A stretch of 64,000 nt of DNA from Akkermansia sp. (GTDB lineage: Bacteria; Verrucomicrobiota; Verrucomicrobiia; Verrucomicrobiales; Akkermansiaceae). Made by a program: the position numbers and the translations under genes. Numbering within the stretch: the stretch's first letter is position 1; the number at the start of each line of letters is the position of its first letter. Location of the stretch: assembly GCA_045538105.1 (NCBI GenBank), contig JAZSQS010000035.1:4059-68058 (forward strand), given 5' to 3'. This document shows positions 1 to 64,000 of the stretch, one piece after another. The notes beneath the pieces are model-generated. The model was not told the DNA's origin, searched no databases, and saw only the letters and a list, made by a program, of their open reading frames with translations.

Positions 1-2882
1 CGCAAGAAGGAGGTTTCAACGTTACCCACGACTGAATTAACCAGATGCATAGGCTCGGCAAACCAATCAGTATACTGGCCATCGGGCCCTTTTAATCGCC
101 ACAACTTGCCCCCCTTGCCATCAGAGGTATGCTCAAATTTATAGTCAGTCAAAGCAAGGAAGCGGTGCATGATTGGCATATTGGCATTCAATCGGTAACG
201 ATTATCTCCATCATCCACCTGATTCTTACCCGGCAGTTCCGGTTTCCAAACCTTAGGGTCCAAGTGGTCTCCTAATTCTCGTCTCAGGATTTGCTTGTAA
301 GCCTCTTCTGGCGTCATTCCCTGGGTTAGGAAGGTTTGGAAATCCTTGGTATGGGGCAGAATATCCATGAGCGATTCCCCACATGCCCGAAGGCCCAGCA
401 TGATTCGGTAAGCCTCCAGCAATTCAGGCTGACCATTCCAACGCCCGCGGGATGCCTTCCGGTATGCCTTGCCATATGTATCGCGGAAATCCTCAATCTT
501 CACTTTACGGAACCAGCGGGGAGCATAAGCAGCGGAGCGGCGTCTCTCGCGGTACATTTCCTCAATAGAATTATAAAATGTTTCAAAAGCCACCTCGCGA
601 GGTACTCCGGAGGCAGCCCGGTGAATGGCAGAACATAGCTCACTGCATATTCTCTGACGCCGCGCCTCCGTTTTCTGGCGGGCTGCATCAATATTGAAAT
701 ACGAGCCTTTCAGACTATCCAGGGACTCCAGGTTCAGAAGCGCCTGGTAACTCAGATTAATCATTTCTGAAACGCGGTCTGCCATGAGCATCTGTATGGC
801 CTTCTCGCGGTGAGGATTGTAAATTCCATTCAATTTTACCTGTTTAGGCAAAAGGGAAGCTCCGTCTGAGAGCATTTTATGATACATCCCAAAACGTTCC
901 ACCTGCTGCTTTTTATCCTTGACCACGCTACCATTACCTTTCTGATACCATTCATCCATCAACAGGAGATATGGCAGGCTCTTTTCTGCATTCAAAGGCA
1001 TGGACTTGCGCCCGGTCAAGCGCTCTGCGACCTGGAGCATTTCCTCCTGGTTACCCGTATCCCGCACAACTGTCTCAGGGCGGGACAATCCTTCCACGGA
1101 ACTCTTTTTGTTCAGGAAATCCACGCGGGCCCTAGGGTCTTTGAACCCAGCGTGATATTCCGTATTCAACAGCAGGAGAGAACGCATCAGCTCCTCCACA
1201 GCACCGGCTCCACTCCAGCGGCGGCTACTGCAAAGCGCTTCCCGCAACAGTTGGTTCTGCACATGAATATCCGGCTCTTCTATGATGCGGAGGCGGGTTG
1301 GTTCATCCACCCCCCATTCAGATAAACGACCACCGTTATCCAACAACTTGGAAGGAGAGCGGAAATGATGCAAAGCTGCGCGCCCCGCAGCAATCAGGAC
1401 AAAAGGCAGATTCATCGCAGCTTCGCGCATGTTCGCCTCAATGTCTGTAAAATTATTGCCAAAGGTTTCCCAATCAATATTGGAAGCCACCTTATCCACC
1501 CTGGCGGCCAGCTCCTGGGTTCCCAATTCTGCAGCCTGGGCAGCCTTGCCAGCCAGCAACATCTTAGCATTTTCTGCCGTCAGGATACCCAACCCCTTCA
1601 AAGCTGCAAGTGAATAGCCCTTCCAACCGGCGCTTCCTGCACGCATGAACTCATTAATAGTCCGGTTGAGCATCTGCGCGCCAATGCGACTCATGCCTGC
1701 ATAAATGCCTGCCTGCAACGAGCCGCCGAGAATGCCGGCAGCAGTCTGGAGTTCCTGACGCCCCTTTGGCGAACGCCTGCGGGCTTCTGCCACTGCCGCA
1801 CCAGTGCCGGAAAGGGTCAGCAAGCCAAAGCCAGCTCCACCAGAGAAGGCTGCGATAGCTCCCGGTACAGCTCCAGCTGCATCTACGGCCATTTGTTCTG
1901 CCAGATTACTCTCCTCTCCCAGGTCTATGGGGAACAACTCCCCTTGGGCCACGCGGCGTAATTCATCCAGCACCTGCAGGCGCTTATCTGCTGCACTGCT
2001 CAAGTTCCTGAGTGTATCACTTTCCAGGGTTTCACCAGCAGCCCGTGTAAGCGCTGTGGCAATATGCCCAAGCCCTTGCAGGGATGAATGCCCCAAATCC
2101 GCAGCTCCACGCCGCACACTGTGCAGCATGGCTTCGGCCAGATTATCCGGTTTCTCCTCCAATTGGCGCGTTGAATCCAACGAACGAGCAATGGCGTATA
2201 CCCGGGCGCGTTCATCTGCATCCATATCTGCCAGTTCATCCACAGCCCGAACCAAGCCAGGAACTTTCGCAAAGACGGTCGGAGTATAGACGGGATTGGA
2301 CTCCATGGTTTTGATGGCTGACCATGCCTCTGATATGGACTCTGCCAGTGGCATGTATTGCTCACGCAAGGACTCGGCATGTCCCTGCGCCATGTCACTA
2401 ATCTGGAAATCCGCTTCTTCATCTGGCAAATCGGGCATTTCCCCACGGAGAGCTGAAAGATAATGCTCCTTGTACAGACGGCGGGCCTTTTCTGCCATAG
2501 GAGCATCTGCATTCTTTAGCGAGAGAGCCGAATACAGTTCCTTTTCTGAATTCCCCACACCAAACAAGCGGGTCAAATCCCGGCGCAGTTCCGGCCACGC
2601 GCTGCGAACCTGCTCCCGGCTCATATTCTGGTAATCCACCACCCACGAACGGTTAATATTGGTCATGAGTCGGTAGTCCCGCTCCTCTTGCGGCAGCGAT
2701 TCATCCGCTGCACCCGCTTTCTGGCGAAGCGCATCCGGGACAGAACTCAAATCTCCGGTGAGGAGGGTATTCCAGTATTGACCTTTCTCCCATTCCTTAC
2801 CCTGATTCACCTTAGGCAGAGGCTTGAGAGAGTCCAGAGGGAGCGGTTTATCCTGCTTGATTTCAACGGTTTCCGTGTTCAT
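1..2882 (-). CDS. large hypothetical protein, C-terminal end outside window (>960 aa)
   Basis: By my own translation the minus-strand frame is open from ATG 2882 (MNTETVEIKQDKPLPLDSLKPL...) to position 1, about 960 codons with no stop. It is absent from the ORF track only because its stop lies outside the window. The start overlaps the upstream ORF stop by 20 nt. It has a Gly/Ala-rich hydrophobic block (AGAVPGAIAAFSGGAGFGLLTLSGTGAAVA, AGILGGSLQAGIYAG). No NTPase or catalytic motif recognised. Confidence 0.6.
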   Translation of the reverse strand, partial: MNTETVEIKQDKPLPLDSLKPLPKVNQGKEWEKGQYWNTLLTGDLSSVPDALRQKAGAADESLPQEERDYRLMTNINRSWVVDYQNMSREQVRSAWPELRRDLTRLFGVGNSEKELYSALSLKNADAPMAEKARRLYKEHYLSALRGEMPDLPDEEADFQISDMAQGHAESLREQYMPLAESISEAWSAIKTMESNPVYTPTVFAKVPGLVRAVDELADMDADERARVYAIARSLDSTRQLEEKPDNLAEAMLHSVRRGAADLGHSSLQGLGHIATALTRAAGETLESDTLRNLSSAADKRLQVLDELRRVAQGELFPIDLGEESNLAEQMAVDAAGAVPGAIAAFSGGAGFGLLTLSGTGAAVAEARRRSPKGRQELQTAAGILGGSLQAGIYAGMSRIGAQMLNRTINEFMRAGSAGWKGYSLAALKGLGILTAENAKMLLAGKAAQAAELGTQELAARVDKVASNIDWETFGNNFTDIEANMREAAMNLPFVLIAAGRAALHHFRSPSKLLDNGGRLSEWGVDEPTRLRIIEEPDIHVQNQLLREALCSSRRWSGAGAVEELMRSLLLLNTEYHAGFKDPRARVDFLNKKSSVEGLSRPETVVRDTGNQEEMLQVAERLTGRKSMPLNAEKSLPYLLLMDEWYQKGNGSVVKDKKQQVERFGMYHKMLSDGASLLPKQVKLNGIYNPHREKAIQMLMADRVSEMINLSYQALLNLESLDSLKGSYFNIDAARQKTEARRQRICSELCSAIHRAASGVPREVAFETFYNSIEEMYRERRRSAAYAPRWFRKVKIEDFRDTYGKAYRKASRGRWNGQPELLEAYRIMLGLRACGESLMDILPHTKDFQTFLTQGMTPEEAYKQILRRELGDHLDPKVWKPELPGKNQVDDGDNRYRLNANMPIMHRFLALTDYKFEHTSDGKGGKLWRLKGPDGQYTDWFAEPMHLVNSVVGNVETSFL

Positions 2883-4152
2883 TGTTCTCGTTTTGTTCAA
2901 ATTGGAAGCAAAGCCAGTTTTCAGTAGATTGCTGCAAGGAGCTCAGCCATTTTGCAGACTCCTGGGGACCCCCAGCAGCCTGCCGTTCTAGCGATTCCTG
3001 TAACAAACGCCTCAGACTTCCCAAGGATTCAGTATCCCCCGGGCACCCCAAACGCCCCTCGCGGTATAAAGTCCACAACTTCTGGCTTACCCCACCCCGT
3101 TGCAGGGACGGCAGGGTGGCTGTGTCCTTAAGCCGCTGCAAAAGCATGCAACGTTCACGCCCCGGAATAGGGGCAAAAGCTATGTCCACCATCAACGCCC
3201 CGTCCTGACCGTCAGGGCGCTCATCAATACGGCGCATCCAATCACAGGTTTCCGCCATGGTGAGAGGAGTCCGGGGGAGCCGGAGCTCAGCCATCCGATT
3301 CAGGGGAAGCACCCCCGCCTCCACCGCTCGTTCAATTTCTGCCTCAGCGGGTTCCCTTCCCTGCTCCACTGCTGCCGCCAATTGCAATGCGGTACTTTCA
3401 AACAGATTGGAGCGCGTCCGTTCCACCTCACTTTCCAGCTCTCTGCGTTCGGCTTCCCCTCCGGGGCGTTCCTCCGTTCCGTTGTTCCATGCCACAAGCG
3501 CCTCATACGGATTTTGCTGTAAATTCCTCTGCCAGCGGGCATGCAGACTCCGGCTACGGGTATCCTCCAAACGCTGGGTCATTCCTGATTCCGGCACAAA
3601 GACCTCACGGCCCCGCTCTATCCACCGGCACGCTTCATCTGCGTTCCCTTGCCGTACTGCGTTTTCTACCTGCTCCTGCCACAATTGCCGGGAGTGCCGG
3701 ATGCGCTCCAGCTCCAGCCGCTTCCTGCCCTCAAAGGAATAGCGCTCACTATTTTTCTCAGCCATTTGGAGAGCCCGGTTCCGGGCAGTCCCCCTGTATT
3801 GCTCCGCCAATTTCTGAACCCGCGGTGCATAGGCCTGCTGCCAGCTGTAATCCCAGTCACGAACCGGGCTCTCCATCAACTCCTCCGTAGTTTCCCTGGC
3901 AATTTCATCCAGTTGCCTGGCCACATCGGCCTCATCTCCTGTGAATTCCACCCGCTCCAATGCCTGAACCAGGGAAGCAGCCCCCGTTCCTGCATCCGCG
4001 ATTCCCTTTCCCAGAACGCGCCCGCTTCGTCCCCAATCATTTAATGCATTGACTGGCAGATGCACGCCTTGCCGGGGATAAGCCAGCATGCTCCACTCCT
4101 TCATTCGTATTGCCATGCTGCGTAGCATGGCATGCCTTGTTTTCTGGGTCAA
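2863..4152 (-). CDS. hypothetical protein (Arg/Glu-rich, helical-looking)
   Basis: ORF-track 429 aa. The listed start is TTG and the first ATG is at 4128, so the start is uncertain. It lies 46 nt downstream of gpmA and overlaps the next ORF, so it is probably co-transcribed. No motif recognised. Confidence 0.55.
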   Translation of the reverse strand: MTQKTRHAMLRSMAIRMKEWSMLAYPRQGVHLPVNALNDWGRSGRVLGKGIADAGTGAASLVQALERVEFTGDEADVARQLDEIARETTEELMESPVRDWDYSWQQAYAPRVQKLAEQYRGTARNRALQMAEKNSERYSFEGRKRLELERIRHSRQLWQEQVENAVRQGNADEACRWIERGREVFVPESGMTQRLEDTRSRSLHARWQRNLQQNPYEALVAWNNGTEERPGGEAERRELESEVERTRSNLFESTALQLAAAVEQGREPAEAEIERAVEAGVLPLNRMAELRLPRTPLTMAETCDWMRRIDERPDGQDGALMVDIAFAPIPGRERCMLLQRLKDTATLPSLQRGGVSQKLWTLYREGRLGCPGDTESLGSLRRLLQESLERQAAGGPQESAKWLSSLQQSTENWLCFQFEQNENNEHGNR

Positions 4153-4198
4153 TCAGACTCAAGGGGTCGGCACACCGTTCCAACTGGAACCGCATGCT

Positions 4199-4873
4199 TC
4201 ATGGCATCAGGTTCATCTCATCATCAAATACCAGACGTAGAGGCCGTGCAGTCGGTATTTCCAGTTGCTCTACCCCTGTGGGGCTAAGCCCTCTCAAGTG
4301 CATCACCAATGCACGCAAACTATTGCCATGCGCCACCACAAGCAAGGCACCCGTTGCATACAAGCGGGGGCGCATGATTTCCTCCCAACACGCCCGGACC
4401 CGTTTCAATGTATCCTTGAGCGATTCCGTTGGCGGCAACATCTGGGGAGGCAGAGCCGCGTAACGAGCATCCCAACCTGGCAACCGTTCATCTCCGGCAG
4501 GCAAGGGAGGAGGAGGGCAATCATATGCCCTACGCCAACGCTGCACCAACTCCACCCCCATCTCTGCCTCCACCTCAGCTTTATTCCTCCCCTGCAGGAT
4601 TCCATAGTGTTTCTCATTCAACCGCCAGTCCTTGTGAACCGGAACCCATGCACAATCCAGCCCTGCCAGTACGATGTTGAGAGTGTGTATGGCGCGCATC
4701 AACACGGAAGTACACGCCACGCGGCAAACAAACCCACTCTCCCGCAGCCGCTGCCCCGCCAGCTCCGATTCACGCCGACCTCGCACAGAAAGGGGCACAT
4801 CAGCCCACCCTGTAAAACGATTCTCCGCATTCCATTGTGATTCCCCGTGCCGCAACAATACCAGTTCTTTCAT
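4199..4873 (-). CDS. gpmA: 2,3-bisphosphoglycerate-dependent phosphoglycerate mutase
   Basis: LLRHGESQWN catalytic-His motif, RLNEKHYG, and 224 aa length typical of dPGM. Confidence 0.93.
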   Translation of the reverse strand: MKELVLLRHGESQWNAENRFTGWADVPLSVRGRRESELAGQRLRESGFVCRVACTSVLMRAIHTLNIVLAGLDCAWVPVHKDWRLNEKHYGILQGRNKAEVEAEMGVELVQRWRRAYDCPPPPLPAGDERLPGWDARYAALPPQMLPPTESLKDTLKRVRACWEEIMRPRLYATGALLVVAHGNSLRALVMHLRGLSPTGVEQLEIPTARPLRLVFDDEMNLMP

Positions 4874-4904
4874 CAGATAATTGACTTCCCGTTCAACTAC
4901 ATGA

Positions 4905-4932
4905 TTGCAAAACGGGCAGAATATGTTATCAT
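4905..4932 (+). promoter_or_regulatory. sigma70-like promoter TTGCAA-16-TATCAT
   Basis: -35 at 4905-4910 and -10 at 4927-4932. The -10 ends 10 nt before ATG 4943. Confidence 0.45.
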
Positions 4933-4942
4933 CCAGCCAACT

Positions 4943-5374
4943 ATGACCCGCGTGCGCCTTATCTTCTTTCTGTTTCTCCTTAGTCTGGTCTGCAGCCTTG
5001 CGCTGCTCTTACCCGGATGCTTCAAAGACCCCAGGCAGCTTGTGCAAGGCGAATGGCAGGAAATCAACAAACTGGGATACGTAGACGTAACGGATTCAAC
5101 AGCCCGCTGGTCCAGCAGGACATACAAAGGGACCTTCCAGTACTCCTGGGTGCAGTCAGATGATGAGCCCTACACGGTGGAAGTGCGCCGCAATAAGGAA
5201 AAATGGCTGGCGGGCATCACCTTCGAGGATGATGACCACGCTTCTGTTCAATTCTATATCATGGAGAAATTACCTCCTGAAGCCCGCGAGTTCATTCGCC
5301 AGAAAAACCGGGCCAGGAATCGTCCGGAGGACGAGCTCCTCCTGCGTTTCCGCCGCGTAACCAGGGAAAAGTAA
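4943..5374 (+). CDS. small lipoprotein, unknown function
   Basis: ORF 4847-5374 trimmed to the internal ATG giving MTRVRLIFFLFLLSLVCSLALLLPGC (signal peptide plus lipobox). A promoter lies just upstream. Confidence 0.6.
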   Translation: MTRVRLIFFLFLLSLVCSLALLLPGCFKDPRQLVQGEWQEINKLGYVDVTDSTARWSSRTYKGTFQYSWVQSDDEPYTVEVRRNKEKWLAGITFEDDDHASVQFYIMEKLPPEAREFIRQKNRARNRPEDELLLRFRRVTREK

Positions 5375-5495
5375 CCGCAAATCATCCCTCCTTGCAGATT
5401 ATTCTTGAAAAACCATATAATTTGCGCTAAAAGTAGCAGTGGGCAATTTTATTGACCCTTCACCTCTCGTACACATTATCAAACAATACATATCT

Positions 5496-6422
5496 ATGGA
5501 AACATCATTCAAAATCCATGGTCTCTGCGCTGCCACGCACACCCCCATGAATGCCGATGGCTCCTGCAATCCCAATGCAGTGGACGCCCAGGCCAAGTTC
5601 CTGGCCAGCCAGGGCATCAAGTCCGTTTTCATCACCGGCTCCACCGGTGAATCAGCCCACATGCAACTCACAGAGCGTAAGGAAAACATGGCCGCCTGGG
5701 GTGAAGCCGGCAAGAAATACGGTATCGATGTTATCGTTCACACGGGTGGCAACTGCGTATATGATGGCCGCGAGCTCGCCGCTTACGCTGCCGAATGCGG
5801 CGCCACTGGTACCGCCAGCAACTCTCCCTGCTACTTCAAGCCCGGCAGCATTGACCTGTTGGTAGACAGCTTGGCAGTTGCTGCCTCTGGTGCTCCCGAA
5901 CTCCCGTTCTACTTCTACGATATTCCCGTGCTCACCCATGTAGGTTTCAACCCCTGCAAGATGATTGAAGCCTGCGCCAAGAAGATTCCCAACTTTGTGG
6001 GTGTGAAGTTCACCAACCCTGACCTCGCCCTCTACATGGACGCCCTGAACTTCGAAGGCGGCAAGTATGACATTCCCTGGGGCGTGGATGAATGGTTCCT
6101 CGGCGCCTATGCCACTGGTGCCAAGGGTGGTGTAGGCTCCTCCTTCAACTATGCACCCAAGCTGTATGATGATATCATGAAGGCTGTGGACGCCGGTGAC
6201 CTCGCAGAAGCCCGCCGCCTCCAGCAACTCTCCGTCACCATGATTAACATCATCGCAGCCAAGGGCTACATGGGTTGCTGCAAGTACCTCATGAGCGAAT
6301 GGACTGGTGTTGATTTCGGCCCGGCCCGCCTCCCCATGGGCAAGCAGGATAAGGCCACGCTCGATGCCCTCAAGAGTGAGCTCAAAGCCATTGGCTTCTA
6401 CGATTGGGCCATCTACAAGTAA
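5496..6422 (+). CDS. nanA: N-acetylneuraminate lyase (DHDPS/NAL family)
   Basis: GSTGE motif (ITGSTGESAHM), YFYDIP, and the Schiff-base Lys context FVGVKFTNPD. Start taken at METSFKIHG. Adjacent to the AGE epimerase gene. Confidence 0.8.
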   Translation: METSFKIHGLCAATHTPMNADGSCNPNAVDAQAKFLASQGIKSVFITGSTGESAHMQLTERKENMAAWGEAGKKYGIDVIVHTGGNCVYDGRELAAYAAECGATGTASNSPCYFKPGSIDLLVDSLAVAASGAPELPFYFYDIPVLTHVGFNPCKMIEACAKKIPNFVGVKFTNPDLALYMDALNFEGGKYDIPWGVDEWFLGAYATGAKGGVGSSFNYAPKLYDDIMKAVDAGDLAEARRLQQLSVTMINIIAAKGYMGCCKYLMSEWTGVDFGPARLPMGKQDKATLDALKSELKAIGFYDWAIYK

Positions 6423-6448
6423 AAATCCACCCCTGACCTACCTCAACC

Positions 6449-7639
6449 ATGGACACCAAAGCACTTGGTGAATTCTACAAGAACAAGCTGCTCAATGAGG
6501 TAGAGCCGTTCTGGTTTCCCCGTTCACTGGACACAGTGAACGGGGGTCTCTACCATTGCTGCGCGGCTGACGGAACCTTGGTAGACACCGACAAGAACGT
6601 ATGGGCACAGGGCCGCATGGCCTGGATGCTCCTCACCTGCTACAACAGTATTGAAAAGCGTCCGGAATGGATGCAGTATGCAGAAAGCGCACTCAAATTC
6701 CTGGAAGAAAAATGCGTAGACCCCACAGATGGGCGCATGTACTTCCACATGACGGCAGATGGCACCCCCATCCGCAAGCGTCGCTATGCATACAGCGAAT
6801 GTTTTGCCGCCATTGCCTGGGCTGCCCACTACGGCGCCACGGGCAACCCCAACAGCGCAGAACGGGCCCGCCACTGGTTCGATATCTACGCCGACATTTT
6901 CTTCACACCCGGCAAAATGGCACCCAAGAGCACCGGCAAGCGTCCCGGTGAGAACTTGGGATGCCGCATGATTATGATTGTCACCGCTCAGGAACTCCGC
7001 CGTTATCTGGGCGATTCCGATGGATTCTACACCGGTTGGATTGACCGCTGCATTGATGATCTCCAGCGCCTCTTCCTTCATGAGGACATCCAGGCTGTAC
7101 TCGAAAATGTCGCGCCGGATGGTTCCGTCATTGACCACTTTGATGAGCGCATCCTCAACCCCGGCCATGATATTGAAGGTGGCTGGTTTGTGCTTGAGGA
7201 AGCCCGTTACCGCGGTGGCGATAAGAAGCTCATTGAAATTGGCTGCAAGATGATTGACTGGGCGCTCGCACGCGGCTGGGACAAGAAATACGGCGGTCTA
7301 CTCTACTACACGGATGTCTATAACAAGCCCGTGCAGGAATACTGGCACAACATGAAATTCTGGTGGCCGCATGATGAGGCCCTCATCGGCACCTGCCTGG
7401 CCTATGTCATGACAGGGGATGAGAAGTACGCAGAATGGCACCAGCGCATTCATGATTGGGCATTTGAGCATCTGCAGGACAAAGAACACGGTGAGTGGTA
7501 CGGCTACTGCAACCAGGACGGCACCACCACCAACGGTCTCAAGGGATCCATGTGGAAATCCTTCTTCCACCACCCACGCGCCCTCTGGTGCTGTGCGCAC
7601 TATTTCGGAGCCATTCCGGCACCCACTACAAAAGCATAA
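6449..7639 (+). CDS. N-acylglucosamine 2-epimerase (AGE / renin-binding-protein family)
   Basis: 396 aa with family-typical segments (GGLYHC, WAQGRMAW, KFWWPHDEAL, EHGEWYGY). Position next to nanA fits ManNAc to GlcNAc conversion. Confidence 0.8.
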   Translation: MDTKALGEFYKNKLLNEVEPFWFPRSLDTVNGGLYHCCAADGTLVDTDKNVWAQGRMAWMLLTCYNSIEKRPEWMQYAESALKFLEEKCVDPTDGRMYFHMTADGTPIRKRRYAYSECFAAIAWAAHYGATGNPNSAERARHWFDIYADIFFTPGKMAPKSTGKRPGENLGCRMIMIVTAQELRRYLGDSDGFYTGWIDRCIDDLQRLFLHEDIQAVLENVAPDGSVIDHFDERILNPGHDIEGGWFVLEEARYRGGDKKLIEIGCKMIDWALARGWDKKYGGLLYYTDVYNKPVQEYWHNMKFWWPHDEALIGTCLAYVMTGDEKYAEWHQRIHDWAFEHLQDKEHGEWYGYCNQDGTTTNGLKGSMWKSFFHHPRALWCCAHYFGAIPAPTTKA

Positions 7640-7657
7640 CGCAATTAACACGAAATC

Positions 7658-8839
7658 ATGATTATCGGTATTCTCAACTCCGGTGGCGACTGCCCCGGCA
7701 TCAATGCTGTGATTGAAGGCTACGTTTCCGCAGCCTACCGTCGCGGCTGGCGAGTTATCGGTTTCCACGACGGTTTTGAAGGTCTCCTGCCCGTGGCAGG
7801 AGGCCGCCGTTACGAAACCCTCACCCCCAATAAAACGCACAAAATCCGTGCATATGGCGGCACCATCCTCGGTACCACCAGCACGGGTAACTTCAAGGTT
7901 GTCACCAACAAGGTGGGCCGCCGCCAGGTTGACCGCGAAGTCATGGCGAAGGCTAAAAAGACCATTAACGCCCTTGGACTTCAGGCTCTGGCCGTCATCG
8001 GCGGCAGCGGCTCAGCCCGCACCGCCAAGCTCCTCTCAGAGGAAGGGCTGCCGGTGATTTCCATCCCCAAGACCATCAACAACGACCTCTGCAGTGATTC
8101 CGATTACACCTTCGGATTCCACAGCGCCGTAAGCGTTGTGACTGAGTCCATTGACCGCATCCGCACCACGGCAAATGCTCACCAGCGCATGATGGTCATT
8201 GAAGTGATGGGCGACATGTCCGGCTGGATTGGCCTGTACGGAGGCATTGCAGCTGCAGCAGACGTAGTGCTGATTCCCGAGATTGAGTATGACCTGGACA
8301 AGGTTATCGAATGCATCAAGGCACGCAAAGCCACAGGTCAGCGTGAAATCATCGTCGTAGTGGCTGAAGGCTCCCGCCTCAACGGAGAGCTGGTCACCGT
8401 ACACAACAAGGAGAACGGTGATGAGCGTCTGGGCGGCATCGGTAACAAACTCTCCCACATCCTTCAAGAACGCACTGGCATTGAAACCCGCTACTGCGTG
8501 CTGGGCCACACCCAGCGTGGCGGCACGCCCTGTGCCTTCGACCGCATCCTCGGTGTGCGCTTCGGTGTGGAGGCTGTCAAGCTCATTGAAAAAAAGGATT
8601 TCGGCAAGACGGTGGTTCTCAATGGTCTCCACATCGACAATGTCCCCATTGAAGAAGCCGTGGCTCACCACCGCTTCGTCGACCCCAACAGCCAGATTAT
8701 CAGCACCGCGCGCGACCTCGGCATCATCTTCGGTGACCGCATCCCGGAAGAACTTCACAGCGACCGGAAAAAAGCAAATCCGAAGAAGGTAAAAGCACCT
8801 GGCAAATGCGCCAAATCCAAGTCGGCTGACTCTAAATGA
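7658..8839 (+). CDS. phosphofructokinase-family paralogue lacking catalytic residues, with Lys-rich C-terminal tail
   Basis: Collinear with the paralogue at 9805-10899 and with E. coli PfkA (SGGDCPGINA, HQRMMVIEVMG, GHTQRGG). However, GGDGS is GGSGS (Asp103 to Ser), TIDND is TINND (Asp127 to Asn) and MGR is MGD (Arg171 to Asp). Tail is RKKANPKKVKAPGKCAKSKSADSK. The stop overlaps the next start (ATGA). Confidence 0.85.
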   Translation: MIIGILNSGGDCPGINAVIEGYVSAAYRRGWRVIGFHDGFEGLLPVAGGRRYETLTPNKTHKIRAYGGTILGTTSTGNFKVVTNKVGRRQVDREVMAKAKKTINALGLQALAVIGGSGSARTAKLLSEEGLPVISIPKTINNDLCSDSDYTFGFHSAVSVVTESIDRIRTTANAHQRMMVIEVMGDMSGWIGLYGGIAAAADVVLIPEIEYDLDKVIECIKARKATGQREIIVVVAEGSRLNGELVTVHNKENGDERLGGIGNKLSHILQERTGIETRYCVLGHTQRGGTPCAFDRILGVRFGVEAVKLIEKKDFGKTVVLNGLHIDNVPIEEAVAHHRFVDPNSQIISTARDLGIIFGDRIPEELHSDRKKANPKKVKAPGKCAKSKSADSK

Positions 8840-9798
8840 AGCAAGCTCTCACATATCTGTGTGCATTAGGAGCCGCAGTGGCAAGCGTGCTTAGTTCATG
8901 CAGCCACCAGGAACTCATGACCCCGGATAAGACCACCCCCAGCTATGTTGCGCTGGAGGTCAATTCCGGACGTGTGCTATATGCTTCCAATTCCAATATC
9001 AAACGCCCCATCGGCATGCTGGCCAACCTGGCCACAGCCGTGGTGATAATGGACTGGGTAAAGGCATACCAGGTGGATATGAACAGACTCATCACCGTTC
9101 CGGCTGGCGCGGTGGCATGGCACCGTACCAACCTGCTCCGCCTTCAGCCTGGTGACCGCATCTCGGTGCGCGATGCCTTGTACTCAGCCCTCATGTGGGA
9201 CGACAGCGCCTGCGCCACTACCTTGGCATATGCCTGTGGCAGCAACTTGAGCACCAGTAACCCGGAAGGTGCCTTCATCGGTCAGATGAACAACCTTGCC
9301 CGCCGACTCGGCATGACCTCCACTTTCTTCAAGGGAAGCAATGGAGCGGTCATTACCCAGTCCTCCGCGCGCGACATGGCACTGCTTGGCATCTACGCAG
9401 TAAATGATACTGACCTGCTGGCCATTACTGCCCAGACAGGCTGCATTGTCTCCATTCACACCCCATACGGAGTACGCAGCCAGAAAATCCGCAACAACAA
9501 TAAGTTGCTCAGCGGTTCCGGGCATGTAGACGGGCTTAAGGCTGGTCAGTCCCGCAGTGCAGGCAACTGCCTGATGGTAACCTCACGCCGGGCCTCCGTC
9601 AAACGCATCAACCCCAGTACAGGCAAAGAGGCAACCTACGCACAACGCCTTCTCGTGGTAATGCTGGGTATGCCCTCCTCCGGCTCCCGCTACCGGGAAA
9701 CAGCCCGGTTCCTCCGCGATGGCTGGAACGCCTGGGACGCCTGGTTACCCACTAATGACTATCAAGATAGAACAAAATTCATCATACTCCCCAATTAA
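8836..9798 (+). CDS. PBP5/S11 D-Ala-D-Ala carboxypeptidase-like lipoprotein with active-site motifs lost
   Basis: Signal peptide plus lipobox (VLSSC). Collinear with E. coli DacA (SYVALEVNSGRVLY, SSARDMALLG, VDGLKAG). However, SxxK is MLAN, SGN is DDS and KTG is KAG. Confidence 0.8.
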   Translation: MKQALTYLCALGAAVASVLSSCSHQELMTPDKTTPSYVALEVNSGRVLYASNSNIKRPIGMLANLATAVVIMDWVKAYQVDMNRLITVPAGAVAWHRTNLLRLQPGDRISVRDALYSALMWDDSACATTLAYACGSNLSTSNPEGAFIGQMNNLARRLGMTSTFFKGSNGAVITQSSARDMALLGIYAVNDTDLLAITAQTGCIVSIHTPYGVRSQKIRNNNKLLSGSGHVDGLKAGQSRSAGNCLMVTSRRASVKRINPSTGKEATYAQRLLVVMLGMPSSGSRYRETARFLRDGWNAWDAWLPTNDYQDRTKFIILPN

Positions 9799-9804
9799 AA
9801 TCTC

Positions 9805-10899
9805 ATGAATATCGGTATTCTTAACGCCGGCGGCGACTGCCCCGGACTCAATGCTGTGATTGAAGGCGCCGTGGGTGCCGCATCCGCCCGCGGGTGGACA
9901 GTCTACGGCTTTTATGATGGCTTTGAGGGCCTTCTTTCCACGCCCGAAAACGAGCGTTGGCGCATCCTTACCCCGGAGAACTGCCTCAACATCCGTTCCA
10001 CAGGCGGCACGATTCTCGGGACAGTGAACAAAGGTAACTTTACCGTCAAGAGTGGCGTAGGCGGCCGCATGCAGATTGCGGACGATGTTCTTGCACGCAG
10101 CAAGGCCACGGTGGAGCGCCTGGGACTTTCAGCCCTCATTGTCGTAGGTGGTGATGGGTCCCAGACCATTGGTCAGGAACTCCGCCAGATTGGTCTGCCC
10201 ATTGTGGGTGTACCCAAGACCATTGATAATGACTTGGGAGCCACCGACTACACCTTCGGTTTCTGGACCGCCGTTTCCGTGGTAAGCAAGCAGCTGGACC
10301 GCCTCCGTACCACAGCCTTCTCCCACCAGCGCATGATGGTGGTGGAAGTCATGGGCCGACACGCCGGCTGGATTGCCCTCTACGGCGGCATTTCCGGCGG
10401 TGCAGATGTGATTCTGATTCCCGAAATCCCCTTCACCCTGGAAGACGTGGTCCGCAAGGTTGAACTCACCAAGGCTCTCGGTCAGCGCGAAATTATCATC
10501 GTGGTCAGTGAAGGTGCCACCATTGGCGGCAAGCTCCTCACCCTGGATGAAGAAACCAAGGGCGAGGTGCGCCTGGGCGGCATTGCAGCCTTCCTCTCCA
10601 CCAAGCTGGAAACCATCACGGGCATTGAAACCCGCTACTGCGTACTGGGTCACACTCAGCGCGGCGGATCCCCCATTCCCTTCGACCGCGTACTCGGTGT
10701 GCGATGCGGAGCCAAGGCCATTGACCTCATTGAGGAGGGTAAGTTTGGTGAAACTGTTGCCCTGCACCGCACAGACATGGTCTCCATGCCTATTGAGGAA
10801 GCAGTACGCACCCTCCACCTGGTGGACAGCAAGAGCCAACTCATCGAAGCTGCTCGTGAAATCGGTATTTCTTTCGGCGATTCCGAGGAAATCCGATAG
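9805..10899 (+). CDS. pfkA: 6-phosphofructokinase (PfkA family, catalytic residues intact)
   Basis: GGDGS, PKTIDNDL, MGRHAG and GHTQRGG are all present. It has the Gly104/Lys124 combination (E. coli numbering), so ATP versus PPi dependence cannot be decided from sequence. Confidence 0.9.
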   Translation: MNIGILNAGGDCPGLNAVIEGAVGAASARGWTVYGFYDGFEGLLSTPENERWRILTPENCLNIRSTGGTILGTVNKGNFTVKSGVGGRMQIADDVLARSKATVERLGLSALIVVGGDGSQTIGQELRQIGLPIVGVPKTIDNDLGATDYTFGFWTAVSVVSKQLDRLRTTAFSHQRMMVVEVMGRHAGWIALYGGISGGADVILIPEIPFTLEDVVRKVELTKALGQREIIIVVSEGATIGGKLLTLDEETKGEVRLGGIAAFLSTKLETITGIETRYCVLGHTQRGGSPIPFDRVLGVRCGAKAIDLIEEGKFGETVALHRTDMVSMPIEEAVRTLHLVDSKSQLIEAAREIGISFGDSEEIR

Positions 10900-10926
10900 G
10901 CCCCGCCACCAAGGCTTCTATCATTA

Positions 10927-10967
10927 CAACCGCTGCAAGCAGCATGCTTGCAGCGGTTGGCGCTTTT
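10927..10967 (+). terminator. Rho-independent terminator after pfkA
   Basis: 14-bp stem CAACCGCTGCAAGC / GCTTGCAGCGGTTG with loop AGCAT, followed by GCGCTTTT. Confidence 0.7.
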
Positions 10968-10975
10968 GTTAAGGC

Positions 10976-11004
10976 TTGCATTTCCTCTGAGGAATTCCTA
11001 TAAT
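10976..11004 (+). promoter_or_regulatory. sigma70-like promoter TTGCAT-17-TATAAT
   Basis: -35 at 10976-10981 and -10 at 10999-11004, 20 nt before ATG 11025. Confidence 0.55.
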
Positions 11005-11024
11005 AAGCCCCTCCTTTGTTGACC

Positions 11025-13922
11025 ATGAAGATGCACACCGATATCCACACTGGACTCACCACTGCCCAAGTTGAGGAAAGCCGCAAGAAATACGGCAGCA
11101 ACGAAATGACACCCCCCAGCCGTGACCCGTGGTGGGTAGAGCTGGCCCGCAAGTTTGCGGATCCCCTCATCGTCATTCTCATTGCAGCAGCCGTCATTTC
11201 GTTCATTCCCGTACTCCTCTCCCCTGGCGAGCACAGCTGTATTGAAAGCATCGGCATTATGTGCGCCGTGCTCTTGGCCACCACCGTCGGCTTCGTCAAT
11301 GAATACCGAGCCAATAAAGAGTTTGATATCCTCAACAAGGTGAATGATGTCACCCCCGTGCGCGTCCTCCGCAATGGCAAGCACACCATGGTTCCCAAGA
11401 ATGAACTCGTGGTGGGCGATATCGTCACGCTGGAAACCGGCGTTGAAGTACCGGCAGACGGCATCGTACTCGAATCCTCCTCCCTGCGTATTAACCAATC
11501 CTCCCTCACGGGCGAGTCTGAACCCGTTCTAAAAGTCCCCACGGAGGAAGAAGAAACCCTGCCCGGAGCCTACCCCCGCAACGTTGTACTCCGCAGCACG
11601 CTCGTGACCGATGGTCACGGCATCATCTGCGTCACCAAGGTAGGTGATTCCACGGAAATCGGCAAAGTAGCAGAAGCCGCTACCAAGGAAACCGGTGCCA
11701 AATCACCCCTCAACCTACAGTTGGAAGGGCTCTCCAAGGCCATCAATGTAGTGGGTACCTCCATTGCCATGATTCTCTTCACCTCACTGGTAGCGCATGA
11801 TGCCATGCTAGGCAAATTCGTACTCAGCGGCAGCCAGTGGTATTTCTTTGCCGCGCTCATTGCCGGCATTGCCGCTGCTACACTTAAAATCTGGTACCCC
11901 GTCCTGCGCGACCTGCTGGGCTATGCCAAAGTCACTATCCCCTCCCCCGGCTGGGTCAGGCAGGGTGGCTTCGGAGCATGGCTCAAGTGCCTCATTACAG
12001 GTGCCATCATCTTCAGCATCGCACTTGGCGCACTCATCGGCAGCGGAATCCTGCCAGCAGAACCCGGCACCTGGATGCCCCAGGCCGCGGCTGATAAGAT
12101 TCTCACCTACTTCATGATTGCCATCACGCTCATCGTTGTCTCCGTACCGGAAGGCCTGCCCATGAGCGTGACCCTCAGCCTGGCATACAGCATGCGTAAA
12201 ATGGCCAAGCAGAACAACCTCGTGCGCGAGATGGATGCTTGTGAAACCATTGGTGCCGCCACCGTGGTCTGCTCTGATAAAACCGGCACCCTCACCATGA
12301 ACCTCATGACCGTGCGAGAAGCAAACTTCCCCGGTGTGCAGGAACAAGGAGCCGCAGCTCCCATCTTCCCCCTGCTCACGGAAGCAGTGGCCGCTAACTC
12401 CACCGCAGATCTCGATGAGGCAGGCAAGGTGCTCGGCAACGTGACGGAAGGCGCCATGCTCATGTACCTGAACGACAAAGGCATCTCCTATGCCGATGCA
12501 CGCAGCAAGTTCACCACCATTGCCCAGTTACCCTTCCACACGCAGAATAAATTCATGGCCACCTGCGGTAACTCTGCCGTACTGGGTAAGGAAGTAATCT
12601 ACCTCAAGGGCGCCCCGGAGGTAGTACTCTCCAAATGCTCCTCCGCATATTCTGGAGAGCTCACAGACGCCGCACGGGAGGAAGTACTCACGATCATCCG
12701 CACCGCCCAGCGCAAAGCCATGCGCGTGCTGGGTCTAGCCTACAAAGAAGGCAGCGCCGGCACCCCCGAAGCAGTGAAGGATGCCTGCACCGGCCTCACC
12801 TGGCTCGGATGCTTTGTGATCCAGGATCCCGTACGCCCGGATGTACCCGCAGCCGTTGCATCCTGCCACAAAGCTGGCGTTGGTATCAAAATTGTGACCG
12901 GGGATAACTTTGAGACAGCCTGCCAGATTGGTCGGGAGATTGGATTACTGCCGGAAGGCGAGCTCCCCCAGGGAGCCGTGCTTACTGGAGACCAGTTCGG
13001 CCAGCTAACGGAGCAGCAGCTGCTCGATGGCGTGAACGATCTCCGCGTGCTTTCCCGCGCAAAACCCATGGACAAGCTGCGCCTGGTCAATGCCCTGCAG
13101 GAAAAGGGGCACGTGGTAGCAGTCACCGGTGATGGCACCAATGATGCCCCTGCCCTCAACCATGCAGATGTGGGGCTCTCCATGGGTATCACCGGCACTT
13201 CCGTAGCCAAGGAAGCCTCCGATATCATCCTGCTGGATGACTCCTTTGCCAGCATCATCCGAGCTATCAAATGGGGGCGTTCCCTCTACCGCAATATTCA
13301 GAAGTTCATTGTATTCCAGCTCACCGTAAACGTCGCGGCCTGCGGTATCGCCGCCATGGGGCCCTTCATCGGTTGTGAACTTCCCCTCACCGTCACACAA
13401 ATGCTCTGGGTAAACCTCATCATGGACACCTTTGCCGCTCTGGCACTTGCCTCTGAGCCCCCCAGTGATGACGTGATGGAACAGAAACCACGCAACAAGT
13501 TTGCCTTCATCATCACCCCCACCATGTGGCGCTGGATTCTCTGCCTCGGCATTGGGTTCATCATTGCCCTGGTAAGCTATGTGAAGTGCATGCCCTCCCA
13601 GGACGTAGAACCGGAAGCTTTCCGCCATTCCGTCACCATGCTCTTCACCGGTTTTGTGATGTTGCAATTCTGGAACCTGTTCAATGCCCGCGTCTACGGC
13701 ACAAACAACAGCTTCGTGAAAGGCATCTTTGCCAACCGTAGCTTCCTCTTCATCTTGGCAGTCATCCTCTTCGGGCAGGTACTCGCCACTCAATTCGGCG
13801 GGGATATCTTCCGCACCGTACCCCTCAGTCTCAGAGAATGGCTAATCATCACCGCGGTCACCAGCCCCGTCCTCATCATTGGCGAAACCGTCCGACTCAT
13901 CGGGCGTATCCGTTCCAAGTAA
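11025..13922 (+). CDS. P-type cation-transporting ATPase, type II (Ca2+-pump-like)
   Basis: TGES, CSDKTGTLT phosphorylation site, TGDN and VTGDGTNDAPAL. N-terminus LTTAQVEESRKKYGSNEM is typical of Ca pumps. About 10 hydrophobic helices. First ATG used; the track start at 11016 is TTG. Confidence 0.9.
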   Translation: MKMHTDIHTGLTTAQVEESRKKYGSNEMTPPSRDPWWVELARKFADPLIVILIAAAVISFIPVLLSPGEHSCIESIGIMCAVLLATTVGFVNEYRANKEFDILNKVNDVTPVRVLRNGKHTMVPKNELVVGDIVTLETGVEVPADGIVLESSSLRINQSSLTGESEPVLKVPTEEEETLPGAYPRNVVLRSTLVTDGHGIICVTKVGDSTEIGKVAEAATKETGAKSPLNLQLEGLSKAINVVGTSIAMILFTSLVAHDAMLGKFVLSGSQWYFFAALIAGIAAATLKIWYPVLRDLLGYAKVTIPSPGWVRQGGFGAWLKCLITGAIIFSIALGALIGSGILPAEPGTWMPQAAADKILTYFMIAITLIVVSVPEGLPMSVTLSLAYSMRKMAKQNNLVREMDACETIGAATVVCSDKTGTLTMNLMTVREANFPGVQEQGAAAPIFPLLTEAVAANSTADLDEAGKVLGNVTEGAMLMYLNDKGISYADARSKFTTIAQLPFHTQNKFMATCGNSAVLGKEVIYLKGAPEVVLSKCSSAYSGELTDAAREEVLTIIRTAQRKAMRVLGLAYKEGSAGTPEAVKDACTGLTWLGCFVIQDPVRPDVPAAVASCHKAGVGIKIVTGDNFETACQIGREIGLLPEGELPQGAVLTGDQFGQLTEQQLLDGVNDLRVLSRAKPMDKLRLVNALQEKGHVVAVTGDGTNDAPALNHADVGLSMGITGTSVAKEASDIILLDDSFASIIRAIKWGRSLYRNIQKFIVFQLTVNVAACGIAAMGPFIGCELPLTVTQMLWVNLIMDTFAALALASEPPSDDVMEQKPRNKFAFIITPTMWRWILCLGIGFIIALVSYVKCMPSQDVEPEAFRHSVTMLFTGFVMLQFWNLFNARVYGTNNSFVKGIFANRSFLFILAVILFGQVLATQFGGDIFRTVPLSLREWLIITAVTSPVLIIGETVRLIGRIRSK

Positions 13923-13948
13923 GCCCGGTGCTCCCTTTCTGTTTTCAT

Positions 13949-13979
13949 CCGCGCCCCCAACCTGAGGGCGCGGCTTTTT
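13949..13979 (+). terminator. Rho-independent terminator
   Basis: Stem CCGCGCCC / GGGCGCGG with a 9-nt loop, followed by CTTTTT. Confidence 0.65.
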
Positions 13980-14019
13980 CACACTCATGAAAAAGCCCAG
14001 ATACGCCACCTGTTTATCC

Positions 14020-14048
14020 TTGCCAGAATAAGGCATTTCTAGTAAACT
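14020..14048 (+). promoter_or_regulatory. sigma70-like promoter TTGCCA-17-TAAACT
   Basis: -35 at 14020-14025 and -10 at 14043-14048. The GTG at 14051 is too close to be used, which supports ATG 14075. Confidence 0.45.
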
Positions 14049-14074
14049 GAGTGCGTAACAAACAGAAAACGCAT

Positions 14075-14728
14075 ATGCTGAAAAAACTGCTCACGCTCTT
14101 TGCTGTTACTTTGCTGCTTACCGGGTTTCTTGTTCCCATCTGCGCCCAGGAAGAGAACGAAGAATCCACAGAAGCCGAACAGGTGGAAGAACAGGAGGAA
14201 ATTTCCATATACAAGCTCCTCAAGGACGTCAAATACGTCACCAAGGTGAAATCCAAGAAAAAGGCCAATGTGTATTTCATCCTGCGTTCTCATTCCAAAT
14301 GCCCATTCTGCCGTATGATTACCCCGAAAATGAATGAGGCATACAAGGAAATGAAAGGCAAAGGTGCTGAAATCATCATGCTCAATGGCGACCCGGATGC
14401 TGAAACAGCTAAGAAATGGGCAGATGAAACGGGAATTGAAATTCCCATGGTTACACCGGACACCACCGGTCCCATTGCGGCCAAGGTATCGGCTGGTGGC
14501 AGCGGTGGATTCCCCAATATTATGGCGGTCATGGAGGATGGCACCCAGATTGAAGGCACCTCAGGCGGCAAGAAATGCCCAGAGCTCGTTGCCCGTTGGA
14601 AAGATTTTGTAAAGGATGCCAGAAAGGCTGAAAGAGACAAGGCAAAAGAGAAAAAAGCCATGGCCAAAAAGAAGAAAAAGGCGAAAATGAAGAAAGCCAA
14701 GGCCAAGAAGGCAGCGCTGGATGACTAA
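14075..14728 (+). CDS. secreted thioredoxin-fold protein (CxxC) with Lys-rich C-terminal tail
   Basis: Signal peptide MLKKLLTLFAVTLLLTGFLVPICAQ. CPFC motif in a TlpA/AhpC-like context (FILRSHSKCPFCRMITPKMNEAY). Tail is KAKEKKAMAKKKKKAKMKKAKAKKAALDD. Confidence 0.6.
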   Translation: MLKKLLTLFAVTLLLTGFLVPICAQEENEESTEAEQVEEQEEISIYKLLKDVKYVTKVKSKKKANVYFILRSHSKCPFCRMITPKMNEAYKEMKGKGAEIIMLNGDPDAETAKKWADETGIEIPMVTPDTTGPIAAKVSAGGSGGFPNIMAVMEDGTQIEGTSGGKKCPELVARWKDFVKDARKAERDKAKEKKAMAKKKKKAKMKKAKAKKAALDD

Positions 14729-14782
14729 AGGACGAAAGCCACCCAGCGCGTTTCCCCTCCGCGCGCACTACTCATCAATCAA

Positions 14783-14813
14783 TCAGCCCGGTTTGTAGAA
14801 CAAACCGGGCTGA
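14783..14813. terminator. bidirectional terminator hairpin between convergent genes
   Basis: 13-bp stem TCAGCCCGGTTTG / CAAACCGGGCTGA with loop TAGAA, located between the stops at 14728 (+) and 14841 (-). Confidence 0.6.
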
Positions 14814-14840
14814 CTTCATGTAAGGCTGGAAAGGAATCTC

Positions 14841-15470
14841 TTAGAAGGAGAAGCTCACCCCTGTGCGGACACCGTGGTAAGTCTGCTTATTATATTCGGT
14901 CTCACCCAGCTCAGGCTGAGCCGTGCTACCATTGAAGCTGTATGCAGCAAACACCTCCATCTTGGGGCTGAGCTGATAACGCACACCAGCTTCCAGAGAA
15001 TAAGCGAAGCCCCAGTCGGAATCGTGGTTCTTGAAACGGCCATCAGCAACATCCACGCAAGCCTTGGTACTCACGTTCGCAATACCGGCATTCACACCAG
15101 CAAAGAGAGCCACCTTCTCCGTGAGGGCGTGAGTATAACGATAGCCAGGCATCAGGTAGAACGTATGCTGATCCAGCTCAATCTGCTCAAAAGGATAACG
15201 GGACACCTCATCCCCGAATGTATAACCCAGGCGCAGGTTCACAGAATGCTTGCTGTTCAGTGCATAATTGGCAGTCAAATCAGCACCCCAGGTATTAATA
15301 TCCTCAATGCCAGGGAAATTGGAAATCGTTGCATGGTTGGCATCGTTATAAACAGCGGCCACCTCCAGAGTCAGGGGGCAAGGAGCAGGAGCGGGGGCAA
15401 TTACCGGAGCCGGGTCACCTGCCAGCACGGGCAGAGCGCAGATAGAAAGAAGGATGATGCTCTTTTTCAT
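14841..15470 (-). CDS. outer-membrane beta-barrel protein (OmpA-like 8-strand / opacity-family type)
   Basis: Signal peptide MKKSIILLSICALPVLAG, alternating hydrophobic beta-strand pattern, and C-terminal ...GVSFSF ending in Phe. Confidence 0.7.
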   Translation of the reverse strand: MKKSIILLSICALPVLAGDPAPVIAPAPAPCPLTLEVAAVYNDANHATISNFPGIEDINTWGADLTANYALNSKHSVNLRLGYTFGDEVSRYPFEQIELDQHTFYLMPGYRYTHALTEKVALFAGVNAGIANVSTKACVDVADGRFKNHDSDWGFAYSLEAGVRYQLSPKMEVFAAYSFNGSTAQPELGETEYNKQTYHGVRTGVSFSF

Positions 15471-15522
15471 ATTCGTATTTTAGTTGTTATTGTGTATGAG
15501 GCGGCTCACAACCGCCGCGGGG

Positions 15523-15551
15523 ATTATGATGACTTTCTACCTGATAGTCAA
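15523..15551 (-). promoter_or_regulatory. sigma70-like promoter TTGACT-17-CATAAT (minus strand)
   Basis: -35 at 15546-15551 and -10 at 15523-15528, with a 52-nt leader to ATG 15470. Confidence 0.45.
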
Positions 15552-15585
15552 GTATTTTTAATATTTTGACTCGATAATGCACAAA

Positions 15586-15614
15586 GAAGCCCAGCTCATA
15601 CAGAACCGGGCTTC
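15586..15614. terminator. possible terminator hairpin downstream of tRNA-fMet
   Basis: 7-bp stem GAAGCCC / GGGCTTC with a 15-nt loop and short T-runs on both strands. Weak. Confidence 0.3.
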
Positions 15615-15621
15615 TTTTGAA

Positions 15622-15695
15622 TTGCGGGAGCAGGATTTGAACCTGCGGCCTTCAGGTTATGAGCCTGACGAGCTACCTGGCTGCTCCATCCCGCG
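15622..15695 (-). tRNA. initiator tRNA-fMet (anticodon CAT)
   Basis: 74-nt cloverleaf CGCGGGA-TG-GAGC-AGCCAGGTA-GCTC-G-TCAGG-CTCATAA-CCTGA-AGGCC-GCAGG-TTCAAAT-CCTGC-TCCCGCA-A. C1xA72 mismatch typical of bacterial initiators and near-identity to E. coli tRNA-fMet from memory. No encoded CCA. Confidence 0.9.
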
Positions 15696-15729
15696 ATTTT
15701 ATAACCATCACCCTAGCGGGTGCGGCAGA

Positions 15730-15758
15730 AATATACCACCATTCCCCTGATGCGTCAA
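15730..15758 (-). promoter_or_regulatory. sigma70-like promoter TTGACG-17-TATATT for tRNA-fMet
   Basis: -35 at 15753-15758 and -10 at 15730-15735, about 34 nt upstream of the tRNA 5' end. Confidence 0.45.
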
Positions 15759-15797
15759 GCCTTTTTTTGCAAAAAATCTCACCTTACATCAAAAAAA

Positions 15798-16481
15798 CTA
15801 TTTTTTCTTTTTGCCTTTTGCCCGCCAGTTATGGGTCAGAATATCCACCGCAGTCTGGTTACCAGCCTCAGCAGCATTCACCAGCCAACCCATCATCAGT
15901 TCCTCATTCCTCGGTACCCCTTTGCCGGTCGCATAGCAAGTACTGAGCATCAGGCAGGCCTCACCATCCCCCTGCATGGCCGCATACCTCAGGTACCGGA
16001 TGCCGGCCTCCGCACTGGCATTTTTGGCAGAGCCATTCAGGTGCATGCGGGCTAACAACAGCTGGGCAGGCACGGAATCATCATCTGCCATGCGCTCCAA
16101 CCACTGCAACGCCCCCTTCAAATTACCAGCCCGAGCCTCCATCTGCACCAGGGTGTGGCAAGCATCATCATTTCCCTCATCCACAGCGGCGGCATACCAC
16201 TTGCGAGCCTTTGTCATAGAGCGGCGCACGCCTATGCCGCGCTCATAACACAACCCCATGGCAGCCATTGCACGGGGTTCGCGGCTTTCTGCCGCTTTGG
16301 AAAACCAGCGGAAAGCATGCTTGTAGGAACGGATGGCACCTTTCTGCCCCGTCAACAAACGGCGGCCGTACTCATACTGAGCCAAGGGATCCCCTGCCAC
16401 AGCATCTCGCCGCAGCTTGTAAATACCGTGGCACCCGGTCAAGAGGAGCAAGGCACACATGATGTATCCGACCTGCTTCAT
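15798..16481 (-). CDS. Sel1-repeat (SLR/TPR-like) lipoprotein
   Basis: Lipobox LLLTGC. Sel1-type repeats (AFRWFSKAAESREPRAMAAMGLCYERGIGV, ARKWYAAAVDEGNDDA, GIRYLRYAAMQGDGEA). Ends in KGKKKK. The start overlaps the UDG stop (4 nt). Confidence 0.8.
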   Translation of the reverse strand: MKQVGYIMCALLLLTGCHGIYKLRRDAVAGDPLAQYEYGRRLLTGQKGAIRSYKHAFRWFSKAAESREPRAMAAMGLCYERGIGVRRSMTKARKWYAAAVDEGNDDACHTLVQMEARAGNLKGALQWLERMADDDSVPAQLLLARMHLNGSAKNASAEAGIRYLRYAAMQGDGEACLMLSTCYATGKGVPRNEELMMGWLVNAAEAGNQTAVDILTHNWRAKGKKKK

Positions 16482-17284
16482 CTGAAATAATTCCTTTGCT
16501 TTTCACTAATAGGCATACCCAGGCGTTCCATGACAGCCAGCATATCCTCCCACAAGGCGCGGCGGGCAGAAATTGCCTCATTCCGCAGTAGATAGCTGGG
16601 GTGGTACGTCACCCGAACAGGAACGCCCTGGCATTCCAACCAGCGTCCCCGCAGCGCATTCACCCCCTGCTGGGTTCCCAGCAAGCCCTTGGCAGAGCTG
16701 CCTCCCAGACAAACAATGCAAGCCGGATGAACTGCTCGGATTTCAGCCATGATGAGCGGCGCGCAGGCAGCCAGTTCTTCCGGGCTGGGTGGGCGGTTGG
16801 CCGTACCCTGGTTTTCTCCCATGGAAGGTCTGAACTTGCACACATTAGAAATATACACCTTCTCACGCGGCAGCCCCATGGCTCCCAGAATCCGGTTCAA
16901 CAACTGCCCTGCCGGCCCCACAAACGGCTCCTGCTGGCGCTCTTCCTCATACCCCGGCGCCTCACCCACCAGCATAAGCCGCGCATGCGGATTCCCTACA
17001 GCAAACACCATGGTATCACGCAGTGTACCCAAACGCCGGGCGGGTTTCCACTCAGCCGCACGCTGCCGCAGGTATATCAATTTTTCCTCAACACTGAGCA
17101 CAGTGTCTTCCGAACGAGCGCTTCCCCCGGCAGAACAAGAAGCCCCGGCATTCCCGCGGCGGCGGGCATCCTGCATCCATTGCCGCAAAATTCCCCTGGC
17201 ATCTTCATCCACCGCAAGGCGAGACTCCCCCCGTTCCTCCAAATGAGTAAGGGATTTGACCGCAAGCTGCCTGAGGGTAAGCAT
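16478..17284 (-). CDS. uracil-DNA glycosylase, family 4
   Basis: GEAPGYEEE, PFVGPAGQLL and HPSYLLR motifs, with an N-terminal ~90-aa extension. Confidence 0.85.
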   Translation of the reverse strand: MLTLRQLAVKSLTHLEERGESRLAVDEDARGILRQWMQDARRRGNAGASCSAGGSARSEDTVLSVEEKLIYLRQRAAEWKPARRLGTLRDTMVFAVGNPHARLMLVGEAPGYEEERQQEPFVGPAGQLLNRILGAMGLPREKVYISNVCKFRPSMGENQGTANRPPSPEELAACAPLIMAEIRAVHPACIVCLGGSSAKGLLGTQQGVNALRGRWLECQGVPVRVTYHPSYLLRNEAISARRALWEDMLAVMERLGMPISEKQRNYFR

Positions 17285-17341
17285 ACTCGCATTCTAGCAT
17301 ATCACGTATGAAAGGCAAGGAAAAGATGCACCAATGACCAC

Positions 17342-17370
17342 TTGACGCTGCATTCTGCATCTGCTAGAGT
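17342..17370 (+). promoter_or_regulatory. sigma70-like promoter TTGACG-17-TAGAGT (leaderless configuration)
   Basis: -35 at 17342-17347 and -10 at 17365-17370, with only 8 nt to ATG 17379. Confidence 0.5.
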
Positions 17371-17378
17371 TTGCGGCA

Positions 17379-18488
17379 ATGAAAACCACCAGAGAACCTG
17401 TGGAAAATCCACTCTTCCTACAGGAGCAAATCATCACCTACCTGGGTAACAAGCGCCGCCTGCTCGACTTCATCGGGCAGGCTGTAATCCTGGTACGCAG
17501 GAAGCTGGGTGGAAAAAAACTGATCTGCTTTGACGCCTTCTCTGGTTCCGGAATTGTAAGCCGCTATCTCAAGCAGCACGCAGAATTACTCATTTCCAAT
17601 GACTTAGAGAGGTATGCAAGCATTCTGAACAGCTGCTACCTGGCCAATAGTGCAGAAGTTCAGGCAGCCGCCCTGCCAGAACTTCATGCCCAGTTGCTTG
17701 AGCGCATTCGAGAAACCGCTGCACCAGGCATTCTCGCAGAGGAATATGCCCCGCAGGATGACGCCCACATCCAACCGGGTGAACGAGTGTTCTATACCCG
17801 GTCCAATGCCATATACCTGGACACTGCCCGACGCTGCATTGACGAGCTACCCGAAAGAATCCGGCACTTTTTCCTCGCCCCCCTGCTCTACAAAGCCTCC
17901 GTGCATACTAACACGGCTGGGATTTTCAAGGGATTTTACAAAAACCGTGCCGGTATTGGCCAGTTTGGCGGCACAGGGGCCAACGCCCTGCAACGCATCA
18001 TGGCCCCCATCCAGCTACCCTTGCCCATTTTTTCCAACTTTGATTGTGAATACCAAGTGCTGCAAGATGATGCGGCAGCTGCCGCTGCCTCCCTGCCGGA
18101 GCTTGATTTTGCCTACCTTGACCCTCCATATAACCAGCATCCGTATGGTTCCAATTATTTCATGCTGAACCTGCTGCTAGACCACAAAAGGCCAGTGAGG
18201 GCCTCCCGCGTTTCCGGCATCCCTGCTGATTGGCACCGCTCAGCATACAACAAACGCCCGCTGGTCCAACAGGCACTCAACGAGCTTCTGCGCGTGCTCC
18301 CAGCCAAATACACGCTCATTTCCTACAATTCAGAAGGCTTCATTCCCCTGCCTGACATGCTGCACATGCTTGAGCAGCACGGCAAGGTTCACTACATGGA
18401 AACAGATTACGCCACTTTCCGCGGGTGCCGGAACCTGCGCGAGCGTTCTCTTTCCGTCAAAGAATATTTGTTCCTGCTGGAAAAATAG
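17379..18488 (+). CDS. DNA N6-adenine methyltransferase, Dam-like (D12 / alpha class)
   Basis: N-terminal YLGNKRRLL. AdoMet motif I FDAFSGSG. Motif IV DPPY (AYLDPPYNQHPYGSNYF) near the C-terminus, with a long variable region between them. Confidence 0.8.
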   Translation: MKTTREPVENPLFLQEQIITYLGNKRRLLDFIGQAVILVRRKLGGKKLICFDAFSGSGIVSRYLKQHAELLISNDLERYASILNSCYLANSAEVQAAALPELHAQLLERIRETAAPGILAEEYAPQDDAHIQPGERVFYTRSNAIYLDTARRCIDELPERIRHFFLAPLLYKASVHTNTAGIFKGFYKNRAGIGQFGGTGANALQRIMAPIQLPLPIFSNFDCEYQVLQDDAAAAAASLPELDFAYLDPPYNQHPYGSNYFMLNLLLDHKRPVRASRVSGIPADWHRSAYNKRPLVQQALNELLRVLPAKYTLISYNSEGFIPLPDMLHMLEQHGKVHYMETDYATFRGCRNLRERSLSVKEYLFLLEK

Positions 18489-18504
18489 GTGACGCAGAAC
18501 TTGC

Positions 18505-18532
18505 TTGACGCAAGCGTTGTATCAGGTATCAT
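18505..18532 (+). promoter_or_regulatory. sigma70-like promoter TTGACG-16-TATCAT
   Basis: -35 at 18505-18510 and -10 at 18527-18532, 6 nt before the GTG start at 18539. Confidence 0.35.
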
Positions 18533-18538
18533 GGGACT

Positions 18539-18910
18539 GTGAATTATCTACCAACAGTTTCCCGCCTTTGTGCCGGTCTGCTACTCCTTGTCCTCAGCAG
18601 CTGCAACCCGCAGACAACTGACCCAGACCAACTGAGACTCGCTCACGAACAAAACGCCGCATTGCGTCAGGAAATCATCCGCATGCAGCAGCTCATCAAG
18701 CAAGCCGGAGACATTGAACCCGGCCTGGCAGACACCATCTCGGCCAAAGAACAAGAACTTGCCAACCTGCTTCTCGAGCTCAAGAAAGTCAAGCGAGAGG
18801 AGACTGAAACCAAATTGCGGACCATCGAACTCCGCGACAGATTGGACGCATTCCGCTCCAATTTCCGCATCCTTCAAAACGAAACTGCCAACCTTCATAA
18901 ACGCGCATGA
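18539..18910 (+). CDS. small coiled-coil lipoprotein
   Basis: GTG start, lipobox LVLSSC, and the remainder heptad-like (ALRQEIIRMQQLIKQ..., ELANLLLELKKVKREE). Confidence 0.55.
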   Translation: MNYLPTVSRLCAGLLLLVLSSCNPQTTDPDQLRLAHEQNAALRQEIIRMQQLIKQAGDIEPGLADTISAKEQELANLLLELKKVKREETETKLRTIELRDRLDAFRSNFRILQNETANLHKRA

Positions 18911-19848
18911 GCGAGGAACCCGCACAAACCGGGCAGCACGAAACCATCACTGCCCCCGGCACTGAAAAACCTGCTGCAGATACCGCAGTGTCACCTCAGT
19001 CTGATTCCGGACAAGTAGAATCACCTTCCTCCAGCGCGGCCATCCCTGCTGAAAAGAAGAAGGTAAAGTGGGGTACCATCTGCCTGGATACCCTTCTGGT
19101 GCTGATGCTCATGGGAGCCATGGGCGGCGGTGCCTGGTTCATCAACAAGGAGTTGGAAAACTACCGTGTACCCACCCCCATGGAAACGGCGCAGGCAGAG
19201 CACCTGAAGCTCTGCAAGCAGCACGAATCCTTGCAGAATGAAGCCTACCAGGCAGATGAGCAGCTGCACATGCGTCAGCGCATTGTCAACCTTGACCTCC
19301 AAATTAAGGATATCCAGCGTCAGATTACGGAATGCAAACAAGCCGTGGAGGAAGAAAATTCACGCATCAGCTCCCTTCAGCGAGAAATCCGCCAGGAGGA
19401 CAAGACCTCCCGTACCGTCGCGAAGAACCTCATCATCGGCCTACCCATTGGCAACGCTGCCACCACCACAGGCAAAGCCTACCCAAACGCCACCATCCAC
19501 CGTCTGGAAAGAGGCCGCATTACCCTGCGAACCCCCTATGGGCAGTCCACATTCCCCTCTTCCCAGCTCGTCAAGGACAACCTCCCGGACATGGTGCGCT
19601 ACGCCTTCGGGCTTGATGACCTCATTGATATGAGTGATTTTGAGGCCGCTCCCAAAAAGCGCCGCAAAGGTAAGCTCATTACCCCCCGCAAAGCTCCCTT
19701 GAAGGTAACAGAACCATCCTACGAACCGGAATCAGCTCCTGTGGTAAACACGCAGGCTCCCAGCACTATCACCGTAGAGCCTGGTCTCACTCCTGAAGAT
19801 GACGGTTCCTGGCAAGCACCGCAAGAACCCCTGCCCATTGCCGAATAA
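18907..19848 (+). CDS. membrane-anchored coiled-coil protein
   Basis: Start overlaps the previous stop (ATGA). One TM helix (ICLDTLLVLMLMGAMGGGAWFI), a coiled-coil segment, and a Pro-rich tail. Confidence 0.6.
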   Translation: MSEEPAQTGQHETITAPGTEKPAADTAVSPQSDSGQVESPSSSAAIPAEKKKVKWGTICLDTLLVLMLMGAMGGGAWFINKELENYRVPTPMETAQAEHLKLCKQHESLQNEAYQADEQLHMRQRIVNLDLQIKDIQRQITECKQAVEEENSRISSLQREIRQEDKTSRTVAKNLIIGLPIGNAATTTGKAYPNATIHRLERGRITLRTPYGQSTFPSSQLVKDNLPDMVRYAFGLDDLIDMSDFEAAPKKRRKGKLITPRKAPLKVTEPSYEPESAPVVNTQAPSTITVEPGLTPEDDGSWQAPQEPLPIAE

Positions 19849-19880
19849 ATCAATTCTCTCCCCCTAGTATTTGATGTAAC

Positions 19881-19917
19881 AAAATCCCGGTGCGTACATG
19901 GTACGCACCGGGATTTT
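19881..19917. terminator. bidirectional terminator
   Basis: 17-bp perfect stem AAAATCCCGGTGCGTAC / GTACGCACCGGGATTTT with A/T runs on both sides, between convergent genes. Confidence 0.75.
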
Positions 19918-19937
19918 CACAATGAGCAGAAGAGTGA

Positions 19938-21068
19938 TTACTTCTTCTTGCGGCAGCAGCCCTTCTTCTTGGGCGCGGCAGCCTCTGCCTTGGGAGCGAG
20001 GGTGCGGTTCATCTGCTTCCAGCTCCAGTCCCAGCGGGTCAGAGAGGTAAAGCAAGCCGTCAAAAGATTCACACTGGCATCAATATCCACCTTGTGAGCC
20101 ATTTCAATACTCTGGTGCACGTTACGCACAGGAATGGAAATGGCACCAGTAATGGAACCACCAGCAGTAAACTTCTGCATGGCTCCCGCATCCGTACCAC
20201 CTGCGGCAAGCAACTCCAGCTGGTAGGGAATCTCACCCTCCTGGCAAAGAGCCGTCATGAACTTCACCATGCGGGGGTCCGTAATGAGCGTACCATCATA
20301 CACCTTCACTGCCGTACCCTTGCCCAGCACCGTGCACTTGTCATGCGCGCCACTACCGGGGGTATCAAACGCAATGGTCACGTCCAGGGCAAAGGCAAAA
20401 TCCGGGTTGATAGCGAGTGTGGCAGCATGGGCACCACGCAGTCCCACTTCCTCCTGCACCGTAAACACGGCATACAAATCATAGTCGGGCAGGTCTCCGC
20501 TGGCCTTGATTGCGCGCACCGCCTCAATCAGCATGTAGCAACCACCTCGGTTATCAATACTCTTCACATTCAGGCAGTCACCCATTTCCACCAGGTCACC
20601 GATACGGGTGATGGAATCCCCAATGGAAACATACTTCTCCACCTCCTCCTTGCTCATACCCAAATCCACCACATAGTCAGTCACCTGGGGCATCTTCGTG
20701 CGCTCCTCCGGGCTCATCACGTGAATGGGCTTCACCCCCATGCAACCGGGCAGATCCTTAGTACCATGCACCACCACACGCTGGGCGGTGAGAGTCTTCG
20801 GGTCAAATCCACCCAAGGGCAGGATACGGATGAAACCGTTATCATCAATATGGCGTACAATAAAGCCGATTTCATCCATATGAGCAGCGCACATAATGCT
20901 CTTTTCAGAGCATTTACCCTTAATCAGAGCCACCACGTTGCCCACATTGTCAACCTTGATTTCATCAGCCAGCGGGGTCATCTCCTGGATGACCAGCTCG
21001 CGGATGCCATACTCAAAACCGGGAGCCCCGGTTGCCTCGCAGAGGTCTTTGAAGAGCTGGATGTTCAT
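19938..21068 (-). CDS. M42-family aminopeptidase (FrvX/PepA/CelM-like) with polybasic Cys-containing tail
   Basis: HMDEIGF and VQEEVGLRGA metal-ligand motifs. Start at MNIQLFKDL is supported by a promoter ending 7 nt upstream. Tail is APKKKGCCRKKK. Confidence 0.85.
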   Translation of the reverse strand: MNIQLFKDLCEATGAPGFEYGIRELVIQEMTPLADEIKVDNVGNVVALIKGKCSEKSIMCAAHMDEIGFIVRHIDDNGFIRILPLGGFDPKTLTAQRVVVHGTKDLPGCMGVKPIHVMSPEERTKMPQVTDYVVDLGMSKEEVEKYVSIGDSITRIGDLVEMGDCLNVKSIDNRGGCYMLIEAVRAIKASGDLPDYDLYAVFTVQEEVGLRGAHAATLAINPDFAFALDVTIAFDTPGSGAHDKCTVLGKGTAVKVYDGTLITDPRMVKFMTALCQEGEIPYQLELLAAGGTDAGAMQKFTAGGSITGAISIPVRNVHQSIEMAHKVDIDASVNLLTACFTSLTRWDWSWKQMNRTLAPKAEAAAPKKKGCCRKKK

Positions 21069-21075
21069 GGCGCCT

Positions 21076-21104
21076 ACTTTACTCCATTCACCCCGGCTTG
21101 GCAA
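21076..21104 (-). promoter_or_regulatory. sigma70-like promoter TTGCCA-17-TAAAGT (leaderless configuration)
   Basis: -35 at 21099-21104 and -10 at 21076-21081, 7 nt to ATG 21068. Confidence 0.5.
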
Positions 21105-21197
21105 GGCCAGACTAACTTTCTGACACCCTTTTTGCTCACCGCAACCCCGAATGCTTCAAAATTCCCCATCTCAACCACCTGCACGCGCATTCCTACC

Positions 21198-21225
21198 TTG
21201 CAATGAGAAGGTAATCTGCTATGAT
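21198..21225 (+). promoter_or_regulatory. sigma70-like promoter TTGCAA-16-TATGAT (leaderless configuration)
   Basis: -35 at 21198-21203 and -10 at 21220-21225, 6 nt to ATG 21232. Confidence 0.5.
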
Positions 21226-21231
21226 ACAGGC

Positions 21232-22626
21232 ATGAACCGCTTGCCGATTCCTCAATACGTGATGGCCCTGGCACATGTGGCCGCCCTGCGCTCAGAAGAC
21301 CCCTACCGCAAAGTAGGCGCCGCTGCGCTGGATAAGGACAACCGAGTCATCGGCACGGCATACAACGGACTCTTCCCGGGATTTGTCGCACCGGACGGGT
21401 TCTGGGCATCGCGCGATGAGCGGCAGAAATACATGCTGCACGCAGAAATCAACCTTTGCAGCCTCTTCAAGCGCGGTGAAGCCCGCATCGTGGCCTGCAC
21501 CACCATGCCGTGCACCTCCTGCATGCAGGCACTCTGCGCGCACGGCGTGAAGAAAATATACTACGGCGAAGACTACGCCGCCTCCCAGGCACCAGCCATT
21601 GCAGCCATGTACGGAGTGGAACTCATCAAGGTGGAGGACTATCCATTCTCCCAGCGTTTCCCACTGGTAGCCCCGAAAGCAGACGAACCGGCGTACGAAT
21701 GCAGCGCGGAGCCCCGCCAGGAACTGGAAGACCGCGCCAGGGGCTGCCTCATGGGATTAATGTGCGGCGATGCCCTGGGAGCCCCGCTGGAGTTCCACAG
21801 TCCCAGCGATGTATGCAGCCACTATCCCGGAGGCGTTACCACCATGGTAAGCGGCTGGGGAGCAACCGATACCCGCCAGGCTGGAGAAATCACTGATGAT
21901 TCAGAAATGGCCATTGCCCTACTCCGCAGCCTACTCAACGAAAATGGTTTCAATGCCATGGCCACCCACGCCCAATACATCGACTGGCTCTCCACTGACC
22001 CTGATGACGTGGGCATAACCACCCGAACCGGGCTCAACGGGCGTTACAATGCAGATTCTCAAGCCAACGGAGCCCTCATGCGCGTGGCACCCATTGCTAT
22101 TTACGCAGCCCTGCACCCAGAGTGGGACTGGCAGACAGCCGCCGTAAAAGAGGGAAAAATCACCCACATCCACCCGCGCTGCACCAATGCCAACGTCATA
22201 TTCGTGGAATCCCTCATCCTGGCTCTGCAGGGCTACAGTCCTCAGCAGATATACACCACCGCCTGTAACCGCGCCGAGGAACTGAACGACGTGGCCCTGC
22301 TCAGCCGTCTGCGAGCCGCTGAAACAGAGGAACCGGTGTACCACCCCCATGCGGGCTGGGTGGAAATCGCTTTTCAATGTGCCTATTACTGGCTGTTGCA
22401 TGCCACGGATTACCCCTCTGCCCTATGCAGTGTTGTGAATAAATTGGGTGATCCGGACACGAATGGAGCCATCACCGGAGCTCTGCTCGGGGCGGTGTAC
22501 GGCCAATGCGGAATTCCACACGAATGGCAAGAAGACGTGCTCAACTGCCGCAGCGAACGCCCCACCCGCTACCGCGCCGCCCGCGGCATGGACTTATTGG
22601 AAGAACTTTTCGAACAGGCCCGATGA
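21232..22626 (+). CDS. fusion protein: CMP/dCMP deaminase domain + ADP-ribosylglycohydrolase (ARH/DraG family) domain
   Basis: N-terminal zinc deaminase motifs HAEINL and PCTSCMQALCAHG. C-terminal ARH motifs GDALGAPLEF, DDSEMAIAL and GDPDTNGAITGALLGAVYG. Confidence 0.75.
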   Translation: MNRLPIPQYVMALAHVAALRSEDPYRKVGAAALDKDNRVIGTAYNGLFPGFVAPDGFWASRDERQKYMLHAEINLCSLFKRGEARIVACTTMPCTSCMQALCAHGVKKIYYGEDYAASQAPAIAAMYGVELIKVEDYPFSQRFPLVAPKADEPAYECSAEPRQELEDRARGCLMGLMCGDALGAPLEFHSPSDVCSHYPGGVTTMVSGWGATDTRQAGEITDDSEMAIALLRSLLNENGFNAMATHAQYIDWLSTDPDDVGITTRTGLNGRYNADSQANGALMRVAPIAIYAALHPEWDWQTAAVKEGKITHIHPRCTNANVIFVESLILALQGYSPQQIYTTACNRAEELNDVALLSRLRAAETEEPVYHPHAGWVEIAFQCAYYWLLHATDYPSALCSVVNKLGDPDTNGAITGALLGAVYGQCGIPHEWQEDVLNCRSERPTRYRAARGMDLLEELFEQAR

Positions 22627-23642
22627 GTACACCCCTGCTCCAGGTTCGTGACCTCACGGTAGAGTTCCACTCCCGCGCCGGAGTGAACTACGCCGTCAAC
22701 GGCGTCTCCTTTGACCTGCACGCGGGAGAAACACTCGGCATCGTGGGCGAATCCGGTTCCGGCAAATCAGTCACATGCTCCACCCTCATGGGGCTGCTGC
22801 CCAGCCCGCCAGCGCGCATCGGCCAACATTCCCGCGCATGGTTCGATGGCGTTGACCTGCTGCACGCCTCGGAGAAAGCCCATGCAGCCATGCGAGGCAA
22901 GCGCATCTCCATGATTTTCCAGGATCCCATGACCTGCCTGAATCCCTGCATGAGTATCGGTGACCAAGTAGCAGAACCCCTAGTGCTGCACCAAGGGCTC
23001 AGCTGGCGCGAAGCGCGCCGCCTCGCCGTGGAGGAACTCGCCCGCACCGGCATACCCGACCCTGAAACGCGAGCCCTGGCCTACCCGCATGAATTCTCCG
23101 GCGGTATGCGCCAGCGCGTCATGATTGCCATGGCGCTCATCACCCGCCCGCAAGTCCTCATTGCTGATGAACCCACCACCGCGCTAGATGTCACTGTTCA
23201 AAAACAGGTACTCGACCTCCTCCGCGCTCGCCAGCAGGAACTTGGCACTGCCATCATCCTCATCACCCACGACCTGGGCGTCGTGCGGCAATATGCCCAC
23301 CGCATCCAGGTCATGTATGCCGGCAGCATCGTGGAAAGCGCACCGGCAGAAGCACTCATCCGCCACCCGCAGCACGCCTACACGCGTGCCCTCATGGCCT
23401 CCATCCCCAGCGCAGCAGATAAGGGAAGCCGCCTCCAAACTATCCCCGGTCTGCCGCCTACCCTGCGGAAACCTGTCACCGGCTGCGCCTTCCGTCCACG
23501 CAACACCGTTGGCAACCCCAACCTCTGCCTCACGGACAGCATCCCCGAACTTGTTGAATTTGCTCCAGGACACTGGGTGCGGAACTGCCCCGGTTGCCTG
23601 GTGTCATCTCAAAATCATTCTAACCAGCCGCAAACACCATGA
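22623..23642 (+). CDS. ABC transporter ATP-binding protein, OppD/OppF (peptide/nickel) type
   Basis: Walker A GESGSGKS, signature FSGGMRQR, Walker [12 protein letters not shown], and an Opp-type C-terminal extension (GCAFRPR...CPGC). ATG 22623 overlaps the preceding stop (ATGA). Confidence 0.9.
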
Positions 23643-24655
23643 AAAAAATCATTATTCCATTTCTCATAGCCTTATTAAGTATCATCTGTTTGTGTACAGC
23701 AAACGCCCAGGAATCACAAGGCTCGACTTCCCTCCAGACGGCAGCAACAGCCCTGCCGCAGGAGAAGGAGAGTCAGGATACTTCTTCCGGTGCCGCCAGC
23801 GAAAGCTCAAATACTTTCCCCCAGCGGAAGGAAGAAACCAAATACTGGCACATTGTCTTCCAGATTATCGCCATTGCATGGACAATCAGCCTCCCCATCA
23901 TGGGCGTACTGTACTTCATCGAATTTCGGCGAAAATGGGAAGATTTGCCTGCCGGCGAACAAAAAAACTGGACACGTGAAGCCACCCGACAGGAATTTAA
24001 TGATTTGCATGCCATCTTTGATGCTCGGAAAGAATTCGAAGTAGTGCCGGAAGGAGAAAAAACACCGGTGCTGAAGAAGTTAATTTCATCACGCCACGAG
24101 GTTATTGCCGGCTACAAAGAATTAAAAGTGCTCAAGTTCCTGCCCGAATTGAATCCTGATGAAATTGCATGTCTGAACGAATATGGCCAGGCGTTGAACC
24201 ACGCGCAGCAACGCGAAATGGCATCATCAGAAAAGGTACTCGGTGCAGTTACGGCCTTGTGCGTGTTGTTCTGCGTCTTGAGCTTCTCCTTGGGAGGGCT
24301 GATTTTCCTGCCTGTTTTCGCAGCTTCGTACATGATGCCGAATTACATGAAATGTAATGGCATGCCATGGTTCCTGGCTCTTTCCAACTTCCTGGTCAAG
24401 GCCGCCACATTCTCTTCAGCCACACTGATTGTCGGCATGATGACGATTCCCGAATCCACAACTGTTACAAGAACAACCGTTATCCGGGCTAATGGAACCA
24501 GTTCTTCTTGGGAAGTAGAAGACCTTCCCATGGATTCCATCTTATTCAAGGCCATGGCCGTTGTATTGATTTGCGCGTTCATCCTTTTCTCTCCTATCGT
24601 GATTATGTTCCTCTCCACCATCGGGTTCATACGCCACTACCTGATGGACAAATAA
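23639..24655 (+). CDS. membrane protein, unknown function
   Basis: Start overlaps the preceding stop (ATGA). Signal peptide plus about 4 hydrophobic helices. AT-richer than its neighbours. Confidence 0.6.
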   Translation: MKKIIIPFLIALLSIICLCTANAQESQGSTSLQTAATALPQEKESQDTSSGAASESSNTFPQRKEETKYWHIVFQIIAIAWTISLPIMGVLYFIEFRRKWEDLPAGEQKNWTREATRQEFNDLHAIFDARKEFEVVPEGEKTPVLKKLISSRHEVIAGYKELKVLKFLPELNPDEIACLNEYGQALNHAQQREMASSEKVLGAVTALCVLFCVLSFSLGGLIFLPVFAASYMMPNYMKCNGMPWFLALSNFLVKAATFSSATLIVGMMTIPESTTVTRTTVIRANGTSSSWEVEDLPMDSILFKAMAVVLICAFILFSPIVIMFLSTIGFIRHYLMDK

Positions 24656-24700
24656 CATACCACTGGTACCAGGAACACACTAACAATTACACCTAACTCA

Positions 24701-24729
24701 TTGCATAACAAATCAACTGGGAATAAAAT
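24701..24729 (+). promoter_or_regulatory. sigma70-like promoter TTGCAT-17-TAAAAT (leaderless configuration)
   Basis: -35 at 24701-24706 and -10 at 24724-24729, 8 nt to ATG 24738. Confidence 0.55.
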
Positions 24730-24737
24730 CCCAGTCT

Positions 24738-26177
24738 ATGAACCACAATCTCACCACGGCTGCCGGCATTCCGGTACCCGATAACAACCGCTCACTCACC
24801 GCGGGGCCTCGTGGTCCCATGCTCATGCAGGACACATGGCTCTTCGAAAAGCTCAGCCACCTGAACCGCGAAGTCATTCCGGAGCGCCGCATGCACGCCA
24901 AGGGCTTCGGAGCATTCGGCGTATTCCGCGTCACAAATGATATCACGCGCTACACCTGTGCCGATTTGTTCTCCTCCATTGGCAAGGAAACAGAGGTCTT
25001 TGTGCGCTTCTCCACGGTGGCGGGTGAGCGCGGAGCCGCAGATGCAGAGCGCGATATCCGCGGCTTTGCCGTCAAGTTCTACACCCACCAGGGAAACTGG
25101 GACCTGGTAGGCAACAACACGCCCGTCTTCTTCCTGCGGGACCCGCGCAAATTTGCCGACCTGAACCACGCCATCAAGCGCCACCCCGCCAGCGGACTGC
25201 ACAGCCCCTCTGCCAACTGGGATTTCTGGACCTCCCTGCCTGAAGCCTTCCACCAGGTCACCATCGTGATGAGCGACCGCGGCATCCCGGATGGTTTCCG
25301 GCATATGCACGGATTCGGCAGTCACACCTTCTCGCTCATCAACGCCCGGAACGAGCGCATCTGGTGCAAGTTCCACTGGCGCTGCCAACAGGGCATCCGC
25401 AACCTGACCGATGCCCAGGCTGCCGCACTCATTGCCGCAGACCGTGACAGCTCCGGTTCCGACCTCTACCGAGCCATTGAGCAAGGGCGATTCCCGAAAT
25501 GGACGCTCTGCATCCAGGTCATGACCGACGCAGAGGCCGCCGATTTCCCCTTCAACCCCTTTGATTTGACCAAGGTGTGGCCGCATGGGGATTTTCCGCT
25601 CATCGAGGTGGGTGAAATGGTGCTCAACCGCAATCCGCAAAACTATTTTGCAGAAGTGGAGCAAGCCGCCTTCAACCCCGCGCAGGTGGTGCCGGGTATC
25701 AGCTTCTCCCCGGATAAGATGCTGCAAGGCCGCCTCTTTGCCTATGGGGATGCACAGCGTTACCGCCTGGGGGTGAACCACCACCTCATTCCGGTAAACC
25801 GCCCCCGCTGCCCCTTCCACAGCTTCCACCGCGATGGGCAGATGCGTACAGATGGCAACCTGGGTGGCACCCTCAGCTACGAGCCCAATAGTTACCACGA
25901 ATGGCAGGAACAGCCCCAGTTCACCGAACCTCCCCAGCATATCTGCGGAGACTCCGGCCACTGGGACTATGCCAATGATGATGATGACTACTTCGCCCAG
26001 CCCCGTGCCCTGTTCCTGCTCATGAATGCAGCGCAGCGCCAGGCGCTCTTTGAGAACACCGCACGCGCCATGGCCGACGTGCCGGAGTTCATCCGCCAGC
26101 GTCATCTGGAGCACTGCTTCCGCTGCCATAAGGATTATGGCGAGGGTGTGGCAGCGGCTTTCGCCGCAACGTCCTGA
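24738..26177 (+). CDS. katA: monofunctional haem catalase (small-subunit type)
   Basis: [18 protein letters not shown] (distal His region), [14 protein letters not shown] (proximal Tyr region), 479 aa. Confidence 0.95.
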
Positions 26178-26431
26178 CCGCAGGTCAGGATATCGTCTGC
26201 CCCGCCAGGGGCAGATATCGTCCAATCCGCAGGATTGGATATCGTCCAGCCCCAACGGGGCTGGATTTCGTTTCCGATTTGCAAGGGAGTATTATTTCCC
26301 AAGGATTGGGAGAATATTTGCTATTGATTCACAGGAAACGATATCCAGCCTCCTGCGGAGGCTGGACGATATCCGGCTTGCGCCGGACGATATCTTGCCT
26401 GCGGCAAGACGATATCCTCGCTTCGCTCGGA
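26173..26431. repeat. hairpin-array inverted-repeat element, gene-less copy
   Basis: Left arm has four GC-rich hairpins each followed by ATATCGT (26190, 26215, 26239; ATTTCGT at 26265). A 62-nt core follows. Right arm has ACGATAT (26338, 26366, 26387, 26409) each followed by a hairpin. It fills the whole katA-ispG intergenic space. Confidence 0.85.
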
Positions 26432-26432
26432 C

Positions 26433-28175
26433 TTAAGGCTCAACCCAACGGCCGTGGTCCTTGATAAGCTGCACGAGGTGCTGCACAGCTTCCTCCTGCG
26501 GAATGTTCATGACCACGGGGGTGTGCCCCACATAGAGGTTAATCTTGTTCGGAGCGCCACCTACATAGCCGAAATCGGCATCGCTCATTTCGCCGGGACC
26601 GTTCACGATGCAGCCCATGATGGCAATCTTCACGCCTTTGAGGTGTCCGGTGGCCTCGCGGATGCGGGCAGCAGCTTCCTGGATATTGTAGTGCGTGCGG
26701 CCACAGGACGGGCAGGAAACATACTCAGTCTTGCTCAGGCGCACGCCAGCAGCCTGCAGGATATTGAAGCCCAGGCGGGCAGCCTTGTCGGGGGCGGTCT
26801 CGCGGCGCACAAGCACAGCGTTGCCAATGCCGTCGCAGAGCAGCGAACCGGCATTCACACCGCCGGCCATGGGGGCAGAAAGGGAATCCAGCCCGTTGCA
26901 GAGCGTATCCTTGAGCAGAATGCTGTGGCGGGTCGGAATGACGGCAGCCAGCAGACGGAAGGCCTGCACCACCGGCATGTCGATACCATCCTTCACCGTG
27001 ACCAGCGTTGCGGGAGCCTCGGCCAGGGCAGCAGTGGCGGCGGCATCGCGCGGGTCAAGCTCCACCGGAGCGCAATCCTCATACGAGATTTCCGGCATGA
27101 AATCCTTCATAACCGCAGGGTCAAGCGCCTTGCAGGCAGCTTCCGGCAGCACCACGCGCACCGGCTCATTCCAGCCCAGGCTCACACCGCCGCGGGTGAC
27201 AACCTCGGCCTTGCGCTTGTTGAATTCAAAGGGATTAAAGGCATCCGGCACCTCCACGGCCAGCGGAGCAGCGGGCAGCACCGCACCGGGCTGGTAGGGA
27301 GCAGCCAGTTCAAAACCGGGGGCTATCTCAAACACCGGGTCCTCGGTCAGGGAGACGCGCAGGGTATCGCCAATACCATCGGCCAGCAGGGAGCCCACGC
27401 CGGTGGCGCTCTTGATGCGGGCATCCTCGCCCTCGCCGGCCTCGGTCACACCCAGGTGGATGGGGTAGTTCCAGTCGAGCCCCTCCTCGGCCAGGCGCTT
27501 CACCAGCAGGCGGTAGGCCTGAATCATCACCTTCACATTGGAAGACTTCATGGAGAACACCAGCTGGTGGTAATCCAGCTCGCGGGCAATGCGGGCAAAC
27601 TCAAGCGCACTTTCCACCATGCCATCAGGCGTATCGCCATAGCGGTTCAGAATGCGGTCGGAAAGCGAGCCATGATTAGCTCCCAGGCGCATGGCGCGAC
27701 CATGTTCCTTGCAGAACAGCACCAGCGGCGTAAAGGCCTTACGGATTTTCTCAATTTCCTCTTCGTACTCATAGTCTGTGTAGTCTCGCTCCACAAACTT
27801 CTTCTTATCCACAAAGTTACCGGGATTCACGCGGATTTTCTCCACCCACTTGGCAGCCTCCATGGCAGCATCCGGCTTGAAATGAATATCTGCCACCAAC
27901 GGCACATTGCACCCGGCAGCGTGCAGCTCGCGGGCTATATTTTCCAGGTTAGCGGCATACACCTTGGTCTGCGCGGTCAGGCGGATGATTTCACAACCAG
28001 CCTCGGCCAGCGCCAGCGATTCGCGCACACACCCGGCTGTATCCAGCGTATCGCTGGTCAGCATGGACTGAATACGGATGGGATTGTTACCACCAATCCC
28101 CACGTTTCCCACCATCACCTCGCGGGTGAGGCGGCGCGTATACTGGTACAGACTCGGGCAATGAAGCGTGCTCAT
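26433..28175 (-). CDS. ispG: 4-hydroxy-3-methylbut-2-enyl diphosphate synthase, long form with insert domain
   Basis: N-terminal TIM-barrel segment (VGNVGIGGNNPIRIQSM), C-terminal 4Fe-4S segment (CPSCGRT, GCIVNGPGE), and 580 aa with a central insertion. Confidence 0.92.
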   Translation of the reverse strand: MSTLHCPSLYQYTRRLTREVMVGNVGIGGNNPIRIQSMLTSDTLDTAGCVRESLALAEAGCEIIRLTAQTKVYAANLENIARELHAAGCNVPLVADIHFKPDAAMEAAKWVEKIRVNPGNFVDKKKFVERDYTDYEYEEEIEKIRKAFTPLVLFCKEHGRAMRLGANHGSLSDRILNRYGDTPDGMVESALEFARIARELDYHQLVFSMKSSNVKVMIQAYRLLVKRLAEEGLDWNYPIHLGVTEAGEGEDARIKSATGVGSLLADGIGDTLRVSLTEDPVFEIAPGFELAAPYQPGAVLPAAPLAVEVPDAFNPFEFNKRKAEVVTRGGVSLGWNEPVRVVLPEAACKALDPAVMKDFMPEISYEDCAPVELDPRDAAATAALAEAPATLVTVKDGIDMPVVQAFRLLAAVIPTRHSILLKDTLCNGLDSLSAPMAGGVNAGSLLCDGIGNAVLVRRETAPDKAARLGFNILQAAGVRLSKTEYVSCPSCGRTHYNIQEAAARIREATGHLKGVKIAIMGCIVNGPGEMSDADFGYVGGAPNKINLYVGHTPVVMNIPQEEAVQHLVQLIKDHGRWVEP

Positions 28176-28181
28176 GCCCTA

Positions 28182-28210
28182 ACTTTACTCCCTCTGGATG
28201 CGTTTTTCAA
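28182..28210 (-). promoter_or_regulatory. sigma70-like promoter TTGAAA-17-TAAAGT (leaderless configuration)
   Basis: -35 at 28205-28210 and -10 at 28182-28187, 6 nt to ATG 28175. Confidence 0.5.
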
Positions 28211-28283
28211 GCCTGAAGCGGTCTAGCACCGACCATGATGCTGATTTTATCTGTACATATGCTCTGATGACTGTGTTTTGAAG

Positions 28284-28312
28284 TTGACATTTCCTCCGTT
28301 TAGACTTAACTT
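28284..28312 (+). promoter_or_regulatory. sigma70-like promoter TTGACA-17-TAACTT
   Basis: -35 at 28284-28289 and -10 at 28307-28312, 29 nt to ATG 28342. Confidence 0.4.
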
Positions 28313-28341
28313 ATCTTAAAGAACATCATCGTTCACATCCC

Positions 28342-28932
28342 ATGAATCAGCCCACACGCCATCTCCTCTTTCTCTCACTTGCAAGCAGTCTGCTCAGCTC
28401 GTGCGTCTACTACACCCACAGCGTACCCGACATGCCCTACCAAGGCACAGCCGGCCGCACCCAGTATCCTGATACATGGATGACCACCCAGCCCACGGGT
28501 ATCAACTACGCCCCCATCCCGGAACCCGTAGTCACCCAAGCCACTGCACCAGTAGCGACCCCCGCCCCGCTAGATTTGACCCAGCCCATCACTCCGGTTC
28601 GCAGCACCGTAACACCTGCTGTCGCCCCCAAGCCTGCGGCAGCTACCCCGGCACCGGTTGCCAAGAAAGCACCGGCACTCCAGCCCATTGTCACCGCACC
28701 GGCACTAGCTCCGATGCCCACCACAACGGCAACCAAGCCCGTGGATATGAGCCAGATTACCAACACCGGGCCCATTCCCGTGGCAACCCGCGTGCCGGGA
28801 GACCCAACCCGCGTGTACAATCCGCTCAACCCCAGCAAGACCATCCGGGTGGTTGATAAGAACGGAAATCCCTACCCCAGCGGCAAGGAACTCAAGGTAC
28901 GTGGTACTAATTTCCACTTCTACGTGCCGTAA
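28342..28932 (+). CDS. Pro/Ala/Thr-rich lipoprotein
   Basis: Lipobox LLSSC and a low-complexity PATV-rich middle. The C-terminal ~50 aa look globular (IRVVDKNGNPYPSGKELKVRGTNFHFYVP). Confidence 0.6.
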   Translation: MNQPTRHLLFLSLASSLLSSCVYYTHSVPDMPYQGTAGRTQYPDTWMTTQPTGINYAPIPEPVVTQATAPVATPAPLDLTQPITPVRSTVTPAVAPKPAAATPAPVAKKAPALQPIVTAPALAPMPTTTATKPVDMSQITNTGPIPVATRVPGDPTRVYNPLNPSKTIRVVDKNGNPYPSGKELKVRGTNFHFYVP

Positions 28933-28935
28933 TCA

Positions 28936-29823
28936 ATGAGCACACCTCCCTTCAGGACTGTCTGTATCCTGGGGCCCGGTCTCCTAGGCGGCTCCATTGC
29001 CATGGCAGTGCACCAGCATCTTCCAGGCTGTGAGCTGCGTATCTGGGCCCGCCGCCAGCAGCCCCTCGATTTTGTGCGTGAGCGCGGTATTACCGAGCAC
29101 GTCTATACCGACGCCCGCACCGCAGCCAAGGGAGCAGACCTCATCATCCTGGCCACCCCCATTGGCGCGTTTGAGGAACTTTCGCGCTACATTCTCTCTG
29201 CCGTTTCAAAAGATGCCATCATCACCGATATCGGTTCGGTAAAAGCCTACGTGCACCGCACCACCGGCAGCATGCTCACCAACCGCGGGCGCTGCTTCAT
29301 TGGCTCGCATCCCATGGCGGGAGCCGAGACACAAGGCATTGAAAATGCTTACGCCGACCTCATCAAAGGAGCCACTGTCGCCCTTACCAACCCACACGGT
29401 GCTCCAGAGGCCAAGGTGCAGCAACTTGCCGCCTTCTGGGAAGCACTGGGAACCAGCACCTACGTGATGGATCCGGTGAATCATGACCGAACCGTGGCGC
29501 GCATCTCCCATTGTCCGCACATTCTGGCCGCACTCTGCGCCCGCGGTGCCACCCTGGGGCAGGAACCCATGGAAGACCTGCAGCGCCTTGCCGCCAGTGG
29601 CTTCCGCGATACCACCCGCGTCTGCTCCGGCGGCGCCAACATGTGGGCCGACATCCTTTGGGAAAACGATGTGGCAGTGCGCGCCGCCCTGCACGACTGC
29701 GTAAACGACCTGCACCACCTCATCGACCTCCTCGAAACCCAGGATAAGGAGGGAGTGCGCCAATGGCTCATTGCCGCCAAGGATGCACGCGAAACGGTGC
29801 GGAACACCCTTTCTTCCCAATAA
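28936..29823 (+). CDS. tyrA: prephenate (arogenate) dehydrogenase
   Basis: Rossmann motif ILGPGLLGGS, then DIGSVK and GSHPMAG, which are typical of TyrA. Confidence 0.85.
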   Translation: MSTPPFRTVCILGPGLLGGSIAMAVHQHLPGCELRIWARRQQPLDFVRERGITEHVYTDARTAAKGADLIILATPIGAFEELSRYILSAVSKDAIITDIGSVKAYVHRTTGSMLTNRGRCFIGSHPMAGAETQGIENAYADLIKGATVALTNPHGAPEAKVQQLAAFWEALGTSTYVMDPVNHDRTVARISHCPHILAALCARGATLGQEPMEDLQRLAASGFRDTTRVCSGGANMWADILWENDVAVRAALHDCVNDLHHLIDLLETQDKEGVRQWLIAAKDARETVRNTLSSQ

Positions 29824-29830
29824 TCAATCG

Positions 29831-30955
29831 TCAATCCGAATAATATTGCCGGCGGTGGGGATTCATATTCCGGCGGTGATCCTCGCGGTCTTCGCGGTTG
29901 CGGAGGACATGGCGCTTTTCACGGCGATTTACCCGCTCCAGAGTCATCTGGCGCTTCTCGTTGCGGCGTTCGAGCTCAGCAATTTCAGCATCGAGATTCA
30001 GGAAATGCTCATAACGTTCCTGGGTAAGGGCTCCGCTCTCCAACGCGGCGCGAATGGCACAGCCGGCGTCCTTACGGTGGGAGCAGTCCGCAAAGCGGCA
30101 CTGGCTTTCCAACTCATTCAAATCAGCAAACTGAGCGCGGAGAGTGGCGGCATCCGTCCACATATGGATTTCCCGCATACCGGGATTGTCGATGAGCACA
30201 CCGCCGCCCGCAAGAATGACCAGCTCGCGCGCCACGGTCGTATGGCGCCCCTTACCAGTCACCTCATTCACATGGCCGGTTTCGAGCCATTCATCGCCTA
30301 GCAGGCTATTCACAAAAGTGCTCTTGCCCACACCGGAGGAGCCGACAATAGTGATGGTACGGCCCTTGGGAACGCGGCGCAAATACTGCGGATAGCCCTT
30401 GCGCCAGCGAGCCACAATGGGGTAGACCTCGCTGCAACCCAGCGAGCGGATTTCTTCTACCGCCCGCTTCATATCCTCCTCCGGGGCGGTATCGGCCTTA
30501 TTCACCAGCACCACCGGCTCTGCCCCGCACTTGCGGATGAGTGTAAGATAACGTTCAATGCGGCGCGGGTTGTAATCACTCTCGGCATCGGTGATAACCA
30601 CCACCATATCCACATTGGCGCCAATAACCTGCTCTGCACAGCTGCGGCCAGGCGCCTTGCGGGAGAAGCGGTTGCGGCGCGGCAGCATGGCACGGATAAC
30701 GGGTAAATCCTTGCCTTGACCCGGATCCACCGCCACCCAGTCACCCACAGTGGGCAGGTCTGCATCAGAAACGGCATCATGCCACACCTTGCCGGAGAGC
30801 ACCACCTCATGGTCTCCCTTGCCCTTGGCAATCACGGTGAAATTAATCTTAGTCTCGCGGATGATGCGGGCGGGATACCACTCCGGATGCCCCAGAGCAG
30901 CCAGAGCCTCTGCATAATCCGAGCCCCAGCCCAGCATTTCCATAGTCACCTTCAT
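29831..30955 (-). CDS. rsgA: ribosome small-subunit-dependent GTPase A
   Basis: Circularly permuted GTPase (LVNKAD before GSSGVGKST) with zinc knuckle CRFADCSHRKDAGC. Basic C-terminal extension. Confidence 0.88.
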   Translation of the reverse strand: MKVTMEMLGWGSDYAEALAALGHPEWYPARIIRETKINFTVIAKGKGDHEVVLSGKVWHDAVSDADLPTVGDWVAVDPGQGKDLPVIRAMLPRRNRFSRKAPGRSCAEQVIGANVDMVVVITDAESDYNPRRIERYLTLIRKCGAEPVVLVNKADTAPEEDMKRAVEEIRSLGCSEVYPIVARWRKGYPQYLRRVPKGRTITIVGSSGVGKSTFVNSLLGDEWLETGHVNEVTGKGRHTTVARELVILAGGGVLIDNPGMREIHMWTDAATLRAQFADLNELESQCRFADCSHRKDAGCAIRAALESGALTQERYEHFLNLDAEIAELERRNEKRQMTLERVNRREKRHVLRNREDREDHRRNMNPHRRQYYSD

Positions 30956-31587
30956 GGGCGGCGAATCAGGGTAGCGTGTTCGATAATCTGCAAGGCAATC
31001 TGCTCCTTGGTGTCCTTTTCCAGATACTCCACGTGGTCAGGATAGACTAGAGCCACCTCATTTTCCCTGGAATCAAAACCGATGTCGTGGCGCGAAACAT
31101 CATTCGCCACTATCATATCACACTTCTTGCGCTGCAATTTATCCTGGGCGTATGCCTCCACATTCTGCGTTTCAGCAGCAAAACCCACCAGGGTACCAGT
31201 AAAGCCGAACACATCACGCATGCTACCCAGGATATCGGACGTTTTCTCCAGCTCGATGACCAGGCGGTCACCACTCTTCTTAATCTTATGCTCCTGCACC
31301 GCCACGGGGCGGTAATCGGCCACGGCCGCACAAAGGATGGCTGCATCTGCGTACTTCACCATATCCCGCACCGCATCATACATCTGCTGAGCGCTCTCCA
31401 CCGGAATAAAATCCACTCCGGCCGGCACATCCAGCGTGGTAGGCCCGGAAATCAGGATGACCTCGTGCCCCTCGTGACGGGCTGCTCCGGCCAAGGCATA
31501 GCCCATGCGCCCGGATGAGCGGTTCGTGAGGTAACGCACAGGGTCCAAAGCCTCGCGCGTGGGACCGGCAGTGATGAGGAACTTCAT
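30952..31587 (-). CDS. coaB: phosphopantothenate-cysteine ligase (stand-alone CoaB domain)
   Basis: MKFLITAGPTREALDPVRYLTNRSSGRMG matches the CoaB half of CoaBC, and there is no flavoprotein (CoaC) half. Start 31587 was chosen because the TAGAAT -10 box covers the upstream ATG at 31599. The stop overlaps the rsgA start. Confidence 0.8.
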   Translation of the reverse strand: MKFLITAGPTREALDPVRYLTNRSSGRMGYALAGAARHEGHEVILISGPTTLDVPAGVDFIPVESAQQMYDAVRDMVKYADAAILCAAVADYRPVAVQEHKIKKSGDRLVIELEKTSDILGSMRDVFGFTGTLVGFAAETQNVEAYAQDKLQRKKCDMIVANDVSRHDIGFDSRENEVALVYPDHVEYLEKDTKEQIALQIIEHATLIRRP

Positions 31588-31597
31588 ATCGCCGGAC

Positions 31598-31626
31598 ATT
31601 CTAGCATACCCGCGCCCACTTGGCAA
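31598..31626 (-). promoter_or_regulatory. sigma70-like promoter TTGCCA-17-TAGAAT
   Basis: -35 at 31621-31626 and -10 at 31598-31603, 10 nt to ATG 31587. Confidence 0.5.
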
Positions 31627-31705
31627 TCCTTCTTCCAATTTCCTGCTTGCGTCTGTTCCGTTTCTGAAAGTTTTACTTCATTTTTGTCTTTACTACATTA
31701 AATGA

Positions 31706-31733
31706 TTGAAAATCGCCCATTTGCTACTATAAT
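31706..31733 (+). promoter_or_regulatory. near-consensus sigma70 promoter TTGAAA-16-TATAAT
   Basis: -35 at 31706-31711 and -10 at 31728-31733, 119 nt before ATG 31853. The leader contains hairpin CAGAAAT-N8-ATTTCTG at 31746-31767. Confidence 0.55.
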
Positions 31734-31852
31734 GCGATTTCTTGTCAGAAATATTTTTTCATTTCTGCACACAAAATCCGAACTGTGCCGCGCCTTGTCA
31801 TTAGAAGGCCCGACCAACGCGGCCATCAACTCAACTCTAACCAACAATAAAC

Positions 31853-32251
31853 ATGAATAAGATACTCACCGCCATTGCCATCCTGGCCTCCGCATCCTTC
31901 GCGCTGGCTCAGGGTCCCCGCCACCACGGGCATCATCATGGTCACCTCCATGATAAAGTTCACCACCACGTTAAGGTTCACCACAATGCTCATAGCCATG
32001 CCAAACCTCATGCTCACCACCACGGCAAGCCCCACATGGCCCCCCAGCGCCCCGGCAAACCCATTGCTAAACCCCAGCCGCCACGCCCCGGCAAACCCAT
32101 TGCAAAACCCCAGCCGCCACGCCCCGGCAAACCCATTGTCAAGCCGAGTCCTAACAGGCCAATTCCGAATCTGCCCGTTCTCAAGCCCAATCCTCCAAAA
32201 CCTACTCCCGGTCTCAAACCGCTTCACGGACATAAAACAGATTCCTTGTAA
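31853..32251 (+). CDS. secreted His-rich / Pro-Lys repeat protein
   Basis: Signal peptide MNKILTAIAILASASFALAQG. 19 His in 39 residues (RHHGHHHGHLHDKVHHHVKVHHNAHSHAKPHAHHHGKPH). Then PRPGKPIAKPQP twice plus a variant. Confidence 0.7.
   Translation: MNKILTAIAILASASFALAQGPRHHGHHHGHLHDKVHHHVKVHHNAHSHAKPHAHHHGKPHMAPQRPGKPIAKPQPPRPGKPIAKPQPPRPGKPIVKPSPNRPIPNLPVLKPNPPKPTPGLKPLHGHKTDSL
32048..32150 (+). repeat. 36-bp tandem repeat, about 2.9 copies, inside the His-rich gene
   Basis: The unit CGCCCCGGCAAACCCATTGC(T/A)AAACCCCAGCCGCCA is repeated head to tail. It encodes PRPGKPIAKPQP. Confidence 0.9.
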
Positions 32252-32309
32252 TGGGTGCGAGTTTAAGAAGAAAGAACCCTGCAAGGTAAATTTTTCAATT
32301 TGTTCAACC

Positions 32310-32347
32310 CAGACCCCGGCAAAGCTCTGCCGGGGTCTGCTTTTCTC
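32310..32347 (+). terminator. Rho-independent terminator
   Basis: 12-bp stem CAGACCCCGGCA / TGCCGGGGTCTG with a 6-nt loop, followed by CTTTTCTC. Confidence 0.7.
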
Positions 32348-32487
32348 ATTCTTTGCTATAACCAGTTCCCACCACCTGGCACCCCTGAATCAGCACAGCC
32401 GGCAAGAGCCAAACCATTCTGCTACACACTCAAAAACAAGCAAAAACGCCTTTTCTGACACAATAGTCTTTTCATCATTCTCTCTTT

Positions 32488-33144
32488 ATGTTAGACTGCT
32501 GTGGGCTCCTCTCCTTGCTTCTCATGGAACACGATATATCACCCTACATCACAGCCGGCATCTGGCTTTCCGGCATCATCTTTTTCCTGCTCCTGCTGGT
32601 AGAGGTTGGTCGGATATTATACAACATCTTCATCCGCCCCTTCCGGCGCTACGGAAAGCTGACGCTTCAGGATTTGCGGAACCGCCGCAAGTTCAAGACC
32701 AATCGAAAAACGCTCCTGATGAAGATAACCGAGGTCTGCATCTGGGTATCGGGAGCTTTCTTTACCTTTTTCATGCTGTCAGGCATCGCCATGTCTATCT
32801 ATTACAACTTCCTTCTGAATAAACCCTTCAAGCATATCTACCTGCAAATGCTGAATGTGGACAACATATCCCGGATATTCGAGAAGGTAGAAAGCGTCAA
32901 AGATCTCCGTGTTGATGACTTGCAGCTGAAACTACCCATGCGCGCCAGCAACGAGAATCATCCTGTGCAAGATATGGTAGTTTTCCAGAAAGCGCTAGAG
33001 AAGGCACAGGAAGTTCTGAATGTAGGCTTCGAGCGCCAGGCCAAACAGCCAGCACCCGCAGAAATCACCGAGCCCACAGAAGCAACAAAGGAAAAGAGAA
33101 AGAAGAAGAAAAAAAAGCATTCTTCCCCGGAACACTCCCGTTAA
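32488..33144 (+). CDS. membrane protein with polybasic C-terminus, unknown function
   Basis: Two hydrophobic helices (GIWLSGIIFFLLLLV, VCIWVSGAFFTFFMLSGIAMSIYY). Tail is KEKRKKKKKKHSSPEHSR. Start uncertain (alternative MEHD). Confidence 0.55.
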   Translation: MLDCCGLLSLLLMEHDISPYITAGIWLSGIIFFLLLLVEVGRILYNIFIRPFRRYGKLTLQDLRNRRKFKTNRKTLLMKITEVCIWVSGAFFTFFMLSGIAMSIYYNFLLNKPFKHIYLQMLNVDNISRIFEKVESVKDLRVDDLQLKLPMRASNENHPVQDMVVFQKALEKAQEVLNVGFERQAKQPAPAEITEPTEATKEKRKKKKKKHSSPEHSR

Positions 33145-33243
33145 CACCAATGTCTGCCTCGGTCTGGTTCCCGGGGGCATGCTCCGAAACCTCATTCAGA
33201 ACCATCCAGGCAGTCCTGTATTTCCTGACCCAGCATATTAGGC

Positions 33244-33642
33244 TCACGCCTCCATCTTCCGCTGGGTAATGCTGCAAGAGCGGGGTTGACCTCCGCGTTT
33301 GCGGGCACGTTTGAGCTCCAATTGGCGCGGACTGGGCGCACCATTGAGGCGGTGGTCCAGTTCCTCGCAGAGCGTGCGGCGAGCCAGGTAACGGTTGATT
33401 TCGCGCTCCCGTTCGCAGTGACAGCGTATAACGATACCACTGGGAACGTGGGTCAGATACACACAGTTATTCGTCTTGTTCACCTTCTGCCCGCCCTTGC
33501 CGCTGCCGCGCACAAACTTCTCCTCCAAATCATTCTTATGCACCCCCAGACGTTCCATCATCTGCTGGAGCTTCTGCAATTTTTCCGGAGAAACAGGCAT
33601 GCGGATATCGTATACCTGAACACGCCGCAATGCAAGCTTCAT
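33244..33642 (-). CDS. RF-1-domain (GGQ) protein, ArfB / peptidyl-tRNA-hydrolase-like
   Basis: GSGKGGQKVNKTNNCV GGQ motif, 132 aa, basic C-terminal tail (KRARKRGGQPR). Confidence 0.75.
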   Translation of the reverse strand: MKLALRRVQVYDIRMPVSPEKLQKLQQMMERLGVHKNDLEEKFVRGSGKGGQKVNKTNNCVYLTHVPSGIVIRCHCEREREINRYLARRTLCEELDHRLNGAPSPRQLELKRARKRGGQPRSCSITQRKMEA

Positions 33643-33689
33643 GTACCATTTCCCTCAGATAATGACTGTGTTGAATCCAGAAAAAAGCA

Positions 33690-33717
33690 TTGAAAAACGA
33701 AGACTAAATGATATGAT
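33690..33717 (+). promoter_or_regulatory. sigma70-like promoter TTGAAA-16-TATGAT
   Basis: -35 at 33690-33695 and -10 at 33712-33717, 28 nt to ATG 33746. The earlier in-frame ATGs lie upstream of or inside the -10 box. Confidence 0.45.
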
Positions 33718-33745
33718 AACACCGTTCGCCTTTCTTACTACAGAC

Positions 33746-34747
33746 ATGACTCACCGCCGCAGATTCTCAATTCCCTGCATCCTTTTCTCAGTGAGCACCA
33801 TGCTGGCAGTCGCGCCGGCCACTGCCGCACCCTGGGACGCCATCAAGGAAAAAATCACCCATACCATTGAGGAACAGCTCCAGCCCGCAGATTCCCGCAA
33901 AGCCCACCGCGAATGGGCAGAAAAAGAACTGAAGGAGCTCACCGAGCTCATCCAGCTCTATTCAAAAGCAAAAAACGCCGCCATGCGCGAAAAGGCAGAA
34001 AAACGCACTGAAAAACTGCTGGCGGAATACAGCAAAGTATACACCTCCCTGCGCCACAGCAAAAAGAAGGAGCAGGGTTATGAAAGCATCAAGGTGAACG
34101 ACACGCGCATTACCCTGAAAGGACTGGAACCCCACCACGGTGCATTGAGGAAAAAAAGAGCCGAGCTCTATGAGGAATTTCAACGCGCCAGCCGCCAATT
34201 TGTGAAACGCTCCCGGGACAATCTGCAACTGGTGCGTCCCATTGGCTGCATCCTGCGGACCCACCTTGTCCTTGATTTTAAAGCTACTCATACCGATATT
34301 AAAACACCGGAAGAGGCTGCCAGAATATGGGTAGAAAAAGAAATTTCCGATTTAAGGAAATTGCTTACCTTACTGCCGGATTCCCGGAAGGAAGATAAGC
34401 AGATTGAGGCCATCGCCCTCATGGAACACATGATAGACTCCTACGCCCCCCTCTACCCTGGTATCCGGAAACACACTCCGCTCAAAGTCAAGGAAAACAC
34501 CAAATATGTTTCAGGCGTAGCGATTACCCAGGAACACCTGGACGCCCCGCACCGCCATTTTGCTGATGAACGGGCAGCGCTTTACGTCAACTTCATGTCC
34601 TGCAAAGGCACCTTCCAGCGCAGCGCGCCAGCCTACTCAACCTATATGGACGCCATCGAAACAATCCTCCGCGTCCATCAAGAAGAACGCGCCACGGAAG
34701 AAAAATCCAAATTCACCCGCAAGCGAGCCCAGTATTTTGGCCGTTAA
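33746..34747 (+). CDS. secreted protein with two copies of an uncharacterised ~150-aa helical domain
   Basis: Signal peptide MTHRRRFSIPCILFSVSTMLAVAPATA. Internal duplication: WAEKELKEL...ITLKGLEPHH...ELYEEF versus WVEKEISDL...ITQEHLDAPH...ALYVNF...ILRVHQEE. Confidence 0.65.
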   Translation: MTHRRRFSIPCILFSVSTMLAVAPATAAPWDAIKEKITHTIEEQLQPADSRKAHREWAEKELKELTELIQLYSKAKNAAMREKAEKRTEKLLAEYSKVYTSLRHSKKKEQGYESIKVNDTRITLKGLEPHHGALRKKRAELYEEFQRASRQFVKRSRDNLQLVRPIGCILRTHLVLDFKATHTDIKTPEEAARIWVEKEISDLRKLLTLLPDSRKEDKQIEAIALMEHMIDSYAPLYPGIRKHTPLKVKENTKYVSGVAITQEHLDAPHRHFADERAALYVNFMSCKGTFQRSAPAYSTYMDAIETILRVHQEERATEEKSKFTRKRAQYFGR

Positions 34748-34762
34748 CCCCACCAACACAGC

Positions 34763-35404
34763 ATGAACAAGCTTCTGCAACCAAGCATAAACGCACTATT
34801 TATCGGAGTCTCCGTGGCTCTGGCGGCCATCCCCTATTCCTGCGCCAAGGAAGAAGCTGAAGTACTCTTGGACAAAAAGGAAGCAAAAAAGAAAACAGAA
34901 ATCCTCAAGAAGTGGGTCGACAAAGAGTTGAAGGATTTCCAGAAACTCGGTCGGCTTCTGGATCATGCGAAAGACGAGAAGAGTGTGGGCAAGGCTCTGG
35001 ATTATGCACGAAAAATGAGGCAGACATACGGAGTCCTCTATCATAAAGTGCATGGGGTGTCATTCAACTCCGCCGAGGAAGAGGAAGTTGCCGGCATTCA
35101 GACTAAGTTTGAGGGAATAAATATCACGCTGGAAGAACTCAAGCCCATTCATGAAAAAATGGCAGACAAGCGACTCTCCGTATTCAGGAAATTCTACGAA
35201 TCCAGCAGAGACTTCACATTGCGCCAATACCGCATCCTGAACCGTTTCCAGGATTTAGAATCGCAGGAAAACCTGAGGTGGGTCGAGAACATGCTCCGGG
35301 TTCACCAGGAAGATATGGCCAGAAACACAGCCTCTAAAGTAAACAAGAAACTGGATCGCAAGGCACGCCGCCGCGCCTCCAGCTCCTCTTCCTCATCGGG
35401 CTAA
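34763..35404 (+). CDS. secreted/lipoprotein paralogue with one copy of the same domain
   Basis: Signal peptide with Cys (AAIPYSC). WVDKELKDF...ITLEELKPIH...SVFRKF...MLRVHQED. Tail is RKARRRASSSSSSSG. Confidence 0.65.
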   Translation: MNKLLQPSINALFIGVSVALAAIPYSCAKEEAEVLLDKKEAKKKTEILKKWVDKELKDFQKLGRLLDHAKDEKSVGKALDYARKMRQTYGVLYHKVHGVSFNSAEEEEVAGIQTKFEGINITLEELKPIHEKMADKRLSVFRKFYESSRDFTLRQYRILNRFQDLESQENLRWVENMLRVHQEDMARNTASKVNKKLDRKARRRASSSSSSSG

Positions 35405-35490
35405 CGAGCGTCCTTGAGATGGAAGCCGCGCTCATTTCCTTCATTCACCAACCGTCCTACTTTTACCGCATATACTGTCCTGCATTTCTC

Positions 35491-35520
35491 TTGAAGGAGG
35501 GATAGGCCTTGTGGTACACT
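35491..35520 (+). promoter_or_regulatory. sigma70-like promoter TTGAAG-18-TACACT (leaderless configuration)
   Basis: -35 at 35491-35496 and -10 at 35515-35520, 9 nt to ATG 35530. Confidence 0.4.
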
Positions 35521-35529
35521 ATCAACCTG

Positions 35530-38292
35530 ATGGCTACTATCTGCATTCTGGATGGCATGGCGCTCATCTACCGCGCCTTCTATGCCTTTATCAACAATCC
35601 CATGCGTAACTCAAGCGGGTTGAATACCTCAGCCATGTTCGGGTTTATCAACACCGTGGTGCACCTCATTGAAAAAGAGCAGCCCACCCACATCGTAGCC
35701 TGTCTGGATCCAAGTGGCCCCACCTTCCGCCACGAGCGCTTCCCGGAATACAAGGCAAACCGCCAGGCCATGCCCCAGGAACTGCGCGACTCCATCCCCT
35801 GGATTGTGGATATCCTGGCCGCCATGCGTATCAAAACACTCCGCATGCCTGGTTACGAGGCAGATGACCTTATCGGCACCATAACACGCATGAGCGAAGA
35901 AGCGGGAGATATGCACGCCTACATGGTTTCCAAGGATAAAGATTTGGGGCAACTACTCTCCGCGACCTGTTCCTTCTGGCGCCCTGGTAAAAAAGGTAGC
36001 GATTTTGAAACGGTTGGGGTGAATGAGTTTCTGGAAGAATGGGGGATTGAAAATCCGCGTCAAATTATTGATATTCTGGCGCTCATGGGAGATGCGTCCG
36101 ATAACATTCCCGGAGTTCCCGGAATAGGCGCGGTCTCTGCCAAAAAGCTCATTACCCAATTCGGCAGCATCGAGAACATGCTGGCTCGCAGCGCTGAAAT
36201 CAAAGGCAAAATGCGCGAAAAAATTGAGCAGAATGCGGAAGCCGCCCGGCTTTCCTATGAGCTGGTCACGATTCGACGGGACGTGCCCGTAGAACTCAGA
36301 TTGGATGATTGCAAAATCAAGGAATTCGACACCAAGGCACTGGCAGAAATTCTCAAAAAACTGGAATTCAAGGAATTATCCCGCAAGCTCTGTGGCACCC
36401 ACCCCAGCGATGCCGACATGGGGGAACTCTTTGCCGCCGCTGCCCCAGCCGCAGCAATCCCCCCGAATGAAGAGGAGCAACTAGACCTCTTTACCCTGCC
36501 CCAGCTCACAGATATCAACACTACGCCGCACCAGTACCACCTGGTGAATACACCAGAAACCCGCACCGCCCTGGCAACCCGCATGGAACAAGCCCCCCGA
36601 TGGGCCTTCGATACCGAAACCACCGGTCTCGACCCGCTCATGGATAAACTGCTGGGCTTTTCCGTGGCCTTGACGGAGCATGAGGCCTATTACATTCCGG
36701 CAGCAGAGGAAGGCTGGCTGGATTGCTTCCGCTCCGCTTTTGCCAGCAATGCTGAAAAAATTGGTCTAAATGCCAAGTTCGACATCCAAGTGCTGCACCA
36801 GGCTGGTCTGGCAGTAAACGGCCCGATTTTCGATTGCATGCTGGCACACAGCACCCTCTACCCGGAACTGCGCCACGGAATGGATGAAATGGCAGAAAGC
36901 CTGTTGCAATACAAAACCATTCACCTGGAAGATATTGCCGGTAAGGGCAAGGAAATGAACACAGCTGCTGTACCGGTGGAAACCATGGCTGAATATGCCG
37001 CAGAAGATGCGGATGTAACGCTGCGCCTGTACCATGTGCTGCAACCACAGCTGGTGGAAGCCGGGCAGGATGAGCTCATGCGCCTTATCGAATTCCCCCT
37101 GGTATCCGTGCTAGCCGGTATCGAGGAAGAAGGCATGCGCGTGGAACCAGAGCTGCTGCAAAAGAGCTCTGAAGAGCTTGGTGCCCAGATTGATGCCATA
37201 CGAGCCCGGATTGATGAGCAGGTGGGGCGCCCCATTAACCTGAACTCCCCCAAACAGCTGGGAGAGCTGCTCTTCGATGATATGAAACTGCTGGCCAAGC
37301 CCAAGAAAACCCGCACCGGCCAGTATGTAACCGATGAGGAAACCCTTCGCAAACTGGTACCCGTTTCCCCTCTGGTGGCAGATATCCTGGAGTACCGAGA
37401 AATGAGCAAGCTGAAAGGCACCTACCTGGACGCCCTGCCTCGCTTCATCTCGCCGCGTGATGGCCGCATTCACTCCACCCTGCTGCAAATGGTAACTGCC
37501 ACTGGGCGTCTCGCATCCCAGAACCCAAACTTACAGAACATTCCCATTCGCTCCGAGGCGGGCAAGCTCATTCGCCGTGCCTTTGTGGCACGAGATGCTC
37601 AGTACAGCATTCTCTCCGCTGACTACTCGCAAGTGGAGCTGCGCCTCATGGCCGCCCTCTCCGGCGACCCTGGCATGATTGCCGCCTTCACCTCAGGCCG
37701 CGATATTCACGCAGAAACCGCTGCCCGCATCTACGGCGTGCCACATGAAGAAGTCACTGCCGACATGCGCCGCAAGGCCAAGACGGTGAATTTCGGCATC
37801 ATCTACGGTATCTCTGCCTTCGGTCTCTCGCAACGGCTGGATTGTTCCCGCAGCGAAGCTGCCGGACTCATTGAAAGCTACTTCACCCAATTCCCCGGCG
37901 TGAAGGACTGCATGGACCGCCTTGTTTCAGAAGCCCGCGAGCGCGGCTATGCCGAAACTCTCTGCGGACGCCGCCGCAAGCTGCCTGACTTGAACAGTGC
38001 TAACTTCAACCTGCGCGCCGCCGCCGAACGAACTGCTATCAATACGCCCATCCAGGGTACTGCGGCTGATATGATTAAGATTGCCATGGTGCGCGTAGCG
38101 CAGTTACTACAAGGCCGCCGCAGCCGCCTCATCATGCAGATTCACGATGAACTCCTCATCGATTTGCACCAGGATGAGCACGACCTCATCCCCCTGATTA
38201 CGGAAGCCATGCGCTCCGCCCTGCCCCTGCCACACGGCGTACCGCTGGAAGTGGAGGCCAACACTGCGCCCAACTGGCTGGAGGCTCACTAA
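35530..38292 (+). CDS. polA: DNA polymerase I
   Basis: 5'-nuclease N-terminus (LDGMALIYRAFYA), 3'-5' exonuclease ExoI (FDTETTGLD), polymerase motif A (DYSQVELRLMA), motif B (RRKAKTVNFGIIYG) and motif C (QIHDELL). Confidence 0.95.
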   Translation: MATICILDGMALIYRAFYAFINNPMRNSSGLNTSAMFGFINTVVHLIEKEQPTHIVACLDPSGPTFRHERFPEYKANRQAMPQELRDSIPWIVDILAAMRIKTLRMPGYEADDLIGTITRMSEEAGDMHAYMVSKDKDLGQLLSATCSFWRPGKKGSDFETVGVNEFLEEWGIENPRQIIDILALMGDASDNIPGVPGIGAVSAKKLITQFGSIENMLARSAEIKGKMREKIEQNAEAARLSYELVTIRRDVPVELRLDDCKIKEFDTKALAEILKKLEFKELSRKLCGTHPSDADMGELFAAAAPAAAIPPNEEEQLDLFTLPQLTDINTTPHQYHLVNTPETRTALATRMEQAPRWAFDTETTGLDPLMDKLLGFSVALTEHEAYYIPAAEEGWLDCFRSAFASNAEKIGLNAKFDIQVLHQAGLAVNGPIFDCMLAHSTLYPELRHGMDEMAESLLQYKTIHLEDIAGKGKEMNTAAVPVETMAEYAAEDADVTLRLYHVLQPQLVEAGQDELMRLIEFPLVSVLAGIEEEGMRVEPELLQKSSEELGAQIDAIRARIDEQVGRPINLNSPKQLGELLFDDMKLLAKPKKTRTGQYVTDEETLRKLVPVSPLVADILEYREMSKLKGTYLDALPRFISPRDGRIHSTLLQMVTATGRLASQNPNLQNIPIRSEAGKLIRRAFVARDAQYSILSADYSQVELRLMAALSGDPGMIAAFTSGRDIHAETAARIYGVPHEEVTADMRRKAKTVNFGIIYGISAFGLSQRLDCSRSEAAGLIESYFTQFPGVKDCMDRLVSEARERGYAETLCGRRRKLPDLNSANFNLRAAAERTAINTPIQGTAADMIKIAMVRVAQLLQGRRSRLIMQIHDELLIDLHQDEHDLIPLITEAMRSALPLPHGVPLEVEANTAPNWLEAH

Positions 38293-38312
38293 GCTCTCAC
38301 CATCCATCACTC

Positions 38313-38804
38313 ATGATAACACTCGTAGGTTTAGGATACGATATTCACCGCTTCTCTGAGACGGAACGCCCGCTGTGGCTTGGCGGTGTACAGGTGCACC
38401 CGACTAAGGGACTTGCCGGGCATAGCGATGCAGATGTACTCTGCCATGCACTGGCAGATGCCATTCTGGGCGCTATTGGCGAGCCGGATATCGGCTACTG
38501 GTTCCCTCCAGGAGATGCGGGGTGCAAGGATATCTGCTCGCTCCGCATTGTGGAAAAGGCGGTCGAGTTGCTGCAAGCCCAGGGAGGCCGAGTGGTTAAT
38601 GCGGACTGCGCCCTCATTGCCGAGGCTCCAAAGATTATGCCTTTTGTGCAGCAGATGAAGGAGACACTGGCCCCGATTTTAGGCGTAGCGCCTCGCCGCG
38701 TAGGAATCAAGGCCACCACGAATGAGAAACTGGGAGCCCTGGGACGACGCGAAGGCATGGCCGCCTTTGCCACAGTAGCCATATTGGTTCCCGAAGAAGC
38801 CTAA
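38313..38804 (+). CDS. ispF: 2-C-methyl-D-erythritol 2,4-cyclodiphosphate synthase
   Basis: GLGYDIHRF and GHSDADVLCHALADAILGA, 163 aa. Confidence 0.93.
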   Translation: MITLVGLGYDIHRFSETERPLWLGGVQVHPTKGLAGHSDADVLCHALADAILGAIGEPDIGYWFPPGDAGCKDICSLRIVEKAVELLQAQGGRVVNADCALIAEAPKIMPFVQQMKETLAPILGVAPRRVGIKATTNEKLGALGRREGMAAFATVAILVPEEA

Positions 38805-38805
38805 G

Positions 38806-39303
38806 ATGATGAATCCCGAAATCGATTTACTCGCCTTCGCCGCAGTTGAGAACCTGAAAGCCGCAGGGCTCACGGTCACCACAGCTGAAAGCTGCACCGG
38901 CGGCATGATTGCCACCGCCCTCACCGAAGTGCCGGGAGCCTCGGCCGCGTTCCGCTACGGTTGGGTTACCTATTGCAATGAGGCCAAAGAACGCCTTTTG
39001 AATGTACCTTCCTCTCTCATCGAGGAACACTCCGTGGTGAGCGAACCTGTTGTAGCGGCCATGGCTACAGCAGCCATGCGCCAAAGCGGAGCAGATATCG
39101 CCGTGGCCGTATCAGGGAACGCCGGCCCCTCGGTTCCTGAGGGAGAACCTCCCGTAGGTACGGTTTGCCTGGCCATTGCCCGCCGGGGTGCCGCCAGACC
39201 GGTACATACGGAAACTCTGGTTCTGCCGGGCATGACCCGCCGCCAATTCCGCGAAAAGGTCACGGCCAAGGCTCTGCAACTCATTGCAGGGGCTGCCAAC
39301 TAA
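38806..39303 (+). CDS. pncC: CinA C-terminal domain protein / nicotinamide-nucleotide amidohydrolase
   Basis: TTAESCTGGMIATALTEVPGAS and VSGNAGP motifs, 165 aa. Confidence 0.8.
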   Translation: MMNPEIDLLAFAAVENLKAAGLTVTTAESCTGGMIATALTEVPGASAAFRYGWVTYCNEAKERLLNVPSSLIEEHSVVSEPVVAAMATAAMRQSGADIAVAVSGNAGPSVPEGEPPVGTVCLAIARRGAARPVHTETLVLPGMTRRQFREKVTAKALQLIAGAAN

Positions 39304-39304
39304 C

Positions 39305-39336
39305 AAAAAGGCCTGAGGTTTTCCTCAGGCCTTTTT
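39305..39336. terminator. bidirectional terminator
   Basis: AAAAAGGCCTGAGG-TTTT-CCTCAGGCCTTTTT, located between the convergent stops at 39303 and 39355. Confidence 0.8.
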
Positions 39337-39354
39337 GTTAGTTAAATCCGGCAT

Positions 39355-41142
39355 TCATTCAATACCCTGCCTATCGTACAGCTCCTTATAAAGCGGGCAG
39401 GAGGCATAAAGTTCCTCATGCGTACCATCGCCCACAATGCGACCGTAATCAAAGACCAGGATGCGATCAGCATTGCGGATAGTACTGAAACGGTGCGCCA
39501 CAATGAGCGTGGTGCGCCCCTGAGCGAGTTTATCCAGCTCTTCCTGAATCTCGCGTTCACTTTCTGCATCTAGCGAGGCCGTGGCCTCATCCAGAATCAG
39601 GATAGGGGCATCCTTCACAAAAGCACGGGCAATCGCCACGCGCTGACGCTGACCACCAGACAAACCTGAGCCCCCCTGCCCCAACTCCGTATCAATACCC
39701 TGGGGCTGGGATTCCAGGAACTTCGTGACCGCGGCAGAATCTGCAGCTGCCTTAATTTCTTCATCCGTGGCATTCATGCGCCCCAGGCGGATATTCTCCC
39801 GGATTGACCCCGCAAAAAGGAGAGCCTGCTGCCCCACCAGCGCAAGCTGCTCACGCAGATCATGCACGCGCACATCCCGCACATCGAGGCCATCCACCTC
39901 TACTGAGCCTTTTGAGACCTCGTAAAAACGGGGAATCAAAGAAGCAAAGGTGGTTTTTCCTGAGCCACTCGGCCCCACAAGCCCCACAATCTGGCCGGCA
40001 GGTATCGTCAAGTCCACATCCCTCAGCACCGGTTTGGCAGGGTCGTATCCAAAACTCACCTTGTTGAAACGGATTTCACCTTTCACAGGGCGTGCAAACT
40101 GTTTGGGATTCTCCGGTTCCGGTACCGTGTTTGGCTCATTCAGCACTTCAGTGAGTCGCAGCAGGGCTCCCTGGGCCTGGTTAAACCGGTTCCAGGCATT
40201 GCCCGCACGCTTCATGGAATCAAACGTAAAGAACAATGCAGCGGCAATCGCCAGGAAATCCGTCAGATCCATACCACAAAGGCGTCCCCGCACCAGCAGG
40301 AAGGAAAGTGCCATGGCCGTCACGATCTCCATCACCGGCACCAAGGCTTTCTGGTACTTTACAATCTTGATGAGGTTCCGGCGGTAACGCGCCGATGTCG
40401 CAGTAAAATCAGCAATTTCGCGGTGTTCCATGGCATAGGCCCGCACCTCACGCTGGTTCTCCAGATTCTGCTGAACAGAGGAGTTCAACTCCCCCAGCCC
40501 CTCCTGAGCCAACTGGGATTTCTTTGAAATGCGCTTACCAAACTCAAAGATGGGCCAGGCAGCAAGCCCAATGAACACCAGATTCACGAAGAACAGCACA
40601 CCCTGGCCTGACTGTACCAGGAGGAACACAAAGGCACCCACGGCACACAATGCCGTAACTGGCTGTTTCACAAGGTCATTAGACACAGAAGTCAGGATTG
40701 CCTGCACATTCCCTGTATCAGACAGGATGCGACTGATGACATCCCCCTTCTGGCGGCTTTCCATGAATGCCAGGGGAAGCTCCTGCACCTTTCTGAACAC
40801 TTGCATGCGCAGCGTTTCGAGGATTTTAATACCCAGCACATTCACCATGACGGCATTCAGCCACATGGAGAATGCTCGCACGGCAAAAATAGCAGGCATA
40901 AAGGCACATGCCAGCATCAGCAGCGTATCTTGCGAAAGAGACCCCAGAAATGGCATGAGGGTCACTAATTCTGGTGTGGTATTTGTTTCACCGCGGAACA
41001 CCACGGGGAACACATACTTCACCATGAACGGAACGCCCGCACCACTTGCGGCGGCGGCCAGCAAGCCGGTTAACAACACAATCCCGAACAGGGATATATG
41101 CGGAAGCATGAAACGCTTCCAGAAATAGATGAGGTTTTTCAT
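39355..41142 (-). CDS. ABC exporter, fused permease/ATPase (ABCB/MsbA-like half transporter)
   Basis: Six-helix TMD followed by Walker A GPSGSGKTT, LSGGQRQR, ILILDEATASLD and H-loop AHRFS. Confidence 0.9.
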   Translation of the reverse strand: MKNLIYFWKRFMLPHISLFGIVLLTGLLAAAASGAGVPFMVKYVFPVVFRGETNTTPELVTLMPFLGSLSQDTLLMLACAFMPAIFAVRAFSMWLNAVMVNVLGIKILETLRMQVFRKVQELPLAFMESRQKGDVISRILSDTGNVQAILTSVSNDLVKQPVTALCAVGAFVFLLVQSGQGVLFFVNLVFIGLAAWPIFEFGKRISKKSQLAQEGLGELNSSVQQNLENQREVRAYAMEHREIADFTATSARYRRNLIKIVKYQKALVPVMEIVTAMALSFLLVRGRLCGMDLTDFLAIAAALFFTFDSMKRAGNAWNRFNQAQGALLRLTEVLNEPNTVPEPENPKQFARPVKGEIRFNKVSFGYDPAKPVLRDVDLTIPAGQIVGLVGPSGSGKTTFASLIPRFYEVSKGSVEVDGLDVRDVRVHDLREQLALVGQQALLFAGSIRENIRLGRMNATDEEIKAAADSAAVTKFLESQPQGIDTELGQGGSGLSGGQRQRVAIARAFVKDAPILILDEATASLDAESEREIQEELDKLAQGRTTLIVAHRFSTIRNADRILVFDYGRIVGDGTHEELYASCPLYKELYDRQGIE

Positions 41143-42992
41143 ATTTCAGTATCGTTCTTCTCTGTCTCCTCCTCGGCACTGCTGACCTGCTCGTCATACA
41201 GGTGCTTATACAACCTGCAATTTTCGTACAATTCTGCATGCGTTCCGTCTCCGATAATCCGGCCTTCCTCAAACACCAGAATGCGCTGGGCCATGCGAAT
41301 GGTGCTGAAACGGTGGGCAATCACAAAGGTGGTATGACCCTTGGCCAATTCCTCCAACTCAGCCTGGATGGCAGCCTCGCTCTTCATATCAAGTGCAGAG
41401 GTAGCCTCATCCAGTATCAAAACCGGCGCGTTCTTCAAAAAGGCACGGGCAATGGATACACGCTGGCGCTGCCCCCCGGAAAGTCCTGCACCGCCTTCGC
41501 CCAGCATCCGGTTGTACCCTTCCGGTGTGGCTTCGGCAAATTCATCAACACGAGCCTGGCGCGCTGCGGTATACACTTCCTCAGCAGTCGCATCCGGACG
41601 CCCTGCCCGTACATTCTCGTATATGGAATCCCGGAACAGTGCCGCAAACTGGGATACCAGGCCTATGCTTCTGACTCGGTCCTTGCGGCTGATATCGCGC
41701 ACATCCACACCATCCAGTTTGACGCTTCCCTTATTGACATCATAAAAACGGCAGATGAGGTTGATAAATGTGGTTTTGCCGGAGCCACTCGGTCCGACCA
41801 GTGCCACCACCTGACCAGCAGGTACATGCACGTTGATATCCTTGAGCACGTCCTTCTCTGCTGTATACCCAAACGTAACGTTCTCAAAATCCACTACTCC
41901 GTCCACCGGATGCTTCATGGCAACCGGGTGTTCCGGCTCTGGCGTTTCATCTTCTGCCAGCAGGATTTCATTGATACCCTCTATCCCCACGGCCAGAGAT
42001 TGGCACTGGTTTGCAACGCTTCCCAGGTGCTTGATGGGGTCATAACAGAAGTAGAAAGCAAAGGCAATGGCAGAGAACTGCTCCAGAGTCAACCCATCAC
42101 TGCAACCACGGTACAGGGAATACGACAACGCCAAGGCAGATACAAACTCCACCGCAGGGGTCACGCTCTGAGCCCACGCACCCATGCGGATGATGTACGA
42201 GTTCATCTTGCGGATGTTGCCCAGCAGCAAATTTTCCCGGTGCTCCTCCAAATTGAAGGCACGCACCTCACGCTGGGCAGAAAAAGTTTCCTCCACAATG
42301 GTCGTAACTTCATTCATCCCCTTCATGGCCATCTTCATCTGCTTGGCCATGCGCTTACCCACTAAACGAACAATCGGCACAATACTCGCGGATATCAGCA
42401 GATTGACCAGCAGCATGGCACTTTCCCGACTGGTACATGCGGCATATACCAAGTAGGAAGCTGCAGCAATCAGGGTGAGGGGCTGTATCACCAACTCTGA
42501 TAAAACGTTCGTCATGCCGTGCTGCGCCATCTGAGTGAACTGGATTACGGCAGTAAGCAGCTTACCCCGGCTGCGACGGTCGTGGAAAGATAATGATAAC
42601 CACTGCAAGCGGGCAAAGACATCAATTCTCATATCCATGAGTGCTGCCGTGCCAGCCCTCACAAGCAAATAGGTGTTCGCATAATTAGCCAAGCCTTTAA
42701 TACCCAATGCAACAGGTATCGCAGCAGCCGCAATCCACATTACTGCCAATTCGGCATTCTCTTTCGAAAAATGGGCATTTACCCATTCGTTGAGATAGGC
42801 CGGAGCCTCCATTGTACCGAACACAATCGGGAAAACATACTGCGTCATGAACGGCAGACCAAACCCTGCCGAAGCAGCCGAAACCATGCCCGCCATGATT
42901 CCAAACAATAGCAGGGGCCAGCGTGGCAGCATATATTTCTTCATGACCGGCTTGAGGATCGGCCATACTCTATCAACATCTGGATTACTCAT
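41139..42992 (-). CDS. ABC exporter, fused permease/ATPase, partner half transporter
   Basis: Same architecture (GPSGSGKTT, LSGGQRQR, LILDEATSALD). 4-nt overlap with the downstream gene, so probably a heterodimer with two canonical sites. Confidence 0.9.
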   Translation of the reverse strand: MSNPDVDRVWPILKPVMKKYMLPRWPLLLFGIMAGMVSAASAGFGLPFMTQYVFPIVFGTMEAPAYLNEWVNAHFSKENAELAVMWIAAAAIPVALGIKGLANYANTYLLVRAGTAALMDMRIDVFARLQWLSLSFHDRRSRGKLLTAVIQFTQMAQHGMTNVLSELVIQPLTLIAAASYLVYAACTSRESAMLLVNLLISASIVPIVRLVGKRMAKQMKMAMKGMNEVTTIVEETFSAQREVRAFNLEEHRENLLLGNIRKMNSYIIRMGAWAQSVTPAVEFVSALALSYSLYRGCSDGLTLEQFSAIAFAFYFCYDPIKHLGSVANQCQSLAVGIEGINEILLAEDETPEPEHPVAMKHPVDGVVDFENVTFGYTAEKDVLKDINVHVPAGQVVALVGPSGSGKTTFINLICRFYDVNKGSVKLDGVDVRDISRKDRVRSIGLVSQFAALFRDSIYENVRAGRPDATAEEVYTAARQARVDEFAEATPEGYNRMLGEGGAGLSGGQRQRVSIARAFLKNAPVLILDEATSALDMKSEAAIQAELEELAKGHTTFVIAHRFSTIRMAQRILVFEEGRIIGDGTHAELYENCRLYKHLYDEQVSSAEEETEKNDTEI

Positions 42993-43003
42993 GGGCTCAA
43001 CCC

Positions 43004-43032
43004 ATACTACCAGATAAGCTACACGCTGGCAA
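43004..43032 (-). promoter_or_regulatory. sigma70-like promoter TTGCCA-17-TAGTAT
   Basis: -35 at 43027-43032 and -10 at 43004-43009, 11 nt to ATG 42992. Confidence 0.5.
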
Positions 43033-43103
43033 TCTTTTTTGGCTCATCTACCCGGAGGAAGTCACTTTTTCCCCATTCAAGCAAATCATAACGCGCCACC
43101 CGC

Positions 43104-43132
43104 TTGACAAGACCCGGCAAATAGTGCAGAAT
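43104..43132 (+). promoter_or_regulatory. sigma70-like promoter TTGACA-17-CAGAAT
   Basis: -35 at 43104-43109 and -10 at 43127-43132, 44 nt to ATG 43177. Confidence 0.4.
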
Positions 43133-43176
43133 AGGGCAACATTACACCCAAACAGGTTTCATTCACGCATCCCGCC

Positions 43177-44514
43177 ATGAAGAGATTGCTTATCCAAACC
43201 GCCGTTCTGACCGCCTCTGCCACCATGCTGACCTCCTGCTTTGACGAAATCAAGCAGGTGTTTACCGGCGGGGAAACACCGTCACCCACCGAACAGGCTA
43301 ATCCGGAACCTGCGGCTCCCGTCATCCCAACTGAACCAGGCAATGAGGAAATTACCCGCATGATGCTGGAACAGCTCAGCGGATGTGAACTGGCAGATGC
43401 CGGCACCCTCACATGCAGCGAACCCACCAAAAATACGGATTCGAGCATCAGCATGGGCGCCAGCCTCAAAATGAAGGTTAAAGAGGATTTATACGCCAAG
43501 GAAACAGCCCCCGCAGCCTTCAACAAGGAGCGCGAAGCCGTAAACGAAGCTGCCAATGCCTCGATGAAGCCTGAATCCGTCTACCTGTTCCAGGTGGGCG
43601 CCACCACGGATCTTATCACTGATGCTGACCGCTCCGCAAAACCCTTGCCGGAAAACCTGCAAACTCCACTCAATGAACTGAAGGAATTGGCAGATTCCTC
43701 TGTCTACCGCAAGGTCATGAATGCAGGTGATGAGGTGGAAGCCTCCGCCACGTTCACGGCTATTTACAAGGATGGAGCCTGGCAGTTCAGCAACATCGTT
43801 GTGGATAACGCCGCAATCCTGGCTCTCAATGAGTACACCGCCCAGAGCGCGCTCCCCCAGGAGGCCCCCGTCCTGACTCCTGAGTTTGAAGAAAGCCGCA
43901 AGGCTCTCATCCGCGAGAAGGTAGCTGCCTTCAACCAACTGGCCGAACCCTACATCAAGAGTCGAGAGGAAGCTGCCCGCGCAACCCTCACTGAGCACCA
44001 GGCCCGCGCAGAGGAGGAAGCCCGTCGCATGACTGAACAGGCAGCCGCTCAGGAAGCTGCCCGCCAGGAAAACATCAAGGGCTTCGTCAACGCCCTTTCA
44101 GACGACAATCTGTTTGCGGGTGAATGGACGCGCGACAAGCGGTTTGGTGAGATTTCCCTGCATATCGAACAGGCCAAACAGTTTGAGAACTCTGTGCAAT
44201 TCGTTGGTACCATTTTCGATACCAAGTTACCGGAAGCCAGTCTTGATATCGCAGGCCGCTGCGATCTGACCCCGAAGGAAGATGGCACTACGCAGGTTGA
44301 CATCACCATCTACGATGGTCAGTACGACCCTGACCAGCCCACTGCCGAAGTGTACGATGCCAAGGATGGCATGCTCTCACTCAAGCTCACCAAGGATGGT
44401 AAGCTCACCGGTATCATGAGCTGCACCTCATGGGCCAACTCCCCCGAAAAGGCATTCCAGATCAACATGGCGCCGAAGGCCAAGGAAGCCACCAAGGGAC
44501 GCCGCCGCCGCTGA
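43177..44514 (+). CDS. lipoprotein, unknown function
   Basis: Lipobox MLTSC, an acidic/helical middle, and C-terminus KGRRRR. No motif recognised. Confidence 0.6.
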   Translation: MKRLLIQTAVLTASATMLTSCFDEIKQVFTGGETPSPTEQANPEPAAPVIPTEPGNEEITRMMLEQLSGCELADAGTLTCSEPTKNTDSSISMGASLKMKVKEDLYAKETAPAAFNKEREAVNEAANASMKPESVYLFQVGATTDLITDADRSAKPLPENLQTPLNELKELADSSVYRKVMNAGDEVEASATFTAIYKDGAWQFSNIVVDNAAILALNEYTAQSALPQEAPVLTPEFEESRKALIREKVAAFNQLAEPYIKSREEAARATLTEHQARAEEEARRMTEQAAAQEAARQENIKGFVNALSDDNLFAGEWTRDKRFGEISLHIEQAKQFENSVQFVGTIFDTKLPEASLDIAGRCDLTPKEDGTTQVDITIYDGQYDPDQPTAEVYDAKDGMLSLKLTKDGKLTGIMSCTSWANSPEKAFQINMAPKAKEATKGRRRR

Positions 44515-44540
44515 TTACGAGCCCTCATTGATTTTCCGCC

Positions 44541-44573
44541 AGACGGGCAGACCTCCCCGAGGTCTGCCCGTCT
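44541..44573 (+). terminator. terminator hairpin
   Basis: 15-bp stem AGACGGGCAGACCTC / GAGGTCTGCCCGTCT with loop CCC. The T-run (CCTTATT) is weak. Confidence 0.55.
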
Positions 44574-44652
44574 CCTTATTGACTCATAATGCGAGCTTAG
44601 ATGACATGACTCACATTTATGATTTTCAACGTCAGCAATTCCAATAATAAGA

Positions 44653-44681
44653 TTGATTTTAGGGTTAGAATAAGCTAGAAT
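44653..44681 (+). promoter_or_regulatory. sigma70-like promoter TTGATT-17-TAGAAT
   Basis: -35 at 44653-44658 and -10 at 44676-44681, 14 nt to ATG 44696. Confidence 0.5.
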
Positions 44682-44695
44682 CGCGCACACACATT

Positions 44696-45592
44696 ATGGC
44701 CAGGCAAGCATTAGGAAAAGGGCTGGGAGCCCTCATCATGAAAAAACAGGAAGGCAGCAGCTCCAGCAATAGCTCACCTGTCAATACAGTGGCTGATACA
44801 GACCGCGTCATCCTCGCCAAGGTATCAGATATCAAGGCCTCTCCCTTCCAGCCGCGCCGCCATTTTGATGAACAGCAGATTGAGGAACTTGCAGCCTCTA
44901 TCCGCGAGCGTGGGCTCATCCAGCCCCTTGTTGTCCGCAAGATAAACGGGACTTTTGAACTCATTGCAGGTGAACGCCGACTGCGGGCCATCACCAGTCT
45001 GGGGCAGAGCACAGTCAAGGTGGTTGTGCATGAAGCCACAGACCAGGAAGTTGCTGAACTCGCCCTCATCGAAAACCTGCAGCGCGCTGATCTCACCCCG
45101 CTGGAAGAAGCGGAGCAGTACCGTCTGCTCCAGGAGAGGTTCGGCATGAAGCAGGAAACGATAGCCCAGCACGTTGGCAAATCCCGCGCGGTCATTGCCA
45201 ACATGGTGCGTCTGCTGGAGCTGGAGCCAGAAGTGCGCGATTTGCTCAACCAGCAGCAAATTACCGTAGGTCATGCCAAGGTACTCCTGCAGCTCAAAGA
45301 TGCAGACAAACAGACCCTTGCTGCCCACCGGGTAGCCAGAGGCACACTCACAGTGCGCCAGACCGAACAATTGGTTCGCACCATGCTCAACCCTGTCGTG
45401 GCTCCGGTGAAGGAGGAACCCACCCTGCCCCCGGCATATGCCAGAGTCTGCTCCCAGCTTTCTCACGATTTTGGCACCCGCGTCAATATCTCCATGAAAG
45501 GAAAGAACAACGGTGTCATTGAAATCCCCTATGCAGGGCGCGAGGATCTGGTGCGAATCCTCCAGATTTTCGGAATCTCCGAATCCTTGTAA
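44696..45592 (+). CDS. parB: chromosome partitioning protein ParB/Spo0J
   Basis: ParB box motifs IKASPFQPRR and GERRLRA. HTH segment QETIAQHVGKSRAVIANMVRLL. Confidence 0.9.
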   Translation: MARQALGKGLGALIMKKQEGSSSSNSSPVNTVADTDRVILAKVSDIKASPFQPRRHFDEQQIEELAASIRERGLIQPLVVRKINGTFELIAGERRLRAITSLGQSTVKVVVHEATDQEVAELALIENLQRADLTPLEEAEQYRLLQERFGMKQETIAQHVGKSRAVIANMVRLLELEPEVRDLLNQQQITVGHAKVLLQLKDADKQTLAAHRVARGTLTVRQTEQLVRTMLNPVVAPVKEEPTLPPAYARVCSQLSHDFGTRVNISMKGKNNGVIEIPYAGREDLVRILQIFGISESL

Positions 45593-46506
45593 TGCGCCGT
45601 TTCCTTCCGCTCATCTTCCTGCTGGGCAGCTGCGACGAAAAGCCCGCAGCTCCTGCGCCAGTCCCAGCTCCACAGCAGAGCCACGCAGAGCTGGTGAGCA
45701 CCCCGGAGTTCAGCGGACACAACGCATACACACACTGTGCAGCCATCTGCGCCCTGGGGCCTCGCTACAGTGGCTCAGAGGCCTATGAAAAACAGCTCCA
45801 GCTCCTGGAAAAGCACCTGCATGCCGCAGGCTGGAAAACCGCCAGGGACTATTTTGTGGTGCCGAACGGAGTTCGCATGTGCAATCTCAGAGCCTTCCGC
45901 TCCACAACACCAGCCCCCCTGCTGCTCAGCTGCCACATTGACACAAAGGTCAACATCTCCCCCGATTTTCAAAGCGCAGATGATGGAGCCAGTGGTGCTG
46001 CAGTGCTGCTGGAACTGGCGCGCACCCTGAGCGATGAACGGGTGGAACTCATCTTCCTGGACGGAGAGGAATCCTTTGCCCCCCGCATGAGCGAAACAGA
46101 TGGTCTGTATGGCTCCAGGCATGATGTGGCACGCCGAGGCAAAACCCAGCCGCGCTGGCAAATCAACCTCGACATGGTAGGCGGCAGGAACAAGACCATT
46201 GCCATACCCTCGCTGGATACGTCAGATGCCATGTACGAGCAGTATACCGCAGCCATTCGCAGTCTGGGACTGAGTGAAGAGAAATGGACCGTCTGGCCAG
46301 GCAGCTACATGGATGACCACCTGCCCTACCTGGAGGCAGGGGTAGACAGTCTCAATCTCATCGCTGTTTTTTCCGGCAGCAACTGGTGGCACACTCCACG
46401 CGACAATATGAACCGCATCTGCCCACGTTCCCTGCATGAGAGCGGGCAGGTTGTTCAGCAGCTCATCCGCCAACTACTCAGCGGAGCGCCCTCAGTCTCA
46501 CCCTGA
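45592..46506 (+). CDS. M28-family zinc peptidase / glutaminyl-cyclase-like lipoprotein
   Basis: Lipobox LLGSC. DDGASGAAVLLELAR and FLDGEESF metal-site motifs. The ATG overlaps the parB TAA (TAATG). Confidence 0.75.
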   Translation: MRRFLPLIFLLGSCDEKPAAPAPVPAPQQSHAELVSTPEFSGHNAYTHCAAICALGPRYSGSEAYEKQLQLLEKHLHAAGWKTARDYFVVPNGVRMCNLRAFRSTTPAPLLLSCHIDTKVNISPDFQSADDGASGAAVLLELARTLSDERVELIFLDGEESFAPRMSETDGLYGSRHDVARRGKTQPRWQINLDMVGGRNKTIAIPSLDTSDAMYEQYTAAIRSLGLSEEKWTVWPGSYMDDHLPYLEAGVDSLNLIAVFSGSNWWHTPRDNMNRICPRSLHESGQVVQQLIRQLLSGAPSVSP

Positions 46507-47242
46507 GTTCGGCAGGCACTGCCGTGAAATCTGCGGGAGTATTCAAAGGCAAGGTCTGAATCGCATTGCCATCGGCACCATACACGGTGAGGGTGAGCAG
46601 CTTGTTTGCACCATGCAGCACCAGGATACCCTTTCCATCCTTAAACTGCAACGTGACCTCACCAGCCTCACCCAGCATCCACCCTCGCCCATTGCGGTTT
46701 GCATCACGCGCAAGGTGGCGGATTGCCTGCAAATGCTCTGTGACCTGGGCTGGTACAAAACCATCCGGCAAGGCTGCCAGTTGAGACACCACCGCAGCGC
46801 GGTGCTCACGCATCGCCCTGCGGATTTCCGGAGCTACCCGCAATGGTCGTACCTGGCGGTCGCCCCCTACGGCCTCGTGCGGGTCAGTCTTGGCAATATG
46901 CCTCCGCGGAGGCCTTGCACCCAGGACTATTTGCAGACTCTTGCGCTCCTTTCCTTGCAGCAATTCCACCTGAAGCACATCACCCGGATTCATCCCCATG
47001 ATGATTTGCCGCATTTCCCGGCGCGTCCGTACGGCTTGTCCATTCAAACTCAAGAGAATATCTCCTTCCTGAACTCCGGCTTGCCGGGCTGGGCTGGCAG
47101 GATGCACAGCAAGCACCAGCATACCGGCACCTGGTTCAAGTGCATCATCTGCCACCACTCCGAACATGGCGCGCGGTTTTTCGGCTGCACTCGCAAGGGG
47201 CAGCACGGCAGTCAGCAAACCAATAATCCCATGCAGTTTCAC
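46478..47242 (-). CDS. periplasmic PDZ-domain protein
   Basis: Signal peptide. PDZ core PARQAGVQEGDILLSLNGQAV...GDVLQVELL. Third gene of the ECF sigma operon. Confidence 0.75.
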   Translation of the reverse strand: MKLHGIIGLLTAVLPLASAAEKPRAMFGVVADDALEPGAGMLVLAVHPASPARQAGVQEGDILLSLNGQAVRTRREMRQIIMGMNPGDVLQVELLQGKERKSLQIVLGARPPRRHIAKTDPHEAVGGDRQVRPLRVAPEIRRAMREHRAAVVSQLAALPDGFVPAQVTEHLQAIRHLARDANRNGRGWMLGEAGEVTLQFKDGKGILVLHGANKLLTLTVYGADGNAIQTLPLNTPADFTAVPAELRVRLRALR

Positions 47243-47775
47243 AAATACTCCTCCTCCACTTCTACCTGTGTACTATTCGGCACGCGGATGACGGTCGTCG
47301 TATCTTCCGCATCCAGCACAAAAGAATCTTCATAAATGACCTGGTAATGGCGCACCGGGGCTTCACCCTGCCGCCATTCCACCTTACCGGAACTTCGGGA
47401 ATCGATGACGTTTCTGCTCATTAACCCCTGCTTATCCCCATCTGCCACGGCATTACGGGGCAGAAGCATCGTCACGGCTGTAGCGCAAAAGACCAGAGCA
47501 GCCGCAGCGGCAAACACACCTTTCCAGCCATAATGAGACCGCATCCCGCCGCGCCTGGCCTGCTGCTGGGCAACATACATCTTCACACCCAACTGACCAG
47601 TCAGGAGAGATGGCAGGGGCGCAGGAGAAAAACGGCGCAATACCTGCTCCACCTCACGGTACTCACGCTCCTCATCAGCAGCCTGGAGCATGGCGTTCAA
47701 CAAGCGGTTCTGCAGCGCTTTAGGCAGTGCGGCAGGAACGGTGCTTGCTGTGTCAAACTTTTCTGTTGTATTCAT
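47239..47775 (-). CDS. putative anti-sigma factor (single-pass membrane protein)
   Basis: Lies immediately downstream of the ECF sigma gene, overlaps the next gene by 4 nt, and has one TM helix (GVFAAAAALVFCATAVTMLL). Assignment is by position only. Confidence 0.5.
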   Translation of the reverse strand: MNTTEKFDTASTVPAALPKALQNRLLNAMLQAADEEREYREVEQVLRRFSPAPLPSLLTGQLGVKMYVAQQQARRGGMRSHYGWKGVFAAAAALVFCATAVTMLLPRNAVADGDKQGLMSRNVIDSRSSGKVEWRQGEAPVRHYQVIYEDSFVLDAEDTTTVIRVPNSTQVEVEEEYL

Positions 47776-47777
47776 TT

Positions 47778-48344
47778 TCAGAGCTCTATAGGGTTAGTTT
47801 CGATGGCCTTCCGCAAAGCCTGCAACGCATAGCGATAACGGGAGGTAATGGTCGATAGTTTATTCCCGGTCATATCCGCAATCTGCTGGAATGTATGATC
47901 GCCCCAGATATGGAGCACTACCACCTCAGCGTGTTCTGGCGGAAGTTCCCGGAGCATGGATTCCAAGCGCTCCCGCAGATATTCATCATCTGCGGCACTG
48001 CTCAGCCATGGTGTTTCCGCAACTCCCTCACTCAGTGTTTCCTGCTGGGCAGTAGCGTAGTTGCGGCGCACTTGTTCGCGGCGGCCGCGATCCATGGCCA
48101 AGTGGCGTATGGCCGTGTAGGCATAGGAGCGCCACTGGTCTCTGGTTCCGGAAAATGAACCACCCTCCACCGCATGCACCAACTGAACCAGTGCTTCCTG
48201 CAGCACATCTTCTGCATCTGCCTCACTGCGGCACTGCTGGCGGGCATATAATAACAACTGGGAGCCGTTCTCAGCCAGCCAGGATGACCAATCAATGCGG
48301 GAGTCCGCAGAATCTGTGGATGGTGGGGGATTCATCTCCTTCAT
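47778..48344 (-). CDS. ECF-type RNA polymerase sigma factor
   Basis: Region 2 (DAEDVLQEALVQLVHA, YAYTAIRHLAMD) and region 4 HTH (FQQIADMTGNKLSTITSRYRYAL). Confidence 0.85.
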   Translation of the reverse strand: MKEMNPPPSTDSADSRIDWSSWLAENGSQLLLYARQQCRSEADAEDVLQEALVQLVHAVEGGSFSGTRDQWRSYAYTAIRHLAMDRGRREQVRRNYATAQQETLSEGVAETPWLSSAADDEYLRERLESMLRELPPEHAEVVVLHIWGDHTFQQIADMTGNKLSTITSRYRYALQALRKAIETNPIEL

Positions 48345-48395
48345 ACTTCAGGCGTTTGTTACGTGTCAATTTATCTCAATAAAGCGCATTTTTCC

Positions 48396-48436
48396 AGAAA
48401 AAAGCACGCCCGCAGGCATTTATTCCTGCAGGCGTG
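48396..48436 (-). terminator. Rho-independent terminator after aspS
   Basis: Minus strand reads CACGCCTGCAGG-loop-CCTGCGGGCGTG (one mismatch) followed by CTTTTTTCT. Confidence 0.65.
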
Positions 48437-48459
48437 GAAAAACAGGCAACCCAGTGGCA

Positions 48460-50307
48460 TCAGGCCTGCTGCTCTGCAGCAGCCTTTTCTGCCTCCAGCT
48501 TCTGGCGCAGTTTCTCCGGCAGTTTCACCTGGATATGCACATCGCGCAGCTGGTTGGGCTCAGCAGGAGCAGGTGACTCGCTCATCAGGTCAGCCCCGCG
48601 GTTGTTCTTCGGGAAGGCAATCACCTCTCGAATCGAATCGCACTTACCAATGAGCATTACCACACGGTCAAGCCCCAGAGCCAGGCCACCGTGAGGAGGA
48701 GCACCGAAGGAGAAGGCGGCCAGCAGGTGGCCGAACTGTTCCTGAATAGTGGCATCATCCAGACCAAGGGCACGGAAGGTAGCATCCTGAAGATCCTTTT
48801 CATGGATACGGATGGAACCGCCGCCAAGCTCGTTACCGTTGAAGATAACATCATATGCCTCAGCGCAAATATCTGTTGATATCTCGCCCTTAAGCACCTT
48901 CTCGACATCCTCCGGCACGGGGCGGGTGAAGGGATGGTGGATGGCGCAGAAGCGCTGTTCCTCCTCATCCCAGCCAAAGAGCGGGAAGCGGTTCACCCAG
49001 AACAGGTCAACCTCATCGTTGTCCTTGAGAATCTCCATGAAGTCAGCACAGGCCAGACGCACGCGGCCCAGGATGGTGCAGCTCTGCTCCCAGGCACCGG
49101 CGGCGAAGAACACGCAGTCACCACTCTCAATGTTGAGGCGCTCCTTCAGAGCCTCAATCTCAGCATCCGTCAGGCGCTTGGTGATGGGGCTCTTCCAGCC
49201 GTCGCGGTCGTTCACGTCGCGCACCTTGATGTAGGCCAAACCCTTGGCACCAGCCTCAATGGCGGTCTGCGTCAGGGAATCCACCTGCCCCACGGAGGGG
49301 TTGAAGCCCTTGGCGTTGATGGCCTTCACCACACCACCGCAGGCAATTGCGCTGGAGAAGACGCGGAAATCACTGCTGGCGAAAATATCGGAGCAATCGG
49401 TAATCTTCATCTCAAAGCGGCGTTCAGGCTTGTCGGAACCGTACTGGTCCATAGCCTCATGCCAGGTCATGCGGGGGAACGGAGTCACGATATCGCGACC
49501 CACGGATTCCTTGAACACGCGCTTGAGCATTGCCTCAATCCAGCCGTAAATGTCCTCAGGGGTAATGAAGGAAGCCTCTATATCAATCTGAGTGAACTCA
49601 GGCTGGCGGTCAGCGCGCAGGTCTTCATCGCGGAAGCAGCGGGCCACCTGGAAGTAACGTTCCATGCCAGCCACCATGAGTAGCTGCTTGTACTGCTGCG
49701 GAGCCTGGGGGAGAGCGTAGAACGCACCAGGAGTCAAGCGGCTGGGAACCAGGAAGTCGCGAGCGCCCTCAGGGGTGCTCTTGGAAAGGATGGGAGTCTC
49801 AATCTCCAGGAAGCCCTGCTCATCCAGGTAGTCGCGCATAGTCTTAGTGATGCGGTGGCGCAGAATCATGTTGCGCTGCATTGCAGGACGGCGCAAGTCC
49901 AGGAAACGGTACTTCAATCGGATATCTTCATTGGCAATGTTGCGATCCAGCTGGAACGGCAGCACTGCAGCGGGATTCAGCACCGTCAGGGAGGTGGCCT
50001 CTACCTCGATTTCGCCGGTAGCCAGGTCAGGGTTAGTGGCGTCAATCTCGTCCGTCTTGAGGCGGCGCACCACCTTACCGGTCACCTGAATCACAGTCTC
50101 CACGCGCAGAGCCTCAGCCTGATTAGCAAGATTAGCGTCAATTTCCGGGTGGAAAACTACCTGGGTCTTGCCGGCTCGGTCGCGGAGGTCGATAAAAATC
50201 ACACCACCGTGGTCGCGCACGGTATCCACCCAGCCGACCAGCGTCACAACCTGGTCTACGTTAGCAGGGCGGAGCTCATCGCACGTATGGGTACGGTAAC
50301 TGTTCAT
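48460..50307 (-). CDS. aspS: aspartyl-tRNA synthetase
   Basis: Class II motif 2 (FRDEDLRADRQPEFTQID) and motif 3 (GGLALGLDRVVML). OB-fold N-terminus. ~30-aa helical C-terminal extension. Confidence 0.95.
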   Translation of the reverse strand: MNSYRTHTCDELRPANVDQVVTLVGWVDTVRDHGGVIFIDLRDRAGKTQVVFHPEIDANLANQAEALRVETVIQVTGKVVRRLKTDEIDATNPDLATGEIEVEATSLTVLNPAAVLPFQLDRNIANEDIRLKYRFLDLRRPAMQRNMILRHRITKTMRDYLDEQGFLEIETPILSKSTPEGARDFLVPSRLTPGAFYALPQAPQQYKQLLMVAGMERYFQVARCFRDEDLRADRQPEFTQIDIEASFITPEDIYGWIEAMLKRVFKESVGRDIVTPFPRMTWHEAMDQYGSDKPERRFEMKITDCSDIFASSDFRVFSSAIACGGVVKAINAKGFNPSVGQVDSLTQTAIEAGAKGLAYIKVRDVNDRDGWKSPITKRLTDAEIEALKERLNIESGDCVFFAAGAWEQSCTILGRVRLACADFMEILKDNDEVDLFWVNRFPLFGWDEEEQRFCAIHHPFTRPVPEDVEKVLKGEISTDICAEAYDVIFNGNELGGGSIRIHEKDLQDATFRALGLDDATIQEQFGHLLAAFSFGAPPHGGLALGLDRVVMLIGKCDSIREVIAFPKNNRGADLMSESPAPAEPNQLRDVHIQVKLPEKLRQKLEAEKAAAEQQA

Positions 50308-50369
50308 AATAAAAAGGTTAAGAAAAATCTAAACAAGCAGCACTCCCACAAGGAAATGCGGCGGGGTTG

Positions 50370-50397
50370 ATTCTACCCTTTCTAGCTTGATTGTCAA
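50370..50397 (-). promoter_or_regulatory. consensus-like sigma70 promoter TTGACA-16-TAGAAT
   Basis: -35 at 50392-50397 and -10 at 50370-50375, with a 62-nt leader to ATG 50307. Confidence 0.55.
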
Positions 50398-50422
50398 GCC
50401 GTTTTTGGGCTCAGTTACGGCA

Positions 50423-51409
50423 TCAGCCCTTGATTCCTGTGCAACGGGGGCAAGCCTCCACTCGGTGACCAGGGGCAATTTCAACAACGGGGAAGCGCTC
50501 CTTGAGTTCCGCCAACGGAACCCCCATACGCTGGCAGAAACGGCAGCCGTCCACATAATCACGGATAGAGGCCACATGACCGGGGATAGAAGGCAAGAGA
50601 GTCTTACGCGCATACTCCCGGCGCGGCATAGCCGCCAGGAGAGCCTTGGTGTACGCATGCTGGGGATTGGCAAACAACTCCTTTACCGGGGCACTTTCCA
50701 CAATGCGCCCGGCATACATTACCAGCACGCGGTCACAATGCTGTGCAATAACCCCCAGGTCATGAGTAATCAGCAGGGAGGAAGCACCCAAGTCTTCTCG
50801 CAATTCGCGCAGCAGAGCCAGGATTTGCTGCTGCACAGTCACGTCCAGTGCCGTAGTGGGTTCATCCGCAATAATCAACTCCGGTCGGCACGCCAGAGCC
50901 ATGGCAATCACCACACGCTGCCGCATGCCCCCTGAAAGGGAACCGGGGTATTGGTTCGCACAGATTTCCGCACTGGGAATCCGCACTCGGTTGAGGAGGT
51001 TGATAGACTCCACCCAGGCAGCCTCTGCTGTCATATCCCGGTGCAGCATGAGCGTTTCGGCAATCTGGTCACCAATAGTGTGTACCGGGTTGAGTGCGCT
51101 CATTGGTTCCTGGAAAATGAAACCGACCCGACCACCGCGCAGCTCCTGCAATTTGCGCTTCGACATGGAGACCACATCCTGCCCGTCATACAGAATCTGC
51201 CCCGAAACAATCTTGCCGTATGGCTGGGGGAGCAAGCGAACCAGGCTCATGGCCGTCACGCTCTTGCCACAGCCACTCTCCCCCACAATTCCCACGCACT
51301 TGCCGCGCGGCACCGTAAAGCTGATATCATCCACCGCGCGGGATAAGCCCCGCTCCGTTTCAAACGCAACACTCAGGTTCTTAACTTCCAGCAGATGAGA
51401 GGCACTCAT
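50423..51409 (-). CDS. ABC transporter ATP-binding protein, OppD/OppF type
   Basis: [27 protein letters not shown], and an Opp-type C-terminal Cys motif (GCRFCQR...CPRC). Last gene of the importer operon. Confidence 0.9.
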   Translation of the reverse strand: MSASHLLEVKNLSVAFETERGLSRAVDDISFTVPRGKCVGIVGESGCGKSVTAMSLVRLLPQPYGKIVSGQILYDGQDVVSMSKRKLQELRGGRVGFIFQEPMSALNPVHTIGDQIAETLMLHRDMTAEAAWVESINLLNRVRIPSAEICANQYPGSLSGGMRQRVVIAMALACRPELIIADEPTTALDVTVQQQILALLRELREDLGASSLLITHDLGVIAQHCDRVLVMYAGRIVESAPVKELFANPQHAYTKALLAAMPRREYARKTLLPSIPGHVASIRDYVDGCRFCQRMGVPLAELKERFPVVEIAPGHRVEACPRCTGIKG

Positions 51410-53616
51410 GGGGTCACAGCAGGTTCAGGTGGTAGCGGAATCTCCCTATCCACCTCCGGAAACGATTTACCGGAATGGCGGGCGCGCAGGGTTTCCTCTT
51501 TCATTTGTTCATCAATCCAATACAAGTGGCTATCCAGCGGGTCATAATAACGCGGCGGACAGAAGCGGCACTCCGGCTCATCCGGCCAGCGCAGCCAGCG
51601 CCACTGGGCAAAGCGCCAGTAGGAGGTAGTCCACCCCGGCACCCATGCCAGGGTTGAAGCTATCAACTGCTGGGCGTGGTGATGCGCGGCAACGGCCTCT
51701 GCTTCGGTCGTAGCCGCCTTGCATGCCAGAATCGCCCGGTCCAGCGAGGGTGAATTCGTTGCTGTGATATTGGAGGTACCCGGCATGGGGGTACCGTCTG
51801 CATGAAAGGCGTAGGCAGAATCAAAGAACGGAGCCGGGTCGGGCAAGGGGGGAGAAAAGCCCCAGGAGAAAATGGCTGCCTGGTATTGCTTGGCCTTAAT
51901 CCGGGTGTAGAGCACAGTATCATCCGTTTGCTCCAAGCGCAAATCCATGCCACAACGCGCAGCTTCCTCCCGCAGCACGTTCATGCAGTTGGTATAAAGC
52001 GGGTCAATACGGCTGCTCATCACCACCTGGAGGCGCGTGCCGTCCGGCTTGCACAAAATGCCGTCCGGGCCTTCCTCCGTATACCCAGCGCGAGCAAAGC
52101 ATTCACGCGCCTTGGTGGGAGAAAACGGCAGTGCCTTGATTGTTTCATCCGTATACTGCCCGAATCCGGAAAAATAGGAACCCAGGCGAGTGTAGTCACC
52201 GCGGAACACCGTATCCAGCACTTGCTGTACATTCAATGCATGATGGAAGCCGCGCCTCATCATTTTTTCATTAAAAGGCGGCAAGGAGCAGTTCAGATGA
52301 AAACCAAAGCAGTTACGCGGCCACACGTTGCTGAAATGCACACGCTGAATCCACCCTCGGTGCAAAGGCTCCATTTCCAGTCCCTCATACCAGATATCTG
52401 CCTCACGTGCATTGTACACATCTAATTCCCCCAAGCGGAACAACTCACGCACCTTGGTATTTTCCGATATGAAACGGTACACGATATGGTCCACATTGCA
52501 GGAATGCCTGGTGTAGCGGCGGTCTGCTGCCCACCAGTCCGGGACGCGGATGAGACTGACCTGGCGCCCCATGATGACGTCGTAGGGATTCACCGTATAC
52601 CCACCCGTGGTGGGAGCCACTCTCCACAAATAGCGGGTCGGATAATCCGGACCAAACTCTGCATAAAATGCCGTGCAGCTGGGAGGCAGTGCAGCATAGA
52701 ACGGAGCGTAGGGGCGAGCTGCCGCCAGCGTCACGGCAATATACTGATTCCCGTACACCGCAATGCGCGAGAAATTCCCCATGTAATAGTCATTGTAGAA
52801 CGGCTCCACACTGTACGGGGAAGTCCGCACATACAGGGAGGTGATGAAATCCCGCGCCGTCAGACGCGAGCCATCAGAAAACCGTGCAGCCTCATCAATA
52901 TGGAAGTACACCGTCCGCCCATCCCTGGAAACCGCCCAGCGGTCTGCCGTACCGGGAATCAGCTTACCGGTGCCAGGGTGCAGCCGAATCAGGGGCAAAT
53001 CAATATCATCATACAGATAACGCCGGAAAGCATTATTGCTGTTCGGTCCGAACACGCGGAATGTACTGGGAAATGACCGGTGAATGGCCAATCGCAACGT
53101 TCCGCCCTTGACCGCCTTGGGGCTTCCCAGCTCAGGCTGGTCCATACCATCCTGCCACACCAAATCCTCAGGCATCTGGTTTTCACGAAGGAACACCAGG
53201 TAATCCCCCTGCCCCATGCGGCGGCTGAGATTCATGAGATTCTGCCAGGTATTCTGAAAACGCGTTTTTGCGCGCTGCTGCCTGGAGCCCCCCGGCGCAG
53301 ATGTCAGGTACTGCACCATAGCTGAAGCGCACGTGTTGCGGGCTTCCTCCAGGTTCTGGATGACATATTCCCGCACCTTTTCATTCCAGCGGGCCGGGAA
53401 TCCGGCAAATCCCGGCGGCATATGCCAGCGCTTCGTATAGGTCGGTACGTCATCACTCTCTGCAAACCCCAGGGGCATGGTCAAATCCGACGGATGCCGC
53501 CACTCCAACCCCAGCGCAGCGCTATCATCATCACACCCGGTCAGCAAGAGGCTCCCCAGCAGCGTTAGCATGCTGAGCAGCAAGCGGCGTACCCATGTGC
53601 CATGAAATAAACTCAT
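51406..53616 (-). CDS. ABC importer substrate-binding lipoprotein, family 5 (peptide/opine/nickel), extended
   Basis: Lipobox LLTGC, 736 aa, family-5-like core (GGTLRLAI...). Context between the permeases and the ATPase. Confidence 0.75.
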   Translation of the reverse strand: MSLFHGTWVRRLLLSMLTLLGSLLLTGCDDDSAALGLEWRHPSDLTMPLGFAESDDVPTYTKRWHMPPGFAGFPARWNEKVREYVIQNLEEARNTCASAMVQYLTSAPGGSRQQRAKTRFQNTWQNLMNLSRRMGQGDYLVFLRENQMPEDLVWQDGMDQPELGSPKAVKGGTLRLAIHRSFPSTFRVFGPNSNNAFRRYLYDDIDLPLIRLHPGTGKLIPGTADRWAVSRDGRTVYFHIDEAARFSDGSRLTARDFITSLYVRTSPYSVEPFYNDYYMGNFSRIAVYGNQYIAVTLAAARPYAPFYAALPPSCTAFYAEFGPDYPTRYLWRVAPTTGGYTVNPYDVIMGRQVSLIRVPDWWAADRRYTRHSCNVDHIVYRFISENTKVRELFRLGELDVYNAREADIWYEGLEMEPLHRGWIQRVHFSNVWPRNCFGFHLNCSLPPFNEKMMRRGFHHALNVQQVLDTVFRGDYTRLGSYFSGFGQYTDETIKALPFSPTKARECFARAGYTEEGPDGILCKPDGTRLQVVMSSRIDPLYTNCMNVLREEAARCGMDLRLEQTDDTVLYTRIKAKQYQAAIFSWGFSPPLPDPAPFFDSAYAFHADGTPMPGTSNITATNSPSLDRAILACKAATTEAEAVAAHHHAQQLIASTLAWVPGWTTSYWRFAQWRWLRWPDEPECRFCPPRYYDPLDSHLYWIDEQMKEETLRARHSGKSFPEVDREIPLPPEPAVTP

Positions 53617-53619
53617 ATC

Positions 53620-55215
53620 TTACTCGTAATAGGAATGGCGCCGCGGATCCGTTGCCTCACGCACCGCTTCACCAATGAATGTGACCATGAGCAGTGTTCC
53701 CACCAGCGCCACGAATGCACTGGAAACAAGCCACGGGGAGGATAACTTAGACAAACCGTCATTCAACAAGCGCCCCCAACTGGCGTAGGTATCGGGCAAC
53801 CCGAAACCCAGGTAATCCAGCGAAGCCAGTGAAAGGATGACGGCCGCTACGCTGAACGGAACCAGAGTCACCACAATGCCACGCAAATTCGGCAGTATAT
53901 GCCGCAGCAGGATATGCGTGGTCCCGGCTCCCATCACCTTGGCGGCGGCCACGTAATCACGCGTTTTTTCCTTCATGGTTGCCGTGCGGACCAGGTAGGT
54001 CATGTGCATCCATCCAAACATGGCTAATAAGCTCAGAATCAGGAATAAGCCGCGTAACTCCAGCGGCACGAAATCCGACACAATCATAACCACAAACAAG
54101 AATGGCACCTGTGAGAGGATTTCAATGAAACGCTGCGTCACCAAATCAAACCTGCCCCCGAAATACCCCATGAGCATCCCCATAGTCAGGCCAATAAAGT
54201 AAATCACCGGCAGGTACAGTAGCGCCGCCTTGATGTTCACCTGCAGACCGCCATAAAGATAAGCCAGCATATCCGCACCCTGACTGTTCGTTCCCAGCAG
54301 ATGCCCCCCAGTCAAGGGCGGCGCCGGGTGGTAATAGAGCTTGCACTCACTTCCGACCGGGGTAAGGGAAAGGAATTTGCGGACATCGGCAGGGCCACGG
54401 TAATGCTCCTCCAGTAACTTGCCTGCCTGATACGTTGCAGAATATACCTCCCGGCGGTTCCTCAACCAGCCCTGCACATGGCCATCTGCCAGACCGCGAC
54501 GGTATCGTTGGCGCAAATGAGGCTGTCCGTCCTCATACAAACGGCAGGCTAGTCCGTTGTACGGGGTATCGCCATCCTCGTCATACAGCACACCATCCTT
54601 CCATACCAGAGGCTCAGATGGGAACGGTGCCGCATCCATCACCGGGTCATACGGCACCAAGGGCATGATGACAAAGCCCGGCACATCCGGTTCTCCAAGG
54701 CGTTCCTTGAGCGCCCGGTAATCAGTCTCAGCCTTGGCTTCGGCCCCGGTCAGGCCAAAGGTGGATCCCGGCAGCACAGCACGGGTCAATGCAGGGCTAT
54801 ACCAGTGCCCGTCATACGATACAAACAAGGCACGCTTACCCACCAGACACTGATCCAAGGCGGCCAGGAGAACAATCACGCCAATGGCAATTAGCGACCA
54901 GTACCCGCGCCTGATCTTCTTGAATCGCTCCACCTGCCGGGCATACTTGGGGGGCAGACGCAGACTCGATTCCCGGCGCACCAGCAGATATGCCCCCGCC
55001 AGGATTTGAAGAATCATGCAGAACCAGCCAAACCAATGCACCGTTCCCTCCACTGCAAGGTACGGAGCCAATTCTTCGCTACAACTCAGCACCGGGACCT
55101 CCCGACTCACCGTAAAGGGCCAGGATATGGTTGGCAGCAGCCAGCCATGCTGCTCCCCCAGCATACCCAGCAGGGCAGCCAGAATCAGAAGCAAGGCTGT
55201 AATATTCTTTGTCAT
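53620..55215 (-). CDS. ABC importer permease (OppC/YejE-like, long N-terminal periplasmic extension)
   Basis: C-terminal BPD-transporter membrane domain (...AAKVMGAGTTHILLRHILPN, an EAA-loop-like segment). 531 aa. Confidence 0.8.
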   Translation of the reverse strand: MTKNITALLLILAALLGMLGEQHGWLLPTISWPFTVSREVPVLSCSEELAPYLAVEGTVHWFGWFCMILQILAGAYLLVRRESSLRLPPKYARQVERFKKIRRGYWSLIAIGVIVLLAALDQCLVGKRALFVSYDGHWYSPALTRAVLPGSTFGLTGAEAKAETDYRALKERLGEPDVPGFVIMPLVPYDPVMDAAPFPSEPLVWKDGVLYDEDGDTPYNGLACRLYEDGQPHLRQRYRRGLADGHVQGWLRNRREVYSATYQAGKLLEEHYRGPADVRKFLSLTPVGSECKLYYHPAPPLTGGHLLGTNSQGADMLAYLYGGLQVNIKAALLYLPVIYFIGLTMGMLMGYFGGRFDLVTQRFIEILSQVPFLFVVMIVSDFVPLELRGLFLILSLLAMFGWMHMTYLVRTATMKEKTRDYVAAAKVMGAGTTHILLRHILPNLRGIVVTLVPFSVAAVILSLASLDYLGFGLPDTYASWGRLLNDGLSKLSSPWLVSSAFVALVGTLLMVTFIGEAVREATDPRRHSYYE

Positions 55216-56541
55216 TTAATCAAACCGTACACGGGGATCCACCAGAGCCACCAGCATATCCGAAAGCAGGTTCCCCACAATAATCAAAATGGAAGTGAGT
55301 AGCAGGGTTCCCATAATCAGCGAATAGTCCTTATCCAGCAAAGCCTGAAAACTCAGCATCCCGAACCCCTGAATATCAAATACCCGCTCAATGAGGATTG
55401 AGCCCCCCACTACCGTGCAAATCACGCTCCCCAGGGTCGAGACAATGGGAATGACGGAATTGCGGAATGCATGCCGCCACACAGCTTGCTTAAACGGCAC
55501 CCCCTTGGAAACCGCCGTCCGCACATAATCTGCCGCCAGGTTTTCCATCAGGTTATTCTTCATCATCATCGTCGTGACCGCAAAGGTCGACACCACATAA
55601 CAACTCAAAGGCAACACCGTGTGCATCGCCAAATCATAGAGCTGATCCTTGAAAGGCATCCACTCAAACCCCGGACTCACCAGACCGTACAAGGGGAACC
55701 ACTCCAGACGCGCACCAAGATACACCAGCATCACCGCTCCCAGGGCAAAGCCCGGCACCGCATACCCCACAAATATCAATACGCTGGTCACGCTATCCAT
55801 CCAGCTCCTGTGCCACAAGGCCTTGAACACCCCAAGCGGTATGCTTACCACGTAGGTCACCACGGCTCCGAGCAAACCAAAATAGAGCGATACCGGCAAA
55901 CGGTTCATCATCATACGCGTGACCGGTTCGTTATATTTGTAGGAAAGCCCCAGATGCCCCTGCAAGACCCCCTGGAAGGAGCGGCGCCCCGCCACGGCAC
56001 GCCAACGGCGGCACGCAGGGCTCTTGGAAAGAGCCTCTATCTTCTCCGGGTCGGTTATCTTCTGGCGTCGGGCCAACCGTGCTGCCCGGTCAGCCGGAGA
56101 CTCCAGCCGCACTTCCCAGCCCTCATCCTTCATCCATTCCGGAGCCTGGTATTCGGGAGCATCCCCCTCTCTCGTAACCTCCAGCACTTCCGCATGCCCA
56201 CTTGTTGACGCAATCGTAATGGCAGCAACGCCCTTATCATTAAACTCTGCCTTTACCAGCTCCACGTTACGGGGCAGCACGCCAAGCCACTGCAAATAAG
56301 CCTTCCAGATAGGTTCCTGCAAATTGAACAACTCCTCCAGGCGCTCCATATCTTCATTTCCCAGCCGGGAACCACTTTGCCCCACGGTCTTCTCCCCGGT
56401 CAAGGCGCCAATCGCCTGTTCCTGGAGCATGCGTTCCACAGGCCCCCCCGGCACCAGCCGGGTCAGAAAAAACACAAGAAACGTGATGCCTATCAATGTA
56501 ACAGGCATCAGCATCAGGCGTCTGATTATATAATGGCGCAT
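55216..56541 (-). CDS. ABC importer permease (OppB/YejB-like with inserted periplasmic domain)
   Basis: MRHYIIRRLMLMPVTLIGITFLVFFL is a typical OppB start, and the EAA region is YVRTAVSKGVPFKQAVWRHAFRN. Start could instead be ATG 56556. Confidence 0.8.
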   Translation of the reverse strand: MRHYIIRRLMLMPVTLIGITFLVFFLTRLVPGGPVERMLQEQAIGALTGEKTVGQSGSRLGNEDMERLEELFNLQEPIWKAYLQWLGVLPRNVELVKAEFNDKGVAAITIASTSGHAEVLEVTREGDAPEYQAPEWMKDEGWEVRLESPADRAARLARRQKITDPEKIEALSKSPACRRWRAVAGRRSFQGVLQGHLGLSYKYNEPVTRMMMNRLPVSLYFGLLGAVVTYVVSIPLGVFKALWHRSWMDSVTSVLIFVGYAVPGFALGAVMLVYLGARLEWFPLYGLVSPGFEWMPFKDQLYDLAMHTVLPLSCYVVSTFAVTTMMMKNNLMENLAADYVRTAVSKGVPFKQAVWRHAFRNSVIPIVSTLGSVICTVVGGSILIERVFDIQGFGMLSFQALLDKDYSLIMGTLLLTSILIIVGNLLSDMLVALVDPRVRFD

Positions 56542-56702
56542 GGCAACTTGCTGCATTCTACTCTTTTCTCTTACCCGTGGCAAGTTCCGATTCTGCCCTG
56601 ATAACAGAATTGCTACCCCCTGCCTGTGTGCAACTATCCCCAGGCAAAACAAAAGGGCGACCTGTCTACCAGGTCACCCCTCACCTCTCATACATAACTG
56701 AG

Positions 56703-56775
56703 TACCCCCGCGCGGACTCGAACCGCGGACAAATTGATTAAGAGTCAACTGCTCTACCAACTGAGCTACGGAGGC
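56703..56775 (-). tRNA. tRNA-Lys (anticodon CTT), copy 1
   Basis: 73-nt cloverleaf GCCTCCG-TA-GCTC-AGTTGGTA-GAGC-A-GTTGA-CTCTTAA-TCAAT-TTGTC-CGCGG-TTCGAGT-CCGCG-CGGGGGT-A. The acceptor stem has G1-U72 and U4-G69 wobbles. Confidence 0.85.
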
Positions 56776-56804
56776 ATTTGCTCACCCGGCTGCTCACAGA
56801 CTGG

Positions 56805-56877
56805 TACCCCCGCGCGGACTCGAACCGCGGACAAATTGATTAAGAGTCAACTGCTCTACCAACTGAGCTACGGAGGC
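56805..56877 (-). tRNA. tRNA-Lys (anticodon CTT), copy 2
   Basis: Identical 73-nt sequence, 29 nt from copy 1. Confidence 0.85.
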
Positions 56878-56923
56878 ACTTTGTCTGTGAGCACCCTGCA
56901 CCCTGTGTTTCTCTTAGGGGAGA

Positions 56924-56995
56924 AGCCGCTGGTCAGATTTGAACTGACGACCCACGCATTACGAATGCGTTGCTCTACCCCTGAGCTACAGCGGC
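56924..56995 (-). tRNA. tRNA-Thr (anticodon CGT)
   Basis: 72-nt cloverleaf GCCGCTG-TA-GCTC-AGGGGTA-GAGC-A-ACGCA-TTCGTAA-TGCGT-GGGTC-GTCAG-TTCAAAT-CTGAC-CAGCGGC-T. Confidence 0.9.
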
Positions 56996-57129
56996 GGATG
57001 CTGTGTGCGGCGGCAGCATATCACAGCAATCTCGTCATTGCAAGCCTTTTTTTAGAAAAAAGTTTCATCCCCCTCTTTTTGACTTTACACGCGCGTGAGC
57101 CTTGTGTAAATTCAGTCAGGCAATCTAAC

Positions 57130-58458
57130 ATGTTAGTACACAAGTGCTTCATTCTCCTCCTGGTCTTATGCCTGTTGGTATCCAACATGGCAGAGGGGGC
57201 GCCGCACCCCGTTGACTGGCAACAAGAAGCGCAACTGCTGCAGGCCGATTCCAGTGGGAGCAAGCGGATTCAGCGCATCCGCTACATACTTTCCCTGCGC
57301 TTGCTCGACATGGCAAAGGGCGGGCATATCAACAAGCAGGACAAATACGGCCAGACTCCCCTCATGCTGGCCGCCGCCATCAACCACTCCGGCCTCATAA
57401 CCCGGCTCCTGCTCCATGGGGCAGACCCGCTCATCATGACCCCCAAAGGGAAATGCGCCCATGATTTCTGCACAGATACAGCCCTCTCCATCAGGCTCAT
57501 GCGCTGCTGCATCCCCCGGGACCCCGGTATAAGCTTGCACGAAGCCGTGCTTCTACCAGAAAATGCCACAGATACCGCCATGCAGCTTCTCTGCCTCGGC
57601 GCTGATGCAACCGCAACTGACGCAAAGGGCAGAACCCCGCTCATGCTGGTTCCGCTCAGCAATCCACAGTTAGCTGAAATCCTGATAGCAGCCGGAGCCC
57701 ACCCTGCCCACTGGGGAACAACAGAACGCTCCAAGGTCAAGGTCAGCTTCATTGACGTTGTATTCACCCACACCGGCGCCACTGAAAAGGAACTGGAGGA
57801 GCAAGACATCGCCAATGCAAGGAAACTGGATGAACTAGCCGCAAACAAAGTCAGCTGGCGCCGCTTCCGCGACCGCGCACTCAAGCGCCGGAGCCTGCTC
57901 AACTATCCCTATGGCTACCTGTGGAGCCGCAAACTCCGCCGCCACACCCACAAGAACACACTCTGGAAAGAAGAGTATGAACGCAACCCCGCCTCGCAGG
58001 ATGGCGTAAGCGGCTACCACGGTCCCGTGCACCGGGGAATCCTCACCCTGCACTACCCGGACAACATCCCCCCACTCATCTTCAACGTGCAGGCTGGCGG
58101 GAGGGCGCGCAATTTCCACGGAGAAGGAGACTCCACCGCACCCATTGTGCCTGAAGGCTCTACTGCCAGGCTCTACACTGACCTCATGGGGCATAGCATC
58201 CACGGTTTCTTCATTTCATGCCTGGGGCGCCAGGCCATTCCACAGTTCAGCGAAAGCCGAACTGACATCATGCTCCACCTGGCCACAGTAGCCGTACCTG
58301 GCGAAACAGAGGAAAGCACCGTGCGTCACACCGGCTCCCATGGTTGCATCTCCGTGCTTAACCTCGCAGATTGGGAAATTATTTCCTCAGAACTCCGTAA
58401 AAACGGAGGCGCAGGCCCCAATGGCATTGAAATACGCATCCGCTATGAGAACCATTAG
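57130..58458 (+). CDS. secreted ankyrin-repeat protein with C-terminal YkuD (L,D-transpeptidase-fold)-like domain
   Basis: Track ORF 56734-58458 trimmed to ATG 57130 (MLVHKCFILLLVLCLLVSNMAEG) because the upstream part overlaps three tRNA genes. Ankyrin repeats (YGQTPLMLAAAINHSGLITRLLLHGADP, KGRTPLMLVPLSNPQLAEILIAAGAHP). HTGSHGCISV resembles the YkuD catalytic motif. Confidence 0.7.
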   Translation: MLVHKCFILLLVLCLLVSNMAEGAPHPVDWQQEAQLLQADSSGSKRIQRIRYILSLRLLDMAKGGHINKQDKYGQTPLMLAAAINHSGLITRLLLHGADPLIMTPKGKCAHDFCTDTALSIRLMRCCIPRDPGISLHEAVLLPENATDTAMQLLCLGADATATDAKGRTPLMLVPLSNPQLAEILIAAGAHPAHWGTTERSKVKVSFIDVVFTHTGATEKELEEQDIANARKLDELAANKVSWRRFRDRALKRRSLLNYPYGYLWSRKLRRHTHKNTLWKEEYERNPASQDGVSGYHGPVHRGILTLHYPDNIPPLIFNVQAGGRARNFHGEGDSTAPIVPEGSTARLYTDLMGHSIHGFFISCLGRQAIPQFSESRTDIMLHLATVAVPGETEESTVRHTGSHGCISVLNLADWEIISSELRKNGGAGPNGIEIRIRYENH

Positions 58459-58490
58459 TGCAATTTTTGCCTTCCCAACACATTTTAGGG

Positions 58491-58519
58491 TTGAATTTGC
58501 AACCCGGCGGCTATAAAAT
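58491..58519 (+). promoter_or_regulatory. sigma70-like promoter TTGAAT-17-TAAAAT (leaderless configuration)
   Basis: -35 at 58491-58496 and -10 at 58514-58519, 9 nt to ATG 58529. Confidence 0.5.
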
Positions 58520-58528
58520 AAGCGCGCT

Positions 58529-59272
58529 ATGACATACGAAGTTTTCGAAACCAAGGAAGCCGCAGCCAAGACGCTTGCCGCTGAAGTCGCAGAACTCATC
58601 CGCAGCCGCGCTGCCGAAGGCAAGGGCGTAGTCCTGGGTCTGGCCACTGGTGCCACCCCGCTGCCCTTCTATGCTGAGCTCATCCGTCTCCACAAGGAGG
58701 AAGGTCTCTCCTTCAAGAACGTGACCACCTTCAACCTGGACGAATACACCGGCCTGCCCCACGACCACGTGGAGTCATACTGGTACTTCATGCATACCAA
58801 CCTCTTCAACCACATCGACATCCCCGCCGAAAACATCAACCTGCCCTGCGGCACCCTCGCTCCTGAGGAAATTCCTGCCCACTGCGCTGCCTACGAGCAG
58901 AAAATCAAGGATTGCGGCGGTCTCGACCTCCAGATTCTCGGTATTGGCCGCACCGGCCACATCGGCTTCAACGAACCCGGCTCTGATGACACCACCATCA
59001 CCCGCCAGGTGCACCTCGATGACCTGACCAAGACCGATGCTGCTCCCGCTTTCGGTGGTTTTGAGAACGTTCCCAGCACCGCCATCACCATGGGTGTTGC
59101 CACCATTATGGGCGCCAAGAAGGTACGTCTCATGGCTTGGGGTGAGAAGAAGGCCTCCATCGTGAACAAGGCCATCAACGGTCCTGTCACCATTGATGTT
59201 GCAGCCTCCTACCTCCAGAAGCACGCCGATGCCAAGTACTTCCTTGACACCCCGGCCGCTGCTGAGCTGTAA
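58529..59272 (+). CDS. nagB: glucosamine-6-phosphate deaminase
   Basis: GLATGATP, NLDEY and GIGRTGHIGFNEPG motifs, 247 aa. Confidence 0.93.
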   Translation: MTYEVFETKEAAAKTLAAEVAELIRSRAAEGKGVVLGLATGATPLPFYAELIRLHKEEGLSFKNVTTFNLDEYTGLPHDHVESYWYFMHTNLFNHIDIPAENINLPCGTLAPEEIPAHCAAYEQKIKDCGGLDLQILGIGRTGHIGFNEPGSDDTTITRQVHLDDLTKTDAAPAFGGFENVPSTAITMGVATIMGAKKVRLMAWGEKKASIVNKAINGPVTIDVAASYLQKHADAKYFLDTPAAAEL

Positions 59273-59310
59273 AAGCCTGCTGCAACCGCATTCATTTTAA
59301 TGCACGCAAC

Positions 59311-59340
59311 AAGAGGACCGGGCAATCCCCGGTCCTCTTT
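59311..59340 (+). terminator. Rho-independent terminator after nagB
   Basis: 12-bp stem AAGAGGACCGGG / CCCGGTCCTCTT with loop CAATC, followed by a short T-run. Confidence 0.6.
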
Positions 59341-59354
59341 CATTCCCCTACCGC

Positions 59355-60443
59355 ATGCACCTCTACATCCACGTTCCCTTCTGCCACCGCATCTGCCCCT
59401 ACTGTGCCTTTTTCAAGCACACACCGGGCAGCAGTGACATTCGCGGCTACGTGCAAGGCGTTATTAAGGAAGCCCGGCTCCGGCTGCCTGAAGGAAGCAG
59501 CCCGAACACCATTTATTTTGGCGGCGGAACCCCCAGCATGCTCTCCCCCACCCACCTGGAACTCCTTATCACCGGCCTGGGGCAGTGGCTCGACCTCAGC
59601 CATGTGCAGGAATGGAGTTTCGAGAGCAACCCCGCCACCTTTACCGCTGCAAAAGTCCGGCAGTGGCAGCAACTGGGTATCAACCGTGTATCACTCGGCG
59701 TTCAAAGTTTTGATGCAGGCTTGCTGCATCTGCTGGGGCGCGAACACAGCCCGGAAGACGTGGCAGGAAGCATGCAACTCCTGCGGGACGCGGGCATCCC
59801 GCAAATCAACATCGACCTCATGTTCTCCCTGCCCGGGCAAAGTCTGGCACAGTGGGAACACAGCCTCCAGGCTGCCCTGGCGCTGCAACCAGACCATATC
59901 TCCACATACAACCTGACCTACGAGGAAGACACGGCTTTCTTCCAACGCTACGGTGCTACCGCCGGCGATGAAGAAACAGACGTTGCCATGTTCAACCTGG
60001 CAGATGACCTCCTCACTGCTGCTGGCTACCGGCACTATGAAATCTCCAACTACGCCCGCCACGGCTGCGAATCGCTCCACAATCTTGCCTGCTGGCATGG
60101 CGAAGACTACTGCGGACTAGGCCCCGGCGCTGTGGGAACCATGAGCGGCGTCCGCTACTGCAACGCCGGCGATACTGCCGCCTACACGGCCGCCCTGAAA
60201 GCAGGTACCCTGCCACCCGGCACCTCTGAGGAGCTCGACCCTGCCACCCGCCGCACCGAGCTGCTGGGCCTCCTGCTCCGAACCGATGAGGGACTGCCAC
60301 CCGCCATGCTCCGCCCGCAGGATAGTACCTTCATTACCATGCTCCAGCGCGAGCAGCTCGCCACCATTTCCCCCACCGGCCGCCTCATTCTCACCCGCTC
60401 CGGCCGCCTCGTGGCCGATGAAATCGCCGTCGGCCTCATCTGA
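59355..60443 (+). CDS. hemW: radical SAM haem chaperone HemW (HemN-like, oxygen-independent coproporphyrinogen oxidase family)
   Basis: LYIHVPFCHRICPYCAF (CxxxCxxC). 362 aa, without the extra HemN N-terminal elements. Confidence 0.85.
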   Translation: MHLYIHVPFCHRICPYCAFFKHTPGSSDIRGYVQGVIKEARLRLPEGSSPNTIYFGGGTPSMLSPTHLELLITGLGQWLDLSHVQEWSFESNPATFTAAKVRQWQQLGINRVSLGVQSFDAGLLHLLGREHSPEDVAGSMQLLRDAGIPQINIDLMFSLPGQSLAQWEHSLQAALALQPDHISTYNLTYEEDTAFFQRYGATAGDEETDVAMFNLADDLLTAAGYRHYEISNYARHGCESLHNLACWHGEDYCGLGPGAVGTMSGVRYCNAGDTAAYTAALKAGTLPPGTSEELDPATRRTELLGLLLRTDEGLPPAMLRPQDSTFITMLQREQLATISPTGRLILTRSGRLVADEIAVGLI

Positions 60444-60554
60444 CGTCCGCGAGCCCCTGCTCGCGGATATCGTTACTCCCCCGCCTGCGGGGGAGTAATA
60501 TCGTTTTTGTCGACAGGCAAAAATATCGTTCCGGCCGCAGGCCGGAATATCGTT
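60444..60554 (+). repeat. left hairpin-array arm (4 hairpins, each followed by ATATCGT)
   Basis: Hairpins at 60447-60466, 60475-60496, 60506-60521 and 60531-60545. Linkers at 60467, 60498, 60523 and 60547. Confidence 0.9.
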
Positions 60555-60600
60555 TCCTATCAAGTCTTTCAGAAACGAAAACATATCATTGGGAAATCAT

Positions 60601-60629
60601 TTGCCCTCACATGCGAAAACTGATAGAAT
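60601..60629 (+). promoter_or_regulatory. sigma70-like extended -10 promoter TTGCCC-17-(TGa)TAGAAT (leaderless configuration)
   Basis: -35 at 60601-60606 and -10 at 60624-60629 with TG at 60621-60622, 8 nt to ATG 60638. Confidence 0.45.
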
Positions 60630-60637
60630 GCCCAATC

Positions 60638-60979
60638 ATGAAACCGCATCCTTTAGCTGAGCAAAGTCTGGATTTTTCCGTTAATATAGTTCACTTTTGC
60701 GATGGTATTGAACGTTACGCTGTCCTGAAAAATCAATTACTCCGCTCTGCCACCAGCATTGGAGCCAACATTCACGAAGGCATTTATGCAAGCAGCGGTG
60801 GAGATTTTGTAGCGAGATACCAGATTTCGCTAAAGGAATGCCATGAGACTGAATATTGGCTCAAAATCATGGAACGAGCCGGACTTGCACAGCCTGAACA
60901 AATCAGGCAGCTCCTTCAACAATGTGGAAAAATTCGCCGCATGCTGATTGCGTCCATCACCACGGTTAAAGCAGGCTGA
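60638..60979 (+). CDS. four-helix-bundle protein (23S rRNA intervening-sequence protein / Avd family)
   Basis: LLRSATSIGANIHEGIYASSGGDFVARYQISLKECHETEYWLKIM matches the family pattern as I remember it (RSxxSIxxNIxEG ... DFxxxLxIAxGSxxE). ~113 aa. AT-richer than the flanks. Start could instead be 60611. Confidence 0.75.
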   Translation: MKPHPLAEQSLDFSVNIVHFCDGIERYAVLKNQLLRSATSIGANIHEGIYASSGGDFVARYQISLKECHETEYWLKIMERAGLAQPEQIRQLLQQCGKIRRMLIASITTVKAG

Positions 60980-61023
60980 TTTCGTTTCCCAATGCACACT
61001 GATACATATCTGTAAAACAATAT

Positions 61024-61135
61024 AGGAAACGATATTCCGGCCTGTGGCCGGAACGATATTTTTGTCTGTCGCCAAAAACGATATTACTCCCCCGCAGGCG
61101 GGGGAGTAACGATATTCTCGCTCGCGGCGAGAACG
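61024..61135 (-). repeat. right hairpin-array arm (reverse complement of left arm)
   Basis: Linkers ACGATAT at 61029, 61053, 61078 and 61109. Hairpins at 61037-61051, 61061-61076, 61086-61107 (exact reverse complement of 60475-60496) and 61116-61132. Confidence 0.9.
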
Positions 61136-61145
61136 TAAAACGCGC

Positions 61146-61174
61146 TTGCACTCACGCACGGGCTCATGTAGAAT
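61146..61174 (+). promoter_or_regulatory. sigma70-like promoter TTGCAC-17-TAGAAT
   Basis: -35 at 61146-61151 and -10 at 61169-61174, 12 nt to ATG 61187. Confidence 0.5.
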
Positions 61175-61186
61175 GCAGGGTATACC

Positions 61187-62677
61187 ATGCAACGCTTCTT
61201 CCCCATTCTGGCACTTTCCCTCCTCCCGGCCACGGCCCAGCACACTCCCGATGACCACGCCTTTGCGGAGGCTGTCCGGCAATTCCTGCCCGCCCCGGCT
61301 ACTTCCATGCCAGCCCCCAAAGCAGTAGAAATCACCTTCACTCCGGATACCACCCCAGTGGCAGACACCTCACCCGAAGCCCATCCGGAGGCTTATACAC
61401 GCTTCGTTGGCCACCTCAAGGACATTGCCGAGAAGAACCAGTATGATTTCTGCCTTGCCCTGCGCGAGATTCTGGAAGCCACTCAGGATGAATTCGCCGT
61501 CATGCGATGGATGGAAAAAGCAGCCTCAGAGGGAAACACGGCGGCCCTCCAGTTCGTGGGTGACCGCAGGCTTACCCGCGTGGCTCGGGACAAGATTCAA
61601 TCCCCCGAAGTCAAGGAAGCATACGCCATGGTCAGGAAAGCGGCAGATGCCGGGTTTGATGCTGCAAAAATCAACGTCTGCATGTGCATGCAAATGGGCA
61701 TTGGCACCCCAAAGGATGAAGACGCAGCAAAGAAGTACATGATAGAAGCCTGCCGCAACGGCAACTTCATTCCACGCTACAAATGGCTCCAGATGAACGG
61801 ACGTTTGGCCAACTGGGAAGACCGCGAGCGCCCGGAGGTTGCCGCTGAAATCGAACGTGGTAACCACCACGTGCTCTACTATCTCTCCAGCCGAGCCTCA
61901 GCCCCACAGGAGCAGATTGACATGCTACGCCGAGCTGCGGAAAAAGGAAACCCGGAAGCACTCTATGCCCTCTCTGCCCTCAGCTCCCGGAAAGCCCCGA
62001 AAGAAAGTTTCACCCTGCTGAAGGAAGCCGTGCGGCTGCATAGTGCAGATGCTCTCTTTGCCCTGGGCTCCGCCATGACGGATGGAGACCCGAACAGCCC
62101 CGTTCTCCGGGAGGCTGGCGTGCCGCATAATGATGTGGCAGGCAGAGCCATGATTAAACTGGCCGCCATGATGAACAACTCCACCGCCTGTTTCTGGCTG
62201 GGCAGTGTCAATTACCACGGTCAATGCGGCGTAACGGTTAATAAAGAGCGTTCCTTCCAGCACTACGACTACGGTGCCCAGCTTGGCAACCCAAGCTGCG
62301 GCACAGCAGCCGGCCTCATGCTGCTGCGGGGGCTCGGTATTCCGCAAGACACCCGAAAAGGTCTCTATTACCTCAACGCGGCTGCCAACATGGGACTGCC
62401 ACACGCCGTCATCCTGCTCGCTTATGCCCAGCATTCCGGTCTGGGCATGCCGGCTGATTCCAACGCGGCCAGCAAACTCCTGCAGGAGGCTGCCGCCATG
62501 GGGCAGAAGCAGGCCTATGTCTACCTGGCCTATATCACCGCAAAGGGGGGCAGCAAACTCACCCCTGATTCCAAACAAGCTGAACGCTATGTGCGCCTGG
62601 CCTCCCTAGATATGAAGGAGAAGGCCCAGGAAACCTTTGATAAGCTCATGGCAGACGGCTGGAACCCGGAACCCTAA
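61187..62677 (+). CDS. secreted Sel1-repeat protein
   Basis: Signal peptide MQRFFPILALSLLPATAQ. Many Sel1-type repeats (AMRWMEKAASEGNTAALQFVG, AAKKYMIEACRNGN, GLYYLNAAANMGLPHAVILLAYA, ASKLLQEAAAMGQKQAYVYLA). Confidence 0.8.
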   Translation: MQRFFPILALSLLPATAQHTPDDHAFAEAVRQFLPAPATSMPAPKAVEITFTPDTTPVADTSPEAHPEAYTRFVGHLKDIAEKNQYDFCLALREILEATQDEFAVMRWMEKAASEGNTAALQFVGDRRLTRVARDKIQSPEVKEAYAMVRKAADAGFDAAKINVCMCMQMGIGTPKDEDAAKKYMIEACRNGNFIPRYKWLQMNGRLANWEDRERPEVAAEIERGNHHVLYYLSSRASAPQEQIDMLRRAAEKGNPEALYALSALSSRKAPKESFTLLKEAVRLHSADALFALGSAMTDGDPNSPVLREAGVPHNDVAGRAMIKLAAMMNNSTACFWLGSVNYHGQCGVTVNKERSFQHYDYGAQLGNPSCGTAAGLMLLRGLGIPQDTRKGLYYLNAAANMGLPHAVILLAYAQHSGLGMPADSNAASKLLQEAAAMGQKQAYVYLAYITAKGGSKLTPDSKQAERYVRLASLDMKEKAQETFDKLMADGWNPEP

Positions 62678-62693
62678 GTCCTTCCATACCTCC

Positions 62694-64000
62694 ATGAGCC
62701 CGCGTCTCTCCCTTTGCCTTGCAGCAGCATTAGGTTGCCTCCTCGGTGCCTGTGACCAGCAGGATAAGAAGTCCCAACTTTCCCCTGAAGACCAACTGGA
62801 GGAATTAGGGGTGATGCCCACTGACTATGAATCCCAGCTCCTGGGTGAGTCCTCCGGCGGCACCGTCAAAGTCATTCGCCTCCTTATCAAAGCAGGAGTG
62901 AATGTCAACACGGTCGATACGGACGGCCGCACCCCGCTGCACATAGCTGCGGCCGCCGGGCGTGCTCGCATCATCCGCGTCCTTCTTGCCAACGGCGCCA
63001 CCCTGGACGCACTCGACAAGGCAAACCACACGCCTCTCGACCTGGCCATCCTCCAGAAACAGGAAAAAAGCATCCGAGTCCTGAAAGCAGCAGGCGGAAA
63101 AGCCACTGTATCAGAAGCTCCTGCCGTAGTCAGCGCACCACCAGCATTCGTATCCAATTCCACCCCGAAACCGGCAGTCTGGCAAGCCGAGCCTGATAAG
63201 GCCAGCAAACCAGCTCCAGCCGCCACATACAGCTCAGCCAACCCACTGCATGAGGCTGCCAGTCTGGGCAATCTTACTCGGGCTCGCCAGCTGCTCTGCC
63301 AGAATCCGGCGCTCATCAACCAACCAGATACCCAGGGCAACACACCGCTCATGAAAGCTGTGGCTAATAAGCATGCCGCCATGGTAAGCTTCCTCATCTC
63401 CAAAGAGGCCAACCCACACCTCAGAAACGCAGAGGGAAAGACAGCCATGGCGCTGGCAGTGCCACAGGACCACTACCCTACCACACAGGCTCTCATCGTT
63501 GGAGGAGCCCAGGAGCAGCAAAAAACATCCATCCGCCAGAGCCCACCCCTCGTCATCGCCTGTATAAGCCATAAGGAGGATGAAGTGCGCCGACTCATTG
63601 CCAGCGGTGCCGACCTGCAGGTTACTGATAAGCGCGGGTGGACCCTCCTGCACCATGCAGCCCGTTTCGGCAACACGAACATCGTCAGGCAACTGCTGGA
63701 TGCCGGGCTCAATCCCAACGCTGCGGATATGGACCAGTGGACCCCGCTGCACGCTGCCATCTGGCTTCAGAATGAGGAAATCATCAAACTGCTCGTTGAA
63801 CGCGGGGCCAATGTCAATGCCCAGGATAGATTCGGCCGCACTCCCCTCATTGATGCAGCCCGCAAGGGGCATGGCAGGCTCGTCAACCTGCTCATTGGCC
63901 TCGGCGCGAACATCCACCTCCGGGACAAGGAGAACAAAACCGCCCTGAGCTGGGCCTACCAGCGAAAGGACAAATCCATTGTAATCGAAATCAACCAGGC
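62694..64000 (+). CDS. ankyrin-repeat lipoprotein, C-terminal end outside window
   Basis: My own translation gives MSPRLSLCLAAALGCLLGACDQQ (lipobox), then at least 5 ankyrin repeats (DGRTPLHIAAAAGRARIIRVLLANGA, GNTPLMKAVANKHAAMVSFLISKEA, RGWTLLHHAARFGNTNIVRQLLDAGLNPNA, QWTPLHAAIWLQNEEIIKLLVERGANVNA, FGRTPLIDAARKGHGRLVNLLIGLGANI). The frame is open to the window end, which explains its absence from the ORF track. Confidence 0.8.
   Translation, partial: MSPRLSLCLAAALGCLLGACDQQDKKSQLSPEDQLEELGVMPTDYESQLLGESSGGTVKVIRLLIKAGVNVNTVDTDGRTPLHIAAAAGRARIIRVLLANGATLDALDKANHTPLDLAILQKQEKSIRVLKAAGGKATVSEAPAVVSAPPAFVSNSTPKPAVWQAEPDKASKPAPAATYSSANPLHEAASLGNLTRARQLLCQNPALINQPDTQGNTPLMKAVANKHAAMVSFLISKEANPHLRNAEGKTAMALAVPQDHYPTTQALIVGGAQEQQKTSIRQSPPLVIACISHKEDEVRRLIASGADLQVTDKRGWTLLHHAARFGNTNIVRQLLDAGLNPNAADMDQWTPLHAAIWLQNEEIIKLLVERGANVNAQDRFGRTPLIDAARKGHGRLVNLLIGLGANIHLRDKENKTALSWAYQRKDKSIVIEINQ

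Follow-up and report, generated by a model that had tools for sequence, protein, structure and literature searches.

A gene-less hairpin and heptamer array between the convergent katA and ispG genes of Akkermansia and its relation to a repeat family associated with PF05635 genes

Introduction

The katA (catalase) and ispG (GcpE) genes of the Akkermansia genome studied here are convergent, their stop codons are about 255 nt apart, and the whole gap between them is occupied by two hairpin arms without a gene. The locus raises the question of what this sequence, called element A below, is derived from, and what it does to the two genes that it separates. The initial annotation of the 64-kb window (the whole stretch of DNA analysed, 64,000 nt) had described it as a gene-less, MITE-like derivative of a gene-bearing element found at 60.4 kb (element B), which might also act as a bidirectional terminator or mRNA-stabilising structure in the manner of REP/BIME sequences.

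A protein family and an RNA motif are relevant to this question. The first is PF05635, the '23S rRNA intervening sequence protein' family, related to Avd of diversity-generating retroelements. The family is very large and pentameric structures have been solved for it, but it is not known to have a role outside diversity-generating retroelements or any transposase or nuclease activity. The second is Gut-1, which has been in Rfam since 2010, to our knowledge with neither a host organism nor a function. Gut-1 was described from human-gut metagenome reads only, as three hairpins spaced by GUGAAAU or GUGAUAU with no function given, and was graded as certainly RNA by Weinberg et al. 2010 (PMC2864571).

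Results

The katA-ispG interval consists of two inverted units

Judged from its catalase homologues, the window comes from an Akkermansia species. The coordinates and strings previously given for element A all matched the sequence, and the element fills the entire spacer between the two genes, as had been claimed (Table 1). It is made of four perfect hairpins in the left arm, each with the heptamer ATATCGT behind it (once as the variant ATTTCGT), and of four hairpins in the right arm, each with ACGATAT in front of it. The katA stop codon is located within hairpin 1 and that of ispG within the terminus of the right unit. The two units are placed head to head and overlap by about 18 nt at a central palindrome. 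The GGGAA boxes of the two units are contained in this palindrome, and the T-rich ATATTTGCTA comes next.

Table 1. Features of the katA-ispG interval (element A) and of the gene-bearing element at 60.4 kb (element B)
Feature	Position	Strand	Evidence or remark
katA (catalase)	24738-26177	+	ORF list; Pfam Catalase, E 3e-185
Element A	26173-26431		4+4 hairpins
Outer left terminus ACGTCC	26169-26174	+	family terminus (TAA)GTCC in variant form; comparison covered the termini of 40+ arms
Left unit	26172-26313	+	leave-one-out nhmmer, E 1e-18 to 3e-23
Left-unit profile match	26174-26311	+	E 1e-18
Left-unit hairpins H1-H4	26173-26189, 26197-26214, 26222-26238, 26246-26264	+	
katA stop codon TGA	26175-26177	+	within H1
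Left-unit linkers	26190, 26215, 26239 (ATATCGT); 26265-26271 (ATTTCGT)	+	
Left-unit fifth stem		+	TTCCG...GGGAG
Central palindrome TTTCCCAA-GGA-TTGGGAGA (= TTTCCCAAGGATTGGGAGA)	26295-26313	none	two HMM matches overlap there
Right unit	26294-26438	-	leave-one-out nhmmer, E 1e-32 to 8e-35
Right-unit profile match	26294-26437	-	E 1e-32
Right-unit linkers ACGATAT	26338, 26366, 26387, 26409		
Right-unit hairpins	26345-26365, 26373-26386, 26394-26408, 26416-26430		
Right-unit terminus GGACTTAA	26429-26436		holds the ispG stop codon
ispG stop codon TAA	26433-26435	-	TTA on the + strand
ispG (GcpE)	26433-28175	-	ORF list; Pfam GcpE, E 8e-121
Element B	60443-61138	+	gene-bearing relative
Element B left unit (and profile match)	60444-60597	+	E 5e-17
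Element B promoter-like TTGCCC-17-TAGAAT	60601-60629		promoter scan
Element B PF05635 gene, 113 codons	60638-60979		Pfam 23S_rRNA_IVP, E 3e-22
Element B right unit (and profile match)	60984-61138	-	E 4e-16

The heptamer ATATCGT/ACGATAT was found 22 times in the 64-kb window versus 2.7 ± 1.4 expected, and none of 100 shuffles reached this number. Fifteen of the 22 copies fall in the katA-ispG and 60.4-kb elements; isolated copies of ATATCGT elsewhere in the window (e.g. at 38338) are found in coding sequence without hairpins and were attributed to chance. The predicted folding of the element A interval was far more stable than that of shuffled sequences on both strands, with z values of -12.1 and -10.6. 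Only the GC-rich background speaks for a chance clustering of GC-rich palindromes or of low-complexity sequence. This explanation is refuted by the heptamer excess, by these folding scores (z of about -12 and -10.6) and by HMM matches with E values down to 1e-32, and we consider that it has practically no likelihood.

Two terminator-like sites (a hairpin followed by a T-tract) were found on the + strand of element A, at H4 and at the central palindrome, versus 0.4 expected, and none on the - strand of the element, the sites being oriented in the katA direction only. No promoter-like sites were found in or beside element A. The count of G.U versus A.C mismatches, intended to reveal the transcribed strand, was 3 versus 1, with too few informative sites.

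Both arms of element A belong to a family of 145-nt units

Genomes were scanned with three copies of ATATCGT and metagenomes with three copies of GATATCGTC. At least about 16 of the 119 loci listed by the genome scan were useful, the rest being mostly unrelated, while 4 of the 120 loci of the metagenome scan belonged to the family, most of the others being ordinary tandem repeats. All of the relatives are MAG or metagenome contigs, in which mis-assembly of repeats is possible (e.g. a triplication in L001, see below). Among the matches listed by the scans were also Clostridia MAGs with similar arrays, the hairpins of which are AT-richer.

The same design was found at about 20 loci among the matches listed, in Akkermansia, Akkermansiaceae and Verrucomicrobiales MAGs. 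The Akkermansia unit is about 145 nt long (141-159 nt; 39 distinct units from 20 loci among the matches listed) and its linkers are invariant. It starts with a GTCC terminus, in the form (TAA)GTCC or ACGTCC. Four GC-rich hairpins of variable sequence come next, with ATATCGT after every one of them, and the unit is closed by a fifth stem, TTYCC...GGGAA. The TTYCC and GGGRA boxes are 34-38 nt apart, GGGRA being located at +34 to +38 in all units, and each arm carries four full linkers and one degenerate linker-like site. The ACGTCC that had been reported at the start of both window elements (26169-26174 and 60443-60448) is indeed present at both.

Perfect stems of at least 4 bp were found in 56 of the 59 unique inter-linker spacers versus 8.5% of shuffles, and compensatory changes were observed at many stem pairs, one of them being AU in 11, GC in 8, CG in 6 and UA in 1. 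Read on the strand that carries ATATCGT, most loops are GCA, ACA, AAA, GGA, GAA, GCAA, GGAA or GAAA, and this bias is strand-specific. The loops are thus purine-rich and of the GNA/GNRA type, which is stable in single-stranded RNA or DNA.

A leave-one-out profile (nhmmer) was built with units from other loci, the window and the orthologous katA-ispG copies being excluded. This profile recognised exactly four units in the 64-kb window, which are the two arms of element A and the two arms of element B (Table 1). Both arms of element A are thus members of the hairpin-ATATCGT unit family, and its description as a gene-less relative of a gene-bearing element is supported by their E values (1e-18 and 1e-32).

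Examination of the borders of the GTCC-type arms showed that, in nearly every case, an inward-reading ORF of 169-610 codons stops 0-6 nt before GTCC, a rule of position that is also obeyed by the gene-bearing copies. GTCC-type elements therefore sit right behind stop codons, in most cases where two genes converge. In a second subfamily, the outer flank is different (CCCTCCC-GTYC by G-rich tracts); its units have a single arm, are often arranged in tandem and are not located at the ends of ORFs (L077, L104, L117 and L244).

These positions bear on a first alternative, which is that the arrays evolved in the host as immobile bidirectional terminators and mRNA stabilisers of the REP/BIME kind, similar copies arising at other junctions through gene conversion and through selection of 3'-end structures, and the PF05635 gene being an occasional passenger. 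We regard this alternative as unlikely. The many loci at which an element directly abuts the stop codons of two convergent genes are in its favour, as are the terminator-like sites present in the arms of both element A and element B. It is opposed by the tandem single-arm units of the second subfamily, located away from ORF ends, and by the fact that termination needs no invariant single-stranded linker of 7 nt.

Gene-bearing copies and the position of element B

In the gene-bearing copies, a promoter-like site and a PF05635 gene of 113 codons are enclosed by two units pointing toward each other. The protein encoded by element B matched PDB entry 2RLD, which contains five chains, with an E value of 1e-18. 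Besides the copy of the window (60443-61138), gene-bearing copies were found in L110 and at a locus located between TM2 and DJ-1 genes (L023, L057, L177 and L271), and PF05635 homologues that are 74-79% identical are located between the same units in L023, L057, L110 and L271.

Comparison of the arms showed that the right arm of element A matches an arm of the L057 copy, which bears the gene at the TM2/DJ-1 locus, with 94% identity (98/104), while it is 71% identical to its own left arm and only 60% identical to element B. The nearest gene-bearing relative of element A is thus not the 60.4-kb element but a copy at another locus in other genomes. The spacing TCCTRT + 28 nt + TTGGGAAAT was recovered in both window elements as described. 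When the cores only were compared, the match was limited to the ATNNTTGGGAAAT box at equal offset, with a shuffle p of about 0.004-0.02; this marginal match is a weak argument if taken alone, and the relationship that had been proposed between the two elements becomes highly significant at the level of the family, through the profile, rather than pairwise. The 12-mer GATTTCGTTTCC is also real at 26264-26275 and 60978-60989, but it is a variant linker followed by the TTCC box and not a specific deletion border.

The C-terminus of HemW, encoded upstream of element B, is the same in all orthologues. In L273 (GCA_052836945.1), 64 nt separate hemW from the same Sel1-like gene and element B is absent, which makes this an empty site. 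The presence or absence of the gene-bearing copy of 695 nt at the hemW locus is clean, a result that is at odds with an immobile host array of the REP/BIME kind. We also looked for other contexts of a single PF05635 allele, as a sign of recent transposition, and found this allele on 23 contigs, always in the TM2/DJ-1 context. Gene-bearing copies are therefore locus-stable within species, as the immobile host array would have it.

History of the katA-ispG junction

The orthologous katA-ispG spacers were compared for nine catalase alleles. The closest relative (L255, catalase 96% identical) carries the element with a left arm of two hairpins, one of which corresponds to hairpins 2 and 4 fused, and L001 carries it with different hairpins 3 and 4 and a partial triplication. 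It is also present in L133 and L134, where katA runs through hairpin 1, 8-11 codons into the element. A remnant of 32 nt, made of hairpin 1, one CTATCGT and the right terminus, was found in L128. The spacer of L003-5 is 4 nt long, without the element, and in L129 and L130 a canonical bidirectional terminator (A-tract, hairpin and T-tract) is found in its place. The last two situations provide the relatives without the element on which the initial annotation had made its interpretation depend, and the terminator of L129, at the very site of the array, is a further point in favour of a host-evolved terminator.

Since element A is present in several lineages with differing hairpin sets, it is older than their split. 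Judged from these spacers, it is an old occupant of the katA-ispG junction, common to several lineages, and not a recent insertion. Comparison of the alleles shows that it evolves as whole hairpin modules are lost, fused or replaced, whereas the linkers persist, and so does hairpin 1 with the katA stop codon. The ends of the catalase orthologues (AATS, ATQP, AALS, SAP and others) vary in step with the element, in agreement with the earlier suggestion that it may have reshaped the C-terminus of this protein. The C-terminus of IspG (...WVEP) is unchanged, also in orthologues without the element, only the stop codon of its gene being included in GGACTTAA. Neither a target-site duplication nor a defined target was seen at the junctions of elements A and B or at the empty sites (L003, L129 and L273), where the genomes with empty and filled sites are too diverged for one to be readable.

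Element A resembles Gut-1, and most of the PF05635 genes sampled elsewhere are accompanied by repeat arrays

A search of the window with Rfam at the gathering thresholds returned four tRNAs only. In E-value mode, the Gut-1 model (RF01706) matched the right arm of element A (26336-26420, + strand, 27.2 bits, E 0.0025) and its left arm (26185-26273, - strand, 21.2 bits). Both matches are full-length and under the gathering threshold of 50 bits, as are those of the arms in L023, L057 and L100. In Gut-1, as in element A, short hairpins that vary freely in sequence alternate with an invariant linker of 7 nt, and some members of its seed alignment have two inverted arms between convergent genes. The linkers differ, GUGAAAU/GUGAUAU for Gut-1 and ACGAUAU for element A on the matched strand, with ..GA.AU in common. 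The Gut-1 model has three hairpins, whereas the unit of element A has four and a conserved fifth stem; Gut-1 loci consist of two units pointing away from each other and then a gene, whereas the units of element A point toward each other; and element A is found in a Verrucomicrobiota host, whereas Gut-1 came from human-gut metagenome reads, without any gene association.

These matches raise the possibility that element A is a structured small RNA like Gut-1 as annotated in Rfam, transcribed independently and with a function unrelated to the flanking genes. The two full-length, sub-threshold matches (27.2 and 21.2 bits) would fit with it, as would the grading of Gut-1 as certainly RNA (Weinberg et al. 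2010; PMC2864571). Covariation is also strong and the single-stranded linkers are conserved, both of which are typical of functional RNAs. We nevertheless find it improbable, as the scores are under the threshold of Gut-1, no promoter-like site was found in or beside the element, the symmetry of the two inverted units favours no orientation of a transcript, and element A, by abutting two stop codons, would be transcribed as 3' UTR anyway.

IMG/VR was searched by alignment of PF05635 proteins, not of DNA, which gave 15 loci, 12 of them non-redundant. Inverted arrays of a lineage-specific repeat of 6-8 nt flank or precede the gene at nine of these 12 loci (shuffle p ≤ 0.04). In L256 and L257, Gut-1 motifs scoring above the gathering threshold (72.9, 69.4 and 62.6 bits) are located just upstream of the PF05635 gene. 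The linkers are alike among the closer PF05635 proteins (ATATCGT, ATTTCAC, CTTCAC and ATATCAT) and unlike among the distant ones. This pairing of array and gene, which recurs across phyla with lineage-specific linkers, is left unexplained if the gene is only a passenger of a REP/BIME-like host array. At the Firmicute-type loci, a terminator precedes the array, and the ribosome-binding site that belongs to the PF05635 gene follows it. Two reports are relevant to these arrangements: the Xanthomonas homologue of PF05635 is a homopentameric toroid, and the rRNA intervening sequence of Coxiella has three to four GACAGAT heptamers before its S23p ORF (PMC4990558).

The leader-like position of the Firmicute-type arrays, between terminator and ribosome-binding site, suggests another role, in which the heptamers would serve as decoys or operators that titrate the pentameric PF05635 protein or set its position (compare CsrB/CsrA and the trp leader/TRAP), and would thereby regulate the activity of this protein or the expression of katA and ispG, whether or not the arrays are mobile. 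The four full and one degenerate linker-like sites per arm, set beside the pentameric nature of the family (PMC4990558), and the covariation of linker and protein lineage would agree with such a role. In the gene-bearing copies of Akkermansia, the predicted promoter is downstream of the sense array, which places the array outside the gene's own leader. This role, to which we give about the same low probability as to the small RNA, would overlap with the explanation that we prefer (see Discussion) rather than exclude it.

Discussion

Element A shares features with several known systems without coinciding with any of them. The 23S rRNA intervening sequences of Leptospira and Coxiella (PMC4990558) also have a PF05635 ORF enclosed by inverted repeats, with heptamers beside the ORF; they are likewise sporadic in distribution, have long been suspected of mobility and leave the product of the host gene unharmed by their insertion. 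Element A differs from them in its location outside rRNA, in having no ORF and in its arms, which are local hairpin arrays and not a single long stem for RNase III. Such sequences are defined by their place in the 23S rRNA, at helix 25 or 45, and by their excision by RNase III, whereas there is no rRNA in the window and element A is located between protein genes.

Like REP, BIME and REPIN sequences, the units are extragenic palindromes found singly, in tandem or as inverted doublets, often at the 3' ends of genes, where such sequences stabilise mRNA, in both cases an inverted pair of these units encloses a single-copy gene, and in both the elements are locus-stable within species. In the present family it is the single-stranded linker that is conserved and not the stem, the stems being hypervariable (59 unique spacers), and the gene associated with REPINs is a RAYT, a Y1 HUH transposase, whereas the protein found here is a four-helix-bundle PF05635 protein. 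The 5' GTAG stem that goes with a RAYT gene in REP/BIME and REPIN sequences is absent, and the gene flanked by the units encodes PF05635.

Element A is also small and gene-less, with inverted termini, longer gene-bearing relatives and a presence/absence polymorphism, as are MITEs. Its linkers, GTCC/GGAC termini and TTCC/GGAA boxes form terminal inverted repeats, and the polymorphism is observed at both the katA-ispG junction and the hemW locus. Unlike those of a MITE, its arms are only 71% identical and have different hairpin sets, no transposase is known for it, its gene-bearing relatives encoding only PF05635, and it is ancient at its site. In its strict sense, the term MITE-like is not supported: no target-site duplication could be identified at these junctions, and PF05635, the partner protein, is not known as a transposase.

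A CRISPR array, an integron attC site and the repeats of a type III toxin-antitoxin system were considered and rejected, since the repeat is 7 nt long, its 'spacers' are palindromic, and none of the genes cas, intI or toxN is adjacent. A diversity-generating retroelement, considered for the likeness of PF05635 to Avd, was rejected as well, there being no reverse transcriptase or TR/VR pair beside either element.

We think it reasonably likely that element A is a non-autonomous copy, made of two units, of the PF05635-associated repeat family of Akkermansia, and that it is probably the shared 3' end of katA and ispG. The invariant linkers would be the points at which hairpin modules pass from one paralogous copy to another, through recombination or template switching. 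Both convergent mRNAs would enter the arms in the orientation that yields hairpin-AUAUCGU repeats, and the array is for this reason proposed as their common 3' end, where it could halt read-through and block 3' exonucleases. Element A would in this way stand in for the canonical bidirectional terminator of a relative. The terminator role suggested in the initial annotation is plausible and indirectly supported by the terminator present at the same site in L129; the hairpin and T-tract sites of element A itself are on the + strand only. The heptamers are putative recognition sites of the pentameric PF05635 protein, which would be supplied by gene-bearing copies such as the one located 34 kb away, and the linker sequence appears to shift with the protein lineage across phyla.

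A wider interpretation, which we offer tentatively and hold to be less probable than the family relationship of element A, is that hairpin/heptamer arrays in general, including Gut-1 and the repeats of S23p-type rRNA intervening sequences, are putative cognate sites of pentameric, Avd-like PF05635 proteins. Arrays and proteins might then form a widespread, undescribed two-component cassette that colonises the space after stop codons and the tips of rRNA hairpins, the gene-less arrays being acted on in trans.

The joint occurrence of Gut-1 and PF05635 gives both a shared and testable context, in which the sequence of the repeat tracks the lineage of the PF05635 protein and ordinary genes of a gut bacterium have arrays without a gene at their 3' ends. 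Binding of the heptamer by the pentamer, and whether the protein moves, processes or regulates the arrays, become testable questions. For annotation, such arrays alter the C-termini of proteins and break assemblies, and we speculate that they could be misread as CRISPR arrays or small RNA genes.

Repeat arrays beside PF05635 genes

Rfam Gut-1 (RF01706) arrays scoring 62.6-72.9 bits, above the gathering threshold, were found in the IMG/VR contigs L256 and L257, each as two inverted arms beside a PF05635 gene (see table), with tRNA genes upstream of the arrays. To our knowledge, no gene partner of Gut-1 was known previously.

Remoter PF05635 genes (L262-L267, L270, L086, L025 and L013, from other genomes or metagenomes; 600-1500) lie between tandem arrays in inverted orientation, whose repeats are 7-8 nt long, for example TAACCTA, CAATTGAC, AGTTAGG, GATTTTTGA, TTGCGGA, TAATGAA and ATTACGA. 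At these loci the stop codon of the upstream gene is flush with the start of the array, many of the repeats contain a stop triplet, and three stop-containing repeats at a 7-nt period place a stop in all three frames. A large CRISPR-association screen names '23S rRNA IVP' among the proteins newly tied to CRISPR adaptation modules or arrays (PMC10910872), and this signal could come from the arrays flanking PF05635 genes, if array finders call such arrays CRISPRs.

Within the gene-bearing element of the window, the promoter-like site ends so close to the ATG of the PF05635 gene that the mRNA would be leaderless or nearly leaderless. The arms of this element carry terminator-like sites, hairpins with T-runs, in which the inward and outward directions are both represented.

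Features located in the window and in two IMG/VR contigs
Feature	Position	Strand	Remark
tRNA gene, single	window 15622-15695		
tRNA genes, three consecutive	window 56703-56995	-	
Terminator-like site, arm	window 60472-60499	+	hairpin and T-run
Terminator-like site, arm	window 60529-60547	-	hairpin and T-run
Promoter-like TTGCCC-17-(TG)TAGAAT	window 60601-60637		promoter-like site itself 60601-60629, ends 8 nt before PF05635 ATG
Terminator-like site, arm	window 61035-61053	+	hairpin and T-run
Terminator-like site, arm	window 61083-61110	-	hairpin and T-run
Gut-1 array, two inverted arms	L256:1057-1471		directly 5' of PF05635 gene 1501-1839
Gut-1 array, two inverted arms	L257:1307-1475		directly 5' of PF05635 gene 1501-1833

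Rearranged or misassembled katA-ispG junctions

In the katA-ispG spacer of locus L001 (4431-5160) the left arm occurs three times, alternating with short pieces of ispG coding sequence and of the 3' end of katA. Either the repeats promoted a genuine rearrangement here, or the structure is an artefact of metagenome assembly. In GCA_017517805.1 (L003:4437-4600), a MAG with units elsewhere (L104), ispG is reduced to some 150 nt of its 3' end, which lie beside katA and are followed by unrelated sequence and then by a Chlam_PMP-like gene; this junction is a rearrangement with its breakpoint within ispG.

Single-arm units, tRNA genes and a raiA motif

Single-arm units of the second subfamily (L244, L117, L077, L090 and L044) stand in tandem, as many as three in a row, and L244 holds at least seven copies within 13 kb. 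G-rich runs border them on the outside, for example GGGGAGGGAGGGAGG (CCCTCCC on the unit strand), and might fold into G-quadruplexes.

The four tRNA genes of the window have no relation to the katA-ispG hairpin array. In a Clostridiales MAG, a raiA RNA motif (192 bits, L100:4527-4734) and a two-armed ATATCG/ACGATAT array are some 700 nt apart and are probably unrelated.

Follow-up and report, generated by a model that had tools for sequence, protein, structure and literature searches.

A cassette of inverted hairpin arrays around a four-helix-bundle gene in Akkermansia and its relation to the Gut-1 RNA motif

What kind of element lies between hemW and the gene of a Sel1-repeat protein in Akkermansia sp., where two mirror-image rows of hairpins enclose a small gene, and do the hairpins and the gene belong together? 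We addressed this question in a window of 64,000 nucleotides (assembly GCA_045538105.1, contig JAZSQS010000035.1, positions 4,059 to 68,058 of the forward strand), and all positions given here are those of the window (Table 1). The region 60444-61135 is a composite cassette of 692 bp, which consists of two inverted multi-hairpin units of about 155 nt and a core of 461 bp between them. The original prediction had described mirror-symmetric modules joined by ATATCGT linkers in the left arm and ACGATAT linkers in the right arm, and all of them were recovered at their positions: the longest inverted repeat (60462-60573 / 61009-61120) covers 112 nt with 91% complementarity, module 2 is an exact reverse complement between the arms, modules 3 and 4 are off by 1-2 nt, and the outermost hairpins both fold and have sequences unlike each other. 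The unit can be written as four copies of CGT-hairpin-ATAT, then a fifth TTCC...GGGAA hairpin; this fifth hairpin inside each arm (TTCCTAT...ATTGGGAA) was found by RNA folding and had been missed in the earlier description. The left arm folded into five hairpins (-72.9 kcal/mol, z -7.7), and the duplex predicted between the two arms reached -333 kcal/mol (z -25). The window contains 22 copies of ATATCGT where 2.7 are expected (22 was reached in 0 of 100 shuffles) and 11 of ATATCGT-N12-26-ATATCGT where 0.00 are expected, and the arrangement of linkers and hairpins is far above chance level. Seven isolated ATATCGT sites elsewhere in the window are located in ordinary coding sequence without hairpins.

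Table 1. Coordinates of the cassette, its neighbour genes and the second element in the window (hp, hairpin; 4HB, four-helix-bundle)
Feature	Position	Strand	Description
hemW (upstream neighbour)	59355..60443	+	Stop TGA 60441-60443 abuts the first base of the element
Left repeat unit	60444..60598	+	ATATCGT orientation; begins directly at the hemW stop codon
Left unit, CGT to second linker			CGT 60444-60446; hp1 60447-60466; linker 60467-60473; hp2 60474-60497; linker 60498-60504
Left unit, hp3 to fourth linker			hp3 60505-60522; linker 60523-60529; hp4 60530-60546; linker 60547-60553
Left unit, hp5			TTCCTAT (60554-60560) ... CATTGGGAAA (60587-60596)
Invertible core	60561..61021	.	Between TTCCTAT and ATAGGAA: hp5 loops, promoter and 4HB ORF
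4HB gene promoter	60601..60629	+	TTGCCC-17-TGaTAGAAT; ends 8 nt before ATG
4HB gene	60638..60979	+	113 aa; PF05635 / TIGR02436, "S23p" family
Right repeat unit	60982..61135	-	ATATCGT on the - strand; ACGATAT (Gut-1 orientation) on the + strand
Right unit, hp5			TTTCCCAATG (60985-60994) ... ATAGGAA (61022-61028)
Right unit, linkers			61029-61035, 61053-61059, 61078-61084, 61109-61115
Right unit, hairpins			hp4' 61036-61052; hp3' 61060-61077; hp2' 61085-61108; hp1' 61116-61132; ACG 61133-61135
Sel1-repeat protein gene (downstream neighbour)	61187..62677	+
Second, ORF-less element	26170..26432	.	Two convergent units; linkers identical, hairpin stems unlike between arms
Second element, linkers			+ 26190, 26215, 26239, 26265 (ATTTCGT); - 26338, 26366, 26387, 26409

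The ORF of the core had been placed in the four-helix-bundle (4HB) / 23S-IVS-protein family by the original prediction, and the profile searches confirmed this, with E 2.9e-22 and 79.4 bits (cutoff 33.8) over residues 9-104 for PF05635, E 5.5e-27 and 94.1 bits (cutoff 24) for TIGR02436, and a sequence match to the solved structure PDB 2RLD (five chains in the entry, E 1.2e-18). S23p proteins are homopentameric four-helix bundles, with a pentamer reported for X. campestris S23p (PMC4990558), and PF05635 is discussed in PMC10053308. By residue count the protein is only mildly basic, and its homologues in the Akkermansia clade are 70-97% identical; exact-protein look-ups of the 113-aa and 122-aa forms found neither on record, and homologues were used instead, while the defence-system and phage-family libraries gave no match. 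The ORF has, as proposed, its own promoter, and the pattern TTGCC-17/18-TAnnAT-7..10-ATG is conserved in 8 homologous Akkermansia cassettes. Because the promoter ends so close to the ATG, the 4HB mRNA is predicted to be nearly leaderless. The upstream neighbour matches the hemW profile TIGR00539 (E 1e-78), and upstream of the Sel1 gene and beyond the element, inspection by eye showed TTGCAC-17-TAGAAT at about 61146-61174, which resembles a promoter and is absent from the promoter-scan list. The expected lack of rRNA held within the window (four tRNA matches only), as did that of transposase and reverse transcriptase among the Pfam-scanned neighbours (NagB-like, hemW, Sel1).

A second element in the window has the same units and no ORF. 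It fills the gap between the catalase stop (TGA 26175-26177) and the ispG stop (26433-26435), and its two units overlap at a common TCCCAA-GGA-TTGGGA hairpin. The arm at the ispG 3' end belongs to a subfamily with the modules CCGAGC.. / CTTGCC-GCA-GGCAAG / CCGGC-GCA-GCCGG / CCAGCCTCC-GCA-GGAGGCTGG, which we also found in other species, at the TM2, DJ-1 and further 3' ends, and the right arm of the element is almost identical to arms beside other genes in other species (L040, L012, L119). Indeed, each arm is one copy of a unit of about 155 nt that is dispersed through the Akkermansia lineage singly, in tandem, in convergent pairs without an ORF, and in pairs with the 4HB gene between them, the last at no fewer than five different loci (hemW|Sel1, TM2|DJ-1, 447-aa|DJ-1, LpxI-like|mnmA, and beside an AAA_14/DUF4143 gene). 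Most arrays have no 4HB gene nearby. The orthologous hemW locus itself varies, with a solo unit (L132), a decayed unit (L133), or three (L135) or four (L134) tandem units followed by the gene and two inverted units, and the tandem units of L134 carry a decayed copy of the ORF 3' end with the stop codon included. Further copies with and without the ORF at other loci were what the original prediction had looked for as a sign of mobility; since neither a truly empty site nor an insertion junction was recovered among the loci compared, mobility is inferred from this distribution. Contigs often end at arrays (L132, L136, L348-350).

The design of invariant linkers and variable hairpins is real across the family. 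Alignment of the units by MAFFT anchors the linkers and not the stems; stem pairing was therefore counted directly, without a covariance model, and across 58 distinct hairpins 358 of 363 stem positions were Watson-Crick, compared with 33% after shuffling. Compensatory changes were present in 11 of the 18 consensus pairs and the linkers were invariant in 22 units, so the family keeps the structure and the 7-nt linker while the stems vary between subfamilies. On the ATATCGT strand the triloops were GCA (17), GAA (4) and GGA (3), and this bias of GCA loops (17:1), together with the location just after stop codons, favours ATATCGT as the functional strand, although Rfam models the opposite one. 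Assignment of the strand through G-U wobble pairs was abandoned, as the counts (3 vs 1) were too low. Among genome-collection matches with palindromic spacers the family was restricted to Akkermansia/Verrucomicrobiales, with the exception of three Clostridia-labelled loci (L017, L044, L078), which are true ATATCGT/GCGATAT hairpin arrays and of which L078 fits the L210 family; other pattern matches outside Verrucomicrobia were mostly unrelated tandem repeats. A phage origin was rejected, because the first 120 viral-contig matches listed held no Akkermansia-type arrays and the viral contigs had only 11 4HB loci.

The original prediction knew of no described element with such a design, but one has been described: precisely this design characterises the Gut-1 motif of Rfam (RF01706; Weinberg et al. 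2010, PMC2864571). According to the main text and the supplement entries naming it, Gut-1 is composed of consecutive hairpins with covarying or freely varying stems, connected and bordered by an invariant 7-nt linker, occurs in human-gut bacteria, and was published as an orphan sRNA from metagenomes only; these parts of the source attach no gene association, inverted-pair arrangement or function to it (PMC2864571). The Akkermansia arrays likewise have three or more adjacent variable-stem hairpins with an invariant linker of about 7 nt, but not the GUGAAAU linker with cUUCGg loops: their linker is ACGAUAU/AUAUCGU instead of GUGAAAU, their hairpins are four plus a long-loop fifth instead of three, and their loops are mostly GCA/UGC instead of UUCG. 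Searched with the Gut-1 model, the region 60300-61300 gave no match up to E<=10, and the complete window had no match that reached the gathering score (50 bits). Two other Akkermansia arrays were aligned below that score (L058, 38.4 bits, end to end; L111, 27.6 bits), and arrays adjoining homologous 4HB genes scored 64-77 bits. Judged from sequence and design, the Akkermansia arrays can be classed as a sub-threshold variant of Gut-1. In the open-access literature searched we found no follow-up of Gut-1 since its 2010 description, and, for TIGR02436, PF05635, Akkermansia extragenic repeats and Gut-1, no link between this gene family and hairpin arrays.

Such a link appeared when homologous 4HB genes were compared across phyla. 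A strict hairpin array was located within 400 nt of the gene at 41 of 80 homologous metagenomic 4HB loci, and the density of arrays was 0.95 per kb near 4HB genes against 0.065 in distal sequence and 0.02 in the background (about 15-44x); at the other 39 loci, which had no strict array, many flanks were truncated or the stems possibly imperfect. Homologous genes in other phyla are accompanied by arrays of Gut-1-like design with other linkers, and L210 repeats the layout of the window with ATATCGC/GCGATAT linkers. The ATATCGT/ATATCGC linkers were also found with distant 4HB proteins (about 45% identical), so the linker type is no simple tracker of the protein clade. This association gives strong support across phyla to the proposed protein-repeat pair, and suggests that the 4HB protein family and this type of hairpin-array repeat work together.

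Our best explanation is that the hemW|Sel1 element is an IVS-like selfish cassette outside rRNA, whose 4HB protein probably has the hairpin arrays as its nucleic-acid partner, and we consider this reading about evenly balanced between right and wrong. Selfish and insulated, the cassette would correspond to a 23S rRNA intervening sequence (IVS) with an ORF, but at a site outside rRNA. Each arm, as RNA or transient single-stranded DNA, would fold into a row of hairpins, and in a read-through transcript the two arms could pair into a duplex of about 95 bp, a putative RNase III substrate. The 4HB protein would be the probable trans-acting partner, with a predicted binding to the repeated linker/hairpin modules, in which case the ORF-less copies would be its non-autonomous relatives. 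Points against this reading are that the protein is only mildly basic, that most arrays stand without a 4HB gene close by, that similar linkers accompany distant 4HB proteins, that about half of the 80 loci gave no strict array, and that template-switch mutation can keep palindromes perfect with no selection on RNA.

It is fairly unlikely, by our estimate, that the modules are instead REP/BIME- or MITE-like repeats, that is, single-stranded DNA sites for an unlinked transposase (HUH/Y1-type or other), with the 4HB gene as captured cargo. Such repeats would explain why the copies are extragenic, clustered and of alternating orientation, why ORF-less copies outnumber those with the ORF, and why contigs frequently break at arrays, as multi-copy DNA repeats would give; a helical bundle of 113 aa without a known DNA-cleavage catalytic motif would suit a cargo, and the C-GNA-G triloops that predominate on one strand are very stable in single-stranded DNA. 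However, REPs keep their palindrome and a GTAG-type tetranucleotide, whereas the Akkermansia stems vary and the linker is conserved, and in every cassette the ends of the two units exactly frame the gene and its promoter. Moreover, 4HB genes are repeatedly associated with arrays in different phyla and with different linkers, a pattern that passive cargo would not easily account for, and the Pfam-scanned neighbours included no transposase. An ACGT target-site duplication had also been suggested, but every unit of the family starts with (A/C)(C/A)GT, half a linker, and ACGT is no evidence of duplication because it is part of every unit and itself palindromic. The features of a MITE or insertion sequence in the strict sense are only partly there: the inverted repeats are present, but the flanking ACGT is no target-site duplication and the internal gene encodes a 4HB protein and not a transposase.

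The position of the units at gene ends raises another explanation, which we regard as improbable, namely that they are ordinary gene-end structures (stacked terminators or stabilisers of the 3' UTR, acting in both directions where genes converge) with an insulated 4HB gene and no reader of the linker. In more than 10 independent cases the unit starts at the stop of an inward-pointing gene or a few nt from it, the element 26170-26432 exactly fills a convergent-gene gap, the palindromic modules fold on either strand, and some are terminator-like (a hairpin and then AUAUCGUUUUUG); yet most modules have no U-tract, and some units face away from genes (the right arm upstream of Sel1; block 1 of L058). 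Nor do ordinary gene ends account for a 7-nt linker that stays the same from species to species as the stems turn over, for almost identical arms at unrelated loci in different species, for tandem blocks of 3-4 units whose copy number varies, or for the enrichment of arrays beside 4HB genes.

The core of the cassette flips between the arms. Two metagenomic contigs with 98-99% identity, L121 and L122, carry the core 60561-61021 in the opposite orientation; in the L121 alignment the flanks and arms are colinear, the core is reversed, and arm-specific variants remain with the flanks. Since these variants did not move, the crossover lies in the innermost 21 nt or so and not in the longest identical stretch (43 nt). 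A second inversion was found between L040 and L012, from two other species, and both inversions have their breakpoint after TTCCTAT, immediately inward of the innermost linker. In a programmed inverton the arms would serve a site-specific invertase as recombination sites, and a flip of the core would reverse which way the 4HB promoter points with respect to Sel1 or hemW (phase variation). Both orientations in nearly identical sequences of different samples, a second case between species, and breakpoints at one and the same place with so narrow a crossover in L121 all speak for it. Published Akkermansia invertons, on the other hand, are smaller, with inverted repeats of about 17 nt and cores of about 160 bp (PMC11892184). 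Further, inverted repeats of 112 nt can invert without a dedicated enzyme, the Pfam-scanned neighbours included no recombinase gene, Sel1 apparently (by eye) has its own promoter outside the element, and the TM2|DJ-1 locus of another species had one orientation in 11 of 11 contigs, so we find a programmed switch decidedly improbable. For an IVS-like selfish cassette, inversion, tandem amplification and spread would most likely start at the palindromic modules, by recombination or by template switching. The inversion and the copy-number changes are evidence of ongoing rearrangement in Akkermansia.

A remnant of a diversity-generating retroelement (DGR) with the ORF as its accessory protein, which the membership of Avd proteins in the same Pfam family (PF05635) would allow, is effectively refuted at the hemW|Sel1 locus and was rejected, as there is neither a reverse transcriptase among the Pfam-scanned neighbours nor a template/variable repeat (TR/VR) pair around the ORF, only inverted arms and short linkers, and the cassette has no reverse transcriptase at all other loci examined.

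A wider reading, which we offer as tentative and consider somewhat doubtful, is that PF05635 proteins are dedicated trans-acting partners of Gut-1-type arrays across phyla, and that gene and arrays form an unrecognised class of selfish cassettes which includes the rRNA IVSs. A single pentamer might recognise successive linker/hairpin modules, whether in RNA or in single-stranded DNA, and the ORF-less arrays, i.e. the Gut-1 "sRNAs" and the Akkermansia intergenic arrays, might be non-autonomous members. To our knowledge, the large S23p family has been seen in rRNA IVSs since the 1990s and its structures have been solved, and we know of no function beyond the Avd of DGRs. If the wider reading were true, two orphans would be joined, the Gut-1 motif of 2010 and the S23p/four-helix-bundle family, and the 4HB protein would have a testable candidate partner: a defined 7-nt linker flanked by any hairpin. 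The locus also provides a naturally occurring model of an IVS-like cassette outside rRNA, in a genus that can be cultivated and is of medical relevance. The arrays break metagenomic assemblies; many genes also have them at the 3' end, where they may influence termination or the stability of the mRNA.

REP/BIME and Correia-type repeats are short palindromic modules of alternating orientation, intergenic and multi-copy, and often lie between convergent genes. The ORF-less inverted pairs of Akkermansia recall REPINs or MITEs in this respect, but in REPs the palindrome is conserved and the spacers vary, whereas in Akkermansia the linker is conserved and the palindromes vary between modules and subfamilies; besides, the full-length form has a central 4HB gene that looks non-enzymatic, and neither a RAYT nor a transposase appeared among the Pfam-scanned neighbours. 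With invertons the element shares a promoter-bearing segment between inverted repeats with both orientations in natural populations (PMC11892184), here the window against L121/L122 and L040 against L012, and it differs from them in its longer structured repeats, the whole gene inside and the absence of an adjacent invertase among the Pfam-scanned neighbours; the portion of the PMC11892184 supplements consulted contained neither Akkermansia coordinates nor the linker. The element also resembles the 23S rRNA IVSs of Coxiella, Leptospira and others, short elements with terminal inverted repeats around an S23p/PF05635 gene and a predicted long stem; RNase III cuts the repeats of IVSs, which are viewed as selfish and for which mobility has been proposed (PMC4990558). 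The Coxiella IVS even has copy-number-variable heptamer repeats just upstream of its ORF, which is decaying and probably unexpressed (PMC4990558), whereas the Akkermansia ORF is well conserved with a conserved promoter of its own. In the cassette a predicted long stem of inverted repeats encloses the S23p ORF as in IVSs; it lies, however, between protein-coding genes (hemW, Sel1) and not in a 23S rRNA helix, its arms are 112-nt arrays of local hairpins in place of a simple 28-bp stem, and, unlike in IVSs, its core is invertible and its arms also occur as free-standing repeats.

We found element A (60444-61135) to be built as the original prediction described it, with the linkers, the GC-rich hairpins and the mirror-image arms at the hemW 3' end all present in the sequence and the arms forming an inverted repeat of 112 nt (91% complementary); each arm also bears a fifth hairpin (hp5, TTCCTAT...ATTGGGAA). 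The heptamer ATATCGT occurs 22 times in the window (2.7 expected), with 11 pairs at 12-26 nt spacing (0.00 expected). The enclosed ORF, which had been assigned to the four-helix-bundle (4HB) family, matches PF05635, TIGR02436 and the solved structure 2RLD (E 1.2e-18), and its promoter match, TTGCCC-17-TAGAAT ending 8 nt before the ATG, is likewise present. The terminal ACGT proposed as a target-site duplication belongs to the repeat unit itself and is no such duplication. Element A is a real, non-random, multi-copy feature.

Features of the window at and around the hairpin-array elements
Feature	Position	Strand	Description
tRNA genes	56703-56995 and 15622-15695	-	four in all: three clustered, one separate
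Element B	26170-26432		occupies the whole interval between the catalase and ispG genes, which converge; no ORF, 4 + 4 linker/hairpin modules
hemW	59355-60443	+	TIGR00539, E 1e-78; element A begins directly 3' of its end
Left-arm linkers ATATCGT	60467, 60498, 60523, 60547	+	each directly 3' of one of four GC-rich hairpins
4HB ORF	60638-60979		113 aa, between arms; PF05635 E 2.9e-22, TIGR02436 E 5.5e-27
Right-arm linkers ACGATAT	61029, 61053, 61078, 61109		mirror image of left arm

The repeat unit has the consensus (CGT-hairpin-ATAT)x4, then TTCCnAT, ~30 nt and ATnGGGAA. We scanned one genome per species for the pattern and obtained at least 118 loci; further copies with and without the ORF occurred as solo units, direct tandem blocks of 2-4 (L058, L111, L093, L134), ORF-less convergent pairs (element B, L004, L108) and convergent pairs around a 4HB gene (element A, L012, L040, L087, L119, L134). 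Among the matches listed, palindromic-spacer loci were nearly all from Akkermansia, Akkermansiaceae or Verrucomicrobiales, the 3 exceptions being Clostridia-labelled. In 58 distinct inter-linker segments, 358/363 stem positions were Watson-Crick (33% after shuffling) and the loops showed strong strand bias (GCA 17 vs TGC 1). Alignment of 22 units gave invariant linkers and double (compensatory) changes in 11/18 consensus pairs; the stems are not random per copy, because subfamilies exist. In element B the stems differ between the two arms, and the first hairpin shares bases with the stop codon of catalase; the element's right arm is nearly identical to arms abutting other genes in other species, which argues for dispersal and against evolution in place. 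The 4HB cassette was found at at least 5 different loci across Akkermansia species.

Comparison of the orthologous hemW 3' flank, suggested earlier as a check, revealed variation: a solo unit in L132, and in L133 (3590-4980; an Akkermansia genome) a decayed unit that kept its first hairpin, with linker ATATCGC. In a further Akkermansia species, the hemW|Sel1 locus has 4 tandem units (L134, 3586-4960) or 3 (L135) before the 4HB gene and 2 inverted units after it in both contigs, so that the two samples differ by copy-number variation. The final ~30 nt of the ORF, stop codon included, recur in decayed form in each L134 tandem unit, which indicates that the units derive from the ORF end plus the downstream array. 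After the decayed unit of L133, a GTGAAA/ATGAAA-like short-repeat run and a phage-integrase gene stand in place of the 4HB gene and Sel1. The closest database homologues of the window hemW, its own entry excluded, are only 85% identical, so the window derives from an Akkermansia-like species that public genomes cover poorly. A second, very distant 4HB homologue (31% identity; L004, 871-1194, an Akkermansia contig) lies far from the ATATCGT arrays of that contig, so two or more 4HB lineages may exist in the genus.

Two contigs from independent samples (L121, L122) match the window at 98-99% identity, with their flanks and arms colinear to it and the core between them (60561-61021) reversed. The arm-specific variants stay with the flanks; the crossover therefore maps to the innermost ~21 nt, past ...ATATCGT TTCCTAT. 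L040 and L012 likewise differ by an inversion, relative to the DJ-1 flank that both share, and its breakpoint is the same. Assembly error is an unlikely cause of the inversion seen in assembled contigs, because the arm sequences share no exact inverted stretch longer than 43 nt, L121 is a MEGAHIT contig whose name, k141, points to 141 as the largest k, and two assemblers agree.

Outside this group, 4HB homologues 53-58% identical (Clostridia-like contexts) have hairpin arrays before and sometimes also after the gene, with linkers GTGAAAT/ATTTCAC. Strict arrays (at least 3 perfect hairpins, 3-11 nt apart) lay within 400 nt of the ORF at 41 of 80 homologous metagenomic 4HB loci. Array density was 0.95 per kb close to the ORF, against 0.065 per kb at greater distance in these loci and 0.02 per kb across 697 kb of unrelated loci; the coupling of 4HB gene with hairpin arrays is general. 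Linkers vary by lineage (GTGAAAT/ATTTCAC, TGAAT, CCTTCAC, ATATCGC, ATATCAT), with a loose WTCR core common by eye, and the layout of L210, (hp-ATATCGC)x4 - ORF - (GCGATAT-hp)x4, matches element A exactly. In Firmicutes-like contigs (L124-L130, L138, L142, L150, L032) the elements directly follow a tRNA gene or cluster (Gly-Arg-His; Val-Asp-Phe-Gly-Cys; Arg), beyond the tRNA terminator, in contrast to the four tRNA genes of the window, beside which no hairpin arrays were found. One identical 4HB protein (P0109) has at least 4 different outer flanks, and L199 has very long arrays of this design on both sides of its 4HB gene (1250-1480 and 2040-2430; 9 and >12 hairpins, TGAAT/ATTCA linkers). AT-rich repeats of the palindromic word AATTACGAATT with interspersed ACGATAT on both sides of an Ignavibacteria 4HB gene (L067, 5450-6300) may be a further, hairpin-poor variant.

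Each arm alone is predicted to form a five-hairpin RNA fold (z -7.7 and -5.2), and a transcript over both arms a ~95-bp duplex instead (-333 kcal/mol, z -25). The conserved promoter of the 4HB gene follows directly after hp5, with 7-10 nt from -10 element to ATG in 8 cassettes, which implies a nearly leaderless mRNA ending in the right-hand array. We propose that the cassette would be an insulated selfish unit of the kind seen in 23S rRNA intervening sequences (IVSs), whose arms would stop or process transcription of the flanks, with read-through RNA cut by RNase III by analogy with IVSs; its palindromic modules would serve as substrate when the unit inverts, amplifies in tandem or spreads, and ORF-less arrays would be its non-autonomous relatives. 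Avd, a relative of the 4HB protein in diversity-generating retroelements (DGRs), binds nucleic acid; since it does so and the family forms homopentameric toroids, the 4HB protein would be the most plausible reader of the linker/hairpin modules that recur in the arrays. Loop bias (GCA) and location after stop codons speak for ATATCGT as the functional strand; the Rfam model, and the remnants of the ORF end that tandem units carry, speak for the opposite one. We give the combined model, an IVS-type selfish cassette with arrays read by the 4HB protein, about an even chance. An unlikely though credible account has REP/MITE-like DNA repeats mobilised by an unlinked transposase, the 4HB gene being mere cargo. 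Plain terminator or 3'-UTR stacks are improbable: the units sit strikingly right at stop codons, which speaks for them, but such stacks fail to explain the invariant linker, the dispersal and the 4HB enrichment. A programmed inverton appears quite improbable, and a DGR remnant is hardly conceivable. Within the combined model, the descriptive parts (repeat family, Gut-1-like design, 4HB association and inversion) stand on much firmer ground than an interaction of protein and repeat, which we infer from the association of genes and arrays.

At gathering scores Rfam gave only tRNA matches in the whole window, and the weak matches in element A included none of relevance. Rfam calls the GTGAAAT/ATTTCAC arrays beside distant 4HB homologues Gut-1 (RF01706; 64-77 bits, gathering score 50), and an Akkermansia array aligns end to end with this model (UGAAAU-hp-GUGAAAU-hp-GUGAAAU-hp-UGAAAU) at 38 bits, ACGAUAU standing where GUGAAAU stands. 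The design of invariant linker plus variable hairpin, originally thought undescribed, had therefore been described before, and the window copies are a variant of it that falls below the score threshold of the family. The original publication (PMC2864571) presents Gut-1, from human-gut metagenomes, as a covarying sRNA candidate; its text, as searched, names neither a function nor an associated gene, and we found no later paper on Gut-1 in the open-access literature searched. In two Gut-1 arrays (L126 1305-1400, L130 1262-1350) the first hairpin's 5' half can pair locally or with a segment distal to the last hairpin, as in GAAATAAATCCC ... GGGATTTATTTC, so that two folds are possible; one of them closes the entire array by an outer stem absent from the Rfam model. 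ORF-containing 23S rRNA IVSs, which have the 4HB family and terminal inverted repeats as in element A, are the other close relative beside Gut-1. Previous work described RNase III excision of IVSs, their long-suspected mobility, heptamer repeats of variable copy number before the ORF of the Coxiella IVS, and the homopentameric toroids of the protein family (PMC4990558). Apparently new are the systematic coupling of 4HB gene and hairpin array across phyla and the non-rRNA, invertible, amplifiable cassette form in Akkermansia; element A itself is a variant that combines the Gut-1-type hairpin array with the 4HB cassette of IVS type, both of them known kinds.

Follow-up and report, generated by a model that had tools for sequence, protein, structure and literature searches.

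The 23S rRNA IVSs of Leptospira, Coxiella, Brucella, and Xanthomonas carry an ORF of the S23p/IVP family (PMC4990558). The S23p protein of Xanthomonas is a homopentameric toroid, and in the Coxiella IVS the ORF is preceded by tandem heptamer repeats (PMC4990558). Outside DGRs, the family (PF05635/TIGR02436) has had no function assigned to it since reports of IVS ORFs appeared in the early 1990s (PMC4990558). Within DGRs, cryo-EM of the Avd pentamer of a Bordetella phage revealed binding to an 11-bp, tetraloop-capped stem-loop that all five protomers contact, with flipped-out bases near the foot of the stem read in crevices between protomers (10.1101/2023.10.23.563531). A stem-loop of this kind is present in 207 of the 278 DGRs that encode an Avd homolog, and GNRA loops are frequent among them (10.1101/2023.10.23.563531). 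Here we analyze an element that encodes a member of this family in a 64,000-nucleotide stretch of DNA from Akkermansia sp. (contig JAZSQS010000035.1), referred to below as the window.

Several classes of repeats also bear comparison with this element. REP/BIME sequences and REPINs with RAYT are short palindromes outside genes, each with a conserved single-stranded motif next to its hairpin; they are clustered, multicopy, and often located after genes, and RAYT itself is a Y1/HUH transposase gene flanked by inverted repeat copies. MITEs (Correia/NEMIS, IS630-derived) are short, non-coding, and multicopy, have inverted ends, and occupy intergenic sites at which they are present or absent between relatives. 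In the CsrB/RsmZ sponge RNAs, many stem-loops of free sequence present one short motif (GGA, in the loops) to a multimeric protein. CRISPR arrays combine direct repeats of 23 to 50 nt with unique spacers of about the same length and are usually found close to cas genes.

The element in the window resembles the rRNA IVSs in that a PF05635/TIGR02436 ORF is enclosed by inverted repeats able to form a long stem, and in a sporadic distribution that suggests horizontal transfer. Unlike those IVSs, which sit in helix 25 or 45 of 23S rRNA, it has a radical-SAM gene on one side and a Sel1-repeat gene on the other, and no rRNA gene was found in the window. Its arms are built up of hairpin and linker modules arranged in arrays, and gene-less, solo, and tandem copies are dispersed; moreover, whereas the Coxiella IVS ORF is decaying, the gene here is under strong purifying selection. 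With the Avd protein of DGRs, a pentameric four-helix-bundle barrel "similar to S23 ribosomal proteins," the encoded protein shares a predicted pentameric state. The Avd ligand, a stem of 9 to 11 bp with a tetraloop often of the GNRA type and specific bases read beside the stem, combines shape and sequence as does the ligand proposed below. Unlike in a DGR, however, reading of the genes within 2 kb of the IVP gene revealed no reverse transcriptase and no template or variable repeat, and the element has 4 + 4 candidate sites rather than one, mostly with G-N-A triloops. We class the element as a cassette of the Avd family that is similar to IVSs and combines a modular grammar of hairpins and linkers with copies that would be non-autonomous. 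Full-text literature searches returned no description of hairpin-linker arrays tied to the PF05635/TIGR02436 family.

Two inverted hairpin-linker arms enclose a gene

The interval from 60447 to 60554 is the left arm of a 692-bp element (60444 to 61135; locus 1), in which two inverted arms, each composed of four GC-rich hairpins joined by ATATCGT, surround a gene of 113 codons for amino acids (Table 1). The arms form an inverted repeat of 112 nt that is 91% complementary, and both carry the same modules. The initial annotation of the window had described the repeats at this locus and at a second one (locus 2), and recounting reproduced its figures: 15 of the 16 linkers are exactly ATATCGT (eight at 60467 to 61115 and seven at 26190 to 26415), the sixteenth being ATTTCGT at 26265; linkers are spaced 21 to 31 nt apart; every inter-linker segment and each outermost segment is a hairpin; and 5 of the 16 loops, when read on the ATATCGT strand, have the sequence GCA, each closed by C-G. 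Across the window, ATATCGT occurs 22 times, versus 2.69 ± 1.44 expected (largest shuffle, 6). The paired stem changes that the annotation reported are real (CCAGCCCC/GGGGCTGG versus CCAGCCTCC/GGAGGCTGG; CTGCCCC versus CTTGCC). Its statement that nearly all the palindromes differ is correct between the two loci but not between the arms of locus 1, where the same modules recur. The gene, the inverted-arm architecture, and the dispersed, mobile-like nature of the repeats had been overlooked.

Table 1. Coordinates of the features of locus 1 and locus 2 within the window
Feature	Position	Strand	Description
Stop codon of radical-SAM HemW-like gene (59355-60443)	60441-60443	+	TGA; element begins at next base
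Locus 1 left arm	60444-60553	+	Starts CGT, then H1 to H4, ATATCGT after each
Locus 1 H1	60447-60466	+	Loop CCCT; followed by linker 60467-60473
Locus 1 H2	60474-60497	+	Loop CCTG; followed by linker 60498-60504
Locus 1 H3	60505-60522	+	Loop GACA, one T.G; followed by linker 60523-60529
Locus 1 H4	60530-60546	+	Loop GCA; followed by linker 60547-60553
Left inner segment	60554-60595	+	TTCCTAT-N26-ATTGGGAA; imperfect larger hairpin
Promoter-like site	60601-60629	+	TTGCCC-17 nt-TAGAAT with TG extension, 8 nt 5′ of ATG; consensus match only
IVP gene	60638-60979	+	113 aa; PF05635/TIGR02436, four-helix bundle (23S rRNA IVS protein/S23p/Avd-like)
Right inner segment	60979-61028	−	ATTTCGT, then TTCCCAAT-N27-ATAGGAA; mirror of 60554-60595
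Locus 1 right arm	61029-61135	− (sense strand)	Linkers (ACGATAT on +) at 61029, 61053, 61078, 61109
Locus 1 H4′	61036-61052
Locus 1 H3′	61060-61077
Locus 1 H2′	61085-61108
Locus 1 H1′	61116-61132
Terminal ACG of right arm	61133-61135
Locus 2 left arm	26170-26271	+	Starts CGT; linkers at 26190, 26215, 26239; variant ATTTCGT at 26265
Locus 2 H1	26173-26189	+	Loop GCA; contains catalase stop codon TGA (26175-26177)
Locus 2 H2	26197-26214	+	Loop GCCA
Locus 2 H3	26222-26238	+	Loop GCA
Locus 2 H4	26246-26264	+	Loop AAC
Locus 2 core	26272-26337		66 nt, no ORF; central hairpin TTCCCAA-GG-ATTGGGA
Locus 2 right arm	26338-26432	−	Linkers at 26338, 26366, 26387, 26409
Locus 2 H4′	26345-26365
Locus 2 H3′	26373-26386
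Locus 2 H2′	26394-26408
Locus 2 H1′	26416-26430

The annotation had also called the arrangement the inverse of CRISPR logic, a comparison that serves as a figure of speech only. A CRISPR array was rejected as an identification: the constant unit is 7 nt long, the variable units are self-complementary, the arrays form inverted pairs with four units each, and the neighboring genes include no cas gene. The arrangement differs from CsrB/RsmZ in that the short motif lies between the hairpins and in that the arrays, described here from DNA, are dispersed and inverted instead of belonging to a dedicated small RNA.

Within 2 kb on either side of locus 1 lie genes for glucosamine-6-P isomerase, a radical-SAM protein, and a Sel1-repeat protein, and the 3′ end of the element falls just before the promoter of the last of these. 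The position of the HemW-like stop codon that borders the left arm is also kept in species with an empty site. Between each arm and the gene is an inner segment, whose conserved form, TYCCYAWT...ATTGGGAA, is present at the inner end of most arms. A further match to this segment (58370 to 58401, 72%) lies inside a coding ORF and was taken as chance. Rfam models gave no match over the whole window at gathering thresholds, nor over the locus 1 element at E ≤ 1. As RNA, the left arm folds with −74.4 kcal/mol versus −45.9 ± 3.4 kcal/mol for shuffled sequences (z = −8.35), and folding as DNA gives a similar departure from shuffles (z = −7.95). A terminator scan flags H2 and H4 of locus 1, but only because the next module begins with TTTT; the C-type modules of locus 2 and most other copies have no T run.

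Locus 2 (26170 to 26432) is a gene-less derivative with the same two-arm plan. It occupies the whole gap between the convergent catalase and ispG genes, its right arm abutting the IspG stop codon (26433 to 26435). Read on the sense strand, its H1′ is CCGAGC-GAA-GCGAGG, with tandem G.A. The module order of its right arm is that of the arms of two copies that sit elsewhere (L015 and L049). The two arms of locus 2 contain different modules, and each module is still a perfect local palindrome; the same is true of another copy (L325).

This divergence between arms bears on a reading in which a long arm-arm duplex in a read-through transcript is the functional form, an RNase III substrate as in the 23S rRNA IVSs, and the local hairpins are incidental. 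In keeping with such a duplex, a fold of the entire locus 1 element pairs the two arms along their whole length (−333 kcal/mol, z = −18.7), the arms are 91% complementary, and RNase III excises IVSs with the same gene family (PMC4990558). However, the unequal arms of locus 2 and L325 indicate that it is the local pairing that is maintained, an arm that occurs solo or in tandem lacks a partner, and the Clostridial arms described below both lie on the same side of the gene. A long duplex would also leave unexplained the strand asymmetry of the loops and their C-G closing rule. We consider this form very unlikely to be the functional one.

The enclosed gene encodes a conserved protein of the S23p/Avd family

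The IVP protein scores 79.4 bits against PF05635 (cut-off, 33.8) and 94.1 bits against TIGR02436 (cut-off, 24). Its nearest solved structures are PDB entries 2RLD (E = 1e-18) and, when a profile was used, 2GSC. Each entry contains five chains, from which, together with the family literature, a pentameric state is predicted for IVP. Searches of PDB that relied on sequence alone did not retrieve bAvd, and neither PADLOC nor PHROGs matched the protein. Exact-sequence look-ups of IVP (with two start choices) and of HemW in the genome collection returned no record, the closest HemW in the collection being 87% identical. dN/dS for the IVP gene is 0.02 to 0.10, with synonymous sites saturated between most pairs, and this strong purifying selection indicates that the protein is functional. 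IVP has a net charge of +2, and the median pI of 80 relatives is 7.7, which is near neutral; the barrel of DGR Avd is, in contrast, "positively-charged," whereas IVP and its relatives are not basic. In one copy (L142), a frameshifted gene lies between intact arms.

Arms of the same grammar are dispersed in Akkermansia

Copies were collected by a DNA-pattern scan of one genome per species. The architecture was found in many MAGs of Akkermansia, Akkermansiaceae, and Verrucomicrobiales and in a few Clostridia; most non-Verrucomicrobial matches of two such scans were coding or simple tandem repeats lacking hairpins. No hairpin array was present in the 120 viral-contig stretches among the matches listed, and a link to phages is thus unsupported. 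Arms occur in four arrangements, as an inverted pair with the gene, an inverted pair without it, solo, and in head-to-tail tandem. Solo arms are common, and copies are present on several contigs of one MAG. Across 80 Akkermansia species, the site downstream of hemW is empty or holds a solo arm, tandem arms, or, in three cases, the full cassette, and module number varies at this orthologous site. The many arrangements, the presence or absence at the hemW site, and the recurrence elsewhere of the locus 2 module order together indicate that the family is dispersed and behaves like mobile DNA. At an orthologous site between convergent genes (L015, L049, L342, L346, L352, L356, and L368), the stems differ by species while pairing is kept, and in some of the species the segment with the gene has the opposite orientation, which recombination between the arms would be expected to produce.

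To compare stems and linkers across this divergence, we selected arms by four AT[AT]TCGT linkers and applied no hairpin filter, which yielded 61 distinct arms, and scored the five outer pairs of H2 to H4 (897 cells). The commonest pair occupied 544 cells and another Watson-Crick pair, changed on both sides, 343, giving 887 Watson-Crick cells of 897; only 3 were G.T and 7 were broken. Pairing was 98 to 100% Watson-Crick, compared to 27 to 78% when partners were shuffled. This test had been named in the initial annotation, and its outcome on the larger copy set favors the proposal made there. The 115 unique modules comprise 57 distinct stems. The linkers, in contrast to the free stems, numbered 225 ATATCGT, 49 ATTTCGT, and 3 others in 77 arms, 58 of which have exactly four; six of the seven linker positions are almost invariant, and in an alignment of 52 arms the invariant columns are the linker columns. 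Because synonymous sites of the enclosed gene are saturated, the linker has been held fixed over a divergence that randomizes neutral sites, which bears out the linker conservation proposed in the initial annotation.

Dispersal of this kind could also mark selfish DNA similar to REP/BIME sequences or MITEs and mobilized in trans. The transposase might be, for example, of the HUH/Y1 type, recognizing single-stranded DNA hairpins and cutting the linker between ATAT and CGT, and the four-helix-bundle gene would be a passenger. Many copies per genome at unrelated sites, the solo, tandem, and paired arms, and the variation in occupancy and module number at the hemW site are all compatible with this possibility. 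So are the outer arm ends, which begin with the last three linker bases (CGT or AGT, then H1) as if cut at that point, and the C(GNA)G mini-hairpin loops of DNA type with no wobble excess (see below). Nevertheless, no transposase was found in or beside any element read, and no target-site duplication was present at any of the two-arm copies, whose flanks (TAA...TTA, inverted) are the stop codons of the neighboring genes and vary among TAA, TGA, and TAG at one orthologous site. The element does share with REP/RAYT a small gene between inverted repeat copies, together with clustered, multicopy palindromes that often follow genes, yet in the loci read that gene is PF05635 and not a Y1/HUH transposase, the stems are free rather than conserved as in RAYT-recognized REPs, and modules within an arm are direct rather than alternating. 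Next to the hairpins a conserved short linker is present, as a motif other than that of REPs and on both sides of each hairpin. It likewise shares inverted arms and dispersed intergenic copies with MITEs but differs in the absence of target-site duplication, in copies whose arms differ, and in the frequency of solo arms; no IS with a transposase related to the arms was seen in the loci fetched. Finally, a passenger gene would not be expected to stay linked to arrays across two phyla with linker type following protein clades. On balance, we regard a transposase-driven origin with IVP as passenger as rather unlikely.

Gene and arrays are linked in two phyla

All 10 Akkermansia genes of the IVP clade lie between two arms. 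A protein-guided scan of loci, with an alignment of six protein sequences as the query, recovered relatives with 46 to 58% identity almost only in gut Clostridia. In 43 of 75 Clostridial loci, a hairpin array ends within 300 nt 5′ of the start codon, and array density is 41 per 100 kb in these loci versus 2.5 per 100 kb in 1.8 Mb of unrelated control loci. The Clostridial layout runs from a tRNA gene and its terminator through an antisense arm, a sense arm, and an extended −10 box to the gene, so that both arms lie back to back 5′ of the gene. This layout holds in at least 56 of 68 loci: the arm nearer to the gene is sense in 56, and the one farther away is antisense in 58. Linker type corresponds to the protein tree: ATTTCA (53 loci), ATTCA (10), and ATATCG/ATTTCG (8) do not occur outside their respective clades, the last comprising three Clostridial loci and Akkermansia. 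In a second Akkermansia protein clade (L437), the flanking arrays are of the TTTCAC/GTGAAA type. Common descent and physical linkage could by themselves account for the match between linker and protein.

The arms may instead be host-selected 3′-end elements that serve genes transcribed toward them, either by terminating transcription independently of a U tract or by blocking 3′ exonucleases. At approximately 19 independent arm ends, a long ORF runs toward the arm and its stop codon directly adjoins it, in many cases with convergent genes on the two sides, and the stems are very stable; hairpin clusters after stop codons have been proposed as intrinsic terminators (PMC8355165). However, about a dozen arm ends face no gene end, and about half of the ends of a symmetric two-arm element would face a 3′ end by chance. 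A stricter version, in which the arms are 3′-UTR structures that are always sense to the upstream gene, was rejected as a general rule on the basis of this chance expectation and of the Clostridial arm beside the tRNA gene, which is antisense and lies behind a canonical terminator. Selection for 3′ ends would also leave open why the linker is invariant, why a gene is linked to the arms, and why linker types differ by clade, and we hold it to be highly doubtful.

A loop rule distinguishes one strand of the hairpins

The initial annotation had proposed that the arrays are read as a single strand, and the loops support this. On the ATATCGT strand of Akkermansia arms, GNA triloops outnumber TNC by 40 to 8 and GNNA tetraloops outnumber TNNC by 15 to 0. 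The C(GNA)G closing rule holds in these arms as well. The Clostridial arrays independently show the same asymmetry on the ATTTC strand (triloops, 80 GNA versus 2 TNC; tetraloops, 51 GNNA versus 3 TNNC). There, the G..A loops are closed by 5′-C...G-3′ in 125 of 133 cases and never by G-C, the next pair inward is symmetric, and 34 of 75 tetraloops are GNRA. The commonest outermost hairpin, CCGAGC-GNA-GCGAGG, has tandem G.A on the ATATCGT strand only, and its core (CGAGC-GNA-GCGAG) is common to Akkermansia and the Clostridial ATATCG clade. The further claim that this loop strand reads inward from the element end is true of Akkermansia but fails in Clostridia, where the arms are back to back.

A fold of sense-strand RNA would predict an excess of wobble pairs. 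None was detected, with 3 G.T among the 897 stem cells and, among single mismatches, 23 G.T versus 29 A.C. Quasi-palindrome template switching is a process by which DNA palindromes undergo self-templated correction. The lack of intermediates also fits such correction, and covariation would then be partly mechanical. The proposal that structure is under selection is upheld in part, in that the stems stay paired, but their covariation could arise from correction at the DNA level; selection is still required for the loop rule and the linker.

In another reading, the sites are double-stranded and no strand folds: a DNA-binding protein would use the linkers as subterminal or operator repeats, and template-switch (quasi-palindrome) repair, not selection, would preserve the perfect palindromes. 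The few G.T and broken cells and the parity of G.T and A.C mismatches are exactly what correction predicts, and the Clostridial arrays lie just 5′ of the promoter of the gene. By contrast, the G..A loop rule in two phyla, with its free middle base and C-G closure on one strand, and the conserved tandem-G.A hairpin are properties of a folded strand, and a linker spacing of 21 to 31 nt gives poor helical phasing. Recognition purely as duplex DNA appears highly improbable to us.

Discussion

The reading that we favor, and hold with about even confidence, is that each hairpin with its linker is a putative binding site for the pentameric protein encoded by the element itself, read as a folded single strand. 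Each module has a stem of 4 to 10 bp of free sequence, a G-N-A or G-N-N-A loop closed by C-G, and an unpaired linker of 3 to 5 nt between conserved closing pairs (here, TATCG between A and T). IVP may read one folded strand by shape, through the stem and the sheared-G.A loop, and the linker bases by sequence; the four sites of an arm could load several rings. Arms that lack the gene, whether paired, solo, or in tandem, would be non-autonomous copies dependent on the protein in trans.

We infer both the role of IVP as reader and the kind of nucleic acid that is read. The former is suggested because gene and arrays form a conserved unit in Akkermansia and Clostridia, because linker type follows protein clade, and because the linker is constrained while the stems are free yet paired and one strand is read. 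The Avd-family precedent, taken by analogy, and the purifying selection on the protein point in the same direction. The sequence-specific reader postulated in the initial annotation thus has a candidate in an Avd/S23p-family protein whose clades the linker type tracks, although its role as reader is still a deduction. The near-neutral charge of the proteins, the existence of gene-less arrays, and the intact arms around the frameshifted gene of L142 count against IVP as reader.

As the ligand, we place folded DNA, either single-stranded or extruded, slightly ahead of RNA. RNA is favored by the Avd precedent, by the GNRA loops among the Clostridial tetraloops, and by the RNA-level biology of the IVSs. 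DNA is favored by the predominance of C(GNA)G triloops and the lack of a wobble excess, as well as by the position of the Clostridial arrays behind a terminator and 5′ of a promoter and by rearrangements that occur at the DNA level. RNA is the sole structural precedent in the family, which speaks against a DNA ligand.

More broadly, we raise as a tentative possibility that stand-alone Avd/S23p pentamers and hairpin-linker arrays constitute an unrecognized self-propagating class, with autonomous copies (gene plus arms) and MITE-like copies of arms only. In such a class, the linker would be a clade-specific address and the C(GNA)G hairpin of free sequence a handle, and the 23S rRNA IVSs would be copies that landed in rRNA hairpin loops. 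The element is in any case a plausible free-living relative of the rRNA IVSs.

The arrays represent a repeat family of Akkermansia and gut Clostridia for which Rfam has no model, one that adjoins stop codons and probably breaks assemblies. For PF05635/TIGR02436, a large and widespread family, the pairing of gene and array yields a prediction that can be tested at the bench, namely, what IVP binds and which bases set its specificity. If the code of shape plus linker holds, the family would provide naturally diversified, orthogonal pairs of small proteins and nucleic acids.

Hairpin arrays downstream of hemW

The IVP gene, which encodes an Avd/S23p family protein between two inverted arms of linker-joined hairpins, is broken at the hemW site (the position just 3′ of the radical-SAM HemW-like gene) of one Akkermansia metagenome-assembled genome (MAG), L142. 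The reading frame meets a stop after about 29 codons and similarity resumes in another frame, with both arms intact around the disrupted gene. Arrays at the same position in other Akkermansia species carry other linkers. L124 has ATTTCGA; L135, L136, and L143 have ATTTCAT/AATTCAT, and in L143 the arrays are additionally arranged as an inverted pair. GTGAAA arrays, the same as those found at L437, adjoin ATATCGT-type arms there in several species (L120, L121, L123, and L131). Several hairpin-array families with differing linkers seem to share this position as a hot spot.

Coordinates of arrays, IVP loci, and other features (L numbers, loci from other genomes in their own coordinates)
Locus	Position	Feature
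L124	5090-5420	hairpin array, 3′ of hemW
L135	5090-5420	hairpin array, 3′ of hemW
L136		hairpin array, 3′ of hemW
L143	5090-5560	hairpin arrays, 3′ of hemW
L142	5266-5610	broken IVP gene
L437	450-1700	IVP locus, second Akkermansia clade
L005	700-1400	distant IVP locus
L373-L427	about 560-700 per locus (tRNA-adjacent start)	Clostridial cassettes
L431	280-900	tandem units
L069 (flipped)	720-1310	GGGACTAAAGTCCCGTGCCCC
L333	5160-5260	GGGACTAAAGTCCCGTGCCCC
L138	about 5300	GGGACTAAAGTCCCGTGCCCC
L344	7760-7860	GGATATCGTCC tandem repeats
L345	1730-1900	GGATATCGTCC tandem repeats
L353	3940-4350	GGATATCGTCC tandem repeats
Window	56703-56995	three tandem tRNA genes
Window	15622-15695	further tRNA gene, minus strand
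Window	56734-58458	long mechanical ORF

The short repeat GGGACTAAAGTCCCGTGCCCC was found beside arms and also elsewhere in Akkermansia contigs. Tandem repeats with GGATATCGTCC, from unrelated phyla, lack hairpins; they resemble ordinary tandem repeats and are not related to the hairpin arrays.

Orientation of the IVP-bearing segment

At one orthologous site, between an ORF ending in AMCV and an ORF ending in DDKEGKTI, the IVP-bearing segment lies in opposite orientations among species (L015, L049, L342, L346, L352, L356, and L368). The occurrence of both orientations at a single site suggests that the segment was inverted through recombination between the arms.

Clostridial cassettes and tRNA genes

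Many Clostridial cassettes begin directly 3′ of a tRNA gene and the A/T-flanked terminator hairpin of that gene. Because the upstream tRNA 3′ ends vary from locus to locus, these cassettes hint at repeated insertion beside tRNA genes. In L431, the intact IVP gene is preceded by about four tandem copies of a unit that combines the proximal arm with the ribosome-binding site and the opening ~12 IVP codons. In the window, the long mechanical ORF starts within the tRNA cluster, and its listed start is therefore no real gene start.

IVP genes within inverted repeats

The IVP gene of a second Akkermansia clade (L437; 51% identical) lies between TTTCAC arrays on its upstream side and GTGAAA arrays on its downstream side. 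In the Akkermansia MAG locus L005, a near-perfect inverted repeat of ~100 nt encloses a distant IVP gene with 31% identity; this repeat is composed of two longer hairpins and has no linker array. Placement of an IVP gene within inverted repeats may be a rule that extends beyond the hairpin-linker family.
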